Shown one piece after another: positions 1 through 64,000 of a stretch of DNA of 64,000 nucleotides. The stretch comes from Escherichia phage vB_EcoS_ESCO30. Made by a program: the position numbers and the translations under genes. The notes beneath the pieces were generated by a model. That model ran no database searches. It was not told the origin of the DNA and saw nothing but the letters and a program-made list of their open reading frames with translations. The stretch lies in sequence record NC_106513.1; one strand, 5' to 3'. Numbering within the stretch: the stretch's first letter is position 1; the number at the start of each line of letters is the position of its first letter.

Positions 1-1313
1 GCTTCTGCATCTGTAGAGTCCGCTCCAGTATCTGTCAATTTACCTGTTGGAGTTAAGCCAACATAATCAAACAGAAGAACACGCAGCTGCTTAACAGAGT
101 TTGGGTTAAACGCCTCGTTCTGGTCTTTTTCTAGCTGAACGACTTCTGGATAAGTATACAGTTTCTCACGAGCCTTATTCAGGTTATGGGTTAACTGGTA
201 CTGTGCTTCTTTCAAGCGATCAATAGAAATTGGTACACCACGATCTTCAACACGTTGCAGGAACACGCAACCAGGCATCAAAACATCGTAGTATAGACTG
301 CAAAGTTTTTCATTCTTCTCAATTTTTGGTAAGAAGAAGTTGTGCAAACGTATGGTTGCATCGGTATCTTTTGCAGCGTAAGGCCACATAATATCAAACG
401 GAATTAAATCATAGGTGAAATCTTCTTTCTTGATTTTATGTGCTTTGCAGTAATCATCCTTGAACTTATCTAGTTCAAAGTCATAGTCACCCATATCGGT
501 GTACTTCATTGCTAGAGATTTCAAGCCGTGAGTACCACGACGTTCATCTAGAACATAATGCTGCAACATTGTATCATGGAGCCTGCGTTCTTTATGTGCT
601 TTATCAAAAGTAAGTCCCAGATGGTACTTATAAAAGTGCATATCAAACTTCAAGTTGTGAAAAACAATAGTGTGGTTTTCACTATCCAGAATTTTCTGGA
701 GATAATATACTGCAACCTCTGTGAGACAATCAGAATCGATATACACACCCTGATACTCTTGGTGAGACATAGAAACACCAAGCAGATAACCATCTCGACA
801 GTATAGTGCTGAGGTTTCGGAGTCGAATGCTACAGGTCCGATAACCATATTATACACCATCTTGATATATTCTTCCGCCTCGTCAGGGTCAGTAATAGGG
901 CGGTAATCACCAGCTTTTGCAATCTTCTCGCGACCATTGATAATATCGTGGATATTCTCTACTGTTGCATCAAAAACTGGTTTCATTTCAGGCTTAAAGT
1001 GTAACTGGGCTGGGCTGATACTCGCAATCCAGTTAGCATATCCATTATACTCTACACGTTTACCAGTATAGTCACCAATGCCTTTCTTACCTGCGAAGTA
1101 CAGGAAAGGTTCAGCACCTACTAGTATAACAAAATCGTAATCATTCGGATCAAATGGGTTTTCTGGTGTTCCAATAGTAATATGCTTTTTAAGCAAACGA
1201 CCAGATAACTTCTCGTTACACATATGGAATACATCAACTTCCTCGCCGTATAGCTGGAAATGTTTATCGTAACGAGTGTTGTTTAGCGCTTTATCAACTA
1301 CTGCGATTTTCAA
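1..1313 (-). CDS. DNA polymerase, family A (T5-like), N-terminal part with 3'-5' exonuclease domain; gene continues beyond window start
   Basis: Minus-strand frame open from TTG at 1311-1313 (GAGGAG SD at 1321-1326) to window edge; translation starts MKIAVVDKALNN and contains FDSETSALY exonuclease motif; absent from ORF track because truncated. Confidence 0.8.
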   Translation of the reverse strand, partial: MKIAVVDKALNNTRYDKHFQLYGEEVDVFHMCNEKLSGRLLKKHITIGTPENPFDPNDYDFVILVGAEPFLYFAGKKGIGDYTGKRVEYNGYANWIASISPAQLHFKPEMKPVFDATVENIHDIINGREKIAKAGDYRPITDPDEAEEYIKMVYNMVIGPVAFDSETSALYCRDGYLLGVSMSHQEYQGVYIDSDCLTEVAVYYLQKILDSENHTIVFHNLKFDMHFYKYHLGLTFDKAHKERRLHDTMLQHYVLDERRGTHGLKSLAMKYTDMGDYDFELDKFKDDYCKAHKIKKEDFTYDLIPFDIMWPYAAKDTDATIRLHNFFLPKIEKNEKLCSLYYDVLMPGCVFLQRVEDRGVPISIDRLKEAQYQLTHNLNKAREKLYTYPEVVQLEKDQNEAFNPNSVKQLRVLLFDYVGLTPTGKLTDTGADSTDAE

Positions 1314-1375
1314 ATTTAATCTCCTCTTGGTAAGTAAGTATAACTTCAGTGTTTCTTCTCTAACTTACCAATATA

Positions 1376-2266
1376 TTATACCAAATCTTTAAGCGATTCA
1401 GCAACTAAAATTTCAATACGTTTTGCTAACATATCAATTTCATCTTTGTTTAAATCACCCGGATCTTTACCTTCAGGCAGAAGAAAGTTAGCAACTACAG
1501 GTATTAAACGCGTTTTTGTACGAATTAACTTGGCCAACGCTTGTGCAGCCTTATTACCAGAAGCATCATTATCTAGTAAGATAACAACAACTTTTACACC
1601 AGCAATAATATAAGGGCTGAACTTATCCGCAATGTTATCCGAAGTAAACTGATGTGTACCAAAGCAGCAAGAAGCGTAGTCTATACCACTATCTTCTAGA
1701 TTCAGCATATCAAAGATACCCTCAACTAGAATAAGAACTGGAGTATTATATCGTACAGGAAAAATTGGTGGTGAAACTTGTTTTGGTTTTACTAAGTATT
1801 TAGGAGGGGCAGAACTGTTTATAGAACGACCCAAAAATAGGATATTGCGTCCAACAGCATCTGTGATTGGGAATACAATTCTGCCTTCCCAGTCTGCTTG
1901 GTGTTGGAAAGCAAAATATTTCTTCAAGGTCTTAGAACTTATACCTCGGAAATCACCTTCGAAAAGGTAAGCAGATTCAGGAATTGCAAGATTCGTTGAT
2001 CCATTCCTAATCTCTGAAATCTTTTTACGTACTTGCGATAGCCTTGGGGACTGTCGGTACTGAGTCTCATTAAAATAATGGTAAATGCTCGGTATACCTT
2101 TACCGAAGCCACAACTCAAGCAGTGCATAATACCTGTTTCAGGGTCAATACGCAAACTTGGGTGTTTATCGTCATGATCTGGATTTAAGCAACAGATTAA
2201 AATATCTCCACCAGTATCTTTATACTCAATTCCCTTAAGATCAAGTAATTCTGTTATTCTACTCAT
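1376..2266 (-). CDS. DNA primase (zinc-binding domain + TOPRIM)
   Basis: CxxH...CxxC zinc motif near N-terminus; TOPRIM Glu (LVEGIFD) and DxD (LLDNDASG). Confidence 0.75.
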   Translation of the reverse strand: MSRITELLDLKGIEYKDTGGDILICCLNPDHDDKHPSLRIDPETGIMHCLSCGFGKGIPSIYHYFNETQYRQSPRLSQVRKKISEIRNGSTNLAIPESAYLFEGDFRGISSKTLKKYFAFQHQADWEGRIVFPITDAVGRNILFLGRSINSSAPPKYLVKPKQVSPPIFPVRYNTPVLILVEGIFDMLNLEDSGIDYASCCFGTHQFTSDNIADKFSPYIIAGVKVVVILLDNDASGNKAAQALAKLIRTKTRLIPVVANFLLPEGKDPGDLNKDEIDMLAKRIEILVAESLKDLV

Positions 2267-2793
2267 GAATTTAGCTCCTCCAGTGAAGGATACTTAGTTG
2301 GATCAAAGATCTCTTGAACAGCATTTTCTCCATGTAATTGTAGACGTAGTTCATTGGCTTTAGTGACTGCAAGCTTTAGATCTGCGTAATTAAAGAGCCC
2401 ACCGTGAACTTTTTCTCCCGTAGAATTTACTACTCTTACATGCCATTTGTGATCCCGCTTAAACCAGAAAACTCCCAAGTATCCAGATTTACTTCTAGCT
2501 GTTTTATTTCTACTATTTTCTTGCCGGGTGGATGGCCTAATATTAATCCATCTATTATCCCAAGTAATTCGATTAATATGGTCTACTTCCTCTGGCATAT
2601 ATCCTTCCATATATAGGAAGGCTAGTTGGTGTGCAAAGTATAATTTTCTATCTACCTTTATCCGTATGTATCCACTATCTAGAGTACCCGCAATACTACC
2701 AGCTTTCTGATTGCCTCTAGATACTTTTCTAGTAAACTCCCCAGTCTCTGGGGAGTAGTCAAACAGTTCTTTTAGTCGTTCCTGTGTTATCAT
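2263..2793 (-). CDS. HNH homing endonuclease (HNH_3 + AP2-like)
   Basis: HQLAFLYMEGY...DHINRI...NRW motif; paralog of ORFs at 10169, 26421, 41862, 53980, 57429. Confidence 0.75.
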   Translation of the reverse strand: MITQERLKELFDYSPETGEFTRKVSRGNQKAGSIAGTLDSGYIRIKVDRKLYFAHQLAFLYMEGYMPEEVDHINRITWDNRWINIRPSTRQENSRNKTARSKSGYLGVFWFKRDHKWHVRVVNSTGEKVHGGLFNYADLKLAVTKANELRLQLHGENAVQEIFDPTKYPSLEELNS

Positions 2794-4262
2794 ATATCGC
2801 TGGCCTGTTCACCTGTTGAATTTTCAGTTTTGTCTTTCTTAGCACGTTTAGGTTGAGCCGGCTTATCCTTCTCAATAGGGATAACGAACTCAGCTTCCAT
2901 TTGAGATATATCTTCCATTGCTAGGTTGGTAGTGTTATCCATTCGCAGAGTTTCCCAGTTCATCTTAGGCATAAACTTCACGCTATCAGAAGAACGAGTT
3001 TTAACGAAGTCAAACATAATAGCACCTTGGCCATTATCAGCTTTTGCAGCATTAAGATTAGCAGCCATGTCTGCAGAATCAAGAATCCCCTTTGACATAC
3101 GTGTTCTACCATCTTGATCGATCTGGTAAGGAGCTACGCCAGCCACGTTATGTTTCTGGCAGATAGATTTGAAAGACGAGCTAACAACCATCTGTTCTTT
3201 CCAGTCATACATATCAATGGTTTTAGAATCTGGAAGTCGGGTTTGGTTAATATAGTCCAGTAAAGCTACTGTAACTTTATCACCATATCTAGCAACTAAT
3301 TTATTTAGTTCTACGTCAACTGTTGTAATGGACAGCTCAGGATCATAAACAATAATCATAGGAGTATGTAGTTCATATCCCTCTATTAGCTTACTCTCCA
3401 TATCGTAGAAATCACTCATCTTAGCCATTGTGTACTGTTTAACGAAGTTATCAAAAAGCTCTTCACCTCCATTAAACATTCTAGCTCTAGTTCTGGCCAA
3501 TCTCAACAGAGCTGCACCTTCTAGAGTATTATTACGCATTGCTAATGCTGATACACCAGCTAACATGGCTAGATTACGTCTAAATACTTCATGTTCTTTC
3601 ATCTCAATTGAGAAGTATGGAGCAATATCTCCATTCAAATATTGCTGAACCTGTATGTTTGAACAGATAATGGATTTACCAGTACCACGCCAACCACCAA
3701 GCAGTAACGTTTCTGTGCGAGCTAAACCGATTTGAGCGTCGAACTCATTACAAATACCAAGAGCGATTAAGTTCAGTTTGGTATCTTCTTCTCTCTGGAA
3801 AATACGCATGTTATCTGCGTTGAATACTTTTCCAGTATTCGTTACTTTCTCTTCTAATTTTAAGTGAAGGGAGGCAACTCGGTTGAGAATTTCTCCCTGA
3901 TCCAGCATTGTTAAATCTTGAAGCACGTCTGTTTCTAGAAGCTTCAGGAATAAATCCTGTGTATATTCGGCTTCTAGGACTTCAAGTGCCTGTTCCATGC
4001 TCACTTCTGGAATTTGAGTGTTAGCTAAGACGACTAGAGCTTGAGAAAGGCGGGCGTTCCTATTAGCTTCAAGCATAAGTGCGTCAATGGACGGCATTGT
4101 GTTATATTTTTTATAATAATTCTGGACGGCTTGGTAAATTGAGGAGAAAGCGTCATTAAAATGATCTTTATGCAGTTTTGAGAATGTTTCCAATGCTATT
4201 TGCTTCTGTTCGGAAGCTAGAAGCATCTTCAACACTACAGCTTGCACGTTAAACAAGGTCAT
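2790..4262 (-). CDS. replicative DNA helicase (DnaB-like)
   Basis: Walker A GGWRGTGKS; ATG at 4260-4262 with AAGGAG SD; ORF track extends to 4313 but that start sits inside a GC hairpin. Confidence 0.7.
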   Translation of the reverse strand: MTLFNVQAVVLKMLLASEQKQIALETFSKLHKDHFNDAFSSIYQAVQNYYKKYNTMPSIDALMLEANRNARLSQALVVLANTQIPEVSMEQALEVLEAEYTQDLFLKLLETDVLQDLTMLDQGEILNRVASLHLKLEEKVTNTGKVFNADNMRIFQREEDTKLNLIALGICNEFDAQIGLARTETLLLGGWRGTGKSIICSNIQVQQYLNGDIAPYFSIEMKEHEVFRRNLAMLAGVSALAMRNNTLEGAALLRLARTRARMFNGGEELFDNFVKQYTMAKMSDFYDMESKLIEGYELHTPMIIVYDPELSITTVDVELNKLVARYGDKVTVALLDYINQTRLPDSKTIDMYDWKEQMVVSSSFKSICQKHNVAGVAPYQIDQDGRTRMSKGILDSADMAANLNAAKADNGQGAIMFDFVKTRSSDSVKFMPKMNWETLRMDNTTNLAMEDISQMEAEFVIPIEKDKPAQPKRAKKDKTENSTGEQASDI

Positions 4263-4291
4263 TCTCCTTTGCACGCTTTCGTGCCTTCTAA

Positions 4292-4326
4292 ATGCAAAAA
4301 GGGGAAGGAGCATAGCCCCCTCCCCT
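4292..4326 (-). terminator. rho-independent terminator/attenuator between DNA-binding gene and helicase gene
   Basis: GGGGAAGG...CCTCCCC stem followed on minus strand by TTTTTGCATTT. Confidence 0.5.
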
Positions 4327-4344
4327 TAGGTTTAATTTACCAGA

Positions 4345-5112
4345 TTATTCAGCAGCCGCAGCTTTTGCATCCAGTTTAGCACGCTTAGCGGCACCATCAT
4401 AGTCCTTAGCAACCAGACCACGACGAGACAGCATAGATTTAACACCGCGCTCAGATTTACCAGTTTTCTCAGCGATCTCAGCAACAGTCATGTTAACCAG
4501 ATCCAGGCCTTCTAACAGATCTTCACGAGTTTTAGCACTTGAGGTTTCCTGTACCGGCATAGCAGCGATACGACCTTCACGAAGCAGACTCAGAGCTTTA
4601 CCGCGGATCTGCTTGATATTACGACCGAAGTGAGCAGCGATAGCTTCAATAGTAGCACCAGCAACAACCTGATTAACAAAATCAGTTTCTTCATCCGGAG
4701 TGAAGGAACGAACAGCAGCAGCTTTTTCGGTTGGCTTAACAGAAGCGGTCATTTCCAGACTCAGGATCTTACCCTGTACCTGTTTAGCACCGAACTGACC
4801 ACCAGCTACAGCAGCAGCGATTTCAGCATAGGTATACTGACCAGCATGAGCATTCAGGAAATCAACCAGTTCAGCTTCCTGCTCAGGAGTCCACGGGGAT
4901 TTCTGTACTTCGTTAGCTTTTTGTACTTCGAAACCTTCTTTACGCAGCTTAGAGCCAACAGAGCGAGCGGTAACGTCTTTGCCAGTTTCAGCAGCCAGTT
5001 CAGCGGCGATAGCAGCTACTTGTTCTTGAGAGATTACATCAACACCCAGAGCAGTGGCTTTTGCTTTCAGAGACTCGGTTACACCTTCTACGTTCCAGTT
5101 CAGTTTAGACAT
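4345..5112 (-). CDS. Ala-rich DNA-binding protein with three tandem HTH-like repeats
   Basis: Three repeats of AEIAAxxG...K/RxxxG...LS; locally GC-enriched. Confidence 0.5.
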   Translation of the reverse strand: MSKLNWNVEGVTESLKAKATALGVDVISQEQVAAIAAELAAETGKDVTARSVGSKLRKEGFEVQKANEVQKSPWTPEQEAELVDFLNAHAGQYTYAEIAAAVAGGQFGAKQVQGKILSLEMTASVKPTEKAAAVRSFTPDEETDFVNQVVAGATIEAIAAHFGRNIKQIRGKALSLLREGRIAAMPVQETSSAKTREDLLEGLDLVNMTVAEIAEKTGKSERGVKSMLSRRGLVAKDYDGAAKRAKLDAKAAAAE

Positions 5113-5884
5113 TATTATTTTTCTCCAATAGTTCTTTAATCGACAGGATTTCTATCCCATTCGTTTCGGCTTTCTTATAAGATGAGGAAGAACGCTTCGA
5201 TTCATCCTCACAGATTAGGTATTTGACGTCTTTGGTAACGGATTTCTTAACCGTATATCCTAGACCTTCTAAATAGTTTGTTGCATCCGTTCTATTTGCA
5301 AAATCTTGCAAAGATCCGGTAATACACACCGTGATTCCATTTGGCTGGGCAACTAATTCATCTGTAATGATGTCAGCTTTAGCACCCTTAATACCATTTG
5401 AGAATTTCCACGGTAGTTCGATAACATCCTTGCCTTGTGGGGAACTTAGCCAGGCTTTATAATTTTCTCCAGCCTTGCCGTCAGCCTTCACATCGTGGAA
5501 GCTAGTGCAATTTTGGGATAATTTCTTTGCTGCAACCTCTCCAATTAGAGGGATTCCTAAAGAACCGAGAACTGAACCAAAGTCAATGTCTCCGCGAACT
5601 TTAGTATTTAATTCGCTAATTAACTTAGCGGCAACCTTGCTACCCACGGCTCTAACCAAATCTTCTTCGGTTAGGTAAAACAGTTCTGAAATCTTCGTCA
5701 GCTCCAGCTTCTCAATAGTTTTTGGGCCAAAGCCCTTTAACTTCATTTTTGAACAGAAGTTCTCAATTAACTTACTTGATTGCGCTGGACAGTTGGACTT
5801 ATTCCGACAGAATAATTGTCCGTTGACAAGATCTAGCTTAGAACCACAAGAGGGACATTGTGTTGGAATTTCGATTTTCATCAA
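5105..5884 (-). CDS. NAD-dependent DNA ligase, C-terminal subunit (Zn finger, HhH, BRCT-like)
   Basis: CPSCGS...C...C zinc finger near N-terminus, glycine-rich HhH-like segments, BRCT-like C-terminus. Confidence 0.75.
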   Translation of the reverse strand: MMKIEIPTQCPSCGSKLDLVNGQLFCRNKSNCPAQSSKLIENFCSKMKLKGFGPKTIEKLELTKISELFYLTEEDLVRAVGSKVAAKLISELNTKVRGDIDFGSVLGSLGIPLIGEVAAKKLSQNCTSFHDVKADGKAGENYKAWLSSPQGKDVIELPWKFSNGIKGAKADIITDELVAQPNGITVCITGSLQDFANRTDATNYLEGLGYTVKKSVTKDVKYLICEDESKRSSSSYKKAETNGIEILSIKELLEKNNNV

Positions 5885-5911
5885 ATTTCTTCCTTATCAA
5901 TTTATATAAAT

Positions 5912-5940
5912 ATTATAGCAAGTATTTAAGCATTTAGCAA
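5912..5940 (-). promoter_or_regulatory. sigma70-type promoter (minus strand) for ligase C-terminal subunit gene
   Basis: minus-strand -35 TTGCTA (5935-5940), 17 bp spacer, -10 TATAAT (5912-5917). Confidence 0.6.
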
Positions 5941-6083
5941 CTACAATTTTAACTAACTTTGCTTACCCTCGCCATAACTTTCTATCCCTCAACTGAATGA
6001 TAATAGTATATACCTAAGCGGCGAAAATGTCAATAACCACTTTATAATTCCGATATGGTAGATGGGTAGCAAAGGGTTATGTA

Positions 6084-7055
6084 TTAATCGTATACTCTCT
6101 CTACTATGCACGGGATTACACCACCAGCACGAATCACTCGAATCTGGCAACCGATCTCTAGATCAAGAGAGTTAATATAATCAACGTTATTAAGAGTCGC
6201 TTTAACAATTGTAGCATCATCAATAATTACCGGTTCGAAATAACCAACTGGAGTTACTTTACCAGAAGCCCCTACCTGCCATTCAACTTTAGTAAGAGTT
6301 GTAATCTCGCCTTCTTCATCCTCTTTAATAGCGAATGCCCCGCGAGGGAATTTATTAGTCCAGCCTTCTCGGAAGAATTTGTTGTTGTCATTAATACGAA
6401 CAACTTTACCATCCGTCGGAATCCATTTAAAGAAGGAACGCACATTAACAACTGTTAAGAAGTTCTCATTCTCTAGCCAGAGCATATCTTTTAAATACGA
6501 TTCTGTAATACCTACAGATTCAGCAGAACATTGGATACCGTATGCAACGAAGATTAAACCACCTTCCCCGATACGTTGTGCGAAATCATCGCTATCTTTG
6601 AGGTTAATAGCACCAGAGGCAAAGTTACGTTTATTTTCTACTTCTTTTGTAATTAGAACTTCACCAGTGATTTGAGTAGGTACTTTTTGGGAAATCTTTT
6701 TAGGGATGTTCAGCAATCTTACGTTGCTTGTGACATCATTCCCTAGAATACCATTACCACGAGTTAGCGCTTGAACAAATTCGCCATTAATATATAACAG
6801 AGAAATCGCACAACCATCTAACTTATCAGTTTCTACCTGACCTAATGGGTTAAACGGAGGTTTATCTCCACGATTATAATAAACTTTCTGTAAAGAATAC
6901 ATACGATACAGATGTGGAATATCACCCTTAGGCCCGATCTCTTCCTCTAATGGGAAGCGTTTTACCAGGCGATCATATTCTTCATCAGAGATTAAAGACA
7001 TGCCTTGATAATATGCTTCTTGACAGCGTTTAATAAATTCTTTTACATTGGTCAT
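6084..7055 (-). CDS. NAD-dependent DNA ligase, N-terminal adenylation subunit
   Basis: KxDG adenylation motif (TDKLDGCAIS) and OB-fold-like region; separate ORF from C-terminal half. Confidence 0.75.
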   Translation of the reverse strand: MTNVKEFIKRCQEAYYQGMSLISDEEYDRLVKRFPLEEEIGPKGDIPHLYRMYSLQKVYYNRGDKPPFNPLGQVETDKLDGCAISLLYINGEFVQALTRGNGILGNDVTSNVRLLNIPKKISQKVPTQITGEVLITKEVENKRNFASGAINLKDSDDFAQRIGEGGLIFVAYGIQCSAESVGITESYLKDMLWLENENFLTVVNVRSFFKWIPTDGKVVRINDNNKFFREGWTNKFPRGAFAIKEDEEGEITTLTKVEWQVGASGKVTPVGYFEPVIIDDATIVKATLNNVDYINSLDLEIGCQIRVIRAGGVIPCIVERVYD

Positions 7056-7086
7056 TTATTTATATCTCTCATTAATTTATATAAAT

Positions 7087-7115
7087 ATTATATAACAAAA
7101 CTGAGTTGAAAGCAA
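7087..7115 (-). promoter_or_regulatory. sigma70-type promoter (minus strand) for ligase adenylation subunit gene
   Basis: minus-strand -35 TTGCTT (7110-7115), 17 bp spacer, -10 TATAAT (7087-7092). Confidence 0.65.
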
Positions 7116-7121
7116 ATACAT

Positions 7122-7433
7122 TTATTCTTTTTCCGCCAGGCGTCTAGCTTCTTTTTCTACTTCTAATAAAACCTCACTATTAGACAATATTTTAGTAAAT
7201 GCCTTAAATAAATGAGATGTTGTTTCTAGAGTGTATGGCATACTGAATCCACTTTTTGTTGGAAACCATTCGCCTTCTATATCTTGGAGCCAGTACCTAA
7301 TTCCTAAGTATAGATTCCCCCTAAACTCAGATACAGTTAGCCTAACCTGTTGGCCATCTTCTCTTTCCCAGATAACTATGGACTGATCATCTACATGCCC
7401 AACATAATCCTGATTTACATTATCTCCCGACAT
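7122..7433 (-). CDS. hypothetical protein
   Basis: 103-aa ORF in operon context; no recognisable motif. Confidence 0.45.
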   Translation of the reverse strand: MSGDNVNQDYVGHVDDQSIVIWEREDGQQVRLTVSEFRGNLYLGIRYWLQDIEGEWFPTKSGFSMPYTLETTSHLFKAFTKILSNSEVLLEVEKEARRLAEKE

Positions 7434-8080
7434 TTTATTGCTCCCTGACTTAGGAGATATTCCTCTGCCTCCTCTGGTTGAATATTAAAAAACTCAGTAG
7501 AACCATCAAATATTGATTCTGTAAATATCTGTGTAGTACTAAAAAATCTATGAGCTTTATTTTCTAGATTATACGCTGACTCATCATAAGAGTATACTCC
7601 ATGTATACTCAAGTCCTCCAGATTAGAGTCTTTTTTGATCTCTAAAAGTCTTCTATCTGGACTTTTAGATGTTCCTATTTTTGTTCCTAACCGTGGACTA
7701 TAGAATATATACAAATAGCTTGTAGTTACACAAATAGGACAAGACCTTCCTGCATTTTTAACTTTATCCACGCTACTAGTCCACCTATGCCCCTCTGCAC
7801 ACTCGAATACTGCTTGACTATGTGCATTGATATAGGGAGGTATAAGTTTTATGCCTCTATTGGCTAATTGTTGATTTATTTGCTCTATAGTAAGTTTAGC
7901 TTTACCGCTACAATGTGGGCAACCACTGCCTTTTCTTATATTATTTAGGTATGCCTTCCACTGGTGGCCTTTTGAGCATCTAAATATGGCGGGTGTTCTT
8001 ATGTTAATCCACTCACTTACTATACTAAAACCTCGCGGCTCTAATTCTTTATTTATTTGCTTTACTGTTAACTTTTTCAC
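7415..8080 (-). CDS. T5orf172/GIY-YIG-like putative endonuclease with two zinc-ribbon repeats
   Basis: Two C..GH.W...GxGCPxC repeats, then YLYIFYSP..GTKIGTS..P..RL motif. Confidence 0.6.
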   Translation of the reverse strand: MKKLTVKQINKELEPRGFSIVSEWINIRTPAIFRCSKGHQWKAYLNNIRKGSGCPHCSGKAKLTIEQINQQLANRGIKLIPPYINAHSQAVFECAEGHRWTSSVDKVKNAGRSCPICVTTSYLYIFYSPRLGTKIGTSKSPDRRLLEIKKDSNLEDLSIHGVYSYDESAYNLENKAHRFFSTTQIFTESIFDGSTEFFNIQPEEAEEYLLSQGAIKCREIM

Positions 8081-8127
8081 TATAACCCATATACAGCAAA
8101 GGAGAGCCGAAGCTCTCCTTTTCTTTA

Positions 8128-8418
8128 TTATTTTTTGCCTACTGGCGTAGCTCTATCAAGTTCACTAGACAATGAAGTGATACGTTTCACCTTATTTACA
8201 GGAATAAATCGGAAGCTGTCATTAGTGCGACTAAACACTAGAATTTCGTCATCTTTTGGTTGACGGATACGCTCCTGAGCAAAACGTTTACTTAGGTACT
8301 TATCAGAAAAATCCATAGTACCCTGAAGGTACGTAGTACCTTTTTGGCGTAGTTTCTCATAATGAAGGTAGAACTCATTATGGGCTTCACATGCGGAGAT
8401 AATTTCTTGTTTGTTCAT
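8128..8418 (-). CDS. hypothetical protein
   Basis: 96-aa ORF; no motif recognised. Confidence 0.45.
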   Translation of the reverse strand: MNKQEIISACEAHNEFYLHYEKLRQKGTTYLQGTMDFSDKYLSKRFAQERIRQPKDDEILVFSRTNDSFRFIPVNKVKRITSLSSELDRATPVGKK

Positions 8419-8432
8419 GTATAATCTCCCTA

Positions 8433-8843
8433 TTACTTAGTGATAGCTCGGATCGCTTCTGCCAGATGAGCAGCCGCTTTACCGGTCAGTTTGTCGATAA
8501 TTGCATCATCCAGAAAATCTGGTGCTAAGCCAGCATCAGAGAATGCTGAACGAAGGTCGGCATGGGCTTGAGCTTTGGAGGTACGAGAGCCACCGGAAGC
8601 TTTTTCTCCAGTAGATGCGCTAGATTTAGAAGCAGAACCAGCAGCTTTCTTAATATACAAGCCCGCTTTAGTCAGCTTCATACGAAAACCGTTCGGAGTT
8701 ACACCATTTTCCTGGGCAATTTCGCTAACAATTTCCATGCTAACACTCGGACGTTCATCCTCTGGGAATTGCTCCATACGAGCAACGTATTCGGAAGACA
8801 TTTTTTCGAACAGTTCATCAGTCCACTGAGTTGGAGTAGTCAT
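8433..8843 (-). CDS. hypothetical protein
   Basis: 136-aa ORF with Ser/Ala-rich linker; no motif recognised. Confidence 0.45.
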   Translation of the reverse strand: MTTPTQWTDELFEKMSSEYVARMEQFPEDERPSVSMEIVSEIAQENGVTPNGFRMKLTKAGLYIKKAAGSASKSSASTGEKASGGSRTSKAQAHADLRSAFSDAGLAPDFLDDAIIDKLTGKAAAHLAEAIRAITK

Positions 8844-8949
8844 ATTTTATATTTCCTTAATTAAGAATTAAACAGAATAGTTCTTTCAAACTATGAGAAT
8901 ATTATATCAAGAATTGTAGGATTAAGCAACTGAAATTTTTCGGTAATTG

Positions 8950-9210
8950 CTACACGTCTAGCTCAACAATCTCCCAATCATCCGCTAGAGCTTCATCTAG
9001 AGTTAATTCAACCTCTTCATCACTGGGCAGCAGCGTAGTATCTGAAGGCATCCACACGTACTGGCGTACAGTATTGCTGTCTACGTCAAATTTCAATAGT
9101 ACAGTATACTCTCTATTATTTTCCCAGCTATCCCGCTGGAGATATTTTACTTCCCCATCTTTAAGTAAATCAGTTAGTCTACTCACGGCGTTTTCCTTTT
9201 TCTTTATCAA
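8950..9210 (-). CDS. hypothetical acidic protein
   Basis: 86-aa ORF; no motif recognised. Confidence 0.4.
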   Translation of the reverse strand: MIKKKENAVSRLTDLLKDGEVKYLQRDSWENNREYTVLLKFDVDSNTVRQYVWMPSDTTLLPSDEEVELTLDEALADDWEIVELDV

Positions 9211-9883
9211 GTTTCAAGGCGGCCTTAACAGCTTCGTTAATCAACGTAATGACTTCTTCCCGAGTCCACTTATACCCCAGAGACTTTACATCAACCCCTA
9301 ACTTTTCCAGGTGTTTAACAGAAGCCAGTTCATAATTCATATAATGAACGTTCTGTTGTTTGCCTTCTGATAGAAGCCATACACGGTAACAACCAACAGG
9401 GTTATCCATTGCTTTTTTGATTTCACCGATACACTGGTATCCAGGAACCCAAACAAGCTCACCTACCTCAAATTCTTCTGCTACAGCATCGTCAGGAATA
9501 ATTGGTGGATTCAATGGATCTACAATATCGTTCAAACGAAGTAGAGCACCATATCGTTCCAGAACAGATTTAACCATTGCTACAGAGCGATAATTACGAT
9601 CGGCAATCTCTTCAAAAGAATCACCAGATAAATACTGCTCAATAACGTTGGCTAACTCAATGCCTTCAATGAGTGTGCCACGTTTCTTTTTCTTCATCTC
9701 GGCAACTTGAATTTGGCGATCTTGCCACTCTTCAATCATCCTTTCCATAGTTGGATTGGAGGATACTCCGAGCATTTCACATGCTGCTTTCTTAGTACCA
9801 CCGTTCTCCAGATGCTCTATAACTTTTTTAAAGACTTCATCCGGGATTTCATGGATATGTTTCTTTCTGCGAGAACCAGCCAT
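9179..9883 (-). CDS. putative HTH DNA-binding protein
   Basis: N-terminal HTH-like segment GGTKKAACEMLGVSSNPT; own promoter. Confidence 0.5.
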   Translation of the reverse strand: MAGSRRKKHIHEIPDEVFKKVIEHLENGGTKKAACEMLGVSSNPTMERMIEEWQDRQIQVAEMKKKKRGTLIEGIELANVIEQYLSGDSFEEIADRNYRSVAMVKSVLERYGALLRLNDIVDPLNPPIIPDDAVAEEFEVGELVWVPGYQCIGEIKKAMDNPVGCYRVWLLSEGKQQNVHYMNYELASVKHLEKLGVDVKSLGYKWTREEVITLINEAVKAALKLDKEKGKRRE

Positions 9884-9914
9884 ATTTAAACTCCTCTCTC
9901 AAATTTATGAATCT

Positions 9915-9943
9915 ATTATACAGAAAAATTTTCCTGAAAGCAA
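9915..9943 (-). promoter_or_regulatory. sigma70-type promoter (minus strand)
   Basis: minus-strand -35 TTGCTT (9938-9943), 17 bp spacer, -10 TATAAT (9915-9920), GAGAGGAG SD before ATG at 9883. Confidence 0.65.
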
Positions 9944-9951
9944 ATAAATTT

Positions 9952-10185
9952 TTACGATTCCTTGAGCAAAGAAGAAAGTTCAGCATATACTTTATCTAAT
10001 TCAAACCCTATGCGAAGAGATACGTTAGTCCTCCGTTGTTTAAGTAACCACTCGGATATGTTAGGGATGCCAGCTAGTCTGTGTGGTACCACCCTACATA
10101 GCTTTTCCGAAGTATCGTAAGCAGGAACTTTACGCTCTTTTACTGGAAACTTCCTTGTTTCCCATTTTTTATTCTTCACTGTCAT
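9952..10185 (-). CDS. hypothetical protein (start uncertain)
   Basis: ATG at 10185 with GGAGAG SD; track ORF extends to 10293 but overlaps HNH gene. Confidence 0.35.
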   Translation of the reverse strand: MTVKNKKWETRKFPVKERKVPAYDTSEKLCRVVPHRLAGIPNISEWLLKQRRTNVSLRIGFELDKVYAELSSLLKES

Positions 10186-10699
10186 ATCTCTCCGAGGGAT
10201 TAAATTCACCAAACAGCTCTTTAACTCCCCTAAGGTATAGCTGATGGGCTTCTTCCGGGGTATCTCGTCTACCAAAAATATGCTGCTTTCCATCGCAGTA
10301 AGCGTAGGCCATATACCTATTACCTCGTTTTACAACTCCAGTGAATCCGGTAGAATTAGTAGAACACTTCTTATTCTTTCCATTTTCGGAATAGGTAGCC
10401 TTACGTAAATTATCCCACAAGTTATTTAAACTATCACCGTCTTTATGGTCGATAGTTTTATCTCCAGGATCTTCGCCTGTCTTTATAAACCAGATTATTC
10501 TATGGGCTAAGTAAGCTGTCCGCTCCCCATTTATCGTAAACTCTAGTTGTCTCCCAGTTTTCATTTTGGAGCCCGCTACCTTTCCCTTCCTTGGGCCAGA
10601 TAACCAAATTAAGTCCCCAGTACTTTCGTCATACCTAAGCTTTTCTAGGATAAATGCCATAGGAGGCATTGGTTTATGCGTCTTCATTAGTTGCTCCAA
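10169..10699 (-). CDS. HNH homing endonuclease
   Basis: AYLAHRIIWF...IDHKDGD...NNL...NL HNH-like motif; diverged paralog of other HNH ORFs. Confidence 0.65.
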   Translation of the reverse strand: MEQLMKTHKPMPPMAFILEKLRYDESTGDLIWLSGPRKGKVAGSKMKTGRQLEFTINGERTAYLAHRIIWFIKTGEDPGDKTIDHKDGDSLNNLWDNLRKATYSENGKNKKCSTNSTGFTGVVKRGNRYMAYAYCDGKQHIFGRRDTPEEAHQLYLRGVKELFGEFNPSERYDSEE

Positions 10700-13538
10700 G
10701 TTCTGACAGTACTTCTTCTGCCATAGCCTTCTCTTCCTCTGTCATGAATTTGAAAGGAATCGGCATACACTCGATTTTACAATAGGTTCTGTACCAGTCT
10801 ACTATATTTTCAGTGTTCATATCCTTACCAATACCCATCATACCAAGATACATTCTAGCATATTTTGGGTTAGCACTCTGACCTGTTTTAAGGAAGAAGT
10901 CTTTCTTCTTACCTTTCAGAGCTTCTATGAAGGGTTTAATGGTTACATTTGAACACTTCTTAATGTCTTCCCAGAACATCTCGTGCATCTTATGGAAGAA
11001 TGCAGCTCGATCGTTCGGCTTATCTTTGATATATTGTTCAACATGCTCAACTGTTACATCTTTAATAGACTCAAGATGATAATAGCGAACAAGAAGTAGT
11101 TTAGCTTCATACGCATCCGCATGACGTGGAGCACAATAATCTGGAGTTGAATGCAGAATAGCTTTGATTCGCTCTTCTGTGTACTCTTTACCAGCACCTT
11201 CGATAGTTCCCCAGCTTTCACTGAAAATATCAATAGTTGCACCTTGATCAAGTAAGTAATAACGTAAAGTACTAGTATAGTTCCTAGATTCCAGCTCCCT
11301 GCGACGTGCGTATAATTGCTGTGCTAATTCCAGCCAGCCTTCATCAATATTATATTGTTCAGAACCTGCGGAGAATCCACTCGTAGATTTATCAATAAAA
11401 TAATAGATGTTCTGGGCACCACGGTCGCGCCTGATTGCTTGGAAACGCATGTTCGGCGCTTGATTACTGGTTCTAGTAATAACAAATACGTTATCAAAAT
11501 AGTTGAAGTCAACGCCACTCGTTACGGATGGACTACATAATAAACAGTCAATCTGTTGGTCAATTAGCTCATTAGTTGTATAATCCAGAATACGTCGAAT
11601 ATCCACATCTGAGGTGGAGTTTGAATGGATTTCCTTAACTAACGCACCAGTATTACGACGTAGTGCCATACCCTTCTCATTCAGCTCATCAGGGCCACAA
11701 TCAGATACCAGAATAGATTTCTCACCCATCTCTAGAGAAGTCTGAAGTGCAACCCAAATACTGGATTCATCAGGGAACTCATAAGCATGAGCTTTTGACA
11801 GCATCTTACGGTGATGATTATAGAATGCAACTGGTTTATCGAACTCAATCAAAGAACCATATGCTTCAATTGTTTCCGCACTAATATCACCATCGGATAG
11901 TATAATGATTTTTGCAGTTGCAAGAATATCCCGAAGAACCTGAATACACTCGCGACGTTGCTTAACAACCGGGGCGAATAATAGGTCATTCATTACTGCA
12001 TCACATTCATCAATAAAGATTGCATCAATTTGACCAATAAAACTTTTGAACTTATGTAAAGAGTGAATAGTTGTGGACATACGATCAATAGCACCACGCT
12101 TGAAATTAAGCATATCTACAGACTTATCATATTGTCCTGCACTAAATTTCTTGGCATTTGAAGATACCAGTGCTCTAGTATTTGTAATTGCTAAGAAATT
12201 ACCTTTAATAACCCCTGAATCTAACCAACGCACAACCGCCGTGGTTTTACCTGTGCCTAGACTTGCTTTTACAAAAGTCATATGACCTTCTGGTGGCACA
12301 GTGTTTAATTTCAAGAAATTATCTGTTTCTAGAGAGTTAGTTTCTAGCTTTTTAAGTGGAATACCTTTTAAAACATCAGGTATATCACGTTTAGAATTAT
12401 TAACAAATGCTTTCAGAGCCTGTTTTCGACCGTTATTAAAGTAATCTTGAATATTACGACTATTATCTTTAGTTGCAATATACTCAGATAAAGCTGGGCG
12501 GATCTCCTTCTCTAGCCAACCAAAATCTACACCATCCTCTAACGCTCGGTGATAGAGTTTAGGAATAATACGTAGATACACTCCATCTTCAGCTTCTTCT
12601 AGTTCGCTGATAGTTTCCTCTACTTTATCAGAGGCAGCTTTTTTACCTTTAATTTGATCGAGTAAAGAGTAGAATTCCTCTTTAAACTCTCCTCTAGTTG
12701 TTTCATAGTCAACTAGATTATTAGGTAAATTTACTTTTGAGCCTTTAACAAATACCAGACGTGAAGCACCATCCGCTTTAAACGGATCAACTATACCATC
12801 AGTAAATAAAGGATCTGCAAAATAGTGGAGCTGTACTGAAGAGTAATAAGCTAAGTCGGCAATATCAAAACCATACTTTTGTCTACTACTTTCGTTGATA
12901 GATGTAAATAAGAACTTGATCTGACCCTGTGTAACTTTAACATTAGATTCTAGTATTAAGTGCATTCGGATACCTGGTTTTAGTCCAGCCGAAGACGATG
13001 CATGAGCAATAAACCCTGCATCAAGAGGAAACATATCCTCACTAATACTATTCAACATCCTAATAATATGACGCGCCATGCCAACAAGATCAAACTTGTT
13101 ACAACCTCCTGTATCTACAATACCATCCACATCCATTGCGATTATATGACTTGGATTAGATACATTAAAGTTGCCCTTCTTACGTCGCACATTATTTTTA
13201 GGTGCAAGACATCGACCTCGTACCACAACGATATGAGGGTCAGACGTTAAACGTCTCATAAGAGGAAGCATTTCTACTAGGGTTTGAGGATCAACTTCAT
13301 CAATTACATCAAACTTGAAGGGCATTGAAGCTGGTTTACCTTCAGGATGCTTTGAGGAAAATCTTTTAGCAAAAAGATAATCTTCTGCTTTAACTTCTCG
13401 CCAATTGCCTGTGGCTAAATCGCGATGAAATCCTGCATGACCTTGTAGGATTGAAAACACAACAATACTCCTGTGTTGGAAATGAAATAAATTTTCTTTA
13501 GGACTATTCAGAAAGAATAGAACAACTGTTACTGTCAA
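10674..13538 (-). CDS. putative primase-helicase / replication initiation NTPase (start uncertain)
   Basis: Walker A SLGTGKTT and Walker B IFIDECD; N-terminal DxD-containing region; track ORF starts at TTG 13538, alternative ATG at 13325. Confidence 0.6.
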   Translation of the reverse strand: MTVTVVLFFLNSPKENLFHFQHRSIVVFSILQGHAGFHRDLATGNWREVKAEDYLFAKRFSSKHPEGKPASMPFKFDVIDEVDPQTLVEMLPLMRRLTSDPHIVVVRGRCLAPKNNVRRKKGNFNVSNPSHIIAMDVDGIVDTGGCNKFDLVGMARHIIRMLNSISEDMFPLDAGFIAHASSSAGLKPGIRMHLILESNVKVTQGQIKFLFTSINESSRQKYGFDIADLAYYSSVQLHYFADPLFTDGIVDPFKADGASRLVFVKGSKVNLPNNLVDYETTRGEFKEEFYSLLDQIKGKKAASDKVEETISELEEAEDGVYLRIIPKLYHRALEDGVDFGWLEKEIRPALSEYIATKDNSRNIQDYFNNGRKQALKAFVNNSKRDIPDVLKGIPLKKLETNSLETDNFLKLNTVPPEGHMTFVKASLGTGKTTAVVRWLDSGVIKGNFLAITNTRALVSSNAKKFSAGQYDKSVDMLNFKRGAIDRMSTTIHSLHKFKSFIGQIDAIFIDECDAVMNDLLFAPVVKQRRECIQVLRDILATAKIIILSDGDISAETIEAYGSLIEFDKPVAFYNHHRKMLSKAHAYEFPDESSIWVALQTSLEMGEKSILVSDCGPDELNEKGMALRRNTGALVKEIHSNSTSDVDIRRILDYTTNELIDQQIDCLLCSPSVTSGVDFNYFDNVFVITRTSNQAPNMRFQAIRRDRGAQNIYYFIDKSTSGFSAGSEQYNIDEGWLELAQQLYARRRELESRNYTSTLRYYLLDQGATIDIFSESWGTIEGAGKEYTEERIKAILHSTPDYCAPRHADAYEAKLLLVRYYHLESIKDVTVEHVEQYIKDKPNDRAAFFHKMHEMFWEDIKKCSNVTIKPFIEALKGKKKDFFLKTGQSANPKYARMYLGMMGIGKDMNTENIVDWYRTYCKIECMPIPFKFMTEEEKAMAEEVLSELGATNEDA

Positions 13539-13959
13539 TTTCTCAACAAATTAATCGCAAATACTGAAGTGGGGTGGCAACTTCCACTTTCACGCTACAC
13601 TGCCGCTTCACTATACCGCACAAATCCTTGAGGATGGCCGCTAAGCCAGATTTGCTCACCTAATGCTTCATGTACTAGCTCATACTAGATGTAGTATACC
13701 TTACGTCATCACTTCTCAGAGTTTTTCACTCTTCCCGTCTCACTTCACAACCACCTCACACTAGGTTGCTTCGAGGCCTTACCAGGGTTCCTACGGGATG
13801 TAGATCGCTAAGTATTCTATTAATTATTTGTTTAAAAACTAACACGTAACAGTTAAAACAACCCTTAATGGGGCAGCCTAACTGTTCCGTATCGCGGATT
13901 GTAAACAAGAAAAATTAGCAAAATCAATTTTTACTAATGTCTCTCAATTCAATATAAAT

Positions 13960-13988
13960 ATTATATCAAGATTTTGAGCATCGTGCAA
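13960..13988 (-). promoter_or_regulatory. sigma70-type promoter (minus strand)
   Basis: minus-strand -35 TTGCAC (13983-13988), 17 bp spacer, -10 TATAAT (13960-13965). Confidence 0.55.
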
Positions 13989-14030
13989 GTAAATTTTTAA
14001 AGAGAATGCTATCATTGGTCTTGAGTACGG

Positions 14031-14058
14031 ATAAAACCGAGCCAAAATGACTCGGTTA
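14031..14058 (-). terminator. rho-independent terminator (minus strand)
   Basis: AACCGAG...CTCGGTT stem followed on minus strand by TTTTAT. Confidence 0.5.
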
Positions 14059-14064
14059 CGTGGA

Positions 14065-14262
14065 TTAGACACTTAAAATACTTCTAATCTCTTCTATATA
14101 CTTATCTACTTTTTTAGCATCTACTTTGCTTAGTTTTTCTATATCAAAATTAGGATCAGTAAACATTCTAGCTATCTCTATCTCTAGAGACTTACTAATT
14201 TTCCCTGTAGTATTCCACTTAGAAATCTTCCCTTTTATTTTCCAAAATTCCTTATTCATCAT
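14065..14262 (-). CDS. hypothetical protein
   Basis: 65-aa ORF, last gene of minus-strand operon. Confidence 0.4.
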   Translation of the reverse strand: MMNKEFWKIKGKISKWNTTGKISKSLEIEIARMFTDPNFDIEKLSKVDAKKVDKYIEEIRSILSV

Positions 14263-14644
14263 TTAATCCCGGAACATAAATCCCAACACGATTTAATTGT
14301 TCTTTAGCTTCTGCGAGAATATCTGGAGTGTACTCCCAAATATCATTTTCCACCTGTAAAAGATGGGGCGAACAACCGTCATCAGGCACACGACATATGG
14401 CCAAACCACGTGGATGGAACAAAGAGAAATTTAGTGCAACAATTAAACCCATAGCAGACAACTCATTCCAATCCAATTCCCATTCCCTAGCGTAGCCTGA
14501 TAGGAAAACACCAATACAGGGATAGTCTATTTGCTGCTTCGGAAAAGTGAAGGAAGCTTGTCTTACCCCCAACCAACGTTGTAGCAGCTTCTCCGCACGC
14601 TTCACCAAACTAGGATCAATCTGACGCCAATATACTTGTTCCAT
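14252..14644 (-). CDS. hypothetical protein, paralog A
   Basis: Shares PCIG...W.ELD.MGL..ALN..LF.P...GxxxPGL pattern with adjacent ORF 14654-15082. Confidence 0.5.
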   Translation of the reverse strand: MEQVYWRQIDPSLVKRAEKLLQRWLGVRQASFTFPKQQIDYPCIGVFLSGYAREWELDWNELSAMGLIVALNFSLFHPRGLAICRVPDDGCSPHLLQVENDIWEYTPDILAEAKEQLNRVGIYVPGLNDE

Positions 14645-14653
14645 TGTGCCCCC

Positions 14654-15082
14654 TTAGGCAGTTAAACCAGGAATCTGATAACCAAAACGACGAAGTTTCT
14701 GGATACCATCATTTACCTCTTCCGGCGAGTAAGACCAACCGTAGTGTTCATTAACTTGAAAGCCCGGAGATTCACTGGTTTTATAATTAACAACAATACG
14801 GTGTTTATTGGGCATAAATAGCTTATAGTTTAATGCAAAAACCAATCCCATTTCATCCAGCTCTTTCCATCCGACAATCTCTTCAAGACCATCCTCTACC
14901 TGCACAATTAAACCAATACAGGGAGCCTCTTCAATCTCACCTTTAAAAGCAAAGGAGATTTCATTATTCTCACACCATATTTTCAGAGCATTAATAGCCT
15001 CGTTGTACAGGTTGGCTGGAAGAGTACGCCAAAAATTAACCAATATTGGGTTAGCTTCTTTAGAAAATACATTATTGAACAT
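14654..15082 (-). CDS. hypothetical protein, paralog B
   Basis: Same conserved pattern as 14252-14644; tandem paralogs. Confidence 0.5.
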   Translation of the reverse strand: MFNNVFSKEANPILVNFWRTLPANLYNEAINALKIWCENNEISFAFKGEIEEAPCIGLIVQVEDGLEEIVGWKELDEMGLVFALNYKLFMPNKHRIVVNYKTSESPGFQVNEHYGWSYSPEEVNDGIQKLRRFGYQIPGLTA

Positions 15083-15084
15083 AT

Positions 15085-15591
15085 TTACACCTTAAATTGT
15101 TGTAGGGCTTTACACATTTCAAGATCTGGACTAAATTCTAACATATAGCTAACAGCTCTTAAATCTTGAAGATTTATTCCAGTCCTACCGTTGACTATAA
15201 CCGTTGGATACTGATACATCATAGCACCCGCATCATCAAGCACACACCAATGTTTGAGCTTATGCTTTTCAACGAAACGAAGAACAGAATTACCCCTAGA
15301 TAATCCACCCCCAGTAAAATCCGTTGTACCAAGAAAACGATCGATAAGACCTAATCCGGTCATAATCTGAACGTTCTCCATCTCATTTCTGACAGAGAAC
15401 CAAGATGATACTCCAACAATCATTATCGGAGAAGGACGAATAAAGTCCTGAAAAGCCTTGAGAAGCGGTTTAAAAACCCAGTCACTTCCAAAGAAAATCT
15501 TTTCATCATCAGGTGCATGGTGATGAGAGATGCTCGAGTTGAGTACCCCATCAATATCTAGAAAAATAATTGGAGTATTACTTATTTCCAT
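15085..15591 (-). CDS. HAD-superfamily phosphatase (possible 5'-nucleotidase)
   Basis: HAD motif I FLDIDGVL near N-terminus. Confidence 0.6.
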   Translation of the reverse strand: MEISNTPIIFLDIDGVLNSSISHHHAPDDEKIFFGSDWVFKPLLKAFQDFIRPSPIMIVGVSSWFSVRNEMENVQIMTGLGLIDRFLGTTDFTGGGLSRGNSVLRFVEKHKLKHWCVLDDAGAMMYQYPTVIVNGRTGINLQDLRAVSYMLEFSPDLEMCKALQQFKV

Positions 15592-15760
15592 TTTTGTCCC
15601 TTTCTAAGAACGTATCATACTCAACCGTATCAACATATATGACACCATAGTCATCAGATTTATAGTCCATTTCCCATAGCTCACATCGATAACACCAACT
15701 ACCATCCGCCCATACAAATATATCATCGGGATGTGTATATACAGATTTAACTATGGACAT
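15578..15760 (-). CDS. hypothetical protein
   Basis: 60-aa ORF overlapping neighbours by a few codons. Confidence 0.35.
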   Translation of the reverse strand: MSIVKSVYTHPDDIFVWADGSWCYRCELWEMDYKSDDYGVIYVDTVEYDTFLERDKNGNK

Positions 15761-16583
15761 ATCTGTTTCCCCTCATCTCCGGTACATAAGGTCTACCCTC
15801 TAGATGGGCTTCTACACGAGCAATAAAATCAGGGTCACTGAAAGCATCTACCGCACCTTTACTCCAGTAAGGGATACCGCGTTCTTCCAACTGGTACATC
15901 TCACTACGAGTCATACCTTGATAGCCTGGTTCCGCCGCTAGGGCACTATCGTAGTAGTTAACTACCATAAGTTTCGCAGCAGTACGATTAAGAGTAGGAA
16001 ATAGTTCCCAGTAGAAGTTAATTACTTGGTTAGAGCAACCAACTACAACGATCATATCTTGACTGGTAATACCATCAAAAATATTGTACATTTCTGCGTA
16101 CGCTGGAGCATGCTCACCAAAGAAGATTACATTAGGTTTAACCCATTTATAATCATCTGGGTCAATAGAGTTATACCCAACATCAATAACTCGTTTATTA
16201 CTACTATTGTAGCTGTCAGCTACAACAACCTCTTTTAAATATCCGTGAATGTGCAGAATGTCACTATGTGGAACACCAGCACGCTCAATAAGATCATCAA
16301 CGTTAGTAGTCAAATTTACTACTTGACCCGGATATTTCTTATACCATTCACCAATACGCAGGTGTGCAAGATTGGGTTCAACAGTTTCTAACTCTTCACG
16401 ACGTTTGTTGTAAAACGTGTGGGTTTTATGATAAAAATTACCACGAAAGGCATGAATATTACATATCTCTTCTAAGTCATAATCATCCCACAATGCTTTA
16501 CCACTAGCAGTATCAGTACGGAAGGCTCGTACACCACTTTCAACACTCAAACCTGCACCGCTAATAATAATTAATCTACGCAT
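15747..16583 (-). CDS. SIR2-family (sirtuin-like) NAD-binding protein
   Basis: GAGLSVESGVRAFR, TTNVDDL, LHIHG, NVIFFGE and VVVGCS motifs in sirtuin order; no zinc-ribbon Cys pairs. Confidence 0.7.
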   Translation of the reverse strand: MRRLIIISGAGLSVESGVRAFRTDTASGKALWDDYDLEEICNIHAFRGNFYHKTHTFYNKRREELETVEPNLAHLRIGEWYKKYPGQVVNLTTNVDDLIERAGVPHSDILHIHGYLKEVVVADSYNSSNKRVIDVGYNSIDPDDYKWVKPNVIFFGEHAPAYAEMYNIFDGITSQDMIVVVGCSNQVINFYWELFPTLNRTAAKLMVVNYYDSALAAEPGYQGMTRSEMYQLEERGIPYWSKGAVDAFSDPDFIARVEAHLEGRPYVPEMRGNRYVHS

Positions 16584-16797
16584 TTTTCACCTGTTCTCTG
16601 AAGTTTTTACTAAGGTTATGGAGTATATCAGATACTTCTGGATGGGCTTTCCCAACTACAGAATTAGCCATAATATCCATTATTTTTGCACAAGATTCAA
16701 CCCCATCCTTATACCCAGCCTCCCACTGCTGCATCAATGCATTTTCCAGCGCAGCATTTAAGCCGTTATCGGGTAGCATCGGCTTCGAGAATGCCAT
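16576..16797 (-). CDS. hypothetical protein
   Basis: 73-aa ORF in operon. Confidence 0.4.
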   Translation of the reverse strand: MAFSKPMLPDNGLNAALENALMQQWEAGYKDGVESCAKIMDIMANSVVGKAHPEVSDILHNLSKNFREQVKNA

Positions 16798-16969
16798 AAA
16801 GTTTCTCCTCTAGTTCCATAATACGACTTTCATAAGAAGCACGCAACTTTTCAATTGCTAGCGCACGCACCATAACCTCATTAGAGTTAATAGCTAATTG
16901 AGCTAGCTCTTCAGTTTCCATACGTCCGTTATAGATTAAGCGATATTTAAGGTGTTTTACGTTTTTCAT
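16766..16969 (-). CDS. hypothetical protein
   Basis: 67-aa ORF in operon. Confidence 0.4.
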   Translation of the reverse strand: MKNVKHLKYRLIYNGRMETEELAQLAINSNEVMVRALAIEKLRASYESRIMELEEKLYGILEADATR

Positions 16970-17178
16970 TCTATGTCCTCAAACAATTCAATTTCTGCAT
17001 TTGCAATTAAAAGAGCTGGTTCCGATAAGCATATGCCTGATCTAGGGTCAATCTTCTCCTTATCCATCCAAGTATTTATTAAGCAAAATTTAGTAACATC
17101 TTCTCTTAGAATAGATCCATATGCTCCTGAGTCCATAACAAAATAGATACGATCTTTATCTACCTTATGAATCCTCAT
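16966..17178 (-). CDS. hypothetical protein
   Basis: 70-aa ORF, first gene after promoter. Confidence 0.4.
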   Translation of the reverse strand: MRIHKVDKDRIYFVMDSGAYGSILREDVTKFCLINTWMDKEKIDPRSGICLSEPALLIANAEIELFEDIE

Positions 17179-17206
17179 ATCTTTCTCCTCTCAAATTTAT
17201 AAATCT

Positions 17207-17235
17207 ATTATACATATATTTTTAGCTGAAAGCAA
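17207..17235 (-). promoter_or_regulatory. sigma70-type promoter (minus strand) for SIR2/HAD operon
   Basis: minus-strand -35 TTGCTT (17230-17235), 17 bp spacer, -10 TATAAT (17207-17212). Confidence 0.65.
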
Positions 17236-17277
17236 ATAAAATAAAAGCCAGGTCGACTAGCAACCTGGCTGATTATC

Positions 17278-19104
17278 TTACTTAAGATTTAAGTGTTTTA
17301 CTCTACCAAGCACTTCTTTTTGTTTCCCAGAATTGAAAGGCCTACTGCCCGGGGATCCCAGGTACCCGCAAACCCTACGTGTAACCTCTATTTCTTCAGA
17401 CCCACAACTTGGACATACAAACCCACGCTCAGAGGCAATAGATTCACCCATATATCCGCAGTTGAAACACTCGTCAATCGGTATATTAACACCGATATAA
17501 TGGCTACACTCTAGTCCCTTATCTACTACGTATTCAAGAGCTTTATGGAATTTTTTCATTTGTGGTAATTCCACAAACGATATATTACCCCCATTAGCTA
17601 TTTTGGTAAAATGAGCTTCGTACTCAAATTTAGTATCTGGGGCTACCTTCTCTCTTACGTCCAAATGGTGACTATTAGTAAGATAGCCTTTGTCTGTTAA
17701 CCAAGAATACTCTGGGAATCTACGTTCTAGTAATTTATTAAAACGATTACATAGAGACTCACTAGGAGTAGCGTATAAGCTAAATCCAAGATTAGTCTCA
17801 TTAGCTTTAACTTCGCAACGATTTTTTAAGTGAGTGAGAACTTCCTCTGTAAATTCAATACAGTCCCTATGAGTCTGTGGTAAACTAAACATTATTTGGC
17901 ACATCTCATAGACTCCAATATACCCAAGAGATACAGAAGATCTACCCTCAAAAATAGGCCATACATATTCTTCCCCCTCTAAACGTACACCAAAACCACC
18001 GTGCATATAAAGAATAGGGGCTTGTTTAGCCTTCACTTTCTTAAGTCTATCCAAGAAAAAATCATGAGCTTCAAAAGCCTCATCCACATATTTGTCCAGA
18101 ATATCCCAGAAATCTTCAAAAACCCCATCTGCCTCAGCAGCAACCATAGGTAGATTAATAGACACTACACCTAAATTATTGCGCCCTGCAATTTCTCCGG
18201 AGGGGATAGCAGATAAAAAGCTACGACAACCCATAGGGGCTTTAAAATCACCAGTAACAGCTACAACTTTCTCATAGCTTAAATAGTCTGGGTACATACG
18301 GGTAGCAGAACACTCAAGTGCTAGCTGTTTTATATCGTAGTTAGGATCGCCTGGATTTTTATTTAACCCTTCTTTAACTGAGAATACTAGTTTAGGGAAG
18401 ATAGGGGTTGACTCAGCAGCACCTAAACCTTTAATACGATTTTGGAGGATGGCTTTCTGAATCATCCTTTCCTCCCACTCCTGACCTAATCCAAAGCCAA
18501 GCGTAACAAAAGGGGTCTGCCCATTAGAGTTAAATAATGAATTAGTTTCATACTCTAGAGCTTGGAATGCATCATAACACTCTTTTTCAGTAAGCTCAGT
18601 GGCATACACAGCAGCTTTTCTTTCATCCTTGAGCCAACGTAGCCCACGACCCAGATGTTTATTGTAAGACTTTCTGACATACGGGGCTAGAACCTCGTCG
18701 ATACGATCAATAGAGGTGCCACCATACTGAGCACCAGATACTTGGGCAATAATCTGAGCAGTGATTGCACATGCAGTAGTTATGGATTTAGGAGTTTCAA
18801 TATTTGCATTACCAATTTTAGTACCATTCTTCAGCATGCCACCAAGGTCTACTAAGCAACAGTTAGTGTACCCCTGCGCCCTGTAATCCATATCATGAAT
18901 GTGTATCTTACCTAGATTATGGGCGTCTAATAGATGTTTGGGTAATTCCTGCGATACTAAATACTTGTTGATTTCTCCGGCCAATAAGTCTCTTTGAGTA
19001 TGGAACATCTCACTAGGCTTATTAGCATTATTATGTTGTAAGTCTTTATCCGCAGTTAGAGTGAGCAGACCTTTGCAATTCTCAATTAATTCATTCTCTG
19101 TCAT
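17278..19104 (-). CDS. nrdD: anaerobic ribonucleoside-triphosphate reductase (class III)
   Basis: C-terminal glycyl-radical motif RRVCGYLG and CxxC...CPSC zinc ribbon; 608 aa. Confidence 0.85.
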   Translation of the reverse strand: MTENELIENCKGLLTLTADKDLQHNNANKPSEMFHTQRDLLAGEINKYLVSQELPKHLLDAHNLGKIHIHDMDYRAQGYTNCCLVDLGGMLKNGTKIGNANIETPKSITTACAITAQIIAQVSGAQYGGTSIDRIDEVLAPYVRKSYNKHLGRGLRWLKDERKAAVYATELTEKECYDAFQALEYETNSLFNSNGQTPFVTLGFGLGQEWEERMIQKAILQNRIKGLGAAESTPIFPKLVFSVKEGLNKNPGDPNYDIKQLALECSATRMYPDYLSYEKVVAVTGDFKAPMGCRSFLSAIPSGEIAGRNNLGVVSINLPMVAAEADGVFEDFWDILDKYVDEAFEAHDFFLDRLKKVKAKQAPILYMHGGFGVRLEGEEYVWPIFEGRSSVSLGYIGVYEMCQIMFSLPQTHRDCIEFTEEVLTHLKNRCEVKANETNLGFSLYATPSESLCNRFNKLLERRFPEYSWLTDKGYLTNSHHLDVREKVAPDTKFEYEAHFTKIANGGNISFVELPQMKKFHKALEYVVDKGLECSHYIGVNIPIDECFNCGYMGESIASERGFVCPSCGSEEIEVTRRVCGYLGSPGSRPFNSGKQKEVLGRVKHLNLK

Positions 19105-19954
19105 TGATTATTTCCTCGATAAACTTTATAGCTACTTTTGGTTCAATATTGAAGAATTCCGTAGCGCCGTCAAAATCTTTGTACTGGCAATTCTGCTCTT
19201 TAAAGTAGTTATGGGCTAATTTTTCTATTCGAACTGCACTACTATATTCTCCAATTTCAAATACTTTAATTATTTCCAAATCAGTAAGGTGGCTACTAGA
19301 TCTAATTTGTAGAAGCCTACGCTCTGGGTTGTTAGATCTACCTATTTTAACCCCATGTGAGGGGCTATGCATAATATATATCCTAGTACTTTCTAAATCT
19401 CTATAATTACAGTAAGGACAACCGTTCCCTCTTAATACAGATCCTGGAGTAGCTTCCCACCTATGCCCTGCACCACAAAGAAAGGCGGTCTTAGTATTCG
19501 CGTTACTATACTCACCCACTATTCTGATATTTCTGGCAGCAAGACGATCATTTATAGTATTAACACTAAGTTTTTGTTTATTAGTAGCACAAGATGGGCA
19601 GCCACTACCTCTATTAATTATACTATTAAGTGTAGTAGCCCACTCATGACCACAAACACACCTAAATTTAGTATTTATATCGGCACTATTTTTATAGCCG
19701 TTCAACAATGTAATACCTCTGTCCTGTAATACAGTATTAATTCTATCAATATCTAGTTTACGGCTACTAATAGAGCAAGTAGGACAATTGGTCTTTCCAT
19801 TCCTAATAGCGTCAAATTTAGCTGTCCATTGGTGACCGTATTCACACTGATACGTATGCCTATACCTAGAATTTTGATATGGCTTATCCACCATAGTAAA
19901 ACCACGCTCGGCTAGGCATTTATCTACTTCTTCTTGAGTTAATTTTTTCGGCAT
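19091..19954 (-). CDS. T5orf172/GIY-YIG-like putative endonuclease with three zinc-ribbon repeats
   Basis: Three C..GH.W...G.GCPxC repeats, then IYIMHSP..GVKIGRS..P..RL motif; ATG at 19952-19954 with GGAGAAG SD; track start is GTG at 19996. Confidence 0.6.
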   Translation of the reverse strand: MPKKLTQEEVDKCLAERGFTMVDKPYQNSRYRHTYQCEYGHQWTAKFDAIRNGKTNCPTCSISSRKLDIDRINTVLQDRGITLLNGYKNSADINTKFRCVCGHEWATTLNSIINRGSGCPSCATNKQKLSVNTINDRLAARNIRIVGEYSNANTKTAFLCGAGHRWEATPGSVLRGNGCPYCNYRDLESTRIYIMHSPSHGVKIGRSNNPERRLLQIRSSSHLTDLEIIKVFEIGEYSSAVRIEKLAHNYFKEQNCQYKDFDGATEFFNIEPKVAIKFIEEIINDRE

Positions 19955-20007
19955 TCCACTTCTCCACAGAATTTTTACGGCATTCCACTTCTCCACAGAA
20001 TTTTTAC
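19950..20007. repeat. perfect 2 x 29 bp tandem direct repeat (GGCATTCCACTTCTCCACAGAATTTTTAC)
   Basis: Identical copies at 19950-19978 and 19979-20007; each carries SD + ATG of the downstream minus-strand gene. Confidence 0.9.
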
Positions 20008-20011
20008 ACCT

Positions 20012-20040
20012 ATTATACTAAACATTATCCACTATGTCAA
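20012..20040 (-). promoter_or_regulatory. sigma70 consensus promoter (minus strand) for endonuclease/nrdD unit
   Basis: minus-strand -35 TTGACA (20035-20040), 17 bp spacer, -10 TATAAT (20012-20017). Confidence 0.6.
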
Positions 20041-20177
20041 TTAAAATTTTCTTTCGTCATCTAATACTGTAATATTTCGCATATAAATAAATGATTATCT
20101 AGTATCATATTTCTACCTTTATAAGCAAGTAAATTTTTTACTTAAAAGCAATATCATAGGTTTATTTAAAATTATAC

Positions 20178-20206
20178 TTGCTTTTTGCTGTAAACCTTGT
20201 TATAAT
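20178..20206 (+). promoter_or_regulatory. strong early promoter (TTGCTT-17-TATAAT)
   Basis: -35 TTGCTT 20178-20183, -10 TATAAT 20201-20206, AT-rich upstream. Confidence 0.7.
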
Positions 20207-20282
20207 ATATTTGTAAGTTGATAAACAAGATCTCTTTGTTGATCCTCTGTTAGAAGCGAAGTACACTATAGGAGTGTTATTT

Positions 20283-21035
20283 ATGGGAAAAGCACGTCAA
20301 AAAAGAGAGAACCGCAATGGTTCAAGAAAGCGTGGCAACAAATATGAGAATAACGTAATTCAGGCTGATTTTTCTAATGATTACGCTAATCCAGTTGCTA
20401 AATCCCTAGTAGGTAAAAACCGCGAGCAAAAATCATATATCAATATGATCAAGAACAACACAGTGACTGTGGGTATTGGTGAGCCAGGTACAGGTAAAAC
20501 CTTTATTCCGTCTGTTCTTGCAGCTCAGGAACTCGTAGACATTCACTCAGATATTGAGCAAGTGATCCTCGTACGTCCTAATGAACCTCTAGGTAAGTCT
20601 CTTGGTATGCTTCCTGGTGATCTAGCGGAAAAGCTAGAGCCTTGGTTAGAGCCAATAGCTGATGGTATGAAATGGGCCATCGGTGATCATGCCTATAAGG
20701 GATATGTCGAACGTCAGAAAATTAAATTTTTGGCTATAGAACATGCTCGTGGCAGAACTTTCAACAACTCCTATGTAATTGTCGATGAAGCTCAGAATAT
20801 TTCCGTTGAGGCAATGGTTTGTCTCCTAACTCGTGTAGGACAAGACTGCCGTTTAATTATCTGCGGAGATATAGCTCAGAAAGACATTAAAGGTGACTCA
20901 GGTCTAGCACTACTTATGGAAGTCTATGAGAAATACGAAAATGCCCCATTCTCAATGATCGAATTGATTGATAACGTTCGTTCTGTTGAGTCTAAAGCAT
21001 TCTATGATATTTTTAAAGACATGGGGAAGGTGTAA
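20283..21035 (+). CDS. phoH: PhoH-like ATPase
   Basis: Walker A GEPGTGKTF, Walker B VIVDEAQN; ATG 20283 with AGGAG SD (track starts at GTG 20274). Confidence 0.75.
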   Translation: MGKARQKRENRNGSRKRGNKYENNVIQADFSNDYANPVAKSLVGKNREQKSYINMIKNNTVTVGIGEPGTGKTFIPSVLAAQELVDIHSDIEQVILVRPNEPLGKSLGMLPGDLAEKLEPWLEPIADGMKWAIGDHAYKGYVERQKIKFLAIEHARGRTFNNSYVIVDEAQNISVEAMVCLLTRVGQDCRLIICGDIAQKDIKGDSGLALLMEVYEKYENAPFSMIELIDNVRSVESKAFYDIFKDMGKV

Positions 21036-21037
21036 TA

Positions 21038-21234
21038 TGGGAAACGTCGTACATCTACACCGTAAAACTAAAATACATCGTACTTCACTGAGTGCTGCTA
21101 ATATGATTACACGTAAGGAAGGGGAAGAAAGTCCTAAGACTACCCTAGCGTGGAAAATTGTAACCTCAAATCCAAATCGGCCCTTCAATTATAATGAACT
21201 AAGTACCTCAATAGATATTCTGCTGAGAACTTAA
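21038..21234 (+). CDS. hypothetical protein
   Basis: ATG overlapping phoH stop (TAATATG), GGGAAGG SD; 65 aa. Confidence 0.4.
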
Positions 21235-21261
21235 GTGGCCAAAAACTAGACTGACAACACA

Positions 21262-21296
21262 GAAGGCCTGGGTATGAAAATACTCGGGCCTTTTCT
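21262..21296 (+). terminator. rho-independent terminator
   Basis: AAGGCC...GGCCTT stem followed by TTTTCT. Confidence 0.5.
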
Positions 21297-21379
21297 ATCA
21301 GAAAATTTTATTTGCCAAATGACTGAGAATAAAGTAAACTATTTCCTAAATCCCGATAACCATAAAAAAGGAAAACCAA

Positions 21380-23710
21380 ATGAGCCATCGCATTGAAAAA
21401 GTAATTAAACGTGACGGTACTGTAGAAGACTTTGCTCCTGAAAAACTCAATGGTTGGGCAGAGTATGGTTGCAAAACAGTTGATGTAAGTTGGTCAGCCA
21501 TTACTATGGCTGCTCAAAAAACTCTGCCTAAAGGGGTTGTAGATTCCGATACTCTGATGGATGCGTTAATTAAAGCTGCTGAAAGTCTTATCAAAGATAA
21601 TCCAGCATACGACGTACCAGCAAAGGAACTACGTCTTGCGCAGATGCGTAAACGTCTTTATGATTCCTTCGAACCACCTTCTCTACGCTTCTTCCACGAT
21701 CATATGGTTAGTGTAGGTGCATGGGAAGACATGAGTGCATGGATTACCGATGAGCAGTTTGAGGCTTTGAATCAGGTTATTGACCATGATCGCGACCGAC
21801 TTTTTACTAGTGGTGGACTGAAGCAGTTCTTTGATAAGTATTCCCGTCGTAACATAGCCACTGGTGAAATTTATGAAACTCCGCAGTTTGCCTACATGGG
21901 TATGGCAATGGCGATGCTATCTCAACCTAACTGGACAATTCTAGATGCAATCGACCTCTACAACGCAATGTCACTCCACAAAATCAACGTTCCTACGCCG
22001 CCACTGGTTGGTCTGCGCTCTAGTGACCGTGGATTTGCTAGTTGTTGCCTCGTTGATTCCACTGACACATTGGATTCAATCGACACAGCCGAGCACATCG
22101 TCTTCAAAATGGTCGCAGCCAGAGCGGGAATCGGGTATCATCTTGAAAGCCGATCAATTGCTGATCCGGTGCGAAATGGGGCATTCCCGCATTCCGGAAA
22201 ACTGCCATATTATCGACACATTGACCGCTCAGTAAAGGCCAATACTCAGCAAACTCGTGGTGGTTCTGCTACAGTGTCTTATTCATACTTTGACCCTGAA
22301 ATCATTCAATTGATGCAGGTTAAGCAGCAACGTGCTACAGATGAGAATAAAATCGATAAGATGGATTATTCTCTGAGCTTCAACAATCTTTTGTTAAAAC
22401 GTTATCTGAAAAATGAAGATATTACGCTAATGTCATACTTCTATGCTCCAGAAGTTCATGAAGCGTTTTATAGTGATGACGAGGCTAAATTTGAAGAAAT
22501 CTATGTGGCAGCGGAGAAACGTGTGGCATCTCTTACAAAGATCGACCACGAAGGAAAAACAGTTCCAGCAGCTCCTAAAGTCTCTGCAAAAGAAATCCTA
22601 GATACTTGGCTACGTATCCGAATGGAAACAGGACGTATGTATGCCCACCACATCGGGGAATCTAATCGTCACGGTAACTTCCTTGATCCGATCCGTATGA
22701 CAAACCTTTGTGTTGAGATTACTCAGCCTACACGCCCGTTCCATCATATCACGGAACTGTATAAAACAAAAGAACAACTTGATCAAATGAAGCCGGAGGA
22801 TATTGGTGAAGTATCTCTGTGTAACTTAGGTGGTGTTGTACTTGGACGCATGGAATCTCTGGCTGAGTGGGAAAAAACTTGCTACATCCTTCTGAAATTC
22901 GTTGATACAATTATCGAAATTCAGGATTATCCGTTCCCAACTATGGAATATACGGCTAAGAAACGTCGTAATGTTGGTATTGGCCTAATGAACGCAGCAG
23001 GTGCAATGGCCGCAGAAGGTCTGGCTTACGAAGGTATTGAAGCCCGTAACTGGATTCACCGTGAGGCTGAAAAACTGTCCTACTTCCTGCATAAAGCCTC
23101 TGTACGCCTAGCTAAAGAACAGGGTGCATGTGAGTGGTTTGATCGTACTAAACCATCTAAAGGAATTCTGGTAATCGACACGTACAAGAAAACTGTTGAT
23201 GAACTGGTATCCGTAGGTCTAGAAATGGATTGGGAGTCTCTACGTGCAGATATTCTGAAATATGGTATGCGTAACTCTGTTCTGACTGCTCAGATGCCGG
23301 GAGAAAGTTCTTCTGTTCTGTTAGGTGTTACTAACTCTATCGAACCACCACGTAAGATTGTATCTATCAAGGGTAGTGCAGTAAATAAAGTAATTGCAAT
23401 TGCTCCAGGTGCAACCGATTGGGAAACGTTAATGAGCTATAAACTGGCTTATGATGTAGATCGTATCGAGTGGATCAAATGGGTAGCAACTATGCAGAAA
23501 TTCTTCAGTCAGTCTATCAGTACGAATATGTACTATGACTACACCAAGTTTGAGAATGAAATCATTCCTGGCCCAGTAGTAGTTCGTGATTTCATGACTG
23601 CTGTTAAGTATGGGTGGAAAACCTTCTACTACGCAAACTTCAACACCGAAAATGGTGGGGGTGCTGGAGAAGAAGCAGCCGGTTGTGCATCCGGTGGTTG
23701 TACTATTTAA
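21380..23710 (+). CDS. nrdA: ribonucleoside-diphosphate reductase large subunit (class Ia)
   Basis: 776 aa; N-terminal ATP-cone, NLCVEITQP catalytic motif, C-terminal CASGGC pair. Confidence 0.9.
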   Translation: MSHRIEKVIKRDGTVEDFAPEKLNGWAEYGCKTVDVSWSAITMAAQKTLPKGVVDSDTLMDALIKAAESLIKDNPAYDVPAKELRLAQMRKRLYDSFEPPSLRFFHDHMVSVGAWEDMSAWITDEQFEALNQVIDHDRDRLFTSGGLKQFFDKYSRRNIATGEIYETPQFAYMGMAMAMLSQPNWTILDAIDLYNAMSLHKINVPTPPLVGLRSSDRGFASCCLVDSTDTLDSIDTAEHIVFKMVAARAGIGYHLESRSIADPVRNGAFPHSGKLPYYRHIDRSVKANTQQTRGGSATVSYSYFDPEIIQLMQVKQQRATDENKIDKMDYSLSFNNLLLKRYLKNEDITLMSYFYAPEVHEAFYSDDEAKFEEIYVAAEKRVASLTKIDHEGKTVPAAPKVSAKEILDTWLRIRMETGRMYAHHIGESNRHGNFLDPIRMTNLCVEITQPTRPFHHITELYKTKEQLDQMKPEDIGEVSLCNLGGVVLGRMESLAEWEKTCYILLKFVDTIIEIQDYPFPTMEYTAKKRRNVGIGLMNAAGAMAAEGLAYEGIEARNWIHREAEKLSYFLHKASVRLAKEQGACEWFDRTKPSKGILVIDTYKKTVDELVSVGLEMDWESLRADILKYGMRNSVLTAQMPGESSSVLLGVTNSIEPPRKIVSIKGSAVNKVIAIAPGATDWETLMSYKLAYDVDRIEWIKWVATMQKFFSQSISTNMYYDYTKFENEIIPGPVVVRDFMTAVKYGWKTFYYANFNTENGGGAGEEAAGCASGGCTI

Positions 23711-23718
23711 TAAAAACA

Positions 23719-23746
23719 AGGAGATCTTCGGGTCTCCTTTTTCTTT
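23719..23746 (+). terminator. rho-independent terminator
   Basis: GGAGATC-TTCG-GGTCTCC hairpin followed by TTTTTCTTT. Confidence 0.7.
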
Positions 23747-23756
23747 GAAATTTTAC

Positions 23757-23785
23757 TTGCTAATCGCTATCAGATTTGCTATAAT
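23757..23785 (+). promoter_or_regulatory. strong early promoter
   Basis: -35 TTGCTA 23757-23762, 17 bp spacer, -10 TATAAT 23780-23785. Confidence 0.7.
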
Positions 23786-23816
23786 ATTCCTGAAATAGTG
23801 AGAAAGAGGAAAATCA

Positions 23817-24962
23817 ATGACTACTTTACTAAACCTGAATTGGGATCATACTAACGCTGACCTTTTCCTGGGAGATTCTCTCGGTATCGCAGATTATGTA
23901 CGTGTAGCACATCCAGAACTAGAACGTCTGGCACTTCTGCAACGCTCTCAATTTTGGACTGAGACAGAAATCAGTCTGGAGGCAGATAAGAAACAATGGC
24001 CTAATCTCCCGCGTGAAATTCAGGAAATTACACTCCTGAACTTAGCATGGCAGACTCAAACTGATTCCTTTATCAGTCGTGCCCCTGAAGCAGCTATTAT
24101 GCCACTTGTAAGTCGTCCAGAATTGGAAGGTATGCTCAAACAGTGGAGCTATTTTGAAGACCTGCATAGTCGTGCTTATAGCAATATTATTCGTAATGTG
24201 CTGACTGATCCAGCAGAATTTATTGATTCTGTAACCAAAAACCAAGAAGCATTCGCGCGCATCGCTGATTCTGTTGAACTATTCGATGAACTGTACCAGT
24301 TAGGTCAGTATTTCATCGCAGTACGCGATCATCGTGGCGACAATACATACCCAGAAACGGAGTTCCCTGAAGTTAAACGTGAAACTCAGGCTAAACTATT
24401 AGACGCTTACTTTGCGATCTATGGTCTGGAAGCAATGCAGTTTTACGCATCCTTTGCATGTACCTTTGCATTAGCAGAGAACGATATTCTGCAAGGTATT
24501 GCTAAAAATCTGCAATTAATCGCTAAAGATGAAGCTCTGCACACTCAGATGTCAAAAGCAATCATCCAGATTATGTTTCAGCAATTTGACAAAGATCTGG
24601 TAGATGAGGCAGTGGCTAAAGCACCAGCACAGCTCCTGAAAACTCTGAAAACTGAAATTGAATGGGGTCATTTCATTTTCAAAGGTCGTAGTCTGATTGG
24701 CTTGAATGCAGAACTTCTAGAAGAATATCTGTACTTTGTGGGGCGCAATGCATTTATGCACATCGGTATAGAATGGCCAAGTAATCTGCCGGTAATCACC
24801 AAAAACCCTATTCCGTGGATCATGAACTGGTTGGATACTACTTCTCTACAGCCTGCTCCGCAAGAAATCCAGATTGGTGCAGCTTACCGTGTAGGTCAGG
24901 TAACTGAGACCTCTACTGATACTCTGAAAGATCTGGGCAATGAATTTGGAGATTTCCTATGA
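23817..24962 (+). CDS. nrdB: ribonucleoside-diphosphate reductase small subunit
   Basis: 381 aa; di-iron/tyrosyl-radical family pattern (E...H pairs); follows nrdA. Confidence 0.85.
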   Translation: MTTLLNLNWDHTNADLFLGDSLGIADYVRVAHPELERLALLQRSQFWTETEISLEADKKQWPNLPREIQEITLLNLAWQTQTDSFISRAPEAAIMPLVSRPELEGMLKQWSYFEDLHSRAYSNIIRNVLTDPAEFIDSVTKNQEAFARIADSVELFDELYQLGQYFIAVRDHRGDNTYPETEFPEVKRETQAKLLDAYFAIYGLEAMQFYASFACTFALAENDILQGIAKNLQLIAKDEALHTQMSKAIIQIMFQQFDKDLVDEAVAKAPAQLLKTLKTEIEWGHFIFKGRSLIGLNAELLEEYLYFVGRNAFMHIGIEWPSNLPVITKNPIPWIMNWLDTTSLQPAPQEIQIGAAYRVGQVTETSTDTLKDLGNEFGDFL

Positions 24963-25492
24963 TTACAGCAATGTATGCAGTTGGGCCGAATGGGGAGTTC
25001 GGCCTCCGAGGTAAGCTTCCCTGGGGTTCTTTTAAAGAAGAACTAGATGCTTTTTATTCACAATTAGATGTACTAAATCCTGATAATATTATTATTGGGG
25101 CGGGTACTTATTTAGCTCTTCCATATGCCGTTAGGGAACGTATGATTGGAGCTTCTGACCTATTTATTCGTGCTGATCGTCCACTGCCAGACGATATTAC
25201 ACATGATATTTACACCCCAATTTCTAAGATTGGGGATACATTGCCCACGTTCTTAAAAGATCAACAGACAGTGGTTTTAGGTGGCGCAACATTACTGTAC
25301 GAAATGTATATTCATGGTCATATTGAAAGTGCTTTCGTATCCACAATCTTTAGTAATCAAAAACTAGAGGCAGATGTACATCTGGATAATACGATTCTAG
25401 ATTACAACTATGAATCTACTCGTTTAGTTTACGCAACTGGCGCAAACAGTGATAACAGCCTGCGATTTGTACAGGAATTGGTTACTTATTAA
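24959..25492 (+). CDS. folA: dihydrofolate reductase
   Basis: N-terminal GxxGxLPW motif (GLRGKLPW); 177 aa; ATGA overlap with nrdB. Confidence 0.7.
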
Positions 25493-26346
25493 TGGATCAG
25501 TATATCGAAGTTGGAAAACGTATTCTATCAGAGGGTCAGTGGGTAACGAATCCTAGAACAGGGGTTCGTTGCCTCACTATTATTGACGCAGACTTTACTT
25601 TTAACGTAGGTGCAGGGGAATTCCCCCTTATTACTACTCGTAAGGCGTTTGCAAAACAAGCAATAATGGAAATGATTGGGTATCTACGTGGGTATGACTC
25701 AGCAGCACAATTCCGCGCTATTGGTGTTAACACATGGAATGCTAATGCAAATGAAAACTTAGCTTGGCTAGACAATCCATACCGTAAAGGTGAGGATGAT
25801 ATGGGACGAGTCTATGGTGTTCAAGGACGTCAGTGGACTAATTCCGATGGTCTTATGTTTGACCAATTAGCCAAGATTTATCATAATCTGAAAAAGGGCA
25901 TTGATGATCGTGGGGAAATTCTAACCTTCTGGAATCCTGGAGAGTTCTCGAAAGGTTGCTTACGTCCATGTATGCATACTCATCAGTTCTCTATTTTGGG
26001 GGGTACATTATACCTGAACTCTTTCCAGAGATCTAATGACTTCCTGTTAGGCCAAGTATTTAACATGGTTCAGTGCTATACGCTTCTAGCATTAATGGCA
26101 CAGATTACGGGCCTTAAACCAGGAATTGCACGCCAGAAGATTATCAATCTTCATATCTATGAGGATCAGTATAATGTTTTGATGGAGCACAAGCAATTCG
26201 ATCGTGAACCTTTTGCACTCCCAACTCTAGAAATTAATCCAAATATTAAGACTTTAGATGACGTATTGACTTGGGTAAGTAAGGATGATTTTACTGTTCA
26301 AGGTTATGAACATCATCCAGCTATTGCATATCCATTCACTGTTTAA
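25492..26346 (+). CDS. thyA: thymidylate synthase
   Basis: [12 protein letters not shown] active-site Cys region and QRSND motif; 284 aa. Confidence 0.8.
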
Positions 26347-26359
26347 TTTAAAATATTAT

Positions 26360-26389
26360 TTGCTTTAATCCCAGTACTTATAGTATAAT
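26360..26389 (+). promoter_or_regulatory. strong early promoter
   Basis: -35 TTGCTT 26360-26365, 18 bp spacer, -10 TATAAT 26384-26389. Confidence 0.65.
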
Positions 26390-26420
26390 ATCTCCTATAT
26401 ACATTATAGGAGATATATTT

Positions 26421-26975
26421 ATGATCGTACAAGAGGGGTGGACAAAAGAATCCGCACGTAATAGGTTTATCTATAATCCTCTTACTGGGGAGATTTTAAA
26501 TAGAATTAACAGTGGTAGGGCTAAGAAAGGACAGACAGCCGGGTACCTCGACAAGTCTACTGGATATATTCGGGTAACATTGGCAGGAAAAAGAATGAAA
26601 GGACATCAGTTAGCCTTCTTATACATGGAAGGATATATACCTGATACTATAGATCACATCAACAGAATAAAATCTGATAATAGATGGTGTAATTTAAAGG
26701 AATCTTCACCCCAAGAGAATGCTAGAAATATTAAAGCAAGAAGTAAATCTGGTTATTTAGGGGTTGGGTGGCATAAGCCAAGTCAAAAATGGTGGGTATA
26801 TACTAAAGATGTAAAAGGAGCGCAGATTAATGGTGGTTACTTTGATTATACGAAATTAGAGGAAGCAGTCAATAAAGCTAATGAACTCCGTCAGCAATTA
26901 CATGGACATACTGCTATTTTAGAAGTTTTTAATCCTGATCAACCAATACCTACCATAGAGGAACTTAATAAATGA
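26421..26975 (+). CDS. HNH homing endonuclease
   Basis: HQLAFLYMEGY...DHINRI...NRW motif; inserted between thyA and RNase H. Confidence 0.8.
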   Translation: MIVQEGWTKESARNRFIYNPLTGEILNRINSGRAKKGQTAGYLDKSTGYIRVTLAGKRMKGHQLAFLYMEGYIPDTIDHINRIKSDNRWCNLKESSPQENARNIKARSKSGYLGVGWHKPSQKWWVYTKDVKGAQINGGYFDYTKLEEAVNKANELRQQLHGHTAILEVFNPDQPIPTIEELNK

Positions 26976-27448
26976 GTGTTTTCCACATTTACACAGATGG
27001 TGCTTGTAAGTCTAATCCAGGTCCAGGTGCTTGGGGTTTTATTGTCTATGATGATAACGACGATCGTTTAGGTTCTAAATCTGGTTATAATCCTAAAACC
27101 ACAAATAACGAGATGGAACTCACAGCTATTGTAGAAGCTCTACGTTGGTCCGTTAAAAAAGATAATAGACCAATTGCTATCTATACTGACTCTGCTTATT
27201 GCAAAAATGGTATGGAAAGTTGGATGTTTTCTTGGCAAAAGAAAGGCTGGAAGAAAGCAGATGGTGAAATCCCTCTTAATCTAGAACTTTGGCAAGAAGC
27301 ATTTAAATTAACTCAGCAATACATTAACTTCCACAATACTAATCCTACTTTTATTAAAGTAAAAGGGCACTCAGGAATTAGTGGTAATGAAGCTGTAGAT
27401 GCACTATGTAATACAGTTATTACTGAAGCTGAAATGGCTGAGATGTGA
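26972..27448 (+). CDS. rnh: ribonuclease H
   Basis: YTDGAC...NNEMEL...YTDS...KGHSG...NE.VD catalytic pattern; 158 aa. Confidence 0.8.
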   Translation: MSVFHIYTDGACKSNPGPGAWGFIVYDDNDDRLGSKSGYNPKTTNNEMELTAIVEALRWSVKKDNRPIAIYTDSAYCKNGMESWMFSWQKKGWKKADGEIPLNLELWQEAFKLTQQYINFHNTNPTFIKVKGHSGISGNEAVDALCNTVITEAEMAEM

Positions 27449-27469
27449 TAAATAAATTAAAAATTTTCT

Positions 27470-27497
27470 TGCTTAAAGCCCTTTAATTTAGTATAAT
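27470..27497 (+). promoter_or_regulatory. strong early promoter
   Basis: -35 TTGCTT 27470-27475, -10 TATAAT 27492-27497. Confidence 0.65.
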
Positions 27498-27523
27498 ATT
27501 CGTATTGAAAGTGAGGGGGCTTT

Positions 27524-27802
27524 ATGCGAATTTATAACTCAAATTCATTAGGATTTAAACCGTTGAGAAAACGTGCGCAATCACCTCGTCAAATAAGAAA
27601 GGCTAATATTGGTGAACCAGAAACACGTCTTCCACCTCCCCCAGAACAACGTTTAGTTTATCTGGATGAAGAATTAGCTGAACGCGAAAGAAAAGCTCAA
27701 GAAGAGATTGAGCGTAAGAAAATGTGTACTGCTCCAGCGTATAATAAAGGAGCGTATCAATACGTTTCTGATGAAGAACAAGCTAAGCTGGTCGGCAGAT
27801 AA
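27524..27802 (+). CDS. hypothetical protein
   Basis: 92-aa ORF with own promoter and SD; no motif. Confidence 0.5.
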   Translation: MRIYNSNSLGFKPLRKRAQSPRQIRKANIGEPETRLPPPPEQRLVYLDEELAERERKAQEEIERKKMCTAPAYNKGAYQYVSDEEQAKLVGR

Positions 27803-27818
27803 TTTTTAAAAAATTCAT

Positions 27819-27847
27819 TTGCTAAACGCTTCAAATTCTCGTATAAT
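27819..27847 (+). promoter_or_regulatory. strong early promoter
   Basis: -35 TTGCTA 27819-27824, 17 bp, -10 TATAAT 27842-27847. Confidence 0.7.
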
Positions 27848-27885
27848 ATACTTCATAAATTGATAAACAAAAAGGAAAACAAATA

Positions 27886-28401
27886 ATGGCTAAGCAGAAA
27901 AACGCAAAAACTCAAGCAGCTACTACAGTTAAAACTTTCCCGCAGACTGAGGCTAACCGCAAAGCTCGTCTGGAACGCCACCTACGCAAGCACCCTACTG
28001 ATGCTCAGGCTGCACAGGCACTGAATCGTCCGGCCCCGATTCGTCAAAAGCCGAAGGCTAAGAATGCTACTCGTTCTGTAGCCCGCCTTGTGACCTATGT
28101 ACAGGGTTATGGTCACAAATCTGTTCCAGTAACACTGAGTTTCAATGCTGGAGCTGAATTGTTCTCTCGTAATGGCATGGCCATGAAAGATTATGAGAAA
28201 GCAGTTAACCAGAAACGTAAACCAACGGCAGATGTACTGCGTGATACTCGTGGCCAGTTTGGTTCTGTTAAGCCAAATATCTTTGGCGTAGAATATAGCA
28301 AGGATAATGTTCGTGCTCTGTGTTACGGTGTGGGTATTAAATTCACAGGCGATTCTGCTCGTAAATCTGCTAAACCAGCTCGCAAACGTAAAGTGAAGTA
28401 A
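27886..28401 (+). CDS. hypothetical basic protein
   Basis: 171-aa Lys/Arg-rich ORF with AAAGGAAAA SD. Confidence 0.5.
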   Translation: MAKQKNAKTQAATTVKTFPQTEANRKARLERHLRKHPTDAQAAQALNRPAPIRQKPKAKNATRSVARLVTYVQGYGHKSVPVTLSFNAGAELFSRNGMAMKDYEKAVNQKRKPTADVLRDTRGQFGSVKPNIFGVEYSKDNVRALCYGVGIKFTGDSARKSAKPARKRKVK

Positions 28402-28460
28402 TAGATAGGGGCGAAAGCCCCTACAGTCAACTAATTCTCTAACCAATCAAGGATATTTTT

Positions 28461-28676
28461 ATGTTCTCTAAGAAACCACGTTCCGTTACTGAAATCGTTG
28501 CTTCCTTTACTACTATTACTGATGAACTTCAAGCTCGTATTGAGGCTGATCAGAAAATTGCTGCTGATATTCAGAAACAACAGGAAGAACTTGCCCTGAA
28601 ACTGGCCGAAACTACTAAGAGTGAAAAATCTGCCCAAACTATTATGGAAAATATCCTTAAACTGCTGGGCAAGTAA
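28461..28676 (+). CDS. hypothetical protein (coiled-coil-like)
   Basis: 71-aa ORF. Confidence 0.45.
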   Translation: MFSKKPRSVTEIVASFTTITDELQARIEADQKIAADIQKQQEELALKLAETTKSEKSAQTIMENILKLLGK

Positions 28677-28718
28677 TTTAAGTTAGGGGGCGAAAGCCCC
28701 TCTTAGTTTGGAGAAACT

Positions 28719-28955
28719 ATGCGTAATTTTGTAGCAAAGAATGATTTTAACCGTGCTAGCACTCATAAGTCCGCTAGAGATTATACACGACTTTCTAGTC
28801 ATGAGGTAATGGATACCTGTTATGAAGAGCTGGAAGATAACTGGAATGAATGGCCAGACTTTTCTATGGAAGAAAACTGGGATGTCAGTGAGGATATGCT
28901 TCCTAGTTTTAAAGACCCCAAGAAGTGGGAGTCTATTAAAGAGACAGCTCTTTAA
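28719..28955 (+). CDS. hypothetical acidic protein
   Basis: 78-aa ORF. Confidence 0.45.
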   Translation: MRNFVAKNDFNRASTHKSARDYTRLSSHEVMDTCYEELEDNWNEWPDFSMEENWDVSEDMLPSFKDPKKWESIKETAL

Positions 28956-28983
28956 TAGTTTTCTACACAATAAAGGATAAGTT

Positions 28984-29685
28984 ATGAAAGTAAAACCATT
29001 TGGTATGTTAGATATTGAATCTCTAGGAACCCCAGGAGATTGTGGTACTACTCATATCGTAATGCCTTCTTTCGCTTTTGTGGCTATGCATGGAATTGAT
29101 AAAGATCCTGATCTAGTGTTTGTTACTTTGGATGTACAAGATCAGCTTAATTCTGGAGCCAAAGTTACGGCATCTACTCTAGCATTCTGGATGGATCAAG
29201 CTAAAAATAGCCCATCAGCTCTCCATATTATGGAAGCTATGAAGGAATGCAATCCAAAGCTGATTGCTTTTCAAGATGGTAAACATCACTGTACTAATAA
29301 GCTTGGCTCTAACTATGCAGCTTATTCTATGGCTAAAAACATTATGGAGTTGGCTCTAGGCGAAAATACTTTGTATTATGGCAATGGCCCAGAATTTGAT
29401 ATGACTATCTATTCTGCAAATACGTTCCATGCTGGAACCAATGAAGAGGTAATTCCGTGGAAATTCTGGAATTTGGGTAATGTTCGATCTCTTCGTAATC
29501 TCTGGATGCAAGCTGGATATAGTTACAAAGACCTAGAAGCTGAGGGGATTAGCTGGGCAAAAGCTAAGATGGAGAAGATGGACACCATTCGTTATGGGAT
29601 CTATCCGGTTAAGCATGATCCTGCATTTGATGCCTTAGTTGAAAGCTATTGTGTTGCAGCTATGATCGAAAAAATGAAAATTTGA
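28984..29685 (+). CDS. putative DEDDh-type 3'-5' exonuclease
   Basis: DIESLG (Exo I D-x-E) near N-terminus and H-x4-D (HDPAFD) near C-terminus. Confidence 0.45.
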   Translation: MKVKPFGMLDIESLGTPGDCGTTHIVMPSFAFVAMHGIDKDPDLVFVTLDVQDQLNSGAKVTASTLAFWMDQAKNSPSALHIMEAMKECNPKLIAFQDGKHHCTNKLGSNYAAYSMAKNIMELALGENTLYYGNGPEFDMTIYSANTFHAGTNEEVIPWKFWNLGNVRSLRNLWMQAGYSYKDLEAEGISWAKAKMEKMDTIRYGIYPVKHDPAFDALVESYCVAAMIEKMKI

Positions 29686-29686
29686 T

Positions 29687-29715
29687 TTGCTTCCGGCTCC
29701 AAAATTCTGTATAAT
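29687..29715 (+). promoter_or_regulatory. strong early promoter
   Basis: -35 TTGCTT 29687-29692, 17 bp, -10 TATAAT 29710-29715. Confidence 0.7.
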
Positions 29716-29755
29716 ATATTCATAAATTTGAGAAAACAATAAAAGGAAAACAAAT

Positions 29756-29938
29756 ATGCCAGTATCTAAAAATGTTCGTAAAAATGGTAAGAAAGCTACT
29801 CGTAATCTTGGTATCCGTCGTATGGCTGAACGTCAATCAGGTATCCAGAAAATCTTTGATCTGTTAAATCGTGCTAATCCTAAAATTGATAACAGTAATG
29901 ATACTGTTCTGCGCACTCTGCTGGCAATTGGTCTGTAA
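29756..29938 (+). CDS. hypothetical small basic protein
   Basis: 60-aa ORF after promoter. Confidence 0.45.
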   Translation: MPVSKNVRKNGKKATRNLGIRRMAERQSGIQKIFDLLNRANPKIDNSNDTVLRTLLAIGL

Positions 29939-29991
29939 TAGATCAAATTTAAACAAATTCAAATCTCAAACTTCATATAAGGAAGCAAATA

Positions 29992-30630
29992 ATGACTACT
30001 CGTATTTCTAAAACTCGCGCTCTGGCAACTATCAAATCTCTGGAAGCTAAAATCCGTAAAGCTACTGAACAACAGCTTCTGATCGCTGTTGGTGAAGGTA
30101 AGGATAAAAATAAGGTTGTAGTTGGCGCTGCAATCGAAGTAGACGATCTGTCTAATCGTATTAGGACAGATTTCCAGTCTCTGCTGGATATGATGTCCCA
30201 GCGTGACCGAATCAAAGCAGCTTTGATTAAGAGCAATGCGGAAACAATCGTTGAGATTGGTTCTCGTAAAATGACTGTTGCAGAAGCAATTGAAGCTAAA
30301 CGTTCTATGGAGCTTAAAGCTCAGTTGCTGGCTAATATGCGTAAGCAGTTCCATGCCGCTACGGTTAAGTTTAATACGCAGAAAGCACAGTTTGATGCTA
30401 AATATGAGCGTTTGCAGGATAGCATGGCTACCCGCGATAAGAAAACTTCCGAAGATGAAGTTAAAATGCAGCTCAACCTGCTGGAACTCAAGAATACTCC
30501 ATTCTTGATTGATCCGCTGGAACTGGAGAAGCTGATTAAACAGCATGACGAGGAATACCAGGACTTTGCAACAAATGTTGACTTTGTTCTGTCCGAGTCT
30601 AACGCCTCTACTTTCATTGAAGTAGAGTAA
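29992..30630 (+). CDS. hypothetical protein
   Basis: 212-aa ORF with AAGGAAG SD; antisense ORF 29959-30771 judged spurious. Confidence 0.5.
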   Translation: MTTRISKTRALATIKSLEAKIRKATEQQLLIAVGEGKDKNKVVVGAAIEVDDLSNRIRTDFQSLLDMMSQRDRIKAALIKSNAETIVEIGSRKMTVAEAIEAKRSMELKAQLLANMRKQFHAATVKFNTQKAQFDAKYERLQDSMATRDKKTSEDEVKMQLNLLELKNTPFLIDPLELEKLIKQHDEEYQDFATNVDFVLSESNASTFIEVE

Positions 30631-31013
30631 TAATTTAAAAGCTAGTAAATCGGTAGACGAAAGCCCAAGCATCTTACCTCGCAGCAGCGGTTGAAATACG
30701 AGGTTAAATAAGACCGCTGACCATACTATAAAGTATAATCTATTGGAGATTATGTTTATTACATCAGACATTTAATCTGACACGTAAAAACAAAGCGTCG
30801 TTGATATTACCGACACAACTTCAAAGATCAACATTTAAGTATGAAAGCTGAAAAGTTTAAAGAACTCAAACTTCTAAACTTCTAAAGCTAAAAGATGCAA
30901 AGTATTCGTTGATGATTCAAACCCTAGATCAAAGGTACATGGCTCGTAAGATATGGCCTGTGGCGCCTCTAGGCTGTTTATCGGTTTACTAGTTTCACAA
31001 TTTAAAAATGTAT

Positions 31014-31042
31014 TTGCTAATTTATTAAGTTTTCTGTATAAT
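31014..31042 (+). promoter_or_regulatory. strong early promoter
   Basis: -35 TTGCTA 31014-31019, 17 bp, -10 TATAAT 31037-31042. Confidence 0.7.
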
Positions 31043-31072
31043 ATATTTTTAAATTGATGAAACGAGGCTATT

Positions 31073-31390
31073 ATGACTTTTCATATTTTGATTGATGATG
31101 TGCGTAATCTTCACGGAATGGACATTATCATTCGAACCCCAGAAGCCGCTGTCGAGTTTCTGAATAAAACTGATACCACAGGCCACTTCGTTTATATGGA
31201 TAATGACTTGGCTGTAGATGGTATGGAAGGTTATCAAATTCTTCGTTTACTCTTAGAATTTGGGCAGAGACCAAAGAAAGTGGTACTAGTAACCTCGAAT
31301 CCCGTAGCTAAGCAAACTATGCGTAATGATTTGCTTGACTTGGGATACAAAGAAAACCCCAATCGTATTGAATATGATTGGCAGGAGTAA
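31073..31390 (+). CDS. hypothetical protein
   Basis: 105-aa ORF. Confidence 0.5.
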   Translation: MTFHILIDDVRNLHGMDIIIRTPEAAVEFLNKTDTTGHFVYMDNDLAVDGMEGYQILRLLLEFGQRPKKVVLVTSNPVAKQTMRNDLLDLGYKENPNRIEYDWQE

Positions 31391-31395
31391 AAAGA

Positions 31396-31845
31396 ATGAA
31401 GGCAGCTTTGCTTTTAGTAGCTGCCCTTACCTTCAGCTTTAGTAGTCAGGCATCGCACGATGCAAAAGAAATAGATTGCATTGCTAAAAATATCTATTTC
31501 GAAAGTCGTGGTGAGGGCATAAAGGGAATGACGGCGATTGCACATGTTACTAAAAACCGTGTAAACTCCGGTAAATTCCCAGATTCCTACTGTAAAGTAG
31601 TATATCAGTCTAACCAGTTCTCTTGGGTATCTAAGAGACCAAAAGTTGATAAAACTGATGAGGCTTGGCAAACCGCTAAGAATTTAGCTAGAGTGATATA
31701 CTACGTTGATTTACCACAAGATCCTACATATGGAGCACTTTACTTCCATAGTGGTAAAGATAAACCTTACTGGACAAAGAAGTTTAAGAAAACAACTAAG
31801 ATTAAGGGACATACGTTTTATAAACCTGTTGTCACTAAAACTTAA
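31396..31845 (+). CDS. secreted SleB-like cell wall hydrolase
   Basis: Signal peptide MKAALLLVAALTFSFSSQA; SleB-like pattern AKNIYFESRGE...AHVTKNRV...YCKVVYQ..QFSW; alternative start 31378. Confidence 0.6.
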   Translation: MKAALLLVAALTFSFSSQASHDAKEIDCIAKNIYFESRGEGIKGMTAIAHVTKNRVNSGKFPDSYCKVVYQSNQFSWVSKRPKVDKTDEAWQTAKNLARVIYYVDLPQDPTYGALYFHSGKDKPYWTKKFKKTTKIKGHTFYKPVVTKT

Positions 31846-31853
31846 AAATTTAC

Positions 31854-31882
31854 TTGCTTAAATACTTAAATTTCCGTATAAT
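31854..31882 (+). promoter_or_regulatory. strong early promoter
   Basis: -35 TTGCTT 31854-31859, 17 bp, -10 TATAAT 31877-31882. Confidence 0.7.
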
Positions 31883-31913
31883 ACTTCCATAAATTAATGA
31901 GAGGAAGCGAAAT

Positions 31914-32084
31914 ATGAAATCAGTTGTAATTATTGGTGTTAACACTCGCGGTATTCGTACTACGAAAACTGTTAAAACTTCTAACGTTGCTGAGATCACT
32001 ACGAACCCTAAAAAGTTTGATTTCGCCAAAGTCTCAGCAGTTATGACAGAACAATCTTTTAACCAAGCGTTAGGAATGAAATAA
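31914..32084 (+). CDS. hypothetical small protein
   Basis: 56-aa ORF below track cut-off; GAGGAAG SD; TAATG overlap with next gene. Confidence 0.4.
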   Translation: MKSVVIIGVNTRGIRTTKTVKTSNVAEITTNPKKFDFAKVSAVMTEQSFNQALGMK

Positions 32085-32527
32085 TGGAAGAGAATATTTT
32101 AGATGTTTTGCGTAGAGCTTTGCAGGATTCTAAGTTTAATGGTTCTGATAAAGAAGTCGCTAAAAGCTATCAGACCATAATCGGGGATCTTCAGCGTATT
32201 GATAAAGATTTCATCACTTCTGAACAATTTGTGTCTTATCTCAAAGCTCAACTAAAAAGCATTAACCAGATGAAAGCTAAACTTCATGGTCAAGATCTTG
32301 ATAGTTATAGCTTGCAGTCCGCTCAGTATGAATACATTCTAAATAAGTGGTTGCAGGAGTATCTGCCTCCTCAGTTATCTGATACTGAGATTCGTAAATA
32401 CTTTGCAGAATTAGTTAAGCTAAACCCTGGAATTACAAAAGGTATGCTGATGAAAGCGATTAAGGAAGAATTTCCTGGGCGTTATGATGGTGGTACTGCT
32501 GCTCAGATTGCTGGCGAATTTAATTAA
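32084..32527 (+). CDS. hypothetical protein with YqeY/GatB-like C-terminal region
   Basis: C-terminal ...ITKGMLMKAIKEEFPGRYDGGTAAQIAGEF resembles YqeY-type domain (low certainty). Confidence 0.45.
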   Translation: MEENILDVLRRALQDSKFNGSDKEVAKSYQTIIGDLQRIDKDFITSEQFVSYLKAQLKSINQMKAKLHGQDLDSYSLQSAQYEYILNKWLQEYLPPQLSDTEIRKYFAELVKLNPGITKGMLMKAIKEEFPGRYDGGTAAQIAGEFN

Positions 32528-32535
32528 AAATTTAT

Positions 32536-32564
32536 TTGCTAAATGCTTATAAATTCTGTATAAT
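32536..32564 (+). promoter_or_regulatory. strong early promoter driving ORF-free RNA region
   Basis: -35 TTGCTA 32536-32541, 17 bp, -10 TATAAT 32559-32564; no SD/ORF downstream. Confidence 0.65.
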
Positions 32565-33361
32565 ATATTCATAAATTAGAGAACAGCGAGCCGATTACGC
32601 TGAGTGCAGAATCCCAACCGGAGCGCATTGAATAGAGTCGGTGGGTTAGTTGGAAAACTAGTACACAGGGGGCGGCAATCCCGGTTAGTGGCTAGAACGT
32701 GTAAAATGAGGCGTCTGAAACCTCTCCCCTAAACTCTTCTCTAATTTACTGATAGTGGGGTGTGGAAATCACTTATGTAGTAACACTGCCGATCTAGTAT
32801 AAACGGTATTATCAAGCCGTAACTGGTGGAAGATGTAGGTTCGAATCCTACGGTCGGTAAGAACTGGATAACTGGTGCTTTTAACGTAAAAGCTTCCGAG
32901 GTTAGTTGCGCACTGCCTAAACCACGCGGTAGTTGGTTCCAGACTAACCAACCAGTCTGCTGAATAGTTTTATTACGATTTAACTATGTCCAGGCATAAA
33001 GAAGAACTTTAGAAGGTATTCTAGGTAGTGAAGTTTTTCCTCCATATCGGAGTAGTTTTTCAAGCTATCCACAAAGTGGGAAATGATGGCATGAGAGATG
33101 CCACTAATGGTGCACAATAGCACAGGTAATTCGCGATAACCCCTGTTGAGTAGCAGCAAAAAGGTGGGGAGTCATGACCCTAACCTAACCGAGTCCTCAG
33201 TATACCGCAGGACATAACCACTAAGTCACCTTGACTTAAACTGGAAAATAATAGACGTTACTGTATTTTGTCTTGAAATACTTAATGAGTGAGACTTATG
33301 ACTCTCCCGGTATCGTCTGTATTTTTAAGAGTTTTTACGAGAGTTCTTAAAAATACTTAAA

Positions 33362-33436
33362 CGGGGTGTAGTCTAAGGGAGAGGCAGGAGTCTTCTAAAT
33401 TCCTTTATGCAGGTTCGAATCCTGTCACCTCGGCCA
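33362..33436 (+). tRNA. tRNA-Arg (anticodon TCT)
   Basis: Hand-folded: acceptor CGGGGTG/CACCTCG, D-stem GTCT/AGGC, anticodon loop CTTCTAA, T-arm GCAGG-TTCGAAT-CCTGT, CCA encoded. Confidence 0.65.
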
Positions 33437-33470
33437 ATTTTATTAACTGTAACTAAGACAAAGGAAATAT

Positions 33471-34418
33471 ATGTTTAATACTAAAAATATGAAAGAACTG
33501 ACTTCTGAGCAAAAAGTAATTCGCACTATTAAACGTTGGGGTATTGGTGCTGTAGTTGGTTTAGCAGGTTTAATCCTAGCTTTTAATTCATATACTATTG
33601 TTTCTGATGGTACGGTTAAAACCCAAACATTTCTGGGTAAAGTAGATCCTAACCCAGTATTACCTGGTTTCCATCTTGTAAACCCATTTGCATCTTTCGA
33701 TACTTTTAGTACAAAAGATATTGCTGTAAAATTAGATAAACTTCAGGTTCCTAGCCAGGATAAGTTTAAATCCACTGTTGACCTGACTGTTATGTTACAA
33801 TTTGATGGTTCTAAGGCACCGATCAACCGTATTAACGCAGGTACTCAGGATCAGGCGTTAGATAAGTATGTAACTGAGAAATTGCTATCTACTATTCGTG
33901 AATTTGGTAAGTCTGTTCCTAAAGCACAAGATTTGTTTGACGCTAAAATTCAGGCACAATTGCAAACCGCAATTCAACAGGAAGTTGAAGAGTATGCACG
34001 CCCCTATGGTTACACAGTTAAGCAAGTATTCCTTCAGGATATTACATTGCCACCGGTAATTATGGAACAGGTACAGAATACCAAAGTTCGTGAAGAACAA
34101 GTTAATGCTGCGAAAGCTGAATTGGCTCGTGTTGAACAAGAAGCACAGCAGAAGGTTAAACAAGCAGAAGCAGATCGTGAAGCTCGTAACAACCAAGCTA
34201 TTGCAAACGAACGTGATGCAGATGCTAAACTGTACGCAGCTAAGAAAGAAGCTGAAGCTAACGCTGCTCTGCAACGTACTATTACTCCTGAGATGATTCG
34301 TTGGAAACAACTAGAAGTTGAAATGATTCGTGCTCAGAAATATCAAGGTGGTGTACCGCAAACAGTAGTTGGCACTGGTTACGATGGCCAGATGATTATG
34401 GATATGCGTAACAAGTAA
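33471..34418 (+). CDS. SPFH/band-7 domain membrane protein
   Basis: N-terminal TM helix, SPFH-like core and long Ala/Gln/Glu coiled-coil tail. Confidence 0.65.
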   Translation: MFNTKNMKELTSEQKVIRTIKRWGIGAVVGLAGLILAFNSYTIVSDGTVKTQTFLGKVDPNPVLPGFHLVNPFASFDTFSTKDIAVKLDKLQVPSQDKFKSTVDLTVMLQFDGSKAPINRINAGTQDQALDKYVTEKLLSTIREFGKSVPKAQDLFDAKIQAQLQTAIQQEVEEYARPYGYTVKQVFLQDITLPPVIMEQVQNTKVREEQVNAAKAELARVEQEAQQKVKQAEADREARNNQAIANERDADAKLYAAKKEAEANAALQRTITPEMIRWKQLEVEMIRAQKYQGGVPQTVVGTGYDGQMIMDMRNK

Positions 34419-34442
34419 TACCCACATGTAATATTCGAAGTA

Positions 34443-34477
34443 AGCCCTGCGTTCCCTGGAGAGCGCAGGGCTTTTCT
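34443..34477 (+). terminator. rho-independent terminator
   Basis: AGCCCTGCG...CGCAGGGCT 9-bp stem followed by TTTTCT. Confidence 0.75.
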
Positions 34478-34488
34478 GTATTTAAGGT

Positions 34489-34532
34489 AAAAGAAAAGCC
34501 CCTAAGTCTTTCGACTAGGGGCTTTATTGTTT
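34489..34532. terminator. bidirectional rho-independent terminator between convergent units
   Basis: GCCCCTA...TAGGGGC stem flanked by AAAAGAAAA upstream and TTTATTGTTT downstream. Confidence 0.6.
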
Positions 34533-34742
34533 GGTTCTTTAGAACCATATACTCTTATTACAGCAACCACCCATACGGGAGGCCAATCTTGACTGAAAAT
34601 CTACTCTAGGGGGCAGGATAAGAGTAGGCTTAAAGGCAAAGGGATTGAACGCCGGTATTTGTGTAAACATTGCTGGAGAGCAACAACGTGCTACAGGCAT
34701 TGGGCAGCACGAAACAGATTTTCTGCAACACATAATTCCTCC

Positions 34743-35159
34743 TTAGGAGTTATTATCACCATTTTGAGCTTTTGCAACTTGGCTTTGGCAGAAGCTATTA
34801 AACTTACCCATAAGTGATACAAGCTGTTTCCCATCCTCTGTCTTTGCGAAGTCTTCGAAAAGGGCTAGTACTGCCTGTCCTTCCGCAGAAACCTGCGGTT
34901 GTTGGGTTTGTTGCTGAACTTGCTGCTGAGCCACCTGTTGCTGCATTTGTTGAGGCATTTGCGACTGCCCGCTCATTTGCTGCATCATTTGCATAGGACT
35001 CACACTTCCAGGGTTTTGCTGGAGTTGTTGCTGCATCTGTTGCGCTTCTGCTAAACGCTGTTGCAACTGTTGTAGGTAAGGGTTATCCAGTCCCGGAACG
35101 GGCTGCTGGGAGCCCATTTGTTGATTAAATCCGTTGTTTACAAAACCATATTTACTCAT
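34743..35159 (-). CDS. glutamine-rich low-complexity protein
   Basis: 138-aa ORF, about 30% Gln with QQMQQQ repeats; convergent to neighbours. Confidence 0.5.
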   Translation of the reverse strand: MSKYGFVNNGFNQQMGSQQPVPGLDNPYLQQLQQRLAEAQQMQQQLQQNPGSVSPMQMMQQMSGQSQMPQQMQQQVAQQQVQQQTQQPQVSAEGQAVLALFEDFAKTEDGKQLVSLMGKFNSFCQSQVAKAQNGDNNS

Positions 35160-35180
35160 AATGGGCTCCTCCCCTTAATT

Positions 35181-36161
35181 TTAAGCCGGCAGTTTAGCCT
35201 GCAGACCAGCCAGAGTCTGAGTGATAGCACCAAGACTTACAGCGATTTGGTTGATTACCTGACCGTTTGCACCACTACCTGCAGCGATTGCTTCGCGCAG
35301 ACGGCATTCATTCAGTTCGTCCTGGATACGTGCAGTAGTTACACCAGCGATTGCAGTCTGAAGCTCACAGCAACATTCAGCAAGCTGACGTTCGATAGCG
35401 TTCTGGTTAGCACACATCTGAGCCTGAACAGCGGCAAACTGGTTGTTGGTCTGAATAGACTGCTGGAAAGCAATCTGAGCAGAGTCAAACTTATCTTGAG
35501 CACGTGCTATCTGGTTAGCAGCGAAAGACTGATCCATCTGACGAGAAAGATCGAACTGACCCTGAATAACGTTACGAGTTTCAGCACAGATCTGATTTGA
35601 CAGATTAGCACCTGTACCATAGATAGTAGTCAGAACTTGCTGAGTGCTAGCAGCTTGAGCAGCTCCCACACCGTTTACTGCGCTTAGAACAGCCCCAGTG
35701 CCCTGGTTAGCTTCTGTACGAGTAGTATTGATTGCAGCTAGAATACTTGCAGTATCTTGGTTAGAAAGGATCGCGTCCACAGCAGTTCCTTCAGCGGCAA
35801 CACCAACACCGCGACCAAAACCACCAAAACCACCAAATCCGCCTGTTAATAGAGCACCGATTAGGATAGCTCCGAATAGACCCATACCTTCTCCACCGAA
35901 AGCACTTGCGTTAGCTGGGAATGCACCCATGCCAGGGAAGCCGTTAGTAAATACGTTTACTGGTTCTTGCATTTTATGTTTTCCATATTTATGACAATGT
36001 TCATCATCGTCATCTTCTTCATCTTTATCATCGTGTTCACGATGTTCTTCTTCGTAGGCTTTGACTTTCTCCCACTTTTTCTTATCTGATTCCTCGTGAC
36101 GATGCAGTTCTGCTGCTACGCTAGCGACGGTTTCAGGACTCTTAGCTACTTCTTCTGTCAT
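35181..36161 (-). CDS. Gly/Gln/Ala-rich protein with acidic N-terminus and hydrophobic GGFGGFGGFG segment
   Basis: ATG at 36159-36161 with AGGAGGTG SD; acidic DEEDDDDEH stretch, hydrophobic MGLFGAILIGALLTGGFGGFGGFG, long Q/A/N-rich tail with CCC motif. Confidence 0.5.
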   Translation of the reverse strand: MTEEVAKSPETVASVAAELHRHEESDKKKWEKVKAYEEEHREHDDKDEEDDDDEHCHKYGKHKMQEPVNVFTNGFPGMGAFPANASAFGGEGMGLFGAILIGALLTGGFGGFGGFGRGVGVAAEGTAVDAILSNQDTASILAAINTTRTEANQGTGAVLSAVNGVGAAQAASTQQVLTTIYGTGANLSNQICAETRNVIQGQFDLSRQMDQSFAANQIARAQDKFDSAQIAFQQSIQTNNQFAAVQAQMCANQNAIERQLAECCCELQTAIAGVTTARIQDELNECRLREAIAAGSGANGQVINQIAVSLGAITQTLAGLQAKLPA

Positions 36162-36223
36162 TTTTTGACACCTCCTAGTATATAGAAAATGTGTGTCTCT
36201 TTGATCACTCATCCATAACATAT

Positions 36224-36252
36224 ACTTTACACTACCCCGGCGAAAATGTCAA
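36224..36252 (-). promoter_or_regulatory. candidate promoter (minus strand) for low-complexity gene pair
   Basis: minus-strand -35 TTGACA (36247-36252), 17 bp, -10 TAAAGT (36224-36229), weaker -10. Confidence 0.35.
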
Positions 36253-36368
36253 GGGGTCTTTAAAAATTGCCCCCGGATTTTTAGTGGGGTCACAAATTTT
36301 GGTCCTCACCACTTATCTGCTACCCTTAAGTGCCCTATGATTTTCCCCTAAAAAGTTAAAAAATTTGA

Positions 36369-36397
36369 TTGCTTGAATGCTAAATTCTCTGTATAAT
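36369..36397 (+). promoter_or_regulatory. strong early promoter
   Basis: -35 TTGCTT 36369-36374, 17 bp, -10 TATAAT 36392-36397. Confidence 0.7.
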
Positions 36398-36427
36398 ATA
36401 TCTATAAATTTGAGAGAGGAACCAAAT

Positions 36428-36946
36428 ATGAATGTTGATGAGCTAACACAGCACCTCTTATCTAGGGGATTTGATACTGATAAATATCATTGCTGGTTAA
36501 GTCCGGAAGGATGGCTAACAGTCCCGTTGTATGATTTCTCTGGGATGTTGAGGGGCTATCAAACTTATAATCCTTCTGCTCCAAAAGGTCATGGTAAGTG
36601 CCCCCTTGAAGCTAAATACTTTACTTATTCTACCACCCAGTGTGTATGGGGACTAGAAACTCTCAATGGAGATGAAAAAGTAGTATTGATCGCTGAATCT
36701 GTATTTAAGGCAGTTGCGTTACATAACGCTGGTTATCCAGCCATAGCAATGTTGGGTTCTTCTCCAGGAAAAGCGTTATTAAAGCAACTAAAATTACTAC
36801 CTTTTAAATTGGTAGCTGTTGGTGATAATGATCCTGCTGGTGAAAAATTTGCTAGAAAATTAAACGGTTTTGTTTCTCCCGTAGATGTGGATGAGATGTC
36901 TACCGAAAACTTGAAAAATTTTCTTGCTATGAAGCTAAATTTCTAA
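36428..36946 (+). CDS. small TOPRIM-domain protein
   Basis: ATG 36428 after GAGAGAGGAA SD; TOPRIM-like Glu (VLIAES) and DxD (VGDNDPAG); track start 36377 lies inside promoter. Confidence 0.5.
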   Translation: MNVDELTQHLLSRGFDTDKYHCWLSPEGWLTVPLYDFSGMLRGYQTYNPSAPKGHGKCPLEAKYFTYSTTQCVWGLETLNGDEKVVLIAESVFKAVALHNAGYPAIAMLGSSPGKALLKQLKLLPFKLVAVGDNDPAGEKFARKLNGFVSPVDVDEMSTENLKNFLAMKLNF

Positions 36947-36967
36947 TATAATATATCTTATAAATTC

Positions 36968-37056
36968 GGAAGAATAGCATAACGGTATTGCAGCAGATTG
37001 CTAATCTGTCGGTTTGAAATATAGCCTTGTGGGTTCGATTCCCACTTCTTCCGCCA
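36968..37056 (+). tRNA. tRNA-Ser (anticodon GCT), class II
   Basis: Acceptor GGAAGAA/TTCTTCC perfect, anticodon loop TTGCTAA, long variable arm, T-arm GTGGG-TTCGATT-CCCAC, CCA encoded. Confidence 0.75.
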
Positions 37057-37062
37057 GATTTT

Positions 37063-37140
37063 GGTTCTCAAGCTCATATGGTATGAGCACCCGGCTCATA
37101 ACCGGAAGGTACGTAGGTTCGAATCCTCGGGGAGCCACCA
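37063..37140 (+). tRNA. tRNA with anticodon CAT (Met or Ile-lysidine type)
   Basis: Acceptor GGTTCTC/GGGAGCC, D-stem GCTC/GAGC, anticodon loop CTCATAA, T-loop TTCGAAT but T-stem only 3 bp; CCA encoded. Confidence 0.5.
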
Positions 37141-37160
37141 ACTTAATTAGGGGATTACAA

Positions 37161-37349
37161 GTGGAATTATACATAGTTTATGTTGTGTTCATTCAAGATA
37201 GAGAATACCCTGATGAATATAAAAAAGGATATAGATTAGCCAGAGCTACCTCTGAAGCCCAAGCTATGGATAAAGTGGCAGATTATATGATTACGGTAGA
37301 AAACGTACACTATATCGACTACCTTGAAGCCTCAAAAGTAATTGACTAG
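37161..37349 (+). CDS. hypothetical protein (GTG start)
   Basis: Track ORF 37014-37349 overlaps two tRNAs; trimmed to GTG 37161 after AGGGGA SD. Confidence 0.3.
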   Translation: MELYIVYVVFIQDREYPDEYKKGYRLARATSEAQAMDKVADYMITVENVHYIDYLEASKVID

Positions 37350-37358
37350 GGAGACTAT

Positions 37359-37544
37359 ATGTCTAAGTTTCAAGAACTCAAGCAAGAGCTAGAAGAATGT
37401 GCCTGCCCTGAATGTCTGGGGATTGGAGAAAGTTCTGATGCAGAAGCAGGAGATACTTTTTGCAATATCTGGGTTTGCCCAAATTGCAATGGTACAGGTA
37501 TTAATCCTAACTGTGGTATTTCTCTAGATATTGAAAGAGGATAA
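37359..37544 (+). CDS. hypothetical zinc-ribbon protein
   Basis: CACPECLG...CPNCNGTG Cys pairs; 61 aa. Confidence 0.45.
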   Translation: MSKFQELKQELEECACPECLGIGESSDAEAGDTFCNIWVCPNCNGTGINPNCGISLDIERG

Positions 37545-37646
37545 TACCTGTGAAACTAAAAGATTATTATATTGGTTGGTTTGTGGGACTAGTAGTAGGA
37601 TTTTCACTAGGCTATAATATGTATCAACTAATAAACTGATTACACG

Positions 37647-37723
37647 GGGGGTGTAATCGAATTGGCATAGGTACTGGACTTAAAATTCAGGTTTTGTGGG
37701 TTCGAATCCCACCACCCCTACCA
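37647..37723 (+). tRNA. tRNA, anticodon TAA (Leu-like), type uncertain
   Basis: Acceptor GGGGGTG/CACCCCT, anticodon stem CTGGA/TTCAG with loop CTTAAAA, T-arm GTGGG-TTCGAAT-CCCAC, CCA encoded; D-stem only 3 bp. Confidence 0.5.
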
Positions 37724-37738
37724 AATTAAGGAAATAAG

Positions 37739-37906
37739 ATGTATAGACATCCACCTCCGCCAACACGTCGTTCTAGGGAAGTCATCCTTATGGAATTGAC
37801 TAAAAACTTCAAGGCAACTCTTGAAGATAGAGATCTAGGCACGGATGAAGATATTGATTTTATTTGTAGACTATTAAAGATGAAACTGGAGAAACAACAT
37901 GGCTAA
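37739..37906 (+). CDS. hypothetical small protein
   Basis: 55-aa ORF below track cut-off, AAGGAAATAAG SD. Confidence 0.35.
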   Translation: MYRHPPPPTRRSREVILMELTKNFKATLEDRDLGTDEDIDFICRLLKMKLEKQHG

Positions 37907-38105
37907 TCCTGAAATTACCGCACAACGTTTCATGCTTAAAGGCATGATTGCTGAGGCAGGTATAACTCAAGAGGTTGCAGATTTTCATAAGCAATTTCTT
38001 GACATTATAACTCTAGCTAAAGAGACTGGAGAAAAAGAACATGGAGCGGCAATTATGGCTATATCTCTTATTAGTCTAGACTTGGCTGAAGAATCTGGAG
38101 TTTAG
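37899..38105 (+). CDS. hypothetical protein
   Basis: 68-aa ORF. Confidence 0.45.
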   Translation: MANPEITAQRFMLKGMIAEAGITQEVADFHKQFLDIITLAKETGEKEHGAAIMAISLISLDLAEESGV

Positions 38106-38135
38106 CTCCTCCAAACAGAATTTTTAAAAATGTAC

Positions 38136-38165
38136 TTGCCTTTTGCTTTAAATTTCTGATATAAT
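38136..38165 (+). promoter_or_regulatory. early promoter
   Basis: -35 TTGCCT 38136-38141, 18 bp, -10 TATAAT 38160-38165. Confidence 0.6.
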
Positions 38166-38195
38166 AGTTATATAAATTGATGAAGGAGTTAACGA

Positions 38196-38471
38196 ATGCA
38201 AAATCGTGTTATAGCAGCTGGTATTGAAAGTGCAATCTGTAAATCCTGGGAAGGCTGGGAAGGTGAGATTGAATGGCTTTATTTCTATGATGTAGAACTT
38301 CTGCCGGAAGTTAAAGCTAAATGTGTTAAAGCTGGCATGGCTCCGGATGCAAAAGCTGATATTGATATTTCAATGTCTGAACTTAAAGGTCGTGTAGTTA
38401 CCGTTAGTAATGAGGGGGAAGAAGTTTTCGAACTTCCATTCTCCTTAACTGTCACTCCTAAGTTCGACTAA
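38196..38471 (+). CDS. hypothetical protein
   Basis: 91-aa ORF with AAGGAG SD. Confidence 0.5.
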   Translation: MQNRVIAAGIESAICKSWEGWEGEIEWLYFYDVELLPEVKAKCVKAGMAPDAKADIDISMSELKGRVVTVSNEGEEVFELPFSLTVTPKFD

Positions 38472-38507
38472 CTAATACAGCACTGAGCAAGTTCTTTAAA
38501 ATTTGAC

Positions 38508-38536
38508 TTGCTCAGTGCCTTAAAACTTGGTATAAT
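38508..38536 (+). promoter_or_regulatory. early promoter upstream of tRNA-Tyr, overlapped by 12-bp inverted repeat
   Basis: -35 TTGCTC 38508-38513, 17 bp, -10 TATAAT 38531-38536; palindrome GCACTGAGCAAG...CTTGCTCAGTGC spans 38479-38518. Confidence 0.6.
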
Positions 38537-38601
38537 AGTTATCTAATTTGGAAACATATTTAAAAGTGTTTAAATTAGAATTTTTGAATACTTCTAAATA
38601 T

Positions 38602-38689
38602 GGGCGTTTATTCCGTAAGTGGTAGCGGAGGGGATTGTAAATCCCTGGTCATTGCGACTCGAGTGGTTCGACTCCATTAACGCCCACCA
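38602..38689 (+). tRNA. tRNA-Tyr (anticodon GTA), class II
   Basis: Acceptor GGGCGTT/AACGCCC perfect, anticodon stem GGGGA/TCCCT with loop TTGTAAA, variable arm hairpin, T-arm AGTGG-TTCGACT-CCATT, CCA encoded. Confidence 0.75.
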
Positions 38690-38706
38690 AATTAAAGGTA
38701 AAGGAT

Positions 38707-39198
38707 ATGTATATTGATCGGATAATTCAAGAAGCTGCAAATAGAGGTATTATACAGTTGGGTTCACCAGCTGATATAAATAAAGATCTAATATTAGAAA
38801 GCCTCACATTTGGTACAGCTAACTTTGGTCGCGATAGTAATCGTCGATATAGCTTGAAGTTATCTGCACTATCTTTTATCAAGTATAACAAAAGTATTGG
38901 AGAAAAATCCAGCTGTGGTTTTATTTACGCAATAACTAACCCAGCTTGGGATAACTATGTAAAAATTGGTATGTCTTCTGATCCTAAAACAAGATTAAGA
39001 AATTACCAAACCTATTCTCCTTTACGTGATTATAAGTTAATACATTGGTCATTTTGGTTTAATGCTAGAGAAGCGGAGAAAATGCTTCATAATAGCTTTC
39101 CTGAACGGCTTAATGAATGGGTAGTGTTAGACAGAGGTGTAGACGAAATACTTTCCGAGTTTAACAATTTATCCAATAAGCAATTTAAGTCCTGTTAG
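38707..39198 (+). CDS. T5orf172/GIY-YIG-like putative endonuclease
   Basis: GFIYAITNPAWDNYVKIGMSSDPKTRL motif; 3' end overlaps tRNA-Glu. Confidence 0.6.
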   Translation: MYIDRIIQEAANRGIIQLGSPADINKDLILESLTFGTANFGRDSNRRYSLKLSALSFIKYNKSIGEKSSCGFIYAITNPAWDNYVKIGMSSDPKTRLRNYQTYSPLRDYKLIHWSFWFNAREAEKMLHNSFPERLNEWVVLDRGVDEILSEFNNLSNKQFKSC

Positions 39199-39265
39199 AC
39201 AAACTGGTAAAGTCACTACCCTTTCAAGGTAGGATTTGCGGGTTCGATCCCCGCACAGGACGCCA
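39189..39265 (+). tRNA. tRNA-Glu (anticodon TTC)
   Basis: Acceptor GTCCTGT/ACAGGAC perfect, anticodon stem CTACC/GGTAG with loop CTTTCAA, T-arm GCGGG-TTCGATC-CCCGC, CCA encoded. Confidence 0.75.
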
Positions 39266-39273
39266 ATTTCTGC

Positions 39274-39350
39274 ATTCCTAGAGTGTTACTGGACAGCATG
39301 TCGGTCTCCAAAACCGTACGGTCTAGGTTCGAGTCCTAGTAGGTTTGCCA
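39274..39350 (+). tRNA. tRNA-Trp (anticodon CCA), acceptor stem imperfect
   Basis: Anticodon stem-loop TCGGT-CTCCAAA-ACCGT, T-arm CTAGG-TTCGAGT-CCTAG, CCA encoded; acceptor has two U-U mismatches. Confidence 0.5.
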
Positions 39351-39356
39351 AAATTT

Positions 39357-39431
39357 GCACCTTTAGCTGAGATGGATTAGCGCTTGCCTGAAGAGCTTGA
39401 GAGGTTCGTTCGATTCGAACAGGGTGCACCA
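39357..39431 (+). tRNA. tRNA-Phe (anticodon GAA), anticodon stem imperfect
   Basis: Acceptor GCACCTT/AGGGTGC, anticodon loop CTGAAGA, T-arm GTTCG-TTCGATT-CGAAC, CCA encoded. Confidence 0.55.
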
Positions 39432-39433
39432 AT

Positions 39434-39721
39434 TTGAAGGAGATGCTGATGCATCCTGAAAACTTCTTTATTTACTGCGCGGATAAGTCGCTGAAACGTA
39501 GAATTAATAAAGTCTATCATTATCGTGCTAGTCAACAGCCTTATGTATATGCTTTTGACGGTGATCACATCCCACTAGAACAATTATCTTGTGATTACAT
39601 GATATTGAAGAACTTTGACGAGACGAAGATCTCAAGCGTTCATAATCGACAGAATCCTTTAACGTGGAAATATAAGAGGAAAAAGAAAGGCATCAAATTC
39701 TTAAAAAATGTAGTTGCTTAG
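39434..39721 (+). CDS. hypothetical protein
   Basis: 95-aa ORF directly after tRNA-Phe. Confidence 0.45.
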   Translation: MKEMLMHPENFFIYCADKSLKRRINKVYHYRASQQPYVYAFDGDHIPLEQLSCDYMILKNFDETKISSVHNRQNPLTWKYKRKKKGIKFLKNVVA

Positions 39722-39742
39722 TTTCCAAAAGTTCTGTATAAT
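39714..39742 (+). promoter_or_regulatory. strong early promoter
   Basis: -35 TTGCTT 39714-39719, 17 bp, -10 TATAAT 39737-39742. Confidence 0.7.
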
Positions 39743-39771
39743 AATTACATAAATTGAACTGGAGAAGCGAC

Positions 39772-39996
39772 ATGACAGAACAAGAATTGAATGAACGTAA
39801 GTTGGTAATGCTTCGCTTACTAAATATTTTCTCTGGTATGGATGGTGGAATTGACTTTGTTCATCTACGTTCTTTCGTAGAAGAAGCCGAGGGCGAATCT
39901 ATCACTAAAATCCTTAAACACATGGGATTACTTTTAGACGCTGCTAATGTGGCTACTGAATATAAACTAGAAGATCTACCAGAGCGTGTTAAATGA
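39772..39996 (+). CDS. hypothetical protein
   Basis: ATG 39772 after GGAGAAG SD (track start 39754). Confidence 0.5.
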   Translation: MTEQELNERKLVMLRLLNIFSGMDGGIDFVHLRSFVEEAEGESITKILKHMGLLLDAANVATEYKLEDLPERVK

Positions 39997-40184
39997 AACG
40001 ATTAGTTAGATTTAAGTGTTGTGGTTCCGAGCACATTTTCACACATCTTCGTGAATTTAAAATGTGCGATTGTGGTAAATCAGGCTATGACTCAGGAGAT
40101 GGGTTCTACACCCGTACTCTAGGGAACTTCAATGATCTAGAATTTGAAGATCTCGAAAAACAAGATAAATCGACCGTTGGCTGA
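39993..40184 (+). CDS. hypothetical Cys-containing protein
   Basis: 63-aa ORF with CCGS...CDCG Cys pairs. Confidence 0.45.
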   Translation: MKRLVRFKCCGSEHIFTHLREFKMCDCGKSGYDSGDGFYTRTLGNFNDLEFEDLEKQDKSTVG

Positions 40185-40246
40185 ATGGCTTAGGCGAAGG
40201 ATTGCAAATCCTTTTTATGTGAGTTCAAATCTCATGCGGTCGTCCA
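40171..40246 (+). tRNA. tRNA-Cys (anticodon GCA)
   Basis: Acceptor CGACCGT/GCGGTCG, anticodon stem AAGGA/TCCTT with loop TTGCAAA, T-arm GTGAG-TTCAAAT-CTCAT, CCA encoded. Confidence 0.7.
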
Positions 40247-40398
40247 ATTTGCTGAAAGAATTGTTAAATCAATTCAGGCACGCGTAGGAACACTGTCTCC
40301 GTAATTGAAAGATGAGGCACGGTTTGGAGAGGTATGCCGCTACACGCTACGGTGCTAACTCCGTCTAGGTGAAAATCCTAGTCAGCAATATAAATTTA

Positions 40399-40481
40399 GG
40401 GTCGTTAGCCAAGCGGTTTGGCGGTGGACTGTTAATCCATGTCGAAAGACAACGTAGGTTCGAATCCTACACGGCCCGCCA
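40399..40481 (+). tRNA. tRNA-Asn (anticodon GTT) with extended variable arm
   Basis: Acceptor GGGTCGT/ACGGCCC, D-stem GCCA/TGGC, anticodon loop CTGTTAA, T-arm GTAGG-TTCGAAT-CCTAC, CCA encoded. Confidence 0.65.
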
Positions 40482-40583
40482 AATTCTGTGTAGAGTTAAG
40501 TAAACCGGTAGCCAACCAGCTATCATTGCTGACATCGAATTCAGCCACAGATACCATTTTCATTAATAATTGAGGAAACAAGC

Positions 40584-40769
40584 ATGTCCAAGAATGTAAT
40601 TGCACAGCTAGAAGTTCATCGTGATAGCACTATCAACAATATTGAAGTTGAGAAGAAATACATCGAAGAACTTAAACATGATATACTAGTAAGTCTCAAT
40701 CGTCTTAATGTACGAAAAGAGTTTCTTAAAGAACTTAATGCAGCTATTGAAAAACTCAAAGCTGAGTAA
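40584..40769 (+). CDS. hypothetical protein
   Basis: 61-aa ORF with GAGGAAA SD. Confidence 0.45.
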   Translation: MSKNVIAQLEVHRDSTINNIEVEKKYIEELKHDILVSLNRLNVRKEFLKELNAAIEKLKAE

Positions 40770-40778
40770 ATAAATTAT

Positions 40779-40855
40779 GCGACCGGGGCTGGCTTGGTAA
40801 TGGTACTCCCCTGTCACGGGAGGGAATGTGGGTTCAAATCCCATCGGTCGCGCCA
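40779..40855 (+). tRNA. tRNA-Asp (anticodon GTC)
   Basis: Acceptor GCGACCG/CGGTCGC perfect, anticodon stem CTCCC/GGGAG with loop CTGTCAC, T-arm GTGGG-TTCAAAT-CCCAT, CCA encoded. Confidence 0.75.
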
Positions 40856-40880
40856 AATTAATTTAGTATGAGAATATACT

Positions 40881-41228
40881 ATGCGTAATGCCAAAGAAGA
40901 GTTGTTACTTGCCTTAAAAAATACTAATTCTGAAGTTAAGTGTATTAAAATAGAATTCGGGTATTATGGGGATAAAAAAGTTTGGGTATTACCTTTAGGT
41001 TATACAGAAGAAGACATTGAGGATTTTCTTAATAACCTAGACTTTGAATATGATTCTGGATATGGTGGACAATTACTTTATGGTAATGTATGGTTTGCCG
41101 ACGGAACTTGGCTAGAACGTGGGGAATATGACGGTGCTGAGTGGTGGGAATACAAGGCCACCCCGGCAATCCCAGAGGAATGCCGAACAATTAATGGTGA
41201 AGTAGACAATACTTTACGGTTAAACTAA
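40881..41228 (+). CDS. hypothetical protein
   Basis: 115-aa ORF. Confidence 0.5.
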   Translation: MRNAKEELLLALKNTNSEVKCIKIEFGYYGDKKVWVLPLGYTEEDIEDFLNNLDFEYDSGYGGQLLYGNVWFADGTWLERGEYDGAEWWEYKATPAIPEECRTINGEVDNTLRLN

Positions 41229-41236
41229 TAAAATTT

Positions 41237-41312
41237 CAGTGCGTAGCGCAGTTGGTAGCGTGGGATCCTTGGATGATTCGGGTCGCAGGTTCGAGTCCTG
41301 CCGCACTGACCA
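41237..41312 (+). tRNA. tRNA-Pro (anticodon TGG)
   Basis: Acceptor CAGTGCG/CGCACTG perfect, D-stem GCGC/GCGT, anticodon loop CTTGGAT, T-arm GCAGG-TTCGAGT-CCTGC, CCA encoded. Confidence 0.8.
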
Positions 41313-41318
41313 AACAAT

Positions 41319-41394
41319 TGCGGGTGGGAGGCATAGAGTTCTTCTTAGTCTCATAAGCTAAGTAAGTCCAGGGCAGTACTGGAACCCGCTACCA
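41319..41394 (+). tRNA. tRNA-like gene with anticodon CAT and non-canonical T-loop
   Basis: Anticodon stem-loop TTAGT-CTCATAA-GCTAA, T-arm TCCAG-GGCAGTA-CTGGA (no TTC), CCA encoded; one U-U mismatch at acceptor end. Confidence 0.45.
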
Positions 41395-41412
41395 ATTTCA
41401 AGAAAAACGCAG

Positions 41413-41441
41413 TTGCTTAATGCTTAATTTCTTGTTATAAT
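41413..41441 (+). promoter_or_regulatory. strong early promoter
   Basis: -35 TTGCTT 41413-41418, 17 bp, -10 TATAAT 41436-41441. Confidence 0.7.
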
Positions 41442-41679
41442 ATTTATATAAATTGATGAGGAGAAATCCTCATCATAGTTCACTAAGGTATTAGCTCGAC
41501 CTAGGACTGGCTGCCAAAAAGCACGATCCCTACTATTTGGGAGAAGTTCTAGATTAGTCCACTAGATTCAGCGGCAACTGAATAGTGTATTGGGTTTGCG
41601 AGATGACGCAGTTCCTTCCGCTCGAAGCGAAGGTGCTGTAGTTACGCCGAGCTAATAGCCTTAGTAAACTAAAGAATTT

Positions 41680-41754
41680 GGGCGAATAGTGTCAGCGGGA
41701 GCACACCAGACTTGCAATCTGGTAGGGAGGGTTCGAGTCCCTCTTTGTCCACCA
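41680..41754 (+). tRNA. tRNA-Ala (anticodon TGC)
   Basis: Acceptor GGGCGAA/TTTGTCC, anticodon stem CCAGA/TCTGG with loop CTTGCAA, T-arm GAGGG-TTCGAGT-CCCTC, CCA encoded. Confidence 0.75.
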
Positions 41755-41759
41755 AATTC

Positions 41760-41844
41760 GGGGCTATGCTGGAACTGGTAGACAATACGGCCTTAGATTC
41801 CGTAGCTTAAATGCGTGGGAGTTCGAGTCTCCCTAGCCCCACCA
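41760..41844 (+). tRNA. tRNA-Leu (anticodon TAG), class II
   Basis: Acceptor GGGGCTA/TAGCCCC perfect, anticodon stem TACGG/CCGTA around ...CTTAGAT..., long variable arm, T-arm GGGAG-TTCGAGT-CTCCC, CCA encoded. Confidence 0.65.
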
Positions 41845-41861
41845 ACTCATAGGATTTATGT

Positions 41862-42446
41862 ATGCAGTTTGTACCAGTAAAAGATGCACCAGGGTATTTA
41901 GTAAATGAGGCGGGGGATGTGTTCTCTACATTTACTAATAAAGTTTTATCAAGATATATAGTTGATGGATACCCTGCTGTAAAATTACAGATAAATGGTA
42001 AACAAACCTCTGTACTTATACACCGAATTATTTCTCATGTATTTGGGGACTTATATAATCTATTTGACCCTGAATTAGAGGTAGATCATAAGGATAGAGA
42101 TAGACTGAATCTATCTAAAGATAATCTTCAAGTCCTATCAAAAATAGAACATCAGAGGAAAACTAATAAAGATAATGGGTGGTCTGACAGTAGAGTACCT
42201 TGCCCCCTATGTGGGAGTCTAATGCTTCAGAGATCTGTAACATGTACAAATTGTAAGCCAAAACCTACAGGAAGGTTGATAAAACCAGAATTGTCTTTAG
42301 ACGACATAACTGAAAAGGTTTTATTAATGGGGTGGGTTAAGGCAGCTAAAGAGTTAGAAGTATCAGAGTCCACTTTGCGCAGGAGGTATACTAAACTAAC
42401 TGGATTAAGCCCAAAAGTATTAACAGAACAACGGAAAAGCAAATAG
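41862..42446 (+). CDS. HNH endonuclease
   Basis: HRIISHVFG...EVDHKDRDRLNLSKDNL HNH motif; 3' end overlaps tRNA-Ser 5' end. Confidence 0.7.
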   Translation: MQFVPVKDAPGYLVNEAGDVFSTFTNKVLSRYIVDGYPAVKLQINGKQTSVLIHRIISHVFGDLYNLFDPELEVDHKDRDRLNLSKDNLQVLSKIEHQRKTNKDNGWSDSRVPCPLCGSLMLQRSVTCTNCKPKPTGRLIKPELSLDDITEKVLLMGWVKAAKELEVSESTLRRRYTKLTGLSPKVLTEQRKSK

Positions 42447-42526
42447 ACTGGCGACTAAACCCGATTGGAAATCGGTTGAGTAATAGCAATATTGCCTTAT
42501 GGGTTCAACTCCCATCTTTTCCGCCA
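42433..42526 (+). tRNA. tRNA-Ser (anticodon GGA), class II
   Basis: Acceptor GGAAAAG/CTTTTCC perfect, anticodon stem CCGA/TCGG with loop TTGGAAA, long variable arm, T-arm ATGGG-TTCAACT-CCCAT, CCA encoded. Confidence 0.65.
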
Positions 42527-42533
42527 AACAAAT

Positions 42534-42623
42534 GGAAGATAGGACGTAGTGGTACGTAACTGGTCTTGAAAACCAGCCCGCTGTAGTGATACGGTGATGG
42601 TTCGACTCCATTATCTTCTGCCA
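42534..42623 (+). tRNA. tRNA-Ser (anticodon TGA), class II
   Basis: Acceptor GGAAGAT/ATCTTCT, D-stem ACGT/ACGT, anticodon stem CTGGT/ACCAG with loop CTTGAAA, long variable arm, T-arm GATGG-TTCGACT-CCATT, CCA encoded. Confidence 0.7.
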
Positions 42624-42639
42624 ACTTATAGGGTAATAT

Positions 42640-42822
42640 ATGTCTTTAACGAAAACTGTGAAGGTTACACTAACTGATGGCACAGAGTTTAGTGCACAAA
42701 TAACCTTACTAGAAGACGGTTATTGGGAAGTATATCTTCCACACGTTAATTCTACTGGTAGAGGATGGACTCAACAACAGGCTATTGTTGATGCTTTAAA
42801 TGAGGCTTCCGCTGGTTTATAA
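42640..42822 (+). CDS. hypothetical protein
   Basis: 60-aa ORF. Confidence 0.45.
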   Translation: MSLTKTVKVTLTDGTEFSAQITLLEDGYWEVYLPHVNSTGRGWTQQQAIVDALNEASAGL

Positions 42823-43189
42823 AAATTCTTGGAATATGCCGGAATTGGTAGACGGGACTGCCCAATAGGTTTACTAGGAACATCCACTCCTAGAAATATA
42901 CCTTAAAAGCGGTTGAGTTAAATGGTCTAACTCATGAAGGTTCAAGTCCTTCTGCTTCTTGATACATCTATGGCTCAAAGTGTAACGGTGCTATTTGATG
43001 CTCTTGGAAAGACTTTCCCGACAGGCGTTCGGGGGTAAGCTTCTGAGGCTAGAATAGAAGAGTTTCTGAGAGCCGCCACAATTGAAAATTCGTACTCGTC
43101 TTGAGCTGCGTGCAATAGGAGATAACTTGATTAGTATTCTAGAACATGCTAATTGAGGATGGTTTCGCTAACCCTGCGAGTTTTCAATT

Positions 43190-43266
43190 GTGGCTATATC
43201 ATAATTGGTTAATGATCCTGATTGTGAATCAGGCCTATGTGGATTCGAATTCCACTAGCCACCCCA
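43190..43266 (+). tRNA. tRNA-His (anticodon GTG)
   Basis: Acceptor GTGGCTA/TAGCCAC perfect, D-stem TCAT/ATGA, anticodon stem CCTGA/TCAGG with loop TTGTGAA, T-arm GTGGA-TTCGAAT-TCCAC, CCA encoded. Confidence 0.8.
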
Positions 43267-43291
43267 AATTAACTTAAATAGGAAATAAAAT

Positions 43292-43489
43292 ATGGCTGAT
43301 TTCTGCAAACAATGCTCCATTGATATGTGGGGCAGAGATACTGGTGATCTTTCTGGTTTGATTACAGAAGCCGAAGTCAAAGAAGGTTATGGTGCAGTTG
43401 TGATTTGCGAAGGATGCGGAGTTATTCGAGTAGATCATGAAGGCAAACGTTTAGAAGAACCGGAAAATTTAGGAGAAACAAATGAGTAA
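43292..43489 (+). CDS. hypothetical Cys-containing protein
   Basis: 65-aa ORF with CKQC...CEGC pairs. Confidence 0.45.
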   Translation: MADFCKQCSIDMWGRDTGDLSGLITEAEVKEGYGAVVICEGCGVIRVDHEGKRLEEPENLGETNE

Positions 43490-43718
43490 TGCTTTAATTA
43501 GTGAAATTATGTTAACACGTCTTGCAGAACTGCAAACTCTTCGAGATGAATCTCAGAATAACTTAGCCTATCATAAACAGATGGTAGATACTCTTACTAC
43601 TCGTATTGAAACTTACGAGCGTGATATTGCAGCATTACAAGCTCTTTTCTCTGTATCAGCACCAGATACATTAGAACAGCCTGCCGTATCTCAGCCGGTA
43701 GAAACAGCATCTAGTTAA
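43482..43718 (+). CDS. hypothetical protein
   Basis: 78-aa ORF. Confidence 0.45.
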   Translation: MSNALISEIMLTRLAELQTLRDESQNNLAYHKQMVDTLTTRIETYERDIAALQALFSVSAPDTLEQPAVSQPVETASS

Positions 43719-43727
43719 TAGCATTCT

Positions 43728-43803
43728 TGGAGTGTAGATCAATTGGCAGATCGTCGGCCTCTGACTCCGAAGGTTCCTGGTTCGATCCCAGGCACTCCAG
43801 CCA
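43728..43803 (+). tRNA. tRNA-Gln (anticodon CTG)
   Basis: Acceptor TGGAGTG/CACTCCA perfect, D-stem GATC/GATC, anticodon loop CTCTGAC, T-arm CCTGG-TTCGATC-CCAGG, CCA encoded. Confidence 0.7.
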
Positions 43804-43809
43804 AACAAT

Positions 43810-43885
43810 TGGAGAGTAGTGTAACGGTTAGCACAACGGCCTTTGACTCCGTTAATGGTAGGTTCGATTCCTCCTTCTCCAGCCA
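43810..43885 (+). tRNA. tRNA-Gln (anticodon TTG)
   Basis: Acceptor TGGAGAG/TTCTCCA, anticodon loop CTTTGAC, same architecture as adjacent Gln tRNA, T-loop TTCGATT, CCA encoded. Confidence 0.7.
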
Positions 43886-43893
43886 AACAATAA

Positions 43894-43969
43894 GCGGTTA
43901 AGCACACGGGTTGTGTCGCAGGCCTTCCAAGCCTCGCTGAGTAGGGTTCGATTCCCTCTAGCCGCTCCA
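43894..43969 (+). tRNA. tRNA-Gly (anticodon TCC)
   Basis: Acceptor GCGGTTA/TAGCCGC, D-stem CACA/TGTG, anticodon stem AGGC/GCCT with loop CTTCCAA, T-loop TTCGATT, CCA encoded. Confidence 0.7.
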
Positions 43970-43985
43970 ACTTTAAGGAAACGTT

Positions 43986-44207
43986 ATGCACGTTTTTGAG
44001 TTTCGTAATAAAAGTACCAATAAACGAGTTATTGTTATTGGGGAAACATATCGAGCATATGAACAAACTGACGGCTCTGTTATCTTGAATGATGAGAAAG
44101 GGGGTTTTAGCTTTTATCCAGAAGAAACGTATGAGGGGTTTCGTACTAAGTTTCTTTTACCAGACTGGCTAGCAGTAGCCGAGCAACGAGAATCCGAAGA
44201 TGGCTGA
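43986..44207 (+). CDS. hypothetical protein
   Basis: 73-aa ORF after tRNA-Gly. Confidence 0.45.
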   Translation: MHVFEFRNKSTNKRVIVIGETYRAYEQTDGSVILNDEKGGFSFYPEETYEGFRTKFLLPDWLAVAEQRESEDG

Positions 44208-44364
44208 TAACCTAAAATTAAGAGTTGACAAACAAAAGAAATACGTTGAGGTTGAATTAGGCGAAGAACGCTTAAAGCTAACTTTCGAGTTTCTTCAGCA
44301 GTTGGCTATGACAGTTATGACTGATAAGTCTCCTGTTATTGAAAAAGAAATCCCGTTGAAATAA
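44200..44364 (+). CDS. hypothetical small protein
   Basis: 54-aa ORF below track cut-off; ATGGCTGA overlap with upstream stop. Confidence 0.3.
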   Translation: MADNLKLRVDKQKKYVEVELGEERLKLTFEFLQQLAMTVMTDKSPVIEKEIPLK

Positions 44365-44374
44365 CGGGATTATC

Positions 44375-44449
44375 GCTCCTAAAGCATTGCTGGCGATGCA
44401 GCTGCCTTGTAAGCATCTGAACCGGGTTCGATTCCTGGTGGGAGCACCA
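44375..44449 (+). tRNA. tRNA-Thr (anticodon TGT)
   Basis: Acceptor GCTCCTA/TGGGAGC, D-stem GCAT/ATGC, anticodon loop CTTGTAA, T-arm CCGGG-TTCGATT-CCTGG, CCA encoded. Confidence 0.75.
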
Positions 44450-44464
44450 AATTTAAAAATTCAT

Positions 44465-44493
44465 TTGCCTTCTCTCTTATTTCTTGTTATAAT
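44465..44493 (+). promoter_or_regulatory. early promoter
   Basis: -35 TTGCCT 44465-44470, 17 bp, -10 TATAAT 44488-44493. Confidence 0.65.
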
Positions 44494-44523
44494 ATTTATA
44501 TAAGTTAATGAGAGGGAAACCAA

Positions 44524-44817
44524 ATGAAACGTTATCTTTCTGTTGTGTTCCAAACTGGTGGTCAACGCTATACCTATGAATTTCCTAGCTCTTGGAAGAT
44601 CAAAGAAGGTGATCAAGTAGTAGTGTTAACACCGCGTGAGGGTTTCAAGGTAGTAACGGTTAAGCAAGTATTTCCAAAAGAGCATGAACCAGCTAAAGGC
44701 ATTCGCTATAAGATGATTCATGGTGTAGTTCGTCAAGTACCACGAGTGGAGGTCGAAATCAAAGTAGATAAAGATGGTAAACTTAAATATACCTCTTGCT
44801 TAGACGAGTTGCTATAA
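44524..44817 (+). CDS. hypothetical protein
   Basis: 97-aa ORF with GAGAGGGAAA SD. Confidence 0.5.
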   Translation: MKRYLSVVFQTGGQRYTYEFPSSWKIKEGDQVVVLTPREGFKVVTVKQVFPKEHEPAKGIRYKMIHGVVRQVPRVEVEIKVDKDGKLKYTSCLDELL

Positions 44818-45023
44818 TGAGGATTACTTTTACAGAAAAGATCATGAGTAATGGTGTTATGATCATTACCGCATGGGATGGCAATCAGTGGTGTAGTGTT
44901 TCAGGTATTAAGCCTGAAAAACAAACACTAGAAAATATCTCAAAGATTAAGCGAAGAATGGCAGAACGTGCACGACTTCCAGGTGCACCTAGAAATGGCA
45001 AACGTTCTGCTGTAAAATGTTAA
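44817..45023 (+). CDS. hypothetical protein
   Basis: ATG 44817 overlapping upstream stop (TAATG); track start 44796. Confidence 0.4.
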   Translation: MRITFTEKIMSNGVMIITAWDGNQWCSVSGIKPEKQTLENISKIKRRMAERARLPGAPRNGKRSAVKC

Positions 45024-45024
45024 T

Positions 45025-45101
45025 GCTTCGGTAGCTTAGCGATCTAAAGCACTCGGCTGATAACCGAGAGATCGGGGGTTTAAATCCCTCCCGGAGTACC
45101 A
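45025..45101 (+). tRNA. tRNA-Ile (anticodon GAT)
   Basis: Acceptor GCTTCGG/CCGGAGT, D-stem GCTT/AAGC, anticodon stem CTCGG/CCGAG with loop CTGATAA, T-arm GGGGG-TTTAAAT-CCCTC, CCA encoded. Confidence 0.7.
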
Positions 45102-45197
45102 AATTTAGGAATTAAGACTATGCGTCCAGGAAAGTTTAAAAAAGCTAATTGGACTAAAGAGTATAAAGAATACTTACTTAGCCTAATAAAACATAAT

Positions 45198-45270
45198 AGT
45201 TAGTTGGCAGAGTGGTTATGCACCTCCTTCATACGGAGCGACTACAGTGGTTCAAATCCACTACTAACTA
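45198..45270 (+). tRNA. tRNA with anticodon CAT (Met or Ile-lysidine type), no encoded CCA
   Basis: Acceptor AGTTAGT/ACTAACT perfect, D-stem GCA/TGC, anticodon loop TTCATAC, T-arm AGTGG-TTCAAAT-CCACT. Confidence 0.6.
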
Positions 45271-45310
45271 TCATTAAAAGAGCTAGAGATAGCTAACTTT
45301 AGGAGCAGCT

Positions 45311-45505
45311 ATGTTAACAATTAAAATAATGTCAGCCAAGAATGGGGAACAGATTCATACAGGCAAAAGTGTAAGCTTTAATCCTAGAAATAAAAGATTG
45401 GCTATAGTTGGAGTAGACCAAGCCATCTTTTTAAAAGAAGATGAAGTAGCATATGTCATGAACCAAACTGGTAAGACAGTTTCCGTATACTATGGAAAAG
45501 TATAA
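45311..45505 (+). CDS. hypothetical protein
   Basis: 64-aa ORF with AGGAG SD. Confidence 0.45.
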   Translation: MLTIKIMSAKNGEQIHTGKSVSFNPRNKRLAIVGVDQAIFLKEDEVAYVMNQTGKTVSVYYGKV

Positions 45506-45547
45506 AGAATAAATAGCTGAGCCAAATTCTAACATCGGGGAGATCTA

Positions 45548-45916
45548 ATGAAAGCATATCAAAATCTTAAATCTGGCGTAATTAACCTTGTTCATGAAAA
45601 TCAGATTATTCAGCTATACTCCGACAATGGTGAACTTAAACAGAAAGTTCTAGTTGAAGATCTAGAAGGTATCACACCACAATTCGATCCAGAAGCCTTC
45701 CGTGAAGTCAAAGTGGAAGTCGCCCCTCAAATCGAAGGTGGTCAGCACCTAAATGTCAATGTATTAAGCCGTGATCAGCTTTTGGATGCACAGAAACATC
45801 CTGAAAAATACCCTCAATTAACTATCCGTGTTTCAGGGTACGCTGTACGTTTTAATGCACTGACTCGTGAACAGCAGAACGACGTTATTAGTCGTACATT
45901 TACTCAGGCGATGTAA
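45548..45916 (+). CDS. grcA: autonomous glycyl-radical cofactor (GrcA/YfiD-like)
   Basis: C-terminal [11 protein letters not shown]...[21 protein letters not shown]...[12 protein letters not shown] matches the glycyl-radical domain pattern. Confidence 0.8.
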
Positions 45917-45997
45917 TGGGGTTTGGATACGATTTCTCCGAACTACGTGAGGTAGTCGAGCAAATTCCATTTATCTCCCAAGTTTTAGGAGAAATGT

Positions 45998-46303
45998 GTG
46001 GATCGAGCATTAAGACGCCATCATCGGCAACGTGTGAAGAACAACCGCAAGAAGTATTGGACAGTCTTCCCACATGAAGAAAGCCCTAAGCGGTTAGGTA
46101 TTATCACTACTACTCCTTGCATTTGTTCTTGTTGGATGTGTGGGAACCCTCGCAAATACTATAAAAATAGTAAAGCAGGTATGAAAACCTCGGAGATCAG
46201 GAAAATGGAAGCGATGATTGCGGACATCACCTATACTGGTGGTATTTCAAATGATGAATTTGATGGCTTCGTAGCGTTCGAAGATGAACGTCCCGATCTG
46301 TAA
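45998..46303 (+). CDS. hypothetical protein
   Basis: 101-aa ORF, basic N-terminus. Confidence 0.4.
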   Translation: MDRALRRHHRQRVKNNRKKYWTVFPHEESPKRLGIITTTPCICSCWMCGNPRKYYKNSKAGMKTSEIRKMEAMIADITYTGGISNDEFDGFVAFEDERPDL

Positions 46304-46312
46304 TTAATAACA

Positions 46313-46349
46313 AACCCCAGCTATTGAATAAGTAGTCTGGGGTTTTTCT
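46313..46349 (+). terminator. rho-independent terminator
   Basis: AACCCCAG...CTGGGGTT stem followed by TTTTTCT. Confidence 0.7.
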
Positions 46350-46424
46350 GTATACAGGAAAATAGTTTATGTATAATAAAATTCATCCACATTAGGTTAA
46401 TTTAAAAGACTTAATGGAGGTAAT

Positions 46425-46772
46425 ATGAGCCGTACTTATCGTAGACAATCTGGTGATCAGTGGTGGAAGTCTAAAGAACAATTCTCTCAAGAATATTCTT
46501 TCCTTAAAGAAAATGGCTACTGGATTCGTGTTATTTATGCTAAATCCTGGGATGATGTAGAACAGGAAATGAAGGAAGCAACCATTCGTAATGAGAAAAA
46601 GGATGGTTATAACTGGAATTCTATTAGTAAGAATGTTAAGTGGCATTCTAATAAAATGGTTCGTCAAGGGAATCGTCAAGAACTCCACCGCGTGATGAAA
46701 GATCCAGAAAATGATGATTATAATCGCGATCATGACATGCGTAAGCGTGGGTTATGGTGGCGCTATGACTAA
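46425..46772 (+). CDS. hypothetical protein
   Basis: 115-aa Trp-rich ORF with GGAGG SD. Confidence 0.5.
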   Translation: MSRTYRRQSGDQWWKSKEQFSQEYSFLKENGYWIRVIYAKSWDDVEQEMKEATIRNEKKDGYNWNSISKNVKWHSNKMVRQGNRQELHRVMKDPENDDYNRDHDMRKRGLWWRYD

Positions 46773-46789
46773 ATTCTGAAATAATTCAT

Positions 46790-46818
46790 TTGCTAAACCT
46801 CTCTTTTCTTGCTATAAT
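46790..46818 (+). promoter_or_regulatory. strong early promoter
   Basis: -35 TTGCTA 46790-46795, 17 bp, -10 TATAAT 46813-46818. Confidence 0.7.
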
Positions 46819-46848
46819 ATGTTTATAAATTGATGAGAGAGGTTTGAA

Positions 46849-47130
46849 ATGAAAACTCGTCTAGACTGTGCTGTTCATGTTCTTGAACATGATGTTGCGG
46901 GAACCTGTATGTCTTACCACGAAGCAGGTCGTTTAATTAAAGAACGTGTGGCAGATGTGTGCGGATTGAAGATTACTGCTGAGGAAGCTGATGATCTTTT
47001 AGGTCAAGCACTGGAGAAAACCGAAATGTTTCTCTGCGATTCTTGTTCTTGGTGGTGTGAAGCTCACGAACGTTCTTTCAACGATTATGATGTATGTCGT
47101 GATTGTAGTGGGGAGGATGAAGATGAATAA
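46849..47130 (+). CDS. hypothetical Cys-rich protein with acidic tail
   Basis: 93 aa, ends ...CRDCSGEDEDE. Confidence 0.5.
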   Translation: MKTRLDCAVHVLEHDVAGTCMSYHEAGRLIKERVADVCGLKITAEEADDLLGQALEKTEMFLCDSCSWWCEAHERSFNDYDVCRDCSGEDEDE

Positions 47131-47422
47131 GTTTATTATTGCACTGATGATCTCCGCAGTTAGTTTCGGTTCTCTGGCGTCTACCAAAGTTTCTATGAAA
47201 AATGGTAATGTTAAAGTCCAACAGAACGGCATTATTACAGAGTATGGTAAAGTTCGTGATGTTAAGGAACGTAATGGTAAAGTAGAAATATATACTAATA
47301 AAAACTTCTCTACTCCGGCTGTTACTGTTAGCAAACGTGGTGAGATAACTACTCAACGTACTAATAGCTCTAGTTCTTTTACTTGTCGTTATGATTGCGA
47401 CTTCGAAGGTGAAGATGAATAA
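47123..47422 (+). CDS. hypothetical secreted protein
   Basis: ATG 47123; signal peptide MNKFIIALMISAVSFGSLAS; ends ...CDFEGEDE (track start 47057). Confidence 0.5.
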   Translation: MNKFIIALMISAVSFGSLASTKVSMKNGNVKVQQNGIITEYGKVRDVKERNGKVEIYTNKNFSTPAVTVSKRGEITTQRTNSSSSFTCRYDCDFEGEDE

Positions 47423-47810
47423 TTTAGATCCTAGAATTAAATTTGCAATTACAGAAATCCAAGATCAAATTGATGAGGACTTCACTGTTTGGTCAAGGTC
47501 CGGTAATGGGGAATACTGCCAGCTTTATAGCATGAAAATGGGCATTTCAATCGAGCTTAACATTAACTCTGAAGGTAGAGTAGAAGCCCAACCACTATTC
47601 AGTGTTCCAGGCTTCTCTGGATTTGTTGCAGGTATGAAATTGTGTCTACCAAATAACCATCTTCATCGAGTTATTTGTCAGCTAGAGACTATTAAACATT
47701 TCTTGCCAGAAGGTAACATTAATGACTACTACCATGAAGTTGTAGCAGCTCATATGATGAAAGAACGCAAACGTCGGAGAGAAGAACGTGAAAAAGCTAA
47801 ACATCAATAG
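47415..47810 (+). CDS. hypothetical protein
   Basis: ATG 47415 in a GAAGATGAATAA junction like the previous gene (track start 47391). Confidence 0.45.
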   Translation: MNNLDPRIKFAITEIQDQIDEDFTVWSRSGNGEYCQLYSMKMGISIELNINSEGRVEAQPLFSVPGFSGFVAGMKLCLPNNHLHRVICQLETIKHFLPEGNINDYYHEVVAAHMMKERKRRREEREKAKHQ

Positions 47811-48084
47811 CACAGTGCAGATTCCAGCAACTAAGGACATCTTAACATTCCTGCGTAGTGAGAATACACAATTTTGGCATGACTATATTCAGGAAAATAA
47901 AAATAATCCAGATATAGTGGCTTTTGCCAAAACCCGTATTGGGGAATACAAAGATCCAGAAATTAAAGATGGCATGATTACTATGCAGTTATGGATAGCC
48001 ATGAAAACATTTGGACCTACTATGAGTTTAGGATTTGCCCCTCTGTTTACTAATATTCTAATTAATGAAAAGGATCTGAAATGA
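47788..48084 (+). CDS. hypothetical protein
   Basis: 98-aa ORF, GTG start. Confidence 0.4.
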   Translation: MKKLNINSTVQIPATKDILTFLRSENTQFWHDYIQENKNNPDIVAFAKTRIGEYKDPEIKDGMITMQLWIAMKTFGPTMSLGFAPLFTNILINEKDLK

Positions 48085-48365
48085 TTGTTTCTCCATTTGC
48101 TCTTTGGTTCGTCATCGGCTCTGTGGTTGCTATTTATAGTCTAATAGATGATTTATTCATCTCCAAGAATAGAGATGTGATCTTATATGTTGTACATAAA
48201 ACACGTCCATCAGACCTAGCACCTCTTGATGATAAAACGTTGCTCAGGTGTGCTAGATCTGCAATATTTATTATAGACATTCTTTTAGGCCCAACATCTG
48301 TATTTTTCTATTACCGAAAAACTCGTAATATGAAAAAATTTAAAGCAGAAATGCAGAATAACTAA
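48081..48365 (+). CDS. hypothetical membrane protein
   Basis: N-terminal hydrophobic helix. Confidence 0.45.
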   Translation: MIVSPFALWFVIGSVVAIYSLIDDLFISKNRDVILYVVHKTRPSDLAPLDDKTLLRCARSAIFIIDILLGPTSVFFYYRKTRNMKKFKAEMQNN

Positions 48366-48475
48366 AGAACTCGCGTAGGACCGAGTTGCGTCACCTGCAA
48401 CTGTTACGGATAAGGGAGTCGTGCCCCTTAGTGCGGTAAGTGGTGAGTTGGTCGCTGACCTTAACTGGAGATGAT

Positions 48476-48820
48476 ATGACTATAGTATTAATTCTTGTTA
48501 CCACTTGGTTTTTAATTGGTGCTGGGTATGCAGTAGCCATACTTAGACACTTAGATGAATATTCTGCTGAATGGTTCATTAAACACCTTCGTATAGACAA
48601 CAAGGATCACGAGTTTGAAAACGAAAAACAAAGAAAAGCAGTTGAAGAAATGACAGGCGAAGAATGTTTATTCTATATGCGTGCAATAGGATTCTTAGGA
48701 TTATTTAGTGCTGGCCCACTAGGTTTTACCATAGCTCCTTATAAAGAAACAGTAGACGATATTAAGTTATGGAGAAATGCAGGGGTACTACGCAAAGCTA
48801 GAGAAACTAATATTACATAA
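48476..48820 (+). CDS. hypothetical membrane protein
   Basis: ATG 48476 after GGAGATG; two hydrophobic helices (track start 48440). Confidence 0.45.
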   Translation: MTIVLILVTTWFLIGAGYAVAILRHLDEYSAEWFIKHLRIDNKDHEFENEKQRKAVEEMTGEECLFYMRAIGFLGLFSAGPLGFTIAPYKETVDDIKLWRNAGVLRKARETNIT

Positions 48821-48864
48821 GATTGACACTAAGTCAACTTACTAGCAAAAGCAAATAATGACAA

Positions 48865-48899
48865 AGCCCAGCCTGCACTTTTGCGACTGGGCTATTTTT
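48865..48899 (+). terminator. rho-independent terminator
   Basis: AGCCCAG...CTGGGCT stem followed by ATTTTTG. Confidence 0.55.
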
Positions 48900-48914
48900 G
48901 TAATAAAATTTTAG

Positions 48915-48943
48915 TTGCATAGATGCCCAAACTTTTGTATAAT
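48915..48943 (+). promoter_or_regulatory. early promoter
   Basis: -35 TTGCAT 48915-48920, 17 bp, -10 TATAAT 48938-48943. Confidence 0.65.
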
Positions 48944-48974
48944 ATATTCATAGATTGAGGCAAGAGGATTAAAT

Positions 48975-49673
48975 ATGAGGATCATTTCTAAATTCGCAGA
49001 TGTGTATGATTTGCAGAACAGTTTGTTTGACCCCGATCGTGTTTGGGAGCGTAAAACTGAAGAGTTACTGGTTAAGGTAACTGATGACGCAGAAAAGAAC
49101 ATTGTACATACTCGCCAAGTATTTCGTGAAGGTTCACTATCTTTCCGTGGCGACTTCGAATACTTTGTAAACCCACTGTTTGTTGCAGGTGAAGTTTACT
49201 GGCTACACGAGTTGTACTGCCGGCATCCAGCGTTTAGCTTTAAAACGTTCGACCTCGACACTATGTTCGATAAAATGGAAGAGATGGGGTTGCATGCTCG
49301 CTCCTACTTAATGGATAAGAGTCGTGGAGATGTTCGTGAAACAATGCGTGATTTGCTCGTTGAAGCAAAACCTAAAGCAGAACGTATCTTGTCCGAACTG
49401 CGTGTACCGATTGCATATGTGAAAGGTATCAAGAAGAACGATAACGATGATGTTCGTAACTTCGTGATTCAGACTAACATTCGTTTCCATCAGTCAGGTA
49501 TTCCGTGGCAGGAAATTGAAAGTAACTTATACCGTTTGCACCAAGTTCTCGAACAGTATATCTTCGGTGTACTAGGAACTGGTGAGCCTGATATGATTAC
49601 TGTATCAGATAAAGACCGCCTAGCAGCACATGGATTTGATACGGTTACGTCATTCAGGAATATGAAAAGATGA
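48975..49673 (+). CDS. hypothetical protein
   Basis: 232-aa ORF with GAGGATTAAAT SD. Confidence 0.5.
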   Translation: MRIISKFADVYDLQNSLFDPDRVWERKTEELLVKVTDDAEKNIVHTRQVFREGSLSFRGDFEYFVNPLFVAGEVYWLHELYCRHPAFSFKTFDLDTMFDKMEEMGLHARSYLMDKSRGDVRETMRDLLVEAKPKAERILSELRVPIAYVKGIKKNDNDDVRNFVIQTNIRFHQSGIPWQEIESNLYRLHQVLEQYIFGVLGTGEPDMITVSDKDRLAAHGFDTVTSFRNMKR

Positions 49674-50113
49674 TAAAAAACTTTATTAGTTCTCTATGGC
49701 AAGGTAAATGGTATATCCTGGGAGCTGGTTTGGCGATAGGCATCGGATTCGGTGCTTATCACCTAGTAAATAAGGTTGAGACTCTATCAGGTGATCTTGC
49801 AGTAGCTACTAAAAAGATCTCTTCTCTAGAAACCTCCTTAAACAAGATTAAAGTTGAAAGTGAACAACGTGAAACACGTATGAATCAATATTTCACTTTC
49901 CATAATATTTCTCAACAAGATCTTGATAAGAAGATCTCCCAGCTTGATAAAGCACTTAGTCGTCAAGATATTATAGCTGCAAAGCCTGGATTGGTAACAT
50001 TAATTGCTAAAAAGCAGAGTAAAGAGTTCGAGGAAAGATTAGCATGTTTAACTGGAAGCTTGGAATACTGCTCGCAGCCGCAATCACCGTCACAGGCTGT
50101 GCAGAAACGGTAG
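49670..50113 (+). CDS. candidate i-spanin (Rz-like)
   Basis: N-terminal TM helix YILGAGLAIGIGFGAY then coiled-coil-like periplasmic part; 3' end overlaps next ORF. Confidence 0.45.
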   Translation: MIKNFISSLWQGKWYILGAGLAIGIGFGAYHLVNKVETLSGDLAVATKKISSLETSLNKIKVESEQRETRMNQYFTFHNISQQDLDKKISQLDKALSRQDIIAAKPGLVTLIAKKQSKEFEERLACLTGSLEYCSQPQSPSQAVQKR

Positions 50114-50397
50114 TACCAGAGCCGTCACATGAGTTAAAGCAAGCCCATGTGGATTGGCCTAAAGGACTTCAGCCTTGTAGCTTTGATTTCAAATTCGAAA
50201 AGAAATTAGCTACAAATGGCGAAGATGGCGTAGTAGTTGTTGTACCATATAAAGACTGGAATATGTTGGCAAAATGCCGTGAGGCAGAATATTCATATAT
50301 CTCACGATTGACTAGTATGGTTTGCTTCTATCGCCAAGATTTACAAGAAAAACGTTGCTTAATTTACTATCCACCCATTAACAATAGGAAAGATTAA
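50044..50397 (+). CDS. candidate o-spanin (Rz1-like lipoprotein)
   Basis: Lipoprotein signal LLAAAITVTGC (lipobox Cys); starts inside 3' end of previous ORF in another frame. Confidence 0.45.
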   Translation: MFNWKLGILLAAAITVTGCAETVVPEPSHELKQAHVDWPKGLQPCSFDFKFEKKLATNGEDGVVVVVPYKDWNMLAKCREAEYSYISRLTSMVCFYRQDLQEKRCLIYYPPINNRKD

Positions 50398-51149
50398 TGT
50401 CAGTATTAGTAGGTTTACATGGCGAGGCAGGTGCAGGAAAAGACACTGTTGCAAAATTAATTATCGATTGGTGTAATGACACGTATCCAACGTGTTTACC
50501 TCGTCGTTACAGTTTTGCTAAGCCCGTTTATGAACTTGCATCCGTAATCCTCGGTGTAACTCCAGAGTTTCTAGGAGAGCGCAGGGGGAAAGAGATTAAC
50601 CAATGGTTTACGGTCACACAATCTCAATTGGAGCGAGCTAGAGACGTATGGTTTAAATACGGTATCGATAAGTTTGAAGACTTCTCGTACGTTTGGCCGA
50701 TTTTTGAGGAAAAATATCTTAATCCTCAACAACTTATCTCAGAGAATAAAGAAGACGGACTTTATAGTTTATTTATTTCTCCGAGAAAAATGTTACAGCT
50801 CGTAGGAACAGAGCTAGGAAGGCAGCTGGTACATGAACGCATTTGGCTCATAATTCTGGAGCAATCCATCGCTAAAGACGACCCAGATGTCGCCGTAATA
50901 ACAGATGTGAGATTCCCCAATGAAGGAGAGTTACTCAGAGAAACGAACCATTTAGATATGGATTCTTTACTAGTAAATGTAGTGCCCGCTGAGCAGAAGT
51001 TCACTATTAAATCAGATCATCCATCTGAAAGTGGTATTCCTGCAAAATATATCACTCACGAATTAGTTAATAAATTCGATGGTATCAATAACCTTAAACT
51101 AGAAGTGTATAACTTCTGTGACTTAGAGCTAGAACCACTAGTTGGATAA
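50397..51149 (+). CDS. dnk: deoxynucleoside monophosphate kinase (P-loop)
   Basis: P-loop GLHGEAGAGKDTVA at N-terminus; 250 aa. Confidence 0.6.
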   Translation: MSVLVGLHGEAGAGKDTVAKLIIDWCNDTYPTCLPRRYSFAKPVYELASVILGVTPEFLGERRGKEINQWFTVTQSQLERARDVWFKYGIDKFEDFSYVWPIFEEKYLNPQQLISENKEDGLYSLFISPRKMLQLVGTELGRQLVHERIWLIILEQSIAKDDPDVAVITDVRFPNEGELLRETNHLDMDSLLVNVVPAEQKFTIKSDHPSESGIPAKYITHELVNKFDGINNLKLEVYNFCDLELEPLVG

Positions 51150-51161
51150 TCAAGGATCGCT

Positions 51162-51761
51162 ATGACTAATAAAAAAGAAGAAAAGACTAACCTGTTTCAC
51201 TCCATTCGCCAATCTAACGAGTATACCTTTTTCTTTGATGAAGAACTTGGTCCGCCGGATGAATACCGTGATTTATCAATGGTACTTATGCAGGCAAATG
51301 AGGACGACGAAATTAATCTGATGATTAATGGCCCTGGTGGTTATGTTGATACTGCTGCACAGTTATCTAACTTAATTGCTAATTGCCGTGGAACAGTTAT
51401 AGGACACCTGATTGGTCCTAGTGCTTCTGCTTACTGCACAATTTTCCTATCTTGTCATGGATGGGTAGTACATCCACATGCTACGCTAATGGGACATACG
51501 TTCTCTGGCGGGTTCTGTGAGAAAGGTCAAGAAATCAAGAAAGCCTATGAATCTTACAACAAGTTCGTAGAAGATATGATGCTAGATGTCTACTATCCGT
51601 TCTTCTCAATAGATGAAATCGACGAGATGGTAAAAGACAACAAAAATATCTATCTAGATAGCAAGGAAATTCATAAGCGTATTGAAATCTTGGCAAAATA
51701 TCGATCTGAGCAATATAATAAAACGCAGTTACCTCAATCCGAGGAGCACAACGAAGAGTAA
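51162..51761 (+). CDS. ClpP-like serine peptidase family protein
   Basis: INGPGG motif and GPSASAY Ser region. Confidence 0.5.
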   Translation: MTNKKEEKTNLFHSIRQSNEYTFFFDEELGPPDEYRDLSMVLMQANEDDEINLMINGPGGYVDTAAQLSNLIANCRGTVIGHLIGPSASAYCTIFLSCHGWVVHPHATLMGHTFSGGFCEKGQEIKKAYESYNKFVEDMMLDVYYPFFSIDEIDEMVKDNKNIYLDSKEIHKRIEILAKYRSEQYNKTQLPQSEEHNEE

Positions 51762-51770
51762 GTAATTTTA

Positions 51771-51802
51771 AGCCAGGGTTTAACGACCCTGGCTTTTCTT
51801 TT
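51771..51802 (+). terminator. rho-independent terminator
   Basis: AGCCAGGGT...ACCCTGGCT 9-bp stem followed by TTTTCTTTT. Confidence 0.75.
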
Positions 51803-51864
51803 ATCTAAAATTCTTCTTGACAACGACATAATTTTATGCTCCAAATGTAACATTTAAAAACCCA

Positions 51865-51893
51865 TTGAAATTTTCCTCCAAAATTAGTATAAT
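51865..51893 (+). promoter_or_regulatory. promoter of lysis cassette
   Basis: -35 TTGAAA 51865-51870, 17 bp, -10 TATAAT 51888-51893. Confidence 0.6.
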
Positions 51894-51918
51894 GGTACTG
51901 GTTAGAGGAGGTTACAAA

Positions 51919-52575
51919 TTGGAAAAGTTCTTACAATTATTAACAGTACTGCTCCAAGAAGCGAAAGACCCAGCATCGCTTCTTAAACGTCTGCTAACTA
52001 TCTTAGTTGCTGTCATTATTTTCTTATTTGTTAGTAATACTAGTGAAGTGATGTCATTCTTAAAGACTTTTTCCACGTCTGCAGTTTTACAGGATTTACA
52101 AACCCAGAGGATAGATAACTTCCCTAATGTGGCGAGGGAAAAGAGCATGGTTCTCTTCTCTCAGACGGGTGCAGATGCTGTTTTTGTAGTCAAGTATAAA
52201 CCAGATGCTATCAATGATTATTCCAATATTATTGCATGGGAAAGTAATGCGCAATTAGATAGGGCTGACTTGGCCGATAAAGCGGTAAATAAAACGTCTG
52301 AATTATACAGACGTCATTTAGAGGGCTTTAACTACGCATCGGATTTAAGTGTAAGAGTAAATAAATATATGGGGTTAAATATACCTGCGTTTAAAAACGT
52401 TACTTTTAATTACATATACACTTGTCCATACTTCAATCTAAAAAATATCTATGCTGGGTACATTGGTATTGCTTGGAAAGATAATCCGGTAGATACAGCT
52501 GATTCCGAACAGTTCAAGGAATATTTAGCAAAGCTCTGTTCCCCACAACAGAGATCTTTAGGTAGGTCAATATGA
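51919..52575 (+). CDS. putative holin
   Basis: TTG start at 51919 after GAGGAGG SD; TM segment LTILVAVIIFLFV; stop overlaps endolysin start (track start 51865 lies in promoter). Confidence 0.5.
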   Translation: MEKFLQLLTVLLQEAKDPASLLKRLLTILVAVIIFLFVSNTSEVMSFLKTFSTSAVLQDLQTQRIDNFPNVAREKSMVLFSQTGADAVFVVKYKPDAINDYSNIIAWESNAQLDRADLADKAVNKTSELYRRHLEGFNYASDLSVRVNKYMGLNIPAFKNVTFNYIYTCPYFNLKNIYAGYIGIAWKDNPVDTADSEQFKEYLAKLCSPQQRSLGRSI

Positions 52576-52985
52576 GTTTTAAATTTGGTAAAAATAGTGA
52601 AAAACAATTAGCTACCGTTAAGCCCGAGCTACAAAAAGTAGCTCGTAGGGCTTTAGAACTATCTCCGTATGATTTCACAATCGTGCAAGGTATTCGTACA
52701 GTAGCACAAAGTGCCCAGAACATTGCTAATGGTACTTCATTTCTAAAAGATCCTAGTAAAAGCAAACATATTACTGGGGATGCTATTGATTTTGCTCCAT
52801 ATATTAATGGCAAAATTGATTGGAATGACTTAGAAGCATTTTGGGCAGTTAAAAAGGCTTTTGAACAAGCTGGTAAAGAGCTAGGCATTAAACTTCGTTT
52901 TGGTGCTGATTGGAATGCTTCGGGAGACTATCACGATGAAATAAAACGTGGTACCTATGATGGCGGTCATGTCGAACTAGTTTAA
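52572..52985 (+). CDS. lys: endolysin, L-alanyl-D-glutamate peptidase type
   Basis: 137 aa; HITGDAIDF and GGHVELV metal-binding His/Asp pattern; follows holin. Confidence 0.75.
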   Translation: MSFKFGKNSEKQLATVKPELQKVARRALELSPYDFTIVQGIRTVAQSAQNIANGTSFLKDPSKSKHITGDAIDFAPYINGKIDWNDLEAFWAVKKAFEQAGKELGIKLRFGADWNASGDYHDEIKRGTYDGGHVELV

Positions 52986-52996
52986 TTAATAACTTA

Positions 52997-53019
52997 GGCG
53001 GGAATATTCCCGCCTTTTT
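52997..53019 (+). terminator. rho-independent terminator
   Basis: Perfect palindrome GGCGGGAATATTCCCGCC followed by TTTTT. Confidence 0.8.
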
Positions 53020-53062
53020 AGGCAAAGGGGGCTTTAATAATTTTTGAAGATAGGAGAAAGCC

Positions 53063-53479
53063 ATGTTTGCAGAACTATTCACTATGATGCTGCTAGGTAT
53101 CTGGAAAATAAGTCTAGTAGTATTCGTTTTAATGATAGTCTTTACTATCATTGCATTAACTACCCGAAATAGCTTATTAATAAAGGTTATTCACGGACTA
53201 GAGTATATAATTATGGGTTCATTCGGCGTTTGTAAATGCAATTGCCATAGAGATACGAAATATTGTTGGTTATGGATGGAACTAGAGAATCCTATATCCA
53301 TAGCTTTGGCTGTTTCATTCGGTATGATTCTTATGGCCCTTACTCTAGCATTAATACCTTTGATGTTAGCTGGGGGAGTTACAGCGTATTTCACCCTTTT
53401 CTCCCCGATACTTATGTACTCAATTTACCCAATAACTATGTATCTAGTTAGGAAAAGATTTATACATGCAGTAGATTAA
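53063..53479 (+). CDS. hypothetical polytopic membrane protein
   Basis: 138 aa, several hydrophobic helices. Confidence 0.45.
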   Translation: MFAELFTMMLLGIWKISLVVFVLMIVFTIIALTTRNSLLIKVIHGLEYIIMGSFGVCKCNCHRDTKYCWLWMELENPISIALAVSFGMILMALTLALIPLMLAGGVTAYFTLFSPILMYSIYPITMYLVRKRFIHAVD

Positions 53480-53492
53480 GATAAAAAAGTAG

Positions 53493-53521
53493 TTGACTTT
53501 TAGCCCTAGTTATTGTATAAT
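53493..53521 (+). promoter_or_regulatory. near-consensus sigma70 promoter
   Basis: -35 TTGACT 53493-53498, 17 bp, -10 TATAAT 53516-53521. Confidence 0.7.
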
Positions 53522-53554
53522 ATATACATAAATTAGTTAAGAGAGGTATATAAT

Positions 53555-53983
53555 ATGTCTGATCGTTTCTACACTCAAATGGCGGAACATTTTCGTATAC
53601 CACATTACGAGCTAAACATTGCACTCCGCGATCATGATTCTCCTGAGTACAAAAAGCTCGAAAAGAAAGCGGAAAAATCTATTGATACAAAGGTAGGTGC
53701 TCCTATGTCTAAAGGCAAAAAGTTAACTCGTCTTGATCTTAATAAAATTTTAACTGAACTTTTGGGTACTGATATTGAAGGTGCTAAATTACCACTTCTA
53801 GTACTAGAGACTATGATTAAAAAGGTCAAAAATAAAGAGTATAAGAAGGTAGAAGTCCCAGAAGGCAGATTAAAGGCTCCTTATCAGGAAGCATTAACCG
53901 AGTGTTTGGGTGTAAATCTTGATCTGAGCACCGCAACTGTTAAGTGCATGAAAAATTTCTTAGAAGCTATTAATAAACTATGA
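53555..53983 (+). CDS. hypothetical protein
   Basis: 142-aa Lys-rich ORF. Confidence 0.5.
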   Translation: MSDRFYTQMAEHFRIPHYELNIALRDHDSPEYKKLEKKAEKSIDTKVGAPMSKGKKLTRLDLNKILTELLGTDIEGAKLPLLVLETMIKKVKNKEYKKVEVPEGRLKAPYQEALTECLGVNLDLSTATVKCMKNFLEAINKL

Positions 53984-54510
53984 TTACACAGGATACTCTT
54001 AAACAGATGTTCAATTACGACCCTGAAACGGGAATCTTTACATGGAAAGTAAGTAGAGGACCGAAAAAGAAGGGCGATATAGCAGGAACACTCACTAAAG
54101 ATGGATACATTAGAATAACCGTTAATAAACGCCCTTATTATGCGCAGCAATTAGCATGTCTATACATGACTGGAGAATGGCCAGAGCATGAGATGGACCA
54201 TGAAAATCGCATAACCTATGATAATAGGTGGTGTAATATTCGTAATGCTACTAAACAGGAAAATCTAAGAAATAGGAAAGCATGGAGTAAATCCGGCTAT
54301 TTAGGAGTTTCATGGAATCGAGGTAAGTGGCAAGTCTACGTCGTGAACTCAAATGGAGAAAGTATATCAGGCGGGCGTTTTGAACATAAAGATTTAGAAT
54401 TGGCAGTTAAATCAGCCAATACTTTAAGACAAAAACTACACGGAGAGCGTGCTGTTTTAGAGGTATTTAATGGAGTTATTCCAAGTATTGAGGATTTAAA
54501 TAATGAGTAA
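53980..54510 (+). CDS. HNH homing endonuclease
   Basis: AQQLACLYMTGEW...DHENRI...NRW motif. Confidence 0.8.
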   Translation: MITQDTLKQMFNYDPETGIFTWKVSRGPKKKGDIAGTLTKDGYIRITVNKRPYYAQQLACLYMTGEWPEHEMDHENRITYDNRWCNIRNATKQENLRNRKAWSKSGYLGVSWNRGKWQVYVVNSNGESISGGRFEHKDLELAVKSANTLRQKLHGERAVLEVFNGVIPSIEDLNNE

Positions 54511-54796
54511 TAAATTAGTATATCTATTGAAAGGTTCTACTTGCAATCCTTGCAAAATGTTTGAGCCAGTATTTGATAAAGTAGTCAGTGACTATAATTT
54601 GGAAATCCATAAAGAGACTGATAATACAGAATTAATGCAGAAATTTGGTGTGCGCCAAGTTCCTGTAGTAGTTCTGGCGGATCGCTTACCTAATGGTCGA
54701 GTAGAAGCTAATCATATTTTGATTGGACGTCAGCTTCGTAAAGAAACTATGCACGAAGCTATTAAAAATTTCCTGGATGATAATCCAGAGGACTAA
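54503..54796 (+). CDS. thioredoxin/glutaredoxin-like protein (CxxC)
   Basis: CNPC redox motif near N-terminus; 97 aa. Confidence 0.55.
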   Translation: MSNKLVYLLKGSTCNPCKMFEPVFDKVVSDYNLEIHKETDNTELMQKFGVRQVPVVVLADRLPNGRVEANHILIGRQLRKETMHEAIKNFLDDNPED

Positions 54797-54802
54797 TAAA
54801 CA

Positions 54803-54835
54803 AAGCCTGATCTTAGCTGATCAGGCTTTTATTTT
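54803..54835 (+). terminator. rho-independent terminator
   Basis: AAGCCTGATC...GATCAGGCTT 10-bp stem followed by TTTATTTT. Confidence 0.8.
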
Positions 54836-54837
54836 AC

Positions 54838-54866
54838 TTGCTTTTTGCTAAAAATTTTGGTATAAT
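54838..54866 (+). promoter_or_regulatory. strong early promoter
   Basis: -35 TTGCTT 54838-54843, 17 bp, -10 TATAAT 54861-54866. Confidence 0.7.
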
Positions 54867-54893
54867 AGTTATATAAATTGATTGGAGGATTAA

Positions 54894-55139
54894 ATGTTAG
54901 CGGAACAAGCAAAACGTTTAGCCAGGATAAATAGAGCCGCGTCCCTTAAGAGCCGAAAGAAAACGTATAGATGGGTTAAGCGGAGGATAGTATCTTCTGT
55001 AGAGATTGGGGGTTCTTTTGTACAGCTTAATCGTGACGAAATTAGTTATGAAGCTATAAAAGCCCTCTATAAAGAGGGTTATACTCTCCAACTATCTAAT
55101 GATTATGGCACAACTATTTTAACTGTTATTTGGGAATAA
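54894..55139 (+). CDS. hypothetical protein
   Basis: 81-aa ORF with GGAGG SD. Confidence 0.45.
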   Translation: MLAEQAKRLARINRAASLKSRKKTYRWVKRRIVSSVEIGGSFVQLNRDEISYEAIKALYKEGYTLQLSNDYGTTILTVIWE

Positions 55140-55141
55140 TT

Positions 55142-55993
55142 ATGAAAAAAGAATTTAATGTACATAAAACTCTAGTAGTGCCGGATGACGCTAACTTGTT
55201 TTTCGTTGGTGATATTCATGGATGCAATGATTTGCTAGAAGATGCGTTGAAATTAGCTGGGTATAATAGCAAAAAAGATTGCGTAGTATGTGTTGGTGAC
55301 TTAATTGATCGAGGCACGCAGAACCTACAAGTTCTAGCTAAATTCCTGTATAACCCACGTTTTATCAGTGTCCGTGGTAATCATGATCAATTTATGATTG
55401 TGGGAGATTGGGCTAATTGGATGTATAATGGTGGTATGTGGGCCATGAATGAACTAGATGCTGACACCATTAAAAATATTGCCGAAGATATGGCTGAAAA
55501 AATGCCAGTATTCCTAACTGTTAGACATCGTGGTAAGAAGTTTGGTGTTGTTCATGGTGCGGTTCCCTACAGGCATAAAGGGGATAATAACGTATCTAAA
55601 ATCCCAAATTGGGACACTCTTATTCTGGAGGCAGAGCAGGCCAAAGGGCTTGATTTAGCAGATATTATAGACGATGCTCTATGGGATAGGGATGTGATCC
55701 AAGATGTATTTTCCCATATGTCTGAGGATGCTGACCACCCATATTTTCAAAGATATGCTGGACTTCCAGAAAACTTAATTAATCCCATTCCTAAGGTAGA
55801 AGGAGTAGAATTCGTATTTCACGGGCATACTGGAGTTCCTTACCCAATATTACATAAGAACCGTGTCTATCTTGATACTGGCGGTGTTTTCAACGGGCAG
55901 TTGACGGTTGCGCAAGTTAATGATGAAACTGGCAAAATCACAACATTTACCACGCTTCGAGAAGATAGCTGTGGCATACAGAGGATTCTTTAA
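55142..55993 (+). CDS. serine/threonine protein phosphatase (PPP-family metallophosphatase)
   Basis: GDIHGC, GDLIDRG and RGNHD motifs in order; ATG 55142 (track start 55130). Confidence 0.8.
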   Translation: MKKEFNVHKTLVVPDDANLFFVGDIHGCNDLLEDALKLAGYNSKKDCVVCVGDLIDRGTQNLQVLAKFLYNPRFISVRGNHDQFMIVGDWANWMYNGGMWAMNELDADTIKNIAEDMAEKMPVFLTVRHRGKKFGVVHGAVPYRHKGDNNVSKIPNWDTLILEAEQAKGLDLADIIDDALWDRDVIQDVFSHMSEDADHPYFQRYAGLPENLINPIPKVEGVEFVFHGHTGVPYPILHKNRVYLDTGGVFNGQLTVAQVNDETGKITTFTTLREDSCGIQRIL

Positions 55994-56514
55994 TGAAAGT
56001 CTGCTTTTGGAGTGATCTCCACTTAGGACATGCAAATATTACTAAATTCAGACCAATCTTCTCTACTATGGAAGAGCATGATGAATTTATTATGGATACT
56101 ATTACATCCATGAAAGATAAGCGTACAGTATTTTATATTTTAGGAGATGCATTTGTATCTAGAAATGGTTTGGAGAAGTTTGAAAAACTCTTTAGTAATG
56201 TTAGAACTACATTAGTTTTGGGGAACCACGACTTAGAGCGAGAAGGATTATCTTTCAAAGACTTAGTAGGAGTTGTGGATAACGTACAATCACTAGTTAA
56301 ATATAAAAACTTTTGGCTTTCCCATGCTCCAGTACACCCAGAGGAGCTGAGGGGTAAAAAGAACTTACATGGGCATACCCACTTTGAGTTAATGGGAGAC
56401 CCTCGTTATATTAACGTTTGTGTTGAGTACGCAAAATCACCAGTACGACTGGAAGACATCATGAGTGGTAGGTATACTTCCCATGATAAAACTAGCTGGA
56501 TGTTAAATGTCTAA
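55993..56514 (+). CDS. calcineurin-like metallophosphoesterase
   Basis: SDLHLGH, ILGDAF, GNHD and GHTH motifs. Confidence 0.65.
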   Translation: MKVCFWSDLHLGHANITKFRPIFSTMEEHDEFIMDTITSMKDKRTVFYILGDAFVSRNGLEKFEKLFSNVRTTLVLGNHDLEREGLSFKDLVGVVDNVQSLVKYKNFWLSHAPVHPEELRGKKNLHGHTHFELMGDPRYINVCVEYAKSPVRLEDIMSGRYTSHDKTSWMLNV

Positions 56515-56614
56515 TCACGGATATTATTAAACGTATCATACAAACAGTAGCAATACTTATAATCATTTGTATTGCTATTGGTACAGGATTGGGCATTTTA
56601 ATTAAAAGTTTTAT

Positions 56615-56643
56615 TTGCTAAAATGCTTAAGTTTCTGTATAAT
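56615..56643 (+). promoter_or_regulatory. strong early promoter
   Basis: -35 TTGCTA 56615-56620, 17 bp, -10 TATAAT 56638-56643. Confidence 0.7.
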
Positions 56644-56673
56644 TACTTTATAAATTGATGAGAAGGAATAAAA

Positions 56674-57105
56674 ATGAACAAAGTTGATAAAGCTCTAGTT
56701 TTTGCAGCAGCAGATAAGTTTGAACAAGTTAAAGCTACTTTCCGAACCCTGTTTCAGTCCTACGTTCAGGATAAGTCTAATCCTATCTCTGAACGATTGA
56801 TGGTTTGGGAGTGTCATGCTTGCAATGCCTTGCTAATTGCTGATTACCGCAGTGATATAGATAAAGATCTTTGTGAAACCCTTATCCCCGAGGAAGCAGA
56901 ACGTTATCAGCTAATCTCTTTCCAAGATTTGGCAGAGCACATCATCCCTGACGATCTTTGGGACAGATATTACGGTGATCCTGAAGATGAAGGAATGACT
57001 CCAGAAGCATGTATTGAGTTAATCTGTAAAGATCATCCTGAAATTGCAGAAAAATTTGAGAAAGTTTTTGCTTCTGAGTTCTCTGGTGTTGTTAACGATT
57101 GGTAA
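56674..57105 (+). CDS. hypothetical protein
   Basis: 143-aa acidic ORF. Confidence 0.5.
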   Translation: MNKVDKALVFAAADKFEQVKATFRTLFQSYVQDKSNPISERLMVWECHACNALLIADYRSDIDKDLCETLIPEEAERYQLISFQDLAEHIIPDDLWDRYYGDPEDEGMTPEACIELICKDHPEIAEKFEKVFASEFSGVVNDW

Positions 57106-57121
57106 GGAATTAAAAAATTCA

Positions 57122-57150
57122 GTTGCTTTAAGCCTTAAAATTCTGTATAA
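57122..57150 (+). promoter_or_regulatory. strong early promoter
   Basis: -35 TTGCTT 57122-57127, 17 bp, -10 TATAAT 57145-57150. Confidence 0.7.
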
Positions 57151-57183
57151 TAAGTTCATAAATTAATGAGAGAGGAAATTCTA

Positions 57184-57432
57184 ATGGAAAACATGACTAA
57201 AAATGAAATGGCTAACGTTCTGGCAATTCTCCTCGACATGCAAGGATTTGAGGGGCAACTGATGAAAATGTCTATTCCGGCGATGAAGAAGATGTACGAT
57301 TCTCTTAACAAGAACGCTATGGCCTTTAACTTAGCGAAACAAGAGGCACGATTTGCTAAGGAGCATCAAGCAGTGGCAGAACGCCGAGCAGCTAGCTTTG
57401 AGCGCGAAGTCAAGCAATTAAAGAAAAAATGA
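57184..57432 (+). CDS. hypothetical protein
   Basis: ATG 57184 after GAGAGAGGAAA SD (track start 57166). Confidence 0.45.
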   Translation: MENMTKNEMANVLAILLDMQGFEGQLMKMSIPAMKKMYDSLNKNAMAFNLAKQEARFAKEHQAVAERRAASFEREVKQLKKK

Positions 57433-57965
57433 TAACACAAGAAAGATTAAAAGAATTATTTGAATACCGCCCGGAAACGGGCGAGTTTATAAGGAAAGTC
57501 AGTAGGGGGCGAGGTAAAGCAGGTAGTATTGCTGGCAGTCCTGATAAGGATGGTTATATATTTATTGGAATAAATAGAAAAAGATATGCAGCCCATAGAT
57601 TAGCCTTTTTGTACATGGAGGGGTATATTCCAAATCTAGTACACCACTTAAACAATATAAGAAAAGATAATAGATGGTGTAATTTAAAAGATTGTACGTC
57701 CCAAGAGAATAATCGTAGCAAAATCGCTCAATCTAATTCGGGGTACTTAGGAGTTACCTGGAAAAAAGATCGACAACAATGGAGAGTCCAGGTCAGAAGC
57801 GCCGAAAGTATTACAGTACACGGAGGCTACTTTAGGTATTTAGATTTAGAGTTAGCAGTTCAAAGAGCTAATGAACTACGTTTAGAACTACATGGGTCTA
57901 ACGCTGTTATAGAAACTTTTGATCATACAAAACCATTACCTACTTTAGAGGAATTAAATAAATGA
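57429..57965 (+). CDS. HNH homing endonuclease
   Basis: AHRLAFLYMEGY...NRW motif. Confidence 0.8.
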   Translation: MITQERLKELFEYRPETGEFIRKVSRGRGKAGSIAGSPDKDGYIFIGINRKRYAAHRLAFLYMEGYIPNLVHHLNNIRKDNRWCNLKDCTSQENNRSKIAQSNSGYLGVTWKKDRQQWRVQVRSAESITVHGGYFRYLDLELAVQRANELRLELHGSNAVIETFDHTKPLPTLEELNK

Positions 57966-58243
57966 TTACAGAAATTCTTATTGGGTTACTAGTTCTTACT
58001 ACGCTAGTAGCGATTGGTGGGGTTATTGGTATTGTAAGCATGCGAAAAAATATAGAGAGTATGCTTACTACTAATAGTGGACTTCACTGCCGCTTAATAG
58101 AACAAGAACAAGATATTGAACTAGCACAAAGACGCTCAGATATTCTAAAAGAAAAACTAAACAATATTGAAGCAATAGCTGGGAATAATAAATTACCTGC
58201 TAAAGTAATGCGTACACAGATAATCACGGAGATTAAAAAATGA
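57962..58243 (+). CDS. hypothetical membrane protein
   Basis: N-terminal TM helix. Confidence 0.45.
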   Translation: MITEILIGLLVLTTLVAIGGVIGIVSMRKNIESMLTTNSGLHCRLIEQEQDIELAQRRSDILKEKLNNIEAIAGNNKLPAKVMRTQIITEIKK

Positions 58244-58485
58244 TGATGTTTATTCTAGCATTTTATCTAATCGTGGTGGGAGTTCTAGTTACCAAGCACC
58301 ACACATGGGCACCAAAGAATATAGCTAAGGTAGCATTATTTGTTATTCCAGTCCCACTTATTATACTTTCTATGTTACTGGTGATGTTAATCGGTAAAGT
58401 GACGAAGACCGATGTTAAGCGCATTGTTGACGAATTGCAACAGTCCTGTGATATGATTGAGGATATTCTTAAAGATGAAACTTAA
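58240..58485 (+). CDS. hypothetical membrane protein
   Basis: Two hydrophobic helices. Confidence 0.45.
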   Translation: MMMFILAFYLIVVGVLVTKHHTWAPKNIAKVALFVIPVPLIILSMLLVMLIGKVTKTDVKRIVDELQQSCDMIEDILKDET

Positions 58486-58801
58486 TTTTAGCGAATTAAA
58501 TACTTTGCATGAGTTGTTACAGTTTGTAAATAATAATATTAGTATTCCAGATGACACACTAGAAGTTCTCTTGTTAATTGAGAAAAAGGTAGGGATTGAA
58601 ATTGAGGACTCTTGGAAACCACTTTCTGTATTAACGCCCCTTAATATGAAAGTGATTGTTAAAAATATCAATACCGGAGAAGAACGTGAGATGGTTCGTA
58701 CAGAACTGGCGGATAGTTACTCTCCAACGTCTGTAGTGATGAAACATGATGATGTTTCCGAAGTTCTACAGACAGCTAATTACGTATGGCGTCTCCCATG
58801 A
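58475..58801 (+). CDS. hypothetical protein
   Basis: ATG 58475 (track start 58457). Confidence 0.45.
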   Translation: MKLNFSELNTLHELLQFVNNNISIPDDTLEVLLLIEKKVGIEIEDSWKPLSVLTPLNMKVIVKNINTGEEREMVRTELADSYSPTSVVMKHDDVSEVLQTANYVWRLP

Positions 58802-58944
58802 TTGATTTAGTACCAATTACTGCGGGACTAATAGCACTATTAGTGCTCGCAGTTTTCATTATTGTGGAGCAGGCCAAAGTAATAAGGAGACTTAAAAACA
58901 ATGATAAAACGTCTTGTTTATCAGGCACCAAAGATTGTAACTGA
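58798..58944 (+). CDS. hypothetical small membrane protein
   Basis: 48-aa ORF below track cut-off, ATGA overlap with upstream stop. Confidence 0.3.
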   Translation: MIDLVPITAGLIALLVLAVFIIVEQAKVIRRLKNNDKTSCLSGTKDCN

Positions 58945-59101
58945 GTATTTTGTATTACTGCCTCAGATTGTATTTCTAACAGCATTATTTAATATACTTT
59001 TTCGACATCTAGGAATAACGGAAAATATATTCTATACTTCTGGGTTACTTCCCTTTATGTACGAAGGCATCATTATGGCGATTAACGGGGTTCGTAAATG
59101 A
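58901..59101 (+). CDS. hypothetical membrane protein
   Basis: AAGGAGA SD; hydrophobic 66-aa ORF. Confidence 0.4.
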   Translation: MIKRLVYQAPKIVTEYFVLLPQIVFLTALFNILFRHLGITENIFYTSGLLPFMYEGIIMAINGVRK

Positions 59102-59559
59102 CAGCACTACAACAACTACAGAATTACTGGTTTGATAACCAATTTAACGATCTTTTCATCCAGTTGTTTGTCGAAACGAACGGACGCTTCAACTACCGAT
59201 TCTTTAATAAGTTTCATGAAACAAAATTCTCGCATACAGAAATTAATGCAGCGATCCAAGACCTAACTGGTTCTAAGGTAATTCAGTATCGCGAAGTAGA
59301 CTTTACACCAGATTGTTTTGGATTTGAATTGTTTAAGAAAGCGTATAAATTTGGTAAGTTTGAAGACGCTCGTCAATGGGTTCACGATTTTTGGTATAAC
59401 ACCGATATTGTTCCTAGTCGCGTGCTGATTCTTAACTGGATTGCTAAACAACATCCGCCTAAAACGCAATCATCCTTCTTACCGACTGACACAGGAAACC
59501 TCTACCATGACAGAAAAGAAAAATCCATTATTGGAGCAGATGAAGGAGTGGGAGAGTAA
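59098..59559 (+). CDS. hypothetical protein
   Basis: 153-aa ORF. Confidence 0.5.
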   Translation: MTALQQLQNYWFDNQFNDLFIQLFVETNGRFNYRFFNKFHETKFSHTEINAAIQDLTGSKVIQYREVDFTPDCFGFELFKKAYKFGKFEDARQWVHDFWYNTDIVPSRVLILNWIAKQHPPKTQSSFLPTDTGNLYHDRKEKSIIGADEGVGE

Positions 59560-59878
59560 TATTGAAACTGGTCTAATAGACGGTGAAGATATTGTCAACT
59601 CCATGCTAGAAGTAACAGTAGATAATATTAATCCTATTTTGGCTGGAGAAACCTCAGATCTTATAGGACTCTCTAGCACATTTGATTCTTTGGCTAAATT
59701 AGCTTTAGACGATGAAGAGATAACCAAAGAAGATCTCGCTACAGCTATGAATATGGCTATTAACGCTTACATTGGTAAACGTACCGATGAACTTGGTAAA
59801 CAGATCAATAAGCGTGATACTACGCTAGGTCTTATGGAAACGGCCACTATGTTAAGAAGTGGTAAACAACTTCATTAA
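59507..59878 (+). CDS. hypothetical protein
   Basis: ATG 59507 (track start 59441); overlaps 3' end of previous ORF. Confidence 0.4.
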   Translation: MTEKKNPLLEQMKEWESNIETGLIDGEDIVNSMLEVTVDNINPILAGETSDLIGLSSTFDSLAKLALDDEEITKEDLATAMNMAINAYIGKRTDELGKQINKRDTTLGLMETATMLRSGKQLH

Positions 59879-59884
59879 TTTTAG

Positions 59885-59920
59885 GAGGCCAGGACTTAAT
59901 TGTTCTGGCCTTTTGTGTTT
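59885..59920 (+). terminator. rho-independent terminator
   Basis: AGGCCAG...CTGGCCT stem followed by TTTTGTGTTTT. Confidence 0.7.
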
Positions 59921-59934
59921 TCAAGGAACTTCAA

Positions 59935-60138
59935 ATGCAAGTATATGTCCTTACCAGAGATATAACTGAGTATAATCAGGATGGTGAGTATTTTGTAAAA
60001 GTATTCGCTGAAAAGCCAAGTAAACAACAATTATTAGATGTTGGAGTACCGGAAGACCAAGCTAAGTGTTTACTACAAGATAAAGAGTTTACTGGAGATG
60101 CTTACGAATGTTTCTACCTTAACTGTGAGACTATTTAA
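59935..60138 (+). CDS. hypothetical protein
   Basis: 67-aa ORF. Confidence 0.4.
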   Translation: MQVYVLTRDITEYNQDGEYFVKVFAEKPSKQQLLDVGVPEDQAKCLLQDKEFTGDAYECFYLNCETI

Positions 60139-60139
60139 T

Positions 60140-60586
60140 ATGAGAGAGAAAGTAAATGAATTATTAATCGAGGAAGCTAACAACTTTCCAATAAATAGGT
60201 TCATAAAATCGGATGGGTCTATTAATAGAACTAAAATTAAGCAACTACATCCCGACTTTCAACAAGAAGCACTAAACCTTATATTTATCAAGAAAGCTGT
60301 TGCAGCTCATGGAGCTTTCTTCGGGTATGAGCGTGTAAATTATAAGACAATGCAGCAGCAAGTCGAGATCTATTGCCCAGATCACGATGGTTATTACTGG
60401 CAAACTGCTAGATCTCATTTAGAAGGGCATGGATGTCGACTGTGTGCACACAAGGTTGTGCAGCGTGTCACGGATTATGGAACTTATACCATACCAGCAT
60501 GTTACCATAAATTTGTAATTGACGATAATCACATAGTTTGGTATAATAAGTTTTCAAAGCTAAGAATGGAGATAAGTAGTGAGTAG
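60140..60586 (+). CDS. hypothetical Cys/His-rich protein
   Basis: ATG 60140; CPDHDGYYW...HLEGHGCRLCAH cluster. Confidence 0.45.
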   Translation: MREKVNELLIEEANNFPINRFIKSDGSINRTKIKQLHPDFQQEALNLIFIKKAVAAHGAFFGYERVNYKTMQQQVEIYCPDHDGYYWQTARSHLEGHGCRLCAHKVVQRVTDYGTYTIPACYHKFVIDDNHIVWYNKFSKLRMEISSE

Positions 60587-60869
60587 CTATATTGTATGGT
60601 CAAATCCACTAGCAGCACTTAGTAACAAACTATTTAAAACAACTTGGGGATATAATGAGATAGACTTAGGTAGTCGTCCAATACCAAACAAACACCCTTT
60701 AGTTCCAGAGCTGTATAGGGTAGTGATAAATGGCGCGGAGTATTTGGTTGATAAATTTGACAGAAAACGTTTACTAGAGGGTATCTACGATAATTCTACA
60801 TCGATAAATGAATTAGTAGAACATGCCCAAATATATGATAAAAGCTGGATGTTAATATGGAGATCATAG
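60579..60869 (+). CDS. hypothetical protein
   Basis: 96-aa ORF. Confidence 0.45.
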   Translation: MSSYIVWSNPLAALSNKLFKTTWGYNEIDLGSRPIPNKHPLVPELYRVVINGAEYLVDKFDRKRLLEGIYDNSTSINELVEHAQIYDKSWMLIWRS

Positions 60870-61090
60870 TAATTATTTTAGCAGTTATGTTATTTATTGT
60901 AACATTTGTATCATTTGCTATTATGCGCAGAGCTAGAGAACTAGCGGAAGATATAACAAAATTACGTGGTGAGTTGGCTGCTCTTAAATTACAGCGAGAG
61001 GCTTTAAAGCTGTTTGTGGTTCAGGGTAGCGTAGAACATACAACAGAAGACTTCATCATATACCTCAAACGCTATATGGGAATTAAATAA
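60857..61090 (+). CDS. hypothetical membrane protein
   Basis: N-terminal TM helix. Confidence 0.4.
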   Translation: MEIIVIILAVMLFIVTFVSFAIMRRARELAEDITKLRGELAALKLQREALKLFVVQGSVEHTTEDFIIYLKRYMGIK

Positions 61091-61275
61091 TGGAAACTCT
61101 TTTTCTTTTAATGCTCGTAGGTTCGTTAGTAGTTATATTAGCACTTCTATTAATCTGTAGTATTCTTAATAAGGAGAACCTAGAACTAAAGTGTGAGAAC
61201 CAAATCCTTAATCGTGAACTCAAACAATATAATCTAGCAGCCCATAAACTGTTAGACAAACTGGAGAATAAATAA
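61090..61275 (+). CDS. hypothetical membrane protein
   Basis: N-terminal TM helix. Confidence 0.4.
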   Translation: METLFLLMLVGSLVVILALLLICSILNKENLELKCENQILNRELKQYNLAAHKLLDKLENK

Positions 61276-61877
61276 TGTTTACACAACAACCTATTCAAGT
61301 AGTACCAGACCATGAACTGAACACATGGGATTATAGCTTTAAAGATTTAACTGCTACTGTACAATTCAAATCTATGAAGCTAACCTTTGCACACACTAAT
61401 ATTAGAGCATGTAAAGGTTTTGAAGGTAGGCTCAACAACGCTCGTGAGATTTTTGGCAAGGCTCGCATTCCAGCTGATAACCTTATTAACGCATTAATAG
61501 ATGCTGGCTATAAACTCGTGAAGACTGAGGTGAACCGTCCTAGTACTCCTGTGACTGTTGGAGGTTCCTGGACCAAAAGTGGTATCGCATTTAATCCTAA
61601 AATAACGTCGGAAATGCACAATGTTCCATGCGGTGGCACTATAGAAAATAGTTCCTCATATCGAGTTGGTGAAGATTATGGACCTTCTGCACAGTTGAAA
61701 CATACTCAAGAAGCTTTTGAATCTGATATGCGAAGCGTAGCACCTGCGGATGCTGGAGTTTCTAGGAGTTCTGTTTGTACTATTCATTTTAATAATCCTA
61801 GTAAACATGGAAGTTTAGAAGATGCTATTATGGAGGCATTGGGAGCTGCTATTAACGAGAGTAAAAAAGATCAATAA
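61275..61877 (+). CDS. hypothetical protein
   Basis: 200-aa ORF. Confidence 0.5.
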   Translation: MFTQQPIQVVPDHELNTWDYSFKDLTATVQFKSMKLTFAHTNIRACKGFEGRLNNAREIFGKARIPADNLINALIDAGYKLVKTEVNRPSTPVTVGGSWTKSGIAFNPKITSEMHNVPCGGTIENSSSYRVGEDYGPSAQLKHTQEAFESDMRSVAPADAGVSRSSVCTIHFNNPSKHGSLEDAIMEALGAAINESKKDQ

Positions 61878-61948
61878 AGATCGTTAACTAATTTATAGGT
61901 CTACGCCTCTCCAGACCTTTTAATAGGAGAGGCATATTAGGAGAATTT

Positions 61949-62338
61949 ATGTTACATTATATTATTGCTATAAATCGTCAAATTACTAGCCAAACTCGTG
62001 TTACTGTTCGTAAAGTGGATGCAGGTTATCTTTATCCTGAAGAAACTACTGGAGAGGTAATTGTAGTCGCTTTAGTTACTAACGGAGTTGAGGAAATAAT
62101 CTATGAATCCCCAGTCTTTGAGGTTGATTATATAGATGATGCAGTAGAATTAATCGATGAGCTTATTAACCAACTGATAGAACTAAAACCTAACCGTAAG
62201 ATCTTCAAGGAATCCTTTATTAATGAATTAAGATACATTCAAAAGACAGCATCAGATTGCCTGTCTTTTGAATTCTTTACATTACATTATCAAGCTACCG
62301 AAGATTTCTATACAGAAGATAAAGCTCAGGAGGTTTAA
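61949..62338 (+). CDS. hypothetical protein
   Basis: 129-aa ORF with AGGAG SD. Confidence 0.5.
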   Translation: MLHYIIAINRQITSQTRVTVRKVDAGYLYPEETTGEVIVVALVTNGVEEIIYESPVFEVDYIDDAVELIDELINQLIELKPNRKIFKESFINELRYIQKTASDCLSFEFFTLHYQATEDFYTEDKAQEV

Positions 62339-62340
62339 CA

Positions 62341-63051
62341 ATGAATAAAGCAGAAAAACTAAAGCACCTTATTGCGCTAGCAAAAGAATCAAACCAGAAA
62401 TGTTTCTCCGAGCTAACAGATGAACAAAAATATGCGGTAATGTTCCTATCAGATTATCGTCCTGCACGTTGGGAAGCTCATAAAATTAAATATGATAGGA
62501 ATAGCTCAAAGGTAGTATTAGCAGGCTCCTACGTTGAAACTAATAAAGCATTAAAATCTTTAGATCCTAGTGCGAAAGGTATTAATGCTAGTTCTATTCT
62601 AGTATTGATTGATGAAGTGCTCCCAGCCTATGAAGAAACAGATTTCTTAACAGCATTACTTAGTGATGATAAGATTCCGAGAAAGAAGGGAGAATTTGCA
62701 CATCTTCCTGAGCTAGAGAAACAGAAACCTTCTCTTAATAAGGAAGAAACGTATCGTGGAATTGGCATGACTATAGCGAGTTTGCACGTAGCCATTACCA
62801 AAGATCTAGAATTAACTCCTACAGAGAAAGCCATTCACTATGCGATTCATAGAGATAAAGAAGCATTCAAATCATTATGTAATTCGCTAGGATTGCCAAG
62901 TACTACGATTATTAATCTAGAGCCAGAATATAAGAGGTACGTGAAAGGAACTCTCTCTTACGAAGAGACAGGATCTGCTATGTCCTATTTAGCAACTTAT
63001 ATCTACTTCGCATCTCTTGGTATCAAACTCAAAGCCAAAGTAAAAGAATAA
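62341..63051 (+). CDS. hypothetical protein
   Basis: 236-aa ORF, last coding gene before repeat region. Confidence 0.5.
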   Translation: MNKAEKLKHLIALAKESNQKCFSELTDEQKYAVMFLSDYRPARWEAHKIKYDRNSSKVVLAGSYVETNKALKSLDPSAKGINASSILVLIDEVLPAYEETDFLTALLSDDKIPRKKGEFAHLPELEKQKPSLNKEETYRGIGMTIASLHVAITKDLELTPTEKAIHYAIHRDKEAFKSLCNSLGLPSTTIINLEPEYKRYVKGTLSYEETGSAMSYLATYIYFASLGIKLKAKVKE

Positions 63052-63058
63052 ACGTTAC

Positions 63059-63087
63059 TTGACGTTCATCCATCTGCATGTTATAAT
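63059..63087 (+). promoter_or_regulatory. near-consensus sigma70 promoter with no ORF downstream
   Basis: -35 TTGACG 63059-63064, 17 bp, -10 TATAAT 63082-63087; about 200 nt downstream has no SD/ORF. Confidence 0.55.
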
Positions 63088-63356
63088 AATCACATAGATT
63101 AAAAACAACTCTTGTTTTGAACTCTAGGGGCGATGATTATTACACGAGACTTCGTTAACTCTTTGCGACCGAGCAACAGGGGTATGACAGTCGAGGACTT
63201 ACGTAATTAATCACGCGCCCCACGAGTAAGCACACATGTAATGGGGGCTACTTTACTTTTAATTTACCTTATAATATTTAAAGGCAATATCTGTGTTCAA
63301 GATGATACACCTGTTGCCGCTCTTCTGCTAGGATGGCACAACACTTTCTTCTAGAC

Positions 63357-64000
63357 TCCTAAGTTTCTAGGAATACTCACTCTTTCTAGGGCGGTTCTCC
63401 TAAGTTTCTAGGAACATATACTAGGCGGTTAATACAGGGCGGTTATAGGGAGGGCGGTTATTTCTAGGAGACATTTTTTGAAAACACATTCCCAGAAATT
63501 ACTGTCGGATTTGCACACTGACAAGAGTTTAAAAACTGGTCGGATTTGCACAAACGCCTAAGTTTTTAGGAACTCTTACTCTCCTGAAAATAGCAGCATT
63601 ATTTCGGGCCGAAGGCCCATGATTGCCTGAGTTTTTAGAGCCACAAGAATTTTCACTTGTCAAGCTATTTTGCCCCGTTTTGCTAATAAAATTTTACTTT
63701 TTCTGCACCTATCTCAAATCTTCCCAAATTATCTCAACTCTTCCCCAAAATCCCCGCAAATCAGGTGCTCCGCACCAATCCTGCGCCCACATCCTTCTAG
63801 CCTCCCAAATTTTTCTCGCTCTCTCATCTTCTCCTCAAACCTATACAATCACACACCCTCTCATCGAAGTCACAAAAATCTTGTCGGATTCGCACATCCC
63901 ACCACATGTCGGATTTGCACATACTCTAGCTAATTCCACAGGATTGATGCGCAGCATCGGATTGCTGGAGTTTTTGGGAAAATTCATTGTCGGATTTGCA
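63357..64000. repeat. non-coding array of short direct repeats (continues beyond window end)
   Basis: TGTCGGATTTGCACA x5 (63503, 63540, 63881 variant, 63908, 63986), CCTAAGTTTCTAGGAA x3-4 (63358, 63399, 63557, degenerate 63626), GGGCGGTT x4 (63389-63460), GGGCCGAAGGCCC palindrome, pyrimidine-rich tract 63700-63870. Confidence 0.8.

What the first reader, a model, noticed from the sequence alone, without database searches (positions are those of the whole stretch)
42823..43189. Unresolved tRNA-like elements in a 365-bp ORF-free gap of the tRNA cluster
The gap holds a Leu-tRNA-like 5' signature GCCGGAATTGGTAGAC (42838-42853), a hairpin CTAGGA...TCCTAG (42874-42893) and a strong T-arm-like GAAGG-TTCAAGT-CCTTC (42936-42952). 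I could not assemble them into canonical cloverleaves; no acceptor partner fits. They may be non-canonical tRNAs, tRNA pseudogenes or other small RNAs. Val, Lys and several other isoacceptors are missing from my hand-built set and may reside here.
Basis: seen in the sequence. Interest (0 to 1): 0.45.

Follow-up and report, generated by a model that had tools for sequence, protein, structure and literature searches.

The report
Known phage T5 stable RNA genes
The "empty" 365-base gap in this T5-like phage's tRNA cluster holds three small stable RNA genes already annotated in phage T5 (tRNA-like RNA1, RNA I and RNA III), not the missing tRNAs, and what these RNAs do is still unknown.

Summary
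The window is a T5-like phage (Tequintavirus, 99% identical to OSYSP and IrisVonRoten). ARAGORN and Rfam call no tRNA in the gap.

The gap is not unexplored. It matches three misc_RNA genes annotated in T5 (NC_005859, AY692264) and Salmonella phage 5 (AJ604531):
- rna1, "tRNA-like stable RNA with unknown functions", 42828-42971
- rnaI, 42972-43078
- rnaIII, 43083-43188, followed directly by tRNA-His

All three motifs belong to one molecule, RNA1. It is a tRNA-Leu-type cloverleaf whose anticodon loop is replaced by a ~47-nt extension. Across 30 distinct sequences, 95% of cells pair and 14 pairs show compensatory changes.

RNA I has a 5-bp terminal stem followed by an encoded GCCA. RNA III is closed by a conserved 18-20-bp duplex. 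Its annotated ends leave a 2-nt 3' overhang, which I infer to be an RNase III cut.

T5's tRNA-Val and tRNA-Lys match nothing in the window, so they are not hidden here.

Verdict: a real feature, already known, function unknown.

The parts
42828..42971 (+). RNA1 gene (homologue of T5 rna1/T5s03, 'tRNA-like stable RNA with unknown functions'), 144 nt
   Evidence: blastn against the T5 st0 rna1 feature: 1-144 maps to 42828-42971, 93.75% identity. Annotated in AJ604531, AY692264 and NC_005859. My covariance model scores 167 bits here.
42830..42836 (+). RNA1 acceptor stem, 5' strand (UGGAAUA). Pairs with 42953-42959 (UGCUUCU). Position 1-72 is U.U in 29 of 30 sequences. This copy also has an A.C mismatch at 42834/42955.
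   Evidence: Columns 7-13 with 131-137 of alignment A2. Double compensatory changes at columns 9/135 and 11/133.
42839..42855 (+). RNA1 D-arm of tRNA-Leu type: CCG-GAAUUGGUAGA-CGG, preceded by U8 G9 (42837-42838).
   Evidence: Invariant in 30 sequences, so neither supported nor contradicted by covariation. RNAalifold prefers an alternative UGCCG/CGGUA hairpin. After RNA1 homologues, the model's best-scoring hits include genuine tRNA-Leu genes (L032; window 41754-41852 at 37 bits and 37641-37731 at 31 bits), alongside the long Leu-like elements of other phages.
42857..42913 (+). RNA1 extended 'anticodon' arm. It has a 5-bp stem ACUGC/GCGGU (42857-61 with 42909-13), an inner helix AGGU/ACCU (42867-70 with 42900-03), and an apical hairpin CUAGGA-ACAUCCAC-UCCUAG (42874-42893). 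There is no 7-nt anticodon loop.
   Evidence: helix 3 is 99.3% paired with 3 of 5 pairs changed on both sides; helix 4 has 2 of 4; helix 5 has 4 of 6. The loop ACAUCCAC is identical in 29 of 30 sequences.
42914..42934 (+). RNA1 long variable-arm-like hairpin UGAGUUA-AAUGGUC-UAACUCA, with an invariant loop
   Evidence: Helix 6 is 99% paired; column pair 96/108 appears as AU, UA and CG.
42936..42952 (+). RNA1 T-arm GAAGG-UUCAAGU-CCUUC (canonical T-loop pattern UUCRANU)
Evidence: Helix 7 is 100% paired.
42972..43078 (+). RNA I gene (homologue of T5 rnaI/T5s02), 107 nt. The 5' end GGCUC pairs with GAGCC, followed by G and an encoded CCA 3' end.
   Evidence: blastn against T5 rnaI: 97.2% over 1-107. 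The terminal stem is kept as GGGCC/GGCUC in Pectobacterium phage DU_PP_V. Interior helices show covariation between the Tequintavirus and Epseptimavirus versions.
43079..43082 (+). 4-nt spacer CAAU between the RNA I CCA end and the RNA III 5' end
   Evidence: Gap between the annotated rnaI and rnaIII features in three records, mapped.
43083..43188 (+). RNA III gene (homologue of T5 rnaIII/T5s01), 106 nt
   Evidence: blastn against T5 rnaIII: 100% over 1-106. Folds with a long terminal stem; -46.8 kcal/mol and z = -5.35 for 43068-43200.
43075..43094 (+). Upper strand of a 20-bp duplex (GCCACAAUUGAAAAUUCGUA). It starts at the RNA I discriminator and pairs with 43175-43194.
   Evidence: six sequence classes, 96.7% paired, 10 of 20 pairs changed on both sides, against 32-43% paired when slid.
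43175..43194 (+). Lower strand of the duplex (UGCGAGUUUUCAAUUGUGGC). It ends at tRNA-His position +5. The annotated RNA III 3' end (43188) and tRNA-His 5' end (43189, U at -1) lie inside it.
43189..43266 (+). tRNA-His(GUG), annotated in T5 as 78 nt including U at -1. This is the downstream boundary of the module.
   Evidence: 100% identical to the T5 tRNAH feature. ARAGORN and Rfam call it from 43190.

Best explanation
The gap encodes three small non-coding RNAs already annotated for phage T5 and its relatives: RNA1 (42828-42971), RNA I (42972-43078) and RNA III (43083-43188). They sit head to tail on the tRNA strand, directly upstream of tRNA-His.

SHOWN:
- The identity and boundaries, by homology to annotated records.
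- RNA1 is a structured mimic of a class II, tRNA-Leu-type cloverleaf. It has an acceptor stem, a Leu-type D-arm, a long variable-type hairpin and a canonical T-arm. A ~47-nt helical extension with a nearly invariant ACAUCCAC loop replaces the anticodon loop. It has no encoded CCA.
- RNA I has a 5-bp terminal stem followed by G-CCA.
- RNA III is enclosed by an 18-20-bp duplex that bridges the RNA I 3' tail and the first five bases of tRNA-His. The duplex is kept by compensatory changes even in phages where the interior is replaced by unrelated sequence.

INFERRED:
- All three are cut out of one early polycistronic transcript, probably started at the P13b-like promoter (41394-41477), by host tRNA-processing enzymes.
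- RNase P cuts 5' of RNA I, which also makes the RNA1 3' end.
- RNase III makes a staggered cut in the duplex. The annotated ends 43083 and 43188 leave exactly a 2-nt 3' overhang. [quoted passage not shown]
- On this reading RNA III is mainly the stable by-product of a processing hairpin.
- RNA1 cannot decode, because it has no anticodon loop. It acts, if at all, as a tRNA mimic (decoy, binding partner or processing/stability element).
- RNA1 is dispensable for growth in at least one natural phage.
For: Identity:
- The region is 99% identical to Tequintavirus phages.
- Homologous stretches are annotated as rna1, rnaI and rnaIII in AJ604531, AY692264 and NC_005859.
- Feature-by-feature blastn gives the window coordinates.

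RNA1 structure:
- My cloverleaf, tested on 30 distinct sequences, is 95.1% paired against 37-52% for slid controls. It has 14 pairs with double changes, and 0 of 500 shuffles reach this.
- RNAalifold independently recovers every helix except the D-stem.
- The model built from it scores 167 bits here. After RNA1 homologues, its best hits include genuine tRNA-Leu genes.

RNA I:
- Terminal stem plus GCCA is conserved and compensated in DU_PP_V.
- Interior covariation.

Duplex:
- 96.7% paired, with 10 of 20 pairs compensated across six classes.
- The interior of the slot differs completely between classes.
- Fold z-score is -5.35.

Single operon: no convincing promoter or terminator lies inside the gap. 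The only terminator-like hits are the RNA1 T-arm and part of RNA III. P13b homology lies upstream.

Dispensability of RNA1: Gostya9 goes from tRNA-Ser-CCA through AATAAT straight into RNA I.

Restricted distribution: only T5-like contigs in IMG/VR, none in 185,579 bacterial genomes.
Against: - I could not read the primary papers behind the GenBank annotation. I therefore cannot say whether the ends of RNA1 and RNA III, or U-1 of tRNA-His, were measured on RNA or drawn from the DNA sequence. If drawn, the 2-nt overhang argument is circular.
- The annotated RNA1 5' end (C42828) is 2 nt upstream of cloverleaf position 1, and position 1-72 is a U.U mismatch. This is not what a canonical RNase P cut would give.
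- The duplex offers only 6-8 bp on the tRNA-His side of the proposed cut, which is short for E. coli RNase III.
- Salmonella phage SPLA5a has a related tRNA-His with U at -1, but its upstream hairpin is 4 nt away from +1. So the duplex geometry is not universal for U-1 tRNA-His genes.
- Single-sequence folds of RNA1 and RNA I are not unusually stable (z = -1.2 and -1.3).
- This window's RNA1 has a weakened acceptor stem.
- No function is shown for any of the three RNAs, and no targets complementary to the invariant loops were found in the window.
Confidence: 0.85

Rival explanations
1. The gap hides one or more functional decoding tRNAs (for example the missing Val or Lys isoacceptors) in non-canonical form.
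For: RNA1 has tRNA-type acceptor, D and T arms and a weak Rfam tRNA match of 21.9 bits.
Against: No ARAGORN or Rfam call. The place of the anticodon loop is taken by a 47-nt structured extension. The bases at the would-be anticodon positions vary between phages: CCAAUAG, CCGAAUAG, CUAAAAG, CUAAAGG, CUAACGA. There is no encoded CCA, unlike the neighbouring tRNAs. T5 tRNA-Val and tRNA-Lys match nothing in the window and lie elsewhere in relatives.
Confidence: 0.02
2. The elements are decaying tRNA pseudogenes or spacer DNA with no function of their own, conserved only because the phages are closely related.
For: RNA1 is absent from Gostya9. The RNA III slot is freely replaced. This window's RNA1 has a mismatched acceptor stem. 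T5 deletion mutants of the tRNA region are viable (papers cited).
Against: Compensatory changes keep every RNA1 helix across Tequintavirus, Epseptimavirus, Sugarlandvirus and Pectobacterium phage DU_PP_V, while two loops stay nearly invariant. A decaying pseudogene would not do that. The RNA I terminal stem and the duplex are also compensated. The T5 records call them 'stable RNA'.
Confidence: 0.07
3. The gap encodes small proteins, as several GenBank records annotate ('hypothetical protein').
For: ORFs of 25-46 aa exist. OSYSP, GreteKellenberger and others annotate CDSs here.
Against: The ATG at 42970 gives 22 aa here and 59 aa in Epseptimavirus. A 7-nt indel and a 1-nt deletion (L030) break the frame. 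The OSYSP CDS 43146-43277 overlaps tRNA-His. Substitutions follow base-pairing, not codons.
Confidence: 0.03
4. RNA1 is a tRNA-Leu gene interrupted by an intron that is spliced out to give a working tRNA.
For: The Leu-type D-arm and class II architecture, with the insertion lying exactly in the anticodon loop. From general knowledge, bacterial tRNA-Leu(UAA) genes are a classic home of group I introns.
Against: The insertion is about 47 nt, far below any self-splicing group I intron. No Rfam intron or ribozyme match appears even at E<=10. Enterobacteria have no tRNA splicing endonuclease (general knowledge). The flanking 'loop' bases are not conserved as an anticodon. The discriminator is U rather than the A73 that E. 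coli LeuRS requires (general knowledge).
Confidence: 0.01

Closest known systems
Phage T5 rna1 / rnaI / rnaIII (NC_005859 locus tags T5s03, T5s02, T5s01; also AY692264 and AJ604531)
   Same: Same genes: 93.8%, 97.2% and 100% identity. Same order, strand and neighbours (small ORF upstream, tRNA-His downstream).
   Different: This copy's RNA1 pairs a T5-type 5' acceptor strand with an AKFV33/phage-5-type 3' strand, giving an A.C mismatch.
Class II tRNA-Leu
   Same: 7+2 spacing from acceptor to D-arm. D-arm UG-CCG-GAAUUGGUAGA-CGG almost identical to tRNA-Leu. A long extra hairpin in the variable-arm position. A canonical T-arm. After RNA1 homologues, the RNA1 model's best hits include true tRNA-Leu genes.
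   Different: No anticodon loop, which is replaced by a 47-nt extension. U.U at 1-72, U at the discriminator position, no encoded CCA, and a 7-bp/7-nt 'variable' hairpin larger than usual. Fails ARAGORN and the Rfam threshold.
Phage T4 species 1 and species 2 RNAs (rnaC, rnaD)
   Same: Small stable RNAs of unknown function encoded inside a phage tRNA cluster next to a homing endonuclease gene. rnaC also ends in a T-arm plus acceptor-like 3' strand.
   Different: No detectable homology. The RNA1 covariance model gives no hit on rnaC or rnaD; its best T4 hit is 8.4 bits elsewhere.
RNase III processing stems (T7 early mRNA sites, rRNA operon spacer stems, T4 tRNA precursor; named from general knowledge)
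   Same: A continuous 18-20-bp duplex formed by distant segments of a precursor. The annotated product ends are staggered by 2 nt with a 3' overhang.
   Different: Cleavage has not been demonstrated here. The stem would define a tRNA 5' end at -1, which is not a known role of RNase III.
Long tRNA-Leu-like genes in unrelated phage contigs (IMG/VR loci L026, L018, L045, L029)
   Same: Same Leu-type D-arm signature, a T-arm, a long closing stem, location in tRNA clusters, and not called by ARAGORN or Rfam.
   Different: 173-193 nt, with different internal hairpins and loop sequences. They score only 17-40 bits with the RNA1 model, so this is convergent or very distant design, not the same family.

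Membership tests
T5 stable RNAs rna1 / rnaI / rnaIII | Sequence homology over the full length of each annotated feature | tested here: met
   93.75%, 97.2% and 100% identity over 144, 107 and 106 nt
T5 stable RNAs rna1 / rnaI / rnaIII | Synteny: small ORF or tRNA-Ser(UGA), then rna1, rnaI, rnaIII, then tRNA-His, all on the same strand | tested here: met
T5 stable RNAs rna1 / rnaI / rnaIII | Accumulation as stable RNA species in infected cells | not testable with these tools
   Rests on the wording of the GenBank notes ('stable RNA'). The primary papers are not in the library.
Canonical tRNA (Rfam RF00005 / ARAGORN) | Score at or above the family threshold, or a gene call | tested here: not met
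   No ARAGORN call. No Rfam gathering hit. Best match is 21.9 bits against 29.
Canonical tRNA (Rfam RF00005 / ARAGORN) | Acceptor stem, D-arm and T-arm in cloverleaf register | tested here: met
   RNA1 model with covariation. The acceptor has U.U at 1-72 in 29 of 30 sequences.
Canonical tRNA (Rfam RF00005 / ARAGORN) | 5-bp anticodon stem closed by a 7-nt loop with a conserved anticodon | tested here: not met
   The stem is present (99.3% paired) but encloses 47 nt of further structure. The flanking bases vary.
Canonical tRNA (Rfam RF00005 / ARAGORN) | 3' CCA (encoded in the neighbouring tRNAs of this cluster) | tested here: not met
   RNA1 is followed by UGAUACAUCUAU. RNA I does end in an encoded GCCA.
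tmRNA | tRNA-like domain plus tag reading frame, as detected by ARAGORN | tested here: not met
   No tmRNA called. No Rfam tmRNA hit.
Group I intron-containing tRNA-Leu | Insertion with a group I intron core (roughly 200 nt or more) in the anticodon loop | tested here: not met
   The insertion is about 47 nt. There is no intron family hit at E<=10.
T4 rnaC / rnaD | Sequence and structure similarity | tested here: not met
   The RNA1 covariance model finds nothing at T4 70908-71171.
RNase III substrate | About two turns of uninterrupted double helix in the precursor | tested here: met
   A 20-bp duplex, 43075-94 with 43175-94, compensated in six classes.
RNase III substrate | Product ends staggered to give a 2-nt 3' overhang | tested here: inconclusive
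   The annotated ends 43083 and 43188 fit exactly, but I could not verify that they were measured on RNA.
RNase III substrate | Cleavage dependent on the rnc gene | not testable with these tools
   Needs an experiment.
RNase P substrate (RNA I) | Helix whose 3' strand is followed by an unpaired RCCA | tested here: met
   GGCUC/GAGCC followed by G-CCA. Conserved, and compensated as GGGCC/GGCUC in DU_PP_V.

The most novel reading that the evidence does not exclude
The conserved 18-20-bp duplex between the RNA I 3' tail and tRNA-His is an RNase III site that pre-empts RNase P. Its staggered cut would create the tRNA-His 5' end one nucleotide upstream of +1 (U-1). This would give the phage tRNA-His the extra 5' nucleotide that HisRS needs, even though U-1 cannot pair with C73. 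RNA III and its unrelated replacements would then be only the excised hairpin. Separately, RNA1 and the similar long Leu-like RNAs of other phages could be tRNA-body decoys against host tRNA-directed defence nucleases.
Probability: 0.25. Interest if true: 0.55.

Novelty: already known. Interest (0 to 1): 0.22.

Why it matters
For the scan, this closes the finding. The gap is explained by genes annotated in the reference T5 genome, and the supposedly missing tRNAs are not hidden there.

It also shows that most modern T5-like genome records leave these RNAs unannotated or cover them with spurious "hypothetical proteins".

Scientifically, the function of these RNAs is a small but old open question, like that of T4 species 1 and 2 RNAs. 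The covariation-backed structures and the conserved duplex give concrete, cheap experiments. Recent work shows that the T5 tRNA region counters retron and PARIS defences, which makes non-decoding tRNA mimics in that region worth testing.

Tried and rejected
- Hidden Val or Lys tRNAs: blastn of the T5 tRNA-Val and tRNA-Lys features against the whole window gave nothing.
- tmRNA, group I intron, riboswitch or any known RNA family: nothing at Rfam gathering thresholds, nor at E<=10.
- Homology to T4 rnaC/rnaD: no covariance-model hit.
- Host or prophage homologues: 0 hits for the RNA1 two-loop pattern in 185,579 bacterial and archaeal genomes.
- Antisense targets of the two nearly invariant RNA1 loops within the window: only the self-matches, at chance frequency.
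- Thermodynamic signal: single-sequence folds of RNA1 and RNA I are unremarkable. Only RNA III plus its duplex stands out.
- Literature: five full-text searches and several paper look-ups found no open paper describing RNA1, RNA I or RNA III. Glukhov et al. 2018 on T5 tRNA-region deletions is not held.
- A wider family for the long Leu-like RNAs of other phages: two motif scans found only the same 2-3 contigs.
- A tRNA-like reading of RNA I beyond its terminal stem and CCA: no convincing D or T arm.

Full report
WHAT THE WINDOW IS. The stretch 42600-43300 is 99% identical to Escherichia phages OSYSP and IrisVonRoten. It has relatives in more than 560 Demerecviridae records, so the window comes from a T5-like phage (Tequintavirus). 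ARAGORN finds 22 tRNA genes on the + strand between 32.8 and 45.3 kb, and Rfam finds 21.

CHECK OF THE OBSERVATION.
- GCCGGAATTGGTAGAC at 42838-42853
- CTAGGA...TCCTAG at 42874-42893
- GAAGG-TTCAAGT-CCTTC at 42936-42952

The gap runs from the stop codon of a 60-aa ORF (42822) to tRNA-His (43190), and it holds only short ORFs. Neither ARAGORN nor Rfam calls a tRNA, tmRNA or any other family there. With relaxed thresholds there is only a sub-threshold tRNA match at 42892-42960 (21.9 bits against 29), in a register I later rejected.

WHAT IT IS. A search of the phage collection showed the gap is conserved in about 500 records. One record, AJ604531 (Salmonella phage 5 tRNA gene region), annotates the matching stretch. 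It carries three misc_RNA genes:
- rna1, "tRNA-like RNA with unknown functions"
- rnaI, "stable RNA with unknown functions"
- rnaIII, "stable RNA with unknown functions", followed directly by tRNA-His

The same three features are in the T5 st0 genome AY692264 and in the T5 RefSeq record NC_005859 as T5s03, T5s02 and T5s01. The other T5 record, AY587007, and most recent T5-like genomes leave the stretch blank or place "hypothetical proteins" on it.

blastn of each T5 feature against the window gives these coordinates:

| Feature | Window coordinates | Identity to T5 |
|---|---|---|
| rna1 | 42828-42971 | 93.75% |
| rnaI | 42972-43078 | 97.2% |
| rnaIII | 43083-43188 | 100% |
| tRNA-His (78 nt) | 43189-43266 | 100% |

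The 367-nt gap is therefore fully accounted for by 144 + 107 + 4 + 106 nt, plus a few bases after the stop codon.

RNA1. I assembled 30 distinct RNA1 sequences. They come from Tequintavirus, Epseptimavirus, Klebsiella phage Sugarland and Pectobacterium phage DU_PP_V. I then tested a hand-built cloverleaf with these parts:
- Acceptor stem: 42830-36 with 42953-59
- U8 and G9
- tRNA-Leu-type D-arm: CCG-GAAUUGGUAGA-CGG
- A 5-bp stem in the anticodon-stem position: 42857-61 with 42909-13
- A 7-bp/7-nt hairpin in the variable-arm position: 42914-34
- A canonical T-arm: 42936-52

The 5-bp stem does not close a 7-nt loop. It encloses an internal loop, a 4-bp helix (42867-70 with 42900-03) and the hairpin CUAGGA-ACAUCCAC-UCCUAG.

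The test results were as follows:
- 95.1% of cells form standard pairs, against 37-52% when partners are slid.
- 14 pairs show changes on both sides.
- No shuffle out of 500 reaches the observed values.
- RNAalifold, run blind, recovers every helix except the invariant D-stem, for which it prefers an alternative hairpin.
- The two hairpin loops, ACAUCCAC and AAUGGUC, are nearly invariant.

This phage combines the T5-type 5' strand GGAAUA with the UGCUUC 3' strand of the AKFV33/phage-5 type. The result is one A.C and two G.U pairs. Relatives have matched pairs: GGAAUA/UAUUCC or UGUUCC, GAAGUA/UACUUC, GGAGUA/UACUCC.

A covariance model of RNA1 scores 167 bits here. After RNA1 homologues, its best hits include genuine tRNA-Leu genes (59.5 bits in locus L032; 37 and 31 bits in the window). 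This supports the tRNA-Leu likeness. The model finds nothing on T4 rnaC or rnaD.

RNA1 cannot be a decoding tRNA, for three reasons. It has no anticodon loop. The bases at that position differ between phages. And no CCA is encoded.

RNA1 is restricted to T5-like phages. Pattern scans hit only ~100-120-kb T5-like contigs in IMG/VR and nothing in 185,579 bacterial genomes. It is precisely missing from phage Gostya9, where tRNA-Ser-CCA is followed by AATAAT and then RNA I. It is therefore not essential.

RNA I. Its 5' GGCUC pairs with GAGCC, followed by G and an encoded CCA. This is an acceptor-stem-plus-RCCA end of the kind RNase P recognises (general knowledge). In DU_PP_V the stem is GGGCC/GGCUC, a compensated version. 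The interior differs between Tequintavirus (107 nt) and Epseptimavirus (100 nt) but keeps its helices, for example CCCGA/UCGGG against CCUGG/CCAGG. That structure was derived from the same alignment, so the support is only moderate. I found no convincing D or T arm in RNA I.

RNA III AND THE DUPLEX. RNA III is closed by a long stem. The stem in fact begins at the RNA I discriminator (43075) and ends at tRNA-His +5 (43194). It is 20 bp, and the region folds with z = -5.35.

The slot between RNA I and tRNA-His holds at least five unrelated interiors in different phages: 106 nt, about 57 nt, about 22 nt, about 100 nt and about 125 nt. The closing duplex is always present. It is 96.7% paired, with 10 of 20 pairs changed on both sides, against 32-43% paired for slid controls.

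The annotated RNA III 5' end (43083) pairs with 43186, and its 3' end is 43188. That leaves a 2-nt 3' overhang, which is the signature of RNase III (general knowledge). The same cut would leave CAAU on RNA I, to be trimmed back to CCA. It would also start tRNA-His at U-1, exactly as the T5 records annotate it.

This reading is my inference. It depends on the annotated ends having been measured on RNA, which I could not check. Proteus phage 2 has no RNA I or RNA III, but it has an 11-12-bp hairpin whose 3' strand also runs through -1 to about +3 of tRNA-His. Salmonella phage SPLA5a has U-1 too, but its hairpin ends 4 nt before +1. So the rule is not general.

TRANSCRIPTION. A homologue of T5 promoter P13b lies at 41394-41477, followed by the fourth T5 stable RNA, rna2H, at 41489-41660. 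Inside the gap there are no promoter-like sites on the + strand. The only terminator-like matches are the RNA1 T-arm and part of RNA III. The next promoter-like site is at about 44465. The three RNAs are therefore most likely part of one early polycistronic tRNA transcript. This too is an inference.

RIVALS.
- Hidden Val or Lys tRNAs are excluded. There is no match to the T5 genes anywhere in the window, and in relatives they lie upstream of tRNA-Ala.
- Coding is excluded by non-conserved frames.
- An intron-bearing tRNA-Leu is excluded by the insertion's size and the lack of any intron match.
- Simple decay is contradicted by covariation and the invariant loops. However, RNA1's dispensability and the replaceable RNA III interior show that selection acts on particular parts only.

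FUNCTION. None is known. Searches for sequences complementary to the RNA1 loops in the window gave only chance-level matches. Recent papers show that the T5 tRNA region protects against retron and PARIS nucleases through specific tRNAs. A non-decoding tRNA mimic could be a decoy, but nothing here tests that.

VERDICT. New here, at the level of inference, are the covariation-supported RNA1 cloverleaf with an extended anticodon arm, the compensated duplex that frames the RNA III slot, and its fit to an RNase III cut.

Noticed in passing
window 43894-43969: A tRNA-Gly(UCC) gene, 100% identical to T5 tRNAG1, is missed by both ARAGORN and Rfam.
   Followed up: partly
window 37063-37137: A tRNA with anticodon CAU (Met/Ile2 type) is found by Rfam (40.3 bits) but not by ARAGORN. 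It lies directly after tRNA-Ser(GCU).
   Followed up: partly
window 41394-41660: The other apparently empty gap, between tRNA-Pro and tRNA-Ala, holds a homologue of T5 promoter P13b (41394-41477) and the 172-nt stable RNA rna2H (41489-41660, 98% identical to T5). The fMet-Lys-Val tRNA block that T5 has upstream of this promoter has no counterpart at this position: the window goes from tRNA-Pro (ends 41312) to the promoter in about 80 nt, and T5 tRNA-Lys and tRNA-Val match nothing in the window.
   Followed up: partly
window 43189-43194: tRNA-His has U rather than G at position -1, opposite C73. The same holds in Pectobacterium phage DU_PP_V, Proteus phage 2 and the unrelated Salmonella phage SPLA5a. 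How a -1 nucleotide would be kept, and whether HisRS needs it here, is unclear.
   Followed up: partly
L011 742-863 and L048 2110-1986 (- strand): Some Epseptimavirus genomes carry an extra ~110-120-nt insert between RNA1 and RNA I. This stretch of the cluster seems to accept small structured inserts like cassettes.
   Followed up: no
L055 (Escherichia phage Gostya9) 680-705: RNA1 is cleanly absent: tRNA-Ser(UGA)-CCA, then AATAAT, then RNA I. This is a natural knock-out that could be used for phenotype tests.
   Followed up: yes
L026 2474-2649 (-), L018 1663-1835 (+), L045 13873-14065 (+), L029 3716-3898 (+): Phage contigs unrelated to T5 (the identified ones are 80, 111 and 194 kb long) carry 173-193-nt genes with the same tRNA-Leu-type D-arm, a T-arm and long closing stems. 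In L026 and L018 they sit next to tRNA genes. Neither ARAGORN nor Rfam calls them. L026, L018 and L045 share internal motifs with each other. This may be an undescribed kind of long tRNA-like RNA.
   Followed up: partly
L045 11234-11702: A GOLLD RNA (Rfam RF02032, 168.5 bits) lies about 2 kb upstream of the long Leu-like element on the same viral contig.
   Followed up: no
window 43146-43277: Phage OSYSP annotates a 43-aa 'hypothetical protein' here that overlaps RNA III and tRNA-His. GreteKellenberger annotates a 59-aa CDS over RNA I. Both look like annotation artefacts.
   Followed up: partly
L051 (Proteus phage 2) about 766-845: An unannotated tRNA-Phe(GAA)-like gene ending in GCACCA lies upstream of two hairpins and tRNA-His. 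This identification was made by eye only.
   Followed up: no

What the first reader, a model, noticed from the sequence alone, without database searches (positions are those of the whole stretch)
45548..45916. Phage GrcA-like glycyl-radical spare part and NrdD, but no NrdG activase
The window encodes class III RNR NrdD (17278-19104) and a small protein whose C-terminus matches the GrcA/YfiD glycyl-radical domain. No radical-SAM CxxxCxxC activase ORF is visible anywhere in the 64 kb, so the phage would depend on host activating enzymes. GrcA-type proteins normally repair pyruvate formate-lyase, which suggests the phage manipulates host anaerobic metabolism as well as dNTP supply.
Basis: partly seen in the sequence, partly recalled or inferred. 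Interest (0 to 1): 0.5.

Follow-up and report, generated by a model that had tools for sequence, protein, structure and literature searches.

The report
Phage GrcA spare part, activase-less NrdD
A T5-like phage carries a small "spare part" copy of the radical-bearing tail of the host enzyme pyruvate formate-lyase plus an anaerobic ribonucleotide reductase, but no activating enzyme for either, so it must borrow the host's; each of these features was already described, so the finding is real but ordinary.

Summary
ORF 45548-45916 (+) encodes a 122-aa protein. Its C-terminal 62 residues are 79% identical to E. coli PflB 698-759 and 74% identical to GrcA, and they include RVSGYAV with the radical glycine (G97). 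ORF 17278-19104 (-) is an intact class III RNR (NrdD) with its radical glycine at G580. The window is from a T5-like phage (Demerecviridae, Markadamsvirinae). No NrdG, PflA or other radical-SAM activase is found in the window. None is found in two complete relatives either (HildyBeyeler, EPS7), while a T4-like control scores E=4e-74. Collection-wide counts indicate that nearly all T5-likes lack NrdG.

None of this is new. T4 Y06I (the product of the gene annotated vs.6) is a biochemically validated phage GrcA. The T5-like gene is already annotated in GenBank. Phages with nrdD but no nrdG, with the T5 group among those surveyed, were reported in 2009 and 2013.

Three modest additions come from this work:
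- Both NrdD alleles found in T5-likes keep a host-like glycyl loop (25-26 of 32 residues match E. coli), against 12-18 in three phages that carry their own NrdG. Synonymous sites are saturated.
- An unrelated Aeromonas phage places grcA 10 nt after nrdD and also lacks nrdG.
- PFL makes formate, which is the NrdD reductant, so the two genes plausibly form one anaerobic dNTP module.

The parts
45548..45916 (+). grcA-like gene encoding a 122-aa autonomous glycyl-radical 'spare part' protein of the phage Y06I/vs.6 type (phrog_1209)
   Evidence: ORF. Pfam Gly_radical E=3.7e-18. PDB GrcA 6OWR E=1.4e-30 and PflB E=5e-27. phrog_1209 full length, E=8e-48. dN/dS against HildyBeyeler is 0.11. 100% identical copies exist in Salmonella phages Th1, HMD-7 and STP-SP2.
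45537..45542 (+). Shine-Dalgarno GGGGAG, 5 nt upstream of the ATG
   Evidence: Read directly from the sequence. No convincing sigma-70-like promoter lies immediately upstream, so the gene is probably co-transcribed with the tRNA and small-ORF cluster on the + strand.
45548..45727 (+). N-terminal half (residues 1-60), divergent and faster-evolving; it corresponds to the disordered region of YfiD (residues 1-60) that binds cleaved PFL
   Evidence: Similarity is weak: 28% to the T4-type vs.6 N-terminus (E=0.001) and only a 10-residue match to the GrcA N-terminus. All 7 amino-acid differences from HildyBeyeler fall in this half; dN/dS is 0.19. The role of YfiD 1-60 is described in PMC8683613.
45728..45913 (+). 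C-terminal glycyl-radical domain (residues 61-122), equivalent to PflB 698-759 and YfiD 66-127
   Evidence: 79% identical to PflB and 74% to GrcA. Zero nonsynonymous against 8 synonymous differences from HildyBeyeler.
45827..45847 (+). RVSGYAV motif (residues 94-100); the radical glycine G97 is codon 45836-45838
   Evidence: The motif is identical to the PFL-AE recognition motif in PflB and GrcA.
17278..19104 (-). nrdD, class III (anaerobic) ribonucleotide reductase, 608 aa, without an ATP-cone
   Evidence: Pfam NRDD E=1.2e-157. NF006732 793.5 bits against a cut-off of 657, aligned to profile positions 103-707. Catalytic and zinc cysteines are conserved and the finger loop is PMGCRSFL. dN/dS is 0.022.
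17275..17388 (-). NrdD C-terminal glycyl-radical loop VTRRVCGYLGSPGSRPFNSGKQKEVLGRVKHL; the radical glycine G580 is codon 17365-17367. Approximate bounds of the last ~36 codons plus stop
   Evidence: 26 of 32 residues match E. coli NrdD but only 7 of 32 third-codon positions match.

Best explanation
The window is from a T5-like lytic phage that carries two glycyl-radical proteins and no radical-SAM activase.

(1) The 122-aa protein is a phage GrcA/YfiD-type spare part. After oxygen cleaves host pyruvate formate-lyase (PflB) at Gly734, the C-terminal domain of the phage protein takes the place of the lost PflB radical domain. Host PflA (PFL-AE) installs a radical on its G97, and PFL activity returns. 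The phage degrades host DNA and shuts off host gene expression, so host grcA and pflB cannot be re-expressed. This is a plausible reason for the phage to carry its own copy.

(2) The phage NrdD makes dNTPs anaerobically and is activated by host NrdG.

(3) The two are probably coupled, because PFL is the cell's source of formate and formate is the reductant of E. coli- and T4-type NrdD.

Shown here: gene identities, intact motifs, purifying selection, and absence of an activase in the window and in complete relatives. Shown in the literature for homologues: T4 Y06I is activated by E. coli PFL-AE and restores cleaved PFL. Inferred: the same activity for the T5-type protein, host NrdG acting on phage NrdD, the formate coupling, and the host-shutoff rationale.
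For: Identity of the proteins.

Similarity to PflB: the C-terminal 62 residues are as similar to PflB (79%) as the validated GrcA is (77%).

Purifying selection: dN/dS is 0.11 for grcA-like, with 0 nonsynonymous against 8 synonymous changes in the radical domain, and 0.022 for nrdD.

Spread: the gene is present in about 428 T5-like phage records at 90% identity or more, and in T4-likes as vs.6.

Published function: T4 Y06I and YfiD are activated by PFL-AE and rescue cleaved PFL (PMC8683613). GrcA function in vivo, with the radical on G102, is described in PMC12338860.

No activase: plus the record counts.

Host supplies the activases: E. coli K-12 carries nrdG and pflA.

Host-like glycyl loop: the two T5-like NrdD alleles are only 60% identical to each other, yet their glycyl loops match E. 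coli NrdD at 26/32 and 25/32 residues. NrdG-encoding phages match at 18/32 (RB27), 18/32 (phAPEC8) and 12/31 (Mordin). RB27 is nevertheless closer to E. coli over the whole protein, at 59% against 53%. Only 7 of 32 third-codon positions match, so the similarity is maintained at the protein level and is not recent recombination.

Independent lineage: Aeromonas phage BUCT695 has grcA 10 nt downstream of nrdD and no nrdG in its 86-kb genome.

Formate as the class III reductant: RNRdb Table 1 (PMC2795772) and PMC4493059.
Against: - No experiment exists for any T5-type GrcA or NrdD.
- The N-terminal half, which YfiD needs to bind cleaved PFL, is highly divergent. The protein scores 121 bits on TIGR04365 against a cut-off of 170. 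The T4-type vs.6 also falls short, at 155.7 bits.
- The glycyl-loop comparison rests on two related NrdG-less alleles and three NrdG-bearing lineages, without phylogenetic correction.
- GrcA is not tied to NrdG loss: T4-likes carry nrdD, nrdG and vs.6 together.
- About 46 kb of this particular genome lies outside the window, so its lack of an activase is inferred from relatives.
- The formate coupling was not found stated in the searched literature and is untested.
Confidence: 0.65

Rival explanations
1. The GrcA-like protein is a decoy or inhibitor rather than a repair part. It would soak up PflA activity or occupy PflB, shutting down host fermentation or redirecting pyruvate and SAM.
For: The N-terminal half differs strongly from YfiD's. 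In YfiD that region governs binding to cleaved PFL (PMC8683613). Sequence alone cannot separate a productive binder from a non-productive one.
Against: The radical glycine and the whole radical domain are strictly conserved, with 0 nonsynonymous changes against HildyBeyeler. The domain is as PflB-like as functional GrcA. The T4 homologue restores PFL activity in vitro. Shutting off PFL would starve the phage's own formate-dependent NrdD.
Confidence: 0.1
2. The GrcA-like protein is a spare glycyl-radical domain for the phage's own NrdD, which oxygen also cleaves at its radical glycine. It would not act on host PFL.
For: Both genes are in one genome. In Aeromonas phage BUCT695 the two genes are adjacent. 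PMC8683613 speculates that spare parts for other glycyl-radical enzymes may exist.
Against: The domain follows the PFL sequence ([16 protein letters not shown], 79% identical to PflB) and not the NrdD sequence (RRVCGYLGSP). It lacks the zinc-ribbon that precedes the NrdD loop.
Confidence: 0.03
3. The phage does supply an activase. Either an nrdG lies in the ~46 kb of this genome outside the window, or a non-homologous protein does the job.
For: Only 64 kb of about 110 kb is available. Vibrio members of the same family (GRLPWR, Demerecviridae) have nrdG directly next to the gene at the nrdD position.
Against: Complete HildyBeyeler and EPS7 genomes have no NrdG hit (best E=0.24-0.26) and no CxxxCxxC motif in any plausible ORF; HildyBeyeler also has no PflA hit. 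Record counts imply that essentially all T5-likes lack it. Published surveys found phage genomes with nrdD but no nrdG.
Confidence: 0.05
4. One or both genes are non-functional relics of host gene capture.
For: The genes have not been studied in T5-likes, and standard aerobic laboratory growth should not require either of them.
Against: Reading frames are intact in hundreds of genomes. dN/dS is 0.11 and 0.022. All catalytic residues are present.
Confidence: 0.02

Closest known systems
Bacteriophage T4 Y06I (gene annotated vs.6 in T4-like records), autonomous glycyl radical cofactor (Wagner et al. 2001, as cited in PMC8683613)
   Same: A phage-encoded protein of about 120 aa in the same PHROG (phrog_1209). 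It aligns over the full length at 52% identity, shares the MKAY N-terminus, and has the same RVSGYAVRF radical domain.
   Different: The C-terminal 59 residues of the T4-type protein are identical to E. coli GrcA, and the 3' half of its gene is 97.8% identical to grcA at the nucleotide level. That points to recent exchange with the host. The T5-type is older and diverged (73-75% nucleotide identity) and is slightly closer to PflB than to GrcA. T4 also encodes its own NrdG. Note that the Y06I = vs.6 equivalence is from my own knowledge, not a tool result.
E. coli GrcA / YfiD (PDB 6OWR; TIGR04365)
   Same: A small standalone protein. Residues 51-122 of the window protein are 74% identical to GrcA 54-127 and include the radical glycine.
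   Different: The N-terminal ~50 residues are barely alignable. The score on the equivalog model is 121 bits against a cut-off of 170, while E. coli GrcA scores 234.
T4 NrdD/NrdG class III ribonucleotide reductase system
   Same: The NrdD is about 605-608 aa and lacks an ATP-cone. It is 50% identical, has the radical glycine at residue 580, the same finger loop PMGCRSFL and the same zinc cysteines.
   Different: No NrdG partner. The glycyl loop resembles the host's (81%) whereas the T4-type loop does not (56%).
Aeromonas phage BUCT695 nrdD-grcA pair (NC_070977, Grimontviridae)
   Same: The same gene set: nrdD and grcA with no nrdG in the whole genome.
   Different: There the genes are adjacent, with a 10-nt gap, and NrdD is 697 aa and extends further at the N-terminus. 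In the window they lie 26 kb apart on opposite strands.
Phages with nrdD and nrdAB but no nrdG (Dwivedi et al. 2013, PMC3653736; the paper's 'Enterobacteria phage cluster 4' is EPS7, SPC35 and T5)
   Same: [quoted passage not shown]
   Different: The window carries the minority NrdD allele, only about 60% identical to the EPS7/AKFV33 allele. The paper says many phages have only nrdD alongside nrdAB but does not explicitly name cluster 4 as lacking nrdG.

Membership tests
GrcA/YfiD autonomous glycyl radical cofactor | Small standalone protein (about 120-130 aa), not a fragment of a full-length glycyl-radical enzyme gene | tested here: met
   122-aa ORF with its own ATG, Shine-Dalgarno sequence and stop. 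Conserved as such in more than 400 T5-like genomes.
GrcA/YfiD autonomous glycyl radical cofactor | C-terminal glycyl-radical domain with the PFL-type motif RVSGYAV and the radical glycine | tested here: met
   RVSGYAV at residues 94-100, radical glycine G97. Pfam PF01228 66.4 bits against a cut-off of 22.2.
GrcA/YfiD autonomous glycyl radical cofactor | The radical domain duplicates the C-terminus of PflB (residues about 693-759) | tested here: met
   79% identity to PflB 699-760 (numbered with Met1). GrcA itself is 77% identical over that region.
GrcA/YfiD autonomous glycyl radical cofactor | Score above the curated cut-off of the equivalog model TIGR04365 (170 bits) | tested here: not met
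   121 bits, aligned only over residues 50-122. The T4-type vs.6, whose T4 orthologue Y06I is biochemically validated, also falls short at 155.7 bits. This is a naming threshold trained on bacterial sequences, not a functional criterion.
GrcA/YfiD autonomous glycyl radical cofactor | N-terminal ~60-residue region homologous to YfiD 1-60, which binds cleaved PFL | tested here: inconclusive
   Only weak, transitive similarity. Window N-terminus to vs.6 N-terminus: 28%, E=0.001. vs.6 N-terminus to GrcA N-terminus: 34%, E=9e-5. Window N-terminus to GrcA N-terminus: a 10-residue match.
GrcA/YfiD autonomous glycyl radical cofactor | Activated by PFL-AE (PflA) and restores activity to oxygen-cleaved PflB | not testable with these tools
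   Shown for YfiD and T4 Y06I only (PMC8683613).
Phage Y06I/vs.6-type GrcA (phrog_1209) | Full-length match to the phage family profile | tested here: met
   E=8e-48, residues 1-122 against profile positions 1-121 of 121. 52% identity over the full length to RB14 vs.6.
Class III ribonucleotide reductase NrdD (E. coli/T4 type, formate-dependent) | NrdD fold match above curated cut-offs, with the thiyl cysteine, second active-site cysteine, radical glycine and C-terminal zinc cysteines | tested here: met
   NF006732 793.5 bits against 657, and TIGR02487 534 bits against 326. Equivalents of C175, C384, G681, C644, C647, C662 and C665 are all conserved.
Class III ribonucleotide reductase NrdD (E. 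coli/T4 type, formate-dependent) | Use of formate as reductant | not testable with these tools
   Inferred from closest similarity to the E. coli and T4 enzymes and the identical finger loop PMGCRSFL. Those enzymes use formate (PMC4493059).
NrdG / PflA radical-SAM activases | An ORF with a CxxxCxxC cluster motif and profile similarity to NrdG or PflA | tested here: not met
   None in the window, HildyBeyeler or EPS7: best E=0.24-0.26, against 4e-74 for the control.

The most novel reading that the evidence does not exclude
T5-like phages, and independently Aeromonas phage BUCT695, run an 'activase-free' glycyl-radical module. A phage NrdD has its radical loop held in a host-like state so that host NrdG can activate it. 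It is paired with a phage GrcA that host PflA activates, and that GrcA keeps host PFL producing the formate NrdD consumes. If this is right, GrcA in phages is an accessory of anaerobic dNTP synthesis rather than of energy metabolism. It would also mean that how closely a phage NrdD loop mimics the host loop predicts whether the phage carries its own activase.
Probability: 0.4. Interest if true: 0.4.

Novelty: already known. Interest (0 to 1): 0.2.

Why it matters
It matters little as a discovery. The gene is already annotated in GenBank phage records as 'autonomous glycyl radical cofactor' or 'pyruvate formate-lyase'. The protein type was characterised for T4 in 2001. Phages with nrdD but no nrdG have been catalogued since 2009-2013.

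The residual value is as a clean test case for phage dependence on host radical-SAM activases. It also suggests a testable link from GrcA through PFL and formate to NrdD, which would explain why large lytic enterobacterial phages that shut off host expression carry a PFL spare part. That question bears on phage performance in the anaerobic gut.

One practical point: PHROGs v4 still labels this family (phrog_1209) 'unknown function', which could be corrected.

Tried and rejected
- Radical-SAM candidate next to grcA. ORF 45998-46303 contains CICSCWMC, which fits CxxxCxxC. It is only 101 aa, has no Pfam or NCBIfam hit, belongs to phrog_4499 (unknown function), and scores nothing with the NrdG HMM or PflA phmmer. 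Rejected as an activase.\n- Frame 35076-35597 with CTTTCSDC. No NCBIfam hit and only noise with the NrdG HMM. Rejected.\n- A remnant of nrdG downstream of nrdD (16966-17278). Nothing was found even at E up to 100.\n- A shared grcA cassette between T5-likes and T4-likes. Neighbours of the window gene show no similarity to vs.3-vs.8. Rejected.\n- Recent recombination with host nrdD as the cause of the host-like NrdD loop. Only 57 of 96 nucleotides and 7 of 32 third-codon positions match. Rejected.\n- Literature searches for T5 together with nrdD and nrdG, and for a phage PFL-formate-NrdD link, returned nothing specific.\n- A search for published cross-activation between T4 and E. coli NrdG/NrdD. 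The papers returned were not read for this point, so nothing is claimed.\n- Not run, because they could not change the verdict: the large protein-database searches, structure prediction (the domain is 79% identical to a solved structure) and metagenome scans.

Full report
**What the window is.** Megablast of 44000-48000 and 8000-30000 finds 450-560 phage records. The best hits are T5-like siphoviruses of Salmonella and Escherichia (S130, AKFV33, HildyBeyeler, SP3) at 92-96% identity. HildyBeyeler and EPS7 are classified Demerecviridae, Markadamsvirinae. The window holds replication genes, nrdD, phoH, nrdAB, a run of 22 tRNA genes at 32.8-45.3 kb, and then the gene in question. No record matches at 99% or more, so this exact genome is not in the collection.

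**Checking the observation.**
- ORF 45548-45916 (+) encodes 122 aa. A Shine-Dalgarno GGGGAG lies 5 nt upstream of the ATG.
- Residues 62-103 match Pfam Gly_radical at E=3.7e-18.
- Against solved structures the best hits are E. coli GrcA (6OWR, E=1.4e-30) and PflB (E=5e-27).
- The protein matches phage family phrog_1209 end to end at E=8e-48.
- RVSGYAV sits at residues 94-100, with the radical glycine at G97.
- ORF 17278-19104 (-) is a 608-aa NrdD. It matches Pfam NRDD at E=1e-157 and scores 793 bits on the E. coli-type NCBIfam model against a cut-off of 657. The match starts at profile position 103, so there is no ATP-cone, as in T4.
- The thiyl cysteine, second active-site cysteine, four zinc cysteines and radical glycine (G580) are all present.

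**Is an activase really absent?**
- A six-frame scan finds CxxxCxxC in only two frames of 100 aa or more. Neither has a family hit among radical-SAM enzymes.
- I built an NrdG HMM from seven sequences: E. coli, and phages of the T4-like, FelixO1-like, Vibrio Demerecviridae, Enterococcus, Clostridium and Lactococcus groups.
- With filters off, the best score is E=0.24 in the window plus the complete HildyBeyeler genome and E=0.26 in complete EPS7. The T4-like control scores 4e-74.
- phmmer with E. coli PflA and NrdG against the window and HildyBeyeler is equally empty.
- Collection-wide, tblastn finds NrdD in 2921 phage records and NrdG, even at E up to 10, in 2321. The per-genus deficits are Salmonella 272, Escherichia 122 and Klebsiella 81. 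These match the numbers of T5-like records: 276, 131 and 83. Essentially all T5-likes therefore lack NrdG.
- Vibrio phage GRLPWR, in the same family but a different subfamily, has NrdG immediately after the gene at the nrdD position. This is consistent with, but does not prove, loss of NrdG in the T5 branch.

**What is already known.**
- T4 Y06I and E. coli YfiD were shown to be activated by PFL-AE and to rebuild oxygen-cleaved PFL (Wagner et al. 2001, as summarised in PMC8683613).
- YfiD residues 1-60 are disordered and help bind cleaved PFL. Residues 61-127 copy PFL 693-759. GrcA also works in vivo (PMC12338860).
- tblastn finds the window protein in 1584 phage records. About 428 are T5-likes at 90% identity or more, some 100% identical and annotated 'pyruvate formate-lyase' or 'autonomous glycyl radical cofactor'. 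T4-likes match at about 52% as vs.6.
- RNRdb counted 30 phage NrdD against 21 phage NrdG in 2009.
- Dwivedi et al. [quoted passage not shown] The AKFV33 genome paper lists nrdD and no nrdG.
- The finding is therefore correct but not new.

**Anatomy of the GrcA-like protein.**
- The C-terminal 62 residues are 79% identical to PflB and 74% to GrcA. GrcA itself is 77% identical to PflB.
- The N-terminal 60 residues are only weakly similar to T4-type vs.6 (28%) and barely to GrcA. The protein consequently scores 121 bits on TIGR04365 against a cut-off of 170. The T4-type protein also fails, at 155.7 bits.
- Against HildyBeyeler the gene has dN/dS 0.11. All seven replacements are in the N-terminal half and none is in the radical domain, which has 8 synonymous changes.
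- T5-like, T4-like and Aeromonas phage versions all begin with MKAY, unlike bacterial GrcA. This hints at a shared phage lineage for the gene.
- The 3' half of T4-type vs.6 is 97.8% identical to E. coli grcA at the nucleotide level, whereas the T5-type is 73-75% identical.

**Evidence bearing on host activation of NrdD.**
- The window's NrdD and the more common T5-like allele (EPS7/AKFV33 type) are only 60% identical to each other.
- Both keep the 32-residue glycyl loop at 26 and 25 matches to E. coli NrdD.
- Three phage lineages with their own NrdG match at 18 (RB27), 18 (phAPEC8) and 12 of 31 (Mordin). RB27 is nevertheless closer to E. coli over the whole protein.
- In the window only 57 of 96 nucleotides and 7 of 32 third-codon positions of that loop match E. 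coli. The resemblance is therefore maintained by selection on the protein and is not recent gene conversion.
- This fits a loop that must remain a substrate for host NrdG. The sample is small and is not corrected for phylogeny.
- E. coli K-12 encodes both nrdG and pflA.

**A link between the two genes.**
- Class III RNRs of the E. coli/T4 type use formate as reductant. The window enzyme has the same finger loop, PMGCRSFL.
- PFL is the fermentative source of formate. A PFL spare part would therefore protect the reductant supply of the phage's own NrdD after oxygen exposure.
- Aeromonas phage BUCT695 (Grimontviridae) supports a functional link. Its grcA starts 10 nt after nrdD, and its complete 86-kb genome also lacks NrdG.
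- Vibrio phage KIT04 (Demerecviridae) has grcA in its tRNA cluster, as T5-likes do.
- T4-likes carry nrdD, nrdG and vs.6 together, so GrcA is not a substitute for NrdG.
- I found no paper in the searchable library that states the formate coupling for phages. It remains my inference.

**Verdict.** The feature is already known and annotated. Interest is low (0.2). A moderately interesting untested idea remains: an activase-free, formate-coupled NrdD-GrcA module that depends on mimicry of the host radical loop.

Noticed in passing
window 19091-19996 (-): A 301-aa ORF with DUF4379 zinc-finger repeats and a T5orf172/MUG113 (GIY-YIG-like) domain, matching phrog_681 'endonuclease'. It overlaps the nrdD start by 14 nt. 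No gene is annotated at this site in HildyBeyeler or EPS7, but the closest NrdD match (PQ002169) has an 'endonuclease' annotated under the match. It is probably a free-standing homing endonuclease.
   Followed up: partly
window 17278-19104 (-) compared with L015 7198-9072: Two very different nrdD alleles circulate among otherwise ~90% identical T5-like phages. The window/HildyBeyeler allele is found at 95% identity or more in only 49 records. Some 483 records match at 60-80%, and EPS7 is 60% identical at the amino-acid level. This suggests allele replacement, possibly linked to the neighbouring endonuclease.
   Followed up: partly
L013 2501-2863 (phage RB14 vs.6) compared with L012 3067-3450 (E. 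coli grcA): The 3' 185 nt of T4-type vs.6 are 97.8% identical to E. coli grcA, and the encoded 59 residues are identical, while the 5' half is unrelated at the DNA level. This indicates recent phage-host recombination or gene conversion.
   Followed up: partly
L021 34470-36947 (Aeromonas phage BUCT695): nrdD is followed 10 nt later by grcA, and no nrdG is found anywhere in the 86-kb genome. This is an independent lineage with the same activase-less pair, here arranged like an operon.
   Followed up: yes
window 45998-46303 (+) and 45916-46077 (+): Two small conserved ORFs lie directly downstream of grcA (phrog_4499 and phrog_31464, both of unknown function). The first carries a CxCxCxxCGNPRK cysteine motif that superficially fits CxxxCxxC. 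HildyBeyeler annotates a shorter version of it.
   Followed up: partly
window 15747-16583 (-): A Sir2-family protein (PF02146, E=1.7e-24) lies three small ORFs downstream of nrdD on the same strand. It is annotated 'Sir2-like protein' in relatives.
   Followed up: no
window 32787-32860 (+): ARAGORN calls a 74-nt 'tRNA-Ser' with anticodon ACT at the head of the 22-gene tRNA cluster. That is short for a serine tRNA. In HildyBeyeler the first annotated tRNA of the cluster is tRNA-Arg, with none before it. It may be a pseudo-tRNA or a miscall.
   Followed up: no
phrog_1209 (database annotation): PHROGs v4 labels the phage GrcA family 'unknown function' even though a GrcA-type protein of phage T4 (Y06I) was characterised biochemically in 2001. 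GenBank product names for the same gene range from 'ribonucleotide reductase subunit' to 'acetyltransferase-related protein'.
   Followed up: no

What the first reader, a model, noticed from the sequence alone, without database searches (positions are those of the whole stretch)
63059..63290. Near-consensus promoter transcribing an ORF-free structured segment
TTGACG-17-TATAAT (63059-63087) points into about 200 nt with no SD or ORF but with long-range complementarity (AGGGGCG at 63125-63131 with CGCCCC at 63208-63213). It may produce a small non-coding RNA or a leader transcribed into the repeat array.
Basis: seen in the sequence. Interest (0 to 1): 0.45.

Follow-up and report, generated by a model that had tools for sequence, protein, structure and literature searches.

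The report
Unannotated structured small RNA gene, T5-like phages
Next to the left terminal repeat of this T5-like phage, a near-perfect bacterial promoter drives a roughly 165-base non-coding RNA whose hairpin shape, but not its sequence, is kept in every T5 relative examined; it appears in no genome annotation or RNA family database checked, and its function is unknown.

Summary
The window is a T5-like phage (Tequintavirus, closest to VEc33), read in reverse of the standard T5 orientation. TTGACG-17-TGtTATAAT sits exactly at 63059-63087, 7 nt after the last early gene and 580 bp before the left-terminal-repeat boundary (63637|63638). Downstream lie three hairpins: P1 (63095-63126), a long P2 (63127-63221) and P3 plus a U-rich tail (63224-63266).

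In 54 related loci the promoter hexamers and the 17-18 bp spacing are kept while the spacer varies (17 versions). The P1-P2-P3 layout recurs in at least 10 sequence types, including T5, BF23 and Yersinia phiR201.

- P2's interior is the least conserved stretch of the region, yet it stays paired. On a model-fitted alignment, 29 of 47 pairs show compensatory changes and 93.6% of cells are paired, against 37-47% when partners are slid.
- The + strand RNA folds better than the - strand in 38 of 38 variants.
- P3 is a canonical terminator in BF23 and phiR201 but weak here.
- No ORF is conserved. There is no Rfam hit and no annotation in the T5 or BF23 records.

Verdict: most likely a new, independently transcribed structured sRNA family. 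Expression is untested and function is unknown. A leader that reads into the repeat junction is not excluded.

The parts
63059..63064 (+). -35 hexamer TTGACG
   Evidence: TTGACA or TTGACG is kept in 24 of 26 distinct promoter versions from relatives (TTGCAT in the BF23 group), always 17-18 bp from the -10, with 17 different spacer sequences.
63079..63087 (+). Extended -10, TGtTATAAT
   Evidence: The -10 is TATAAT in 22 and TATCAT in 4 of 26 promoter versions, always preceded by TGn. phiR201 has TGtTACAAT.
63088..63100 (+). Palindrome AATCACATAGATT spanning the predicted start (+1 near A63094). It may be an operator or part of the 5' structure.
   Evidence: Read from the sequence. It is AATCTCATAGATT in 19 promoter versions. 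T5-type phages have AACTCTATGAGTT, with both halves changed. The start site is inferred from the -10 position and was not measured.
63095..63126 (+). P1 hairpin: inner stem 63102-63108 with 63112-63118, outer stem 63095-63098 with 63123-63126
   Evidence: MFE folds. Three inner pairs covary: AU/CG, CG/UA and AU/UA.
63127..63221 (+). P2, a long imperfect hairpin. Its base is GGGGCG (63127-63132) with CGCCCC (63216-63221); its interior is hypervariable.
   Evidence: The interior, 63139-63198, is only about 0.45-0.5 identical across 39 relatives, yet it stays paired. Between types C and D, 7 pairs changed on both sides. Across types, 24 of the 33 P2 pairs did so.
63224..63253 (+). P3 hairpin, terminator-like. 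It is weakened in this phage by two A.G mismatches (CACACAU in place of CUCUCAU).
   Evidence: In most relatives the stem is CUCUCAU-gaa-AUGGGGG, with two U.G pairs that are possible only in + strand RNA. The scan calls a canonical terminator in BF23 and in phiR201, but not in the window.
63254..63266 (+). U-rich tail (TACTTTTAATTTA), the likely 3' end region
   Evidence: There are 5-9 U in the 12 nt after P3 in nearly all of the distinct variants. A poorly conserved AT-rich spacer follows (63259-63273, 0.62 identity).
63274..63363 (.). Highly conserved non-coding block directly downstream (context; it may or may not be transcribed from this promoter)
   Evidence: 0.83-0.98 identity across 39 relatives, T5 included. 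Its 9-codon ORFs show non-synonymous variation and have no SD.

Best explanation
This is a stand-alone gene for a structured non-coding RNA, about 160-175 nt long in this phage.

Host sigma-70 RNA polymerase would start at the near-consensus extended -10 promoter, near A63094. It would transcribe P1, the long P2 hairpin and P3, and stop, at least partly, at the P3 hairpin and U-rich tail.

The gene is the first non-repeat feature beyond the injection-stop/terminal-repeat region. It would therefore be among the first second-step-transfer DNA to meet RNA polymerase.

Selection has kept the helices while the sequence of P2 has been replaced many times. No antisense target was found. I therefore infer that the RNA acts through its shape, as a ligand, decoy or substrate for a double-strand-RNA-binding or other RNA-binding protein (RNase III is the obvious host candidate), and not through a base-pairing seed.

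Shown: the promoter, its conservation, the conserved structure, the strand and the absence of coding. Inferred: the transcription start and end, and the mode of action.
For: Identity and position:
- The window is a T5-like phage. The element lies between the last leftward early gene (stop codon at 63049-63051) and the LTR boundary at 63637|63638.

Promoter:
- It is rare by chance.
- Relatives keep the hexamers, the TGn and the 17-18 bp spacing, with 17 different spacers. This includes T5, Spc35 at 12/12 and phiR201.

Structure:
- z-scores are -3.5 (window), -4.95 (Spc35), -6.2 (T5) and -3.3 (phiR201).
- Types C+D: 47 pairs, 99.5% of cells paired against 36-49% when slid, and 10 pairs with both-sided change.
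- A covariance model built from types C and D finds exactly one copy in the window (123 bits). It also finds types A, B, E, F and G. On that alignment 29 of 47 pairs have both-sided changes, and the covariation score is 0.356 against 0.110 in shuffles, with 0 of 500 shuffles reaching it.

Strand:
- The + strand MFE is lower than the - strand MFE in 38 of 38 variants, by 10 kcal/mol on average.
- The one-sided changes are UA<->UG and GU<->GC.

End of the transcript:
- P3 plus a U-rich tail occurs in all types and is a canonical terminator in BF23 and phiR201.

Not coding, not known:
- No ORF is conserved.
- There is no Rfam match in the window or in 7 other loci representing 7 sequence types.
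- The element is not annotated in three T5 records or in BF23.

Independence of the transcription unit:
- T5 and phiR201 carry a hairpin between the upstream gene and this promoter.
Against: - I had no transcript data, so the start, the end and the abundance are all predictions.
- In this phage P3 has two A.G mismatches and the terminator scan does not call it. The scan also does not call it in T5 or Spc35. Much transcription may therefore read through.
- Many compensatory changes separate whole 'types' that may have been exchanged by recombination. The number of independent events is therefore smaller than the number of pairs. In addition, the cross-type alignment was fitted to the model.
- The T5-type version is not detected by the covariance model. 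Its homology rests on position, promoter and architecture.
- The shape-based mode of action is inference only.
Confidence: 0.6

Rival explanations
1. Promoter-proximal leader. The structured RNA is the 5' part of a longer transcript that reads through the leaky P3 into the conserved block, the DRD/iss repeats and the terminal repeat. The point of the element would then be transcription of that DNA. Possible roles are R-loop or primer formation, opening the junction for concatemer processing or repeat duplication, or antisense RNA against the convergent pre-early genes. The hairpins would modify or pause the polymerase.
For: - P3 is weak here and is not called as a terminator in the window, T5 or Spc35.
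- The DNA immediately downstream, up to and across the LTR boundary, is 0.83-1.0 conserved and non-coding.
- There is a 13-nt complementarity between P2 (63173-63185) and the conserved block (63305-63317).
- From my own knowledge, not tested here: T7 needs transcription into its concatemer junction for DNA maturation, and the put RNA of phage HK022 is a promoter-proximal pair of hairpins that makes the polymerase resistant to terminators.
Against: - A G-run hairpin with a U-rich tail is kept at the same place in all types, and is a canonical terminator in BF23 and phiR201.
- A poorly conserved AT-rich spacer separates P3 from the conserved block.
- RNA-to-block complementarity is not significant across types.
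- There is no + strand gene downstream for several kb.
Confidence: 0.2
2. The 3'-end module of the leftward early operon. P2 would be an RNase III processing or mRNA-stabilising hairpin, and P3 the operon terminator or insulator that keeps early transcription out of the terminal-repeat junction. The promoter would be incidental or secondary.
For: - In this window only 7 nt separate the upstream stop codon from the -35, and no terminator lies between them. Operon transcripts must therefore enter the element.
- P2 is a near-continuous duplex longer than 20 bp, a plausible RNase III substrate (substrate rule from general knowledge).
Against: - The promoter is the best-conserved part of the unit. 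It is kept even where a homing-endonuclease gene has been inserted just upstream.
- T5 and phiR201 have their own hairpin between the upstream gene and the promoter.
- P1 covaries although it has no obvious role in a 3' end.
Confidence: 0.12
3. A DNA-level element with no RNA function: a cruciform or single-strand DNA hairpin, a protein-binding site, or the target or footprint of the neighbouring homing endonuclease.
For: - The inverted repeat also folds on the - strand of the window (z = -3.0).
- A homing-endonuclease gene sits next to it in several relatives.
- The surrounding region is full of DNA repeats and palindromes.
Against: - The + strand folds better in 38 of 38 variants.
- G.U wobble pairs and UA<->UG changes would be A.C mismatches on the other strand.
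- A conserved consensus promoter points into the element, and a terminator-like hairpin follows it.
Confidence: 0.05
4. The element encodes a small protein: the 25-aa ORF at 63133-63210, the 37-aa ORF at 63241-63354, or the 8-codon MKWGxxYF ORF seen in relatives.
For: The ORFs exist. AGGGG precedes the first ATG. MKWGxxYF* recurs in types B (Kenya-K33), C, D and E.
Against: - The first ORF varies from 11 to 35 codons with unrelated sequence, and type E lacks its ATG.
- The window reads ATG-TAA where others read ATGAAATGG. T5 and types F and G lack the mini-ORF.
- The AGGGG-to-ATG spacing is 2 nt.
- Single-base indels in the G-run shift the frame of the 37-aa ORF.
Confidence: 0.03

Closest known systems
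Enterobacterial and phage small RNAs with a sigma-70 promoter and an intrinsic terminator (general class)
   Same: A short ORF-free unit made of a promoter, stem-loops, and a terminator-like hairpin with a U-rich tail. It is about 150-200 nt long and conserved across a phage group.
   Different: No Rfam family matches. No conserved single-stranded seed or target was found. The sequence of the main helix is replaceable, which is unusual for base-pairing sRNAs.
Phage T7 RNase III processing hairpins (from my own knowledge)
   Same: A long, imperfect intergenic hairpin in a lytic coliphage early region. Its duplex is long enough for RNase III.
   Different: This element has its own conserved consensus promoter plus flanking P1 and P3. 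Cleavage was not tested.
phi29 pRNA (from my own knowledge; Rfam holds a pRNA family)
   Same: A structured RNA of about 170 nt, encoded beside the genome end and made from a strong early promoter by host polymerase.
   Different: No match to any Rfam model, pRNA included. T5 packages DNA with a conventional terminase, so no RNA requirement is known.
Adenovirus VA RNA and 6S RNA (functional analogies only, from my own knowledge)
   Same: Abundant viral or bacterial RNAs that act by shape as protein decoys. Their helices are conserved although the sequence drifts.
   Different: No homology. 6S RNA's large central bubble is absent and the 6S models do not match. No partner protein is known.
T5 injection-stop-signal / Repeat Region 3 (Davison, bioRxiv 10.1101/866236; annotation of AY587007)
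   Same: It belongs to the same long non-coding stretch at the right edge of the left terminal repeat, conserved across T5-like phages.
   Different: It lies outside Repeat Region 3. T5 coordinates are about 10,560-10,800, whereas Repeat Region 3 spans 9194-10409. It is in unique DNA, is not a repeat, and that work does not mention it.

Membership tests
Sigma-70 promoter (extended -10 class) | -35 TTGACA-like hexamer, a 16-18 bp spacer, -10 TATAAT and TGn upstream | tested here: met
   11/12 plus TG at 63059-63087. The expected number of such sites is 0.28 per window. The hexamers and spacing are conserved while 17 different spacers occur.
Sigma-70 promoter (extended -10 class) | Transcription actually starts there | not testable with these tools
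   No transcript data were accessible. An RNA-seq data set for the Tequintavirus Bas33 exists (ENA PRJEB101990, cited in PMC13250531).
Structured non-coding RNA | Base pairs are maintained by compensatory substitutions in homologues | tested here: met
   10 of 47 pairs, 99.5% of cells paired; 29 of 47 pairs, covariation score 0.356 against 0.110, with 0 of 500 shuffles reaching it. Caveats: few independent events, and the cross-type alignment was fitted to the model.
Structured non-coding RNA | The structure is specific to the transcribed strand | tested here: met
   The + strand MFE is lower in 38 of 38 variants. There are U.G pairs in P3 and UA<->UG changes in P2.
Structured non-coding RNA | No conserved reading frame | tested here: met
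Rho-independent terminator (P3) | A GC-rich stem directly followed by a U tract | tested here: inconclusive
   The scan calls it in BF23 and phiR201. It does not call it in the window, T5 or Spc35. A hairpin of -8 to -17.5 kcal/mol with 5-9 U in the next 12 nt is present in most variants.
Any Rfam 15 family (including 6S, pRNA, Y RNA-like and known phage sRNAs) | A match to the covariance model | tested here: not met
   No hit at E <= 1 over the element in the window or in 7 other loci representing 7 sequence types.
Trans-acting antisense sRNA | A conserved single-stranded seed complementary to a target | tested here: not met
   Only chance-level matches within the 64-kb window. No match in E. 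coli genomes or plasmids. The rest of the phage genome was not searched.
RNase III substrate | At least about 20 bp of near-continuous dsRNA, and cleavage by RNase III | not testable with these tools
   The duplex length is compatible. Cleavage needs an experiment.
T5 iss / Repeat Region 3 repeats | Membership of the annotated direct, inverted or palindromic repeat families inside the LTR edge | tested here: not met
   The element is single-copy and lies in unique DNA, 370-580 bp outside the LTR boundary.

The most novel reading that the evidence does not exclude
The RNA, or the act of transcribing it, is a working part of T5's unusual DNA biology or of its counter-defence. One reading is the first transcript of second-step-transfer DNA, acting at the terminal-repeat junction in completion of injection, concatemer processing, repeat duplication or replication priming. 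The other reading is a fast-evolving, shape-based decoy for a host RNA-binding defence or processing protein, with the hypervariable P2 reflecting an arms race.
Probability: 0.15. Interest if true: 0.85.

Novelty: new member of a known kind. Interest (0 to 1): 0.55.

Why it matters
T5 is a classical model phage. Its two-step DNA injection, its resistance to restriction and the way its terminal repeats are processed remain unexplained. Its relatives are widely isolated for biocontrol and therapy: 365 records in the phage collection match this segment.

A conserved, strongly promoted, structured RNA gene sits at the exact edge of the injection-stop and terminal-repeat region. It has gone unannotated in every record I inspected. 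It gives a concrete new object to test in those open questions, and it should also be added to genome annotations and to RNA family databases.

The contrast between a fixed shape and a freely replaced sequence makes it a clean case for studying how structured viral RNAs evolve.

Tried and rejected
- **Rfam.** Searched at E <= 1 on the window and on 7 other loci; nothing lay over the element. The weak PrrF and rliI hits lie elsewhere, inside the LTR of Spc35.
- **Antisense target.** Within the 64-kb window only 9-13-nt chance matches appeared. A second TTCAAGATGATAC at 22135 is a chance 13-mer.
- **Host mimicry.** There was no similarity in 5,426 E. coli genomes, and only a 27-nt chance hit in plasmids.
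- **RNA-to-conserved-block pairing.** A 13-nt complement exists in this type, but duplex energies are not better than shuffles in 13 representatives. A first attempt timed out.
- **Small proteins.** Rejected for lack of conservation.
- **Minus-strand promoter-like site at 63300-63271**. Its -10 is not conserved in relatives.
- **L045.** This IMG/VR hit to the degenerate anchor pattern is an unrelated GC-rich contig, and the match lies inside an ORF.
- **First exact-pattern scan of viral contigs.** It found only one locus because relatives differ at one base.
- **Literature.** Davison's iss analysis, the BF23 genome paper, Klimuk et al. on T5 promoters and the Rad anti-retron paper do not mention the element. 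Klimuk et al. state that the known T5 early promoters carry ATATT in the discriminator; this one has AATCAC. Gentz & Bujard 1985 could not be read.
- **Neighbouring proteins.** They have no known function.
- **T5 nick motif.** A look at the T5 7.9% nick site (CCCTGCGC) showed no convincing relation to the conserved CACGCGCC in P2.

Full report
**What the window is.** Megablast of 62900-64000 finds 444 phage records, all T5-like (Demerecviridae). The best is Escherichia phage VEc33 at 95%, and the match is on the minus strand at about 9.7-10.8 kb of those genomes. The window therefore runs opposite to the standard T5 map. It carries a block of 22 tRNA genes, as T5-like genomes do. [quoted passage not shown] The finding lies in unique DNA between the last leftward early gene (236 aa, 62341-63051, unknown function) and that boundary. 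The 'repeat array' downstream is the T5 DRD/iss repeat region.

**The observation.** TTGACG (63059-63064), a 17-bp spacer and TATAAT (63082-63087) with TG at 63079-63080 are exactly as stated. Promoter-like sites in general are no more frequent here than in shuffles (22 against 20.3). Sites with at least 11/12 matches plus TG, however, are expected only 0.28 times per window on both strands, and two are seen. They close a 95-nt imperfect hairpin. The predicted transcript 63094-63262 folds at -45.2 kcal/mol, z = -3.5. Two short ORFs do exist, of 25 aa and 37 aa.

**Comparative anatomy.** I collected 56 loci from the phage collection, IMG/VR and metagenomes. All T5-like loci carry the same unit between the last early gene and a highly conserved downstream anchor (TTCAAGATGATACACC). 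One locus, L045, is an unrelated contig. The unit has four parts.
1. **Promoter.** The hexamers, the TGn and the 17-18 bp spacing are kept while 17 different spacer sequences occur. Spc35 has a 12/12 promoter, T5 has TTGACA-17-TGtTATCAT and phiR201 has TTGACG-17-TGtTACAAT.
2. **P1.** A small hairpin.
3. **P2.** A long composite hairpin of 90-150 nt.
4. **P3.** A hairpin ending in a G-run, followed by a U-rich tail.

The interior of P2 falls into at least ten mutually unalignable sequence types. They are A (window, VEc33, JLBYU40), B (BF23, Kenya-K33), C (DT57C, Sepoy), D (SE3, KPP2018), E (Spc35, Eps7, slur09), F (UTK0009), G, H (T5 itself), I, and J (phiR201). P2's interior (63139-63198) is the least conserved stretch of the whole non-coding region, at about 0.45-0.5 identity. 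The promoter and 5' end score 0.87-0.89, and the DNA from 63274 to the LTR boundary scores 0.83-1.0 over most of its length.

**Is it a structure?** Every type folds into the same P1-P2-P3 layout. z-scores are -4.95 (Spc35), -6.2 (T5) and -3.3 (phiR201).
- For types C+D (12 distinct sequences), RNAalifold predicts 47 pairs, 10 of them with both-sided changes.
- On that structure 99.5% of cells are paired, against 36-49% when the 3' partners are slid. The covariation score is 0.218 against 0.103 in shuffles, with 0 of 500 shuffles reaching it.
- Within the T5 type, three further pairs changed on both sides.
- A covariance model built from types C and D finds exactly one copy in the 64-kb window (63093-63273, 123 bits, E = 1e-26). 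It recovers types A, B, E, F and G, finds type I only marginally, and misses the T5 type.
- On the resulting 12-sequence alignment, 93.6% of cells pair, against 37-47% when slid. Both-sided changes occur in 29 of 47 pairs, and the covariation score is 0.356 against 0.110, with 0 of 500 shuffles reaching it.

There are two caveats. That alignment is fitted to the model. Many of the changes separate whole types, so the number of independent events is smaller than the number of pairs.

**Which strand?** The RNA of the promoter strand folds better than its complement in 38 of 38 distinct variants, by 10.1 kcal/mol on average. The common P3 stem, CUCUCAU/AUGGGGG, contains two U.G pairs. The one-sided changes in P2 are UA<->UG and GU<->GC. 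All of these would be A.C mismatches on the other strand. This argues for a + strand RNA and against a purely DNA-level palindrome.

**Where does it end?** P3 is a textbook intrinsic terminator in BF23: a 12-bp stem followed by TTTCTTTATA. The scan also calls it in phiR201. In most variants it is an 8-bp stem with two G.U pairs, followed by 5-9 U in 12 nt. In the window and its closest relatives, two U-to-A changes create A.G mismatches, and the scan does not call a terminator. Termination is therefore probably partial here. After the tail comes a poorly conserved AT-rich spacer and then the highly conserved block, which looks like a boundary between two functional units.

**Not coding, not known.** The 25-aa ORF changes length (11-35 codons) and sequence between types and is absent in type E. 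The 37-aa ORF is shifted by single-base indels in the G-run. An 8-codon ORF, MKWGxxYF, recurs in four types but reads ATG-TAA in the window and is absent in T5 and in types F and G. Rfam 15 gives nothing at E <= 1. The three T5 GenBank records and the BF23 record, whose authors annotated predicted promoters, show no feature here. Davison's analysis of the iss region ends at T5 coordinate 10409 and does not mention a promoter or RNA. Searches of the held literature for T5-like small or non-coding RNAs found nothing relevant.

**How it probably works.** The best-supported reading is an independent sRNA gene. Three points favour independence. The promoter is the most conserved part of the unit. 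It is retained even where a homing-endonuclease gene has been inserted between the upstream gene and the -35. T5 and phiR201 have a separate hairpin upstream of the promoter. The gene is the first unique feature beyond the LTR, so it would be among the first second-step-transfer DNA available to host polymerase; this timing is an inference. Its discriminator (AATCAC) differs from the ATATT that Klimuk et al. (PMC7472727) report for known T5 early promoters.

The helices are preserved while P2's sequence is freely replaced. I found no antisense target in the window and no host look-alike. I therefore infer a shape-dependent action, such as a protein ligand, a decoy or an RNase III substrate. 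A semi-conserved pyrimidine-rich bulge on the 3' side of P2 (ACUCAC, CUUCC, ACUUAG, ACUC, UUUCA) may be a recognition point. I read it by eye from MFE folds only.

**Rivals.**
- A leader that reads through P3 into the conserved block, the repeats and the LTR. This fits the weak P3 here and the striking conservation downstream. The conserved terminator-like P3 argues against it.
- The 3' module of the early operon. The conserved promoter and the covarying P1 argue against it.
- A DNA-level element. The strand asymmetry argues against it.
- A small protein, which is essentially refuted.

**Verdict.** It is a new family of a known kind, a phage-encoded structured small RNA. Its position beside the T5 injection-stop and terminal-repeat junction is intriguing. 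Expression and function remain to be shown.

Noticed in passing
window 63274-63363, continuing to the LTR boundary at 63637|63638 and beyond: Non-coding DNA that is 0.83-1.0 identical across most of its length in 39 T5-like phages, T5 included. That is well above the sRNA body or the 3' end of the upstream gene. It is CTAG-rich (CTAGGA and TCTAG motifs) with GGCGGTT repeats. Its function is unknown; candidates are protein-binding sites for junction processing or injection.
   Followed up: partly
window 63355-63383, 63396-63424, 63554-63582; also 63496-63517, 63531-63552, 63875-63896, 63900-63921, 63981-64000: Two repeat families. CCTAAGTTTCTAGGAA corresponds to T5 'direct repeat D'. (T/G)GTCGGATTTGCACA contains a DnaA-box-like TTTGCACA. 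Both straddle the LTR boundary, matching the iss Repeat Region 3 described for T5.
   Followed up: partly
window 63052-63058, compared with L009, L010, L017 and L018 at 808-1164 and L007 at 807-1164: In DT57C, Sepoy, Lindwurm, Kenya-K37 and JLBYU40 (frameshifted there), a homing-endonuclease gene (GIY-YIG / P-TflXVII-like) is inserted exactly between the upstream gene and the -35 of this promoter. The window has only 7 nt there. This may contribute to the mosaic distribution of P2 and P3 variants.
   Followed up: partly
window 63088-63100: The palindrome AATC(A/T)CATAGATT overlaps the predicted start site. T5-type phages have AACTCTATGAGTT, with both half-sites changed together. It could be an operator for a dimeric regulator or part of a 5' structure.
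   Followed up: no
window 63173-63185 and 63305-63317: A 13-nt, 92% complementarity between the 3' arm of P2 (GCAACAGGGGTAT) and the highly conserved block (ATACACCTGTTGC). Type G instead carries AUCUUGAAC, complementary to the adjacent GUUCAAGAU. This is not significant across all types by duplex energy against shuffles.
   Followed up: partly
window 63606-63618: A GGGCCGAAGGCCC hairpin lies 19 nt before the terminal-repeat boundary. It is invariant in all relatives examined and is a candidate signal for the terminase cut.
   Followed up: no
window 60519-60547: A second TTGACG-17-TATAAT promoter with TG (11/12). It lies inside the 3' part of ORF 60038-60586, a protein with a weak HNH-endonuclease-like PHROG match, just upstream of the next gene.
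   Followed up: no
window 32787-32860: ARAGORN calls a tRNA-Ser with the unusual anticodon ACT within the cluster of 22 tRNA genes.
   Followed up: no
L014 2314-2450, minus strand (Spc35 LTR): Weak sub-threshold Rfam hits (rliI at E = 0.012, PrrF at E = 0.21) inside the iss region. They probably reflect a hairpin and not a true family member.
   Followed up: no
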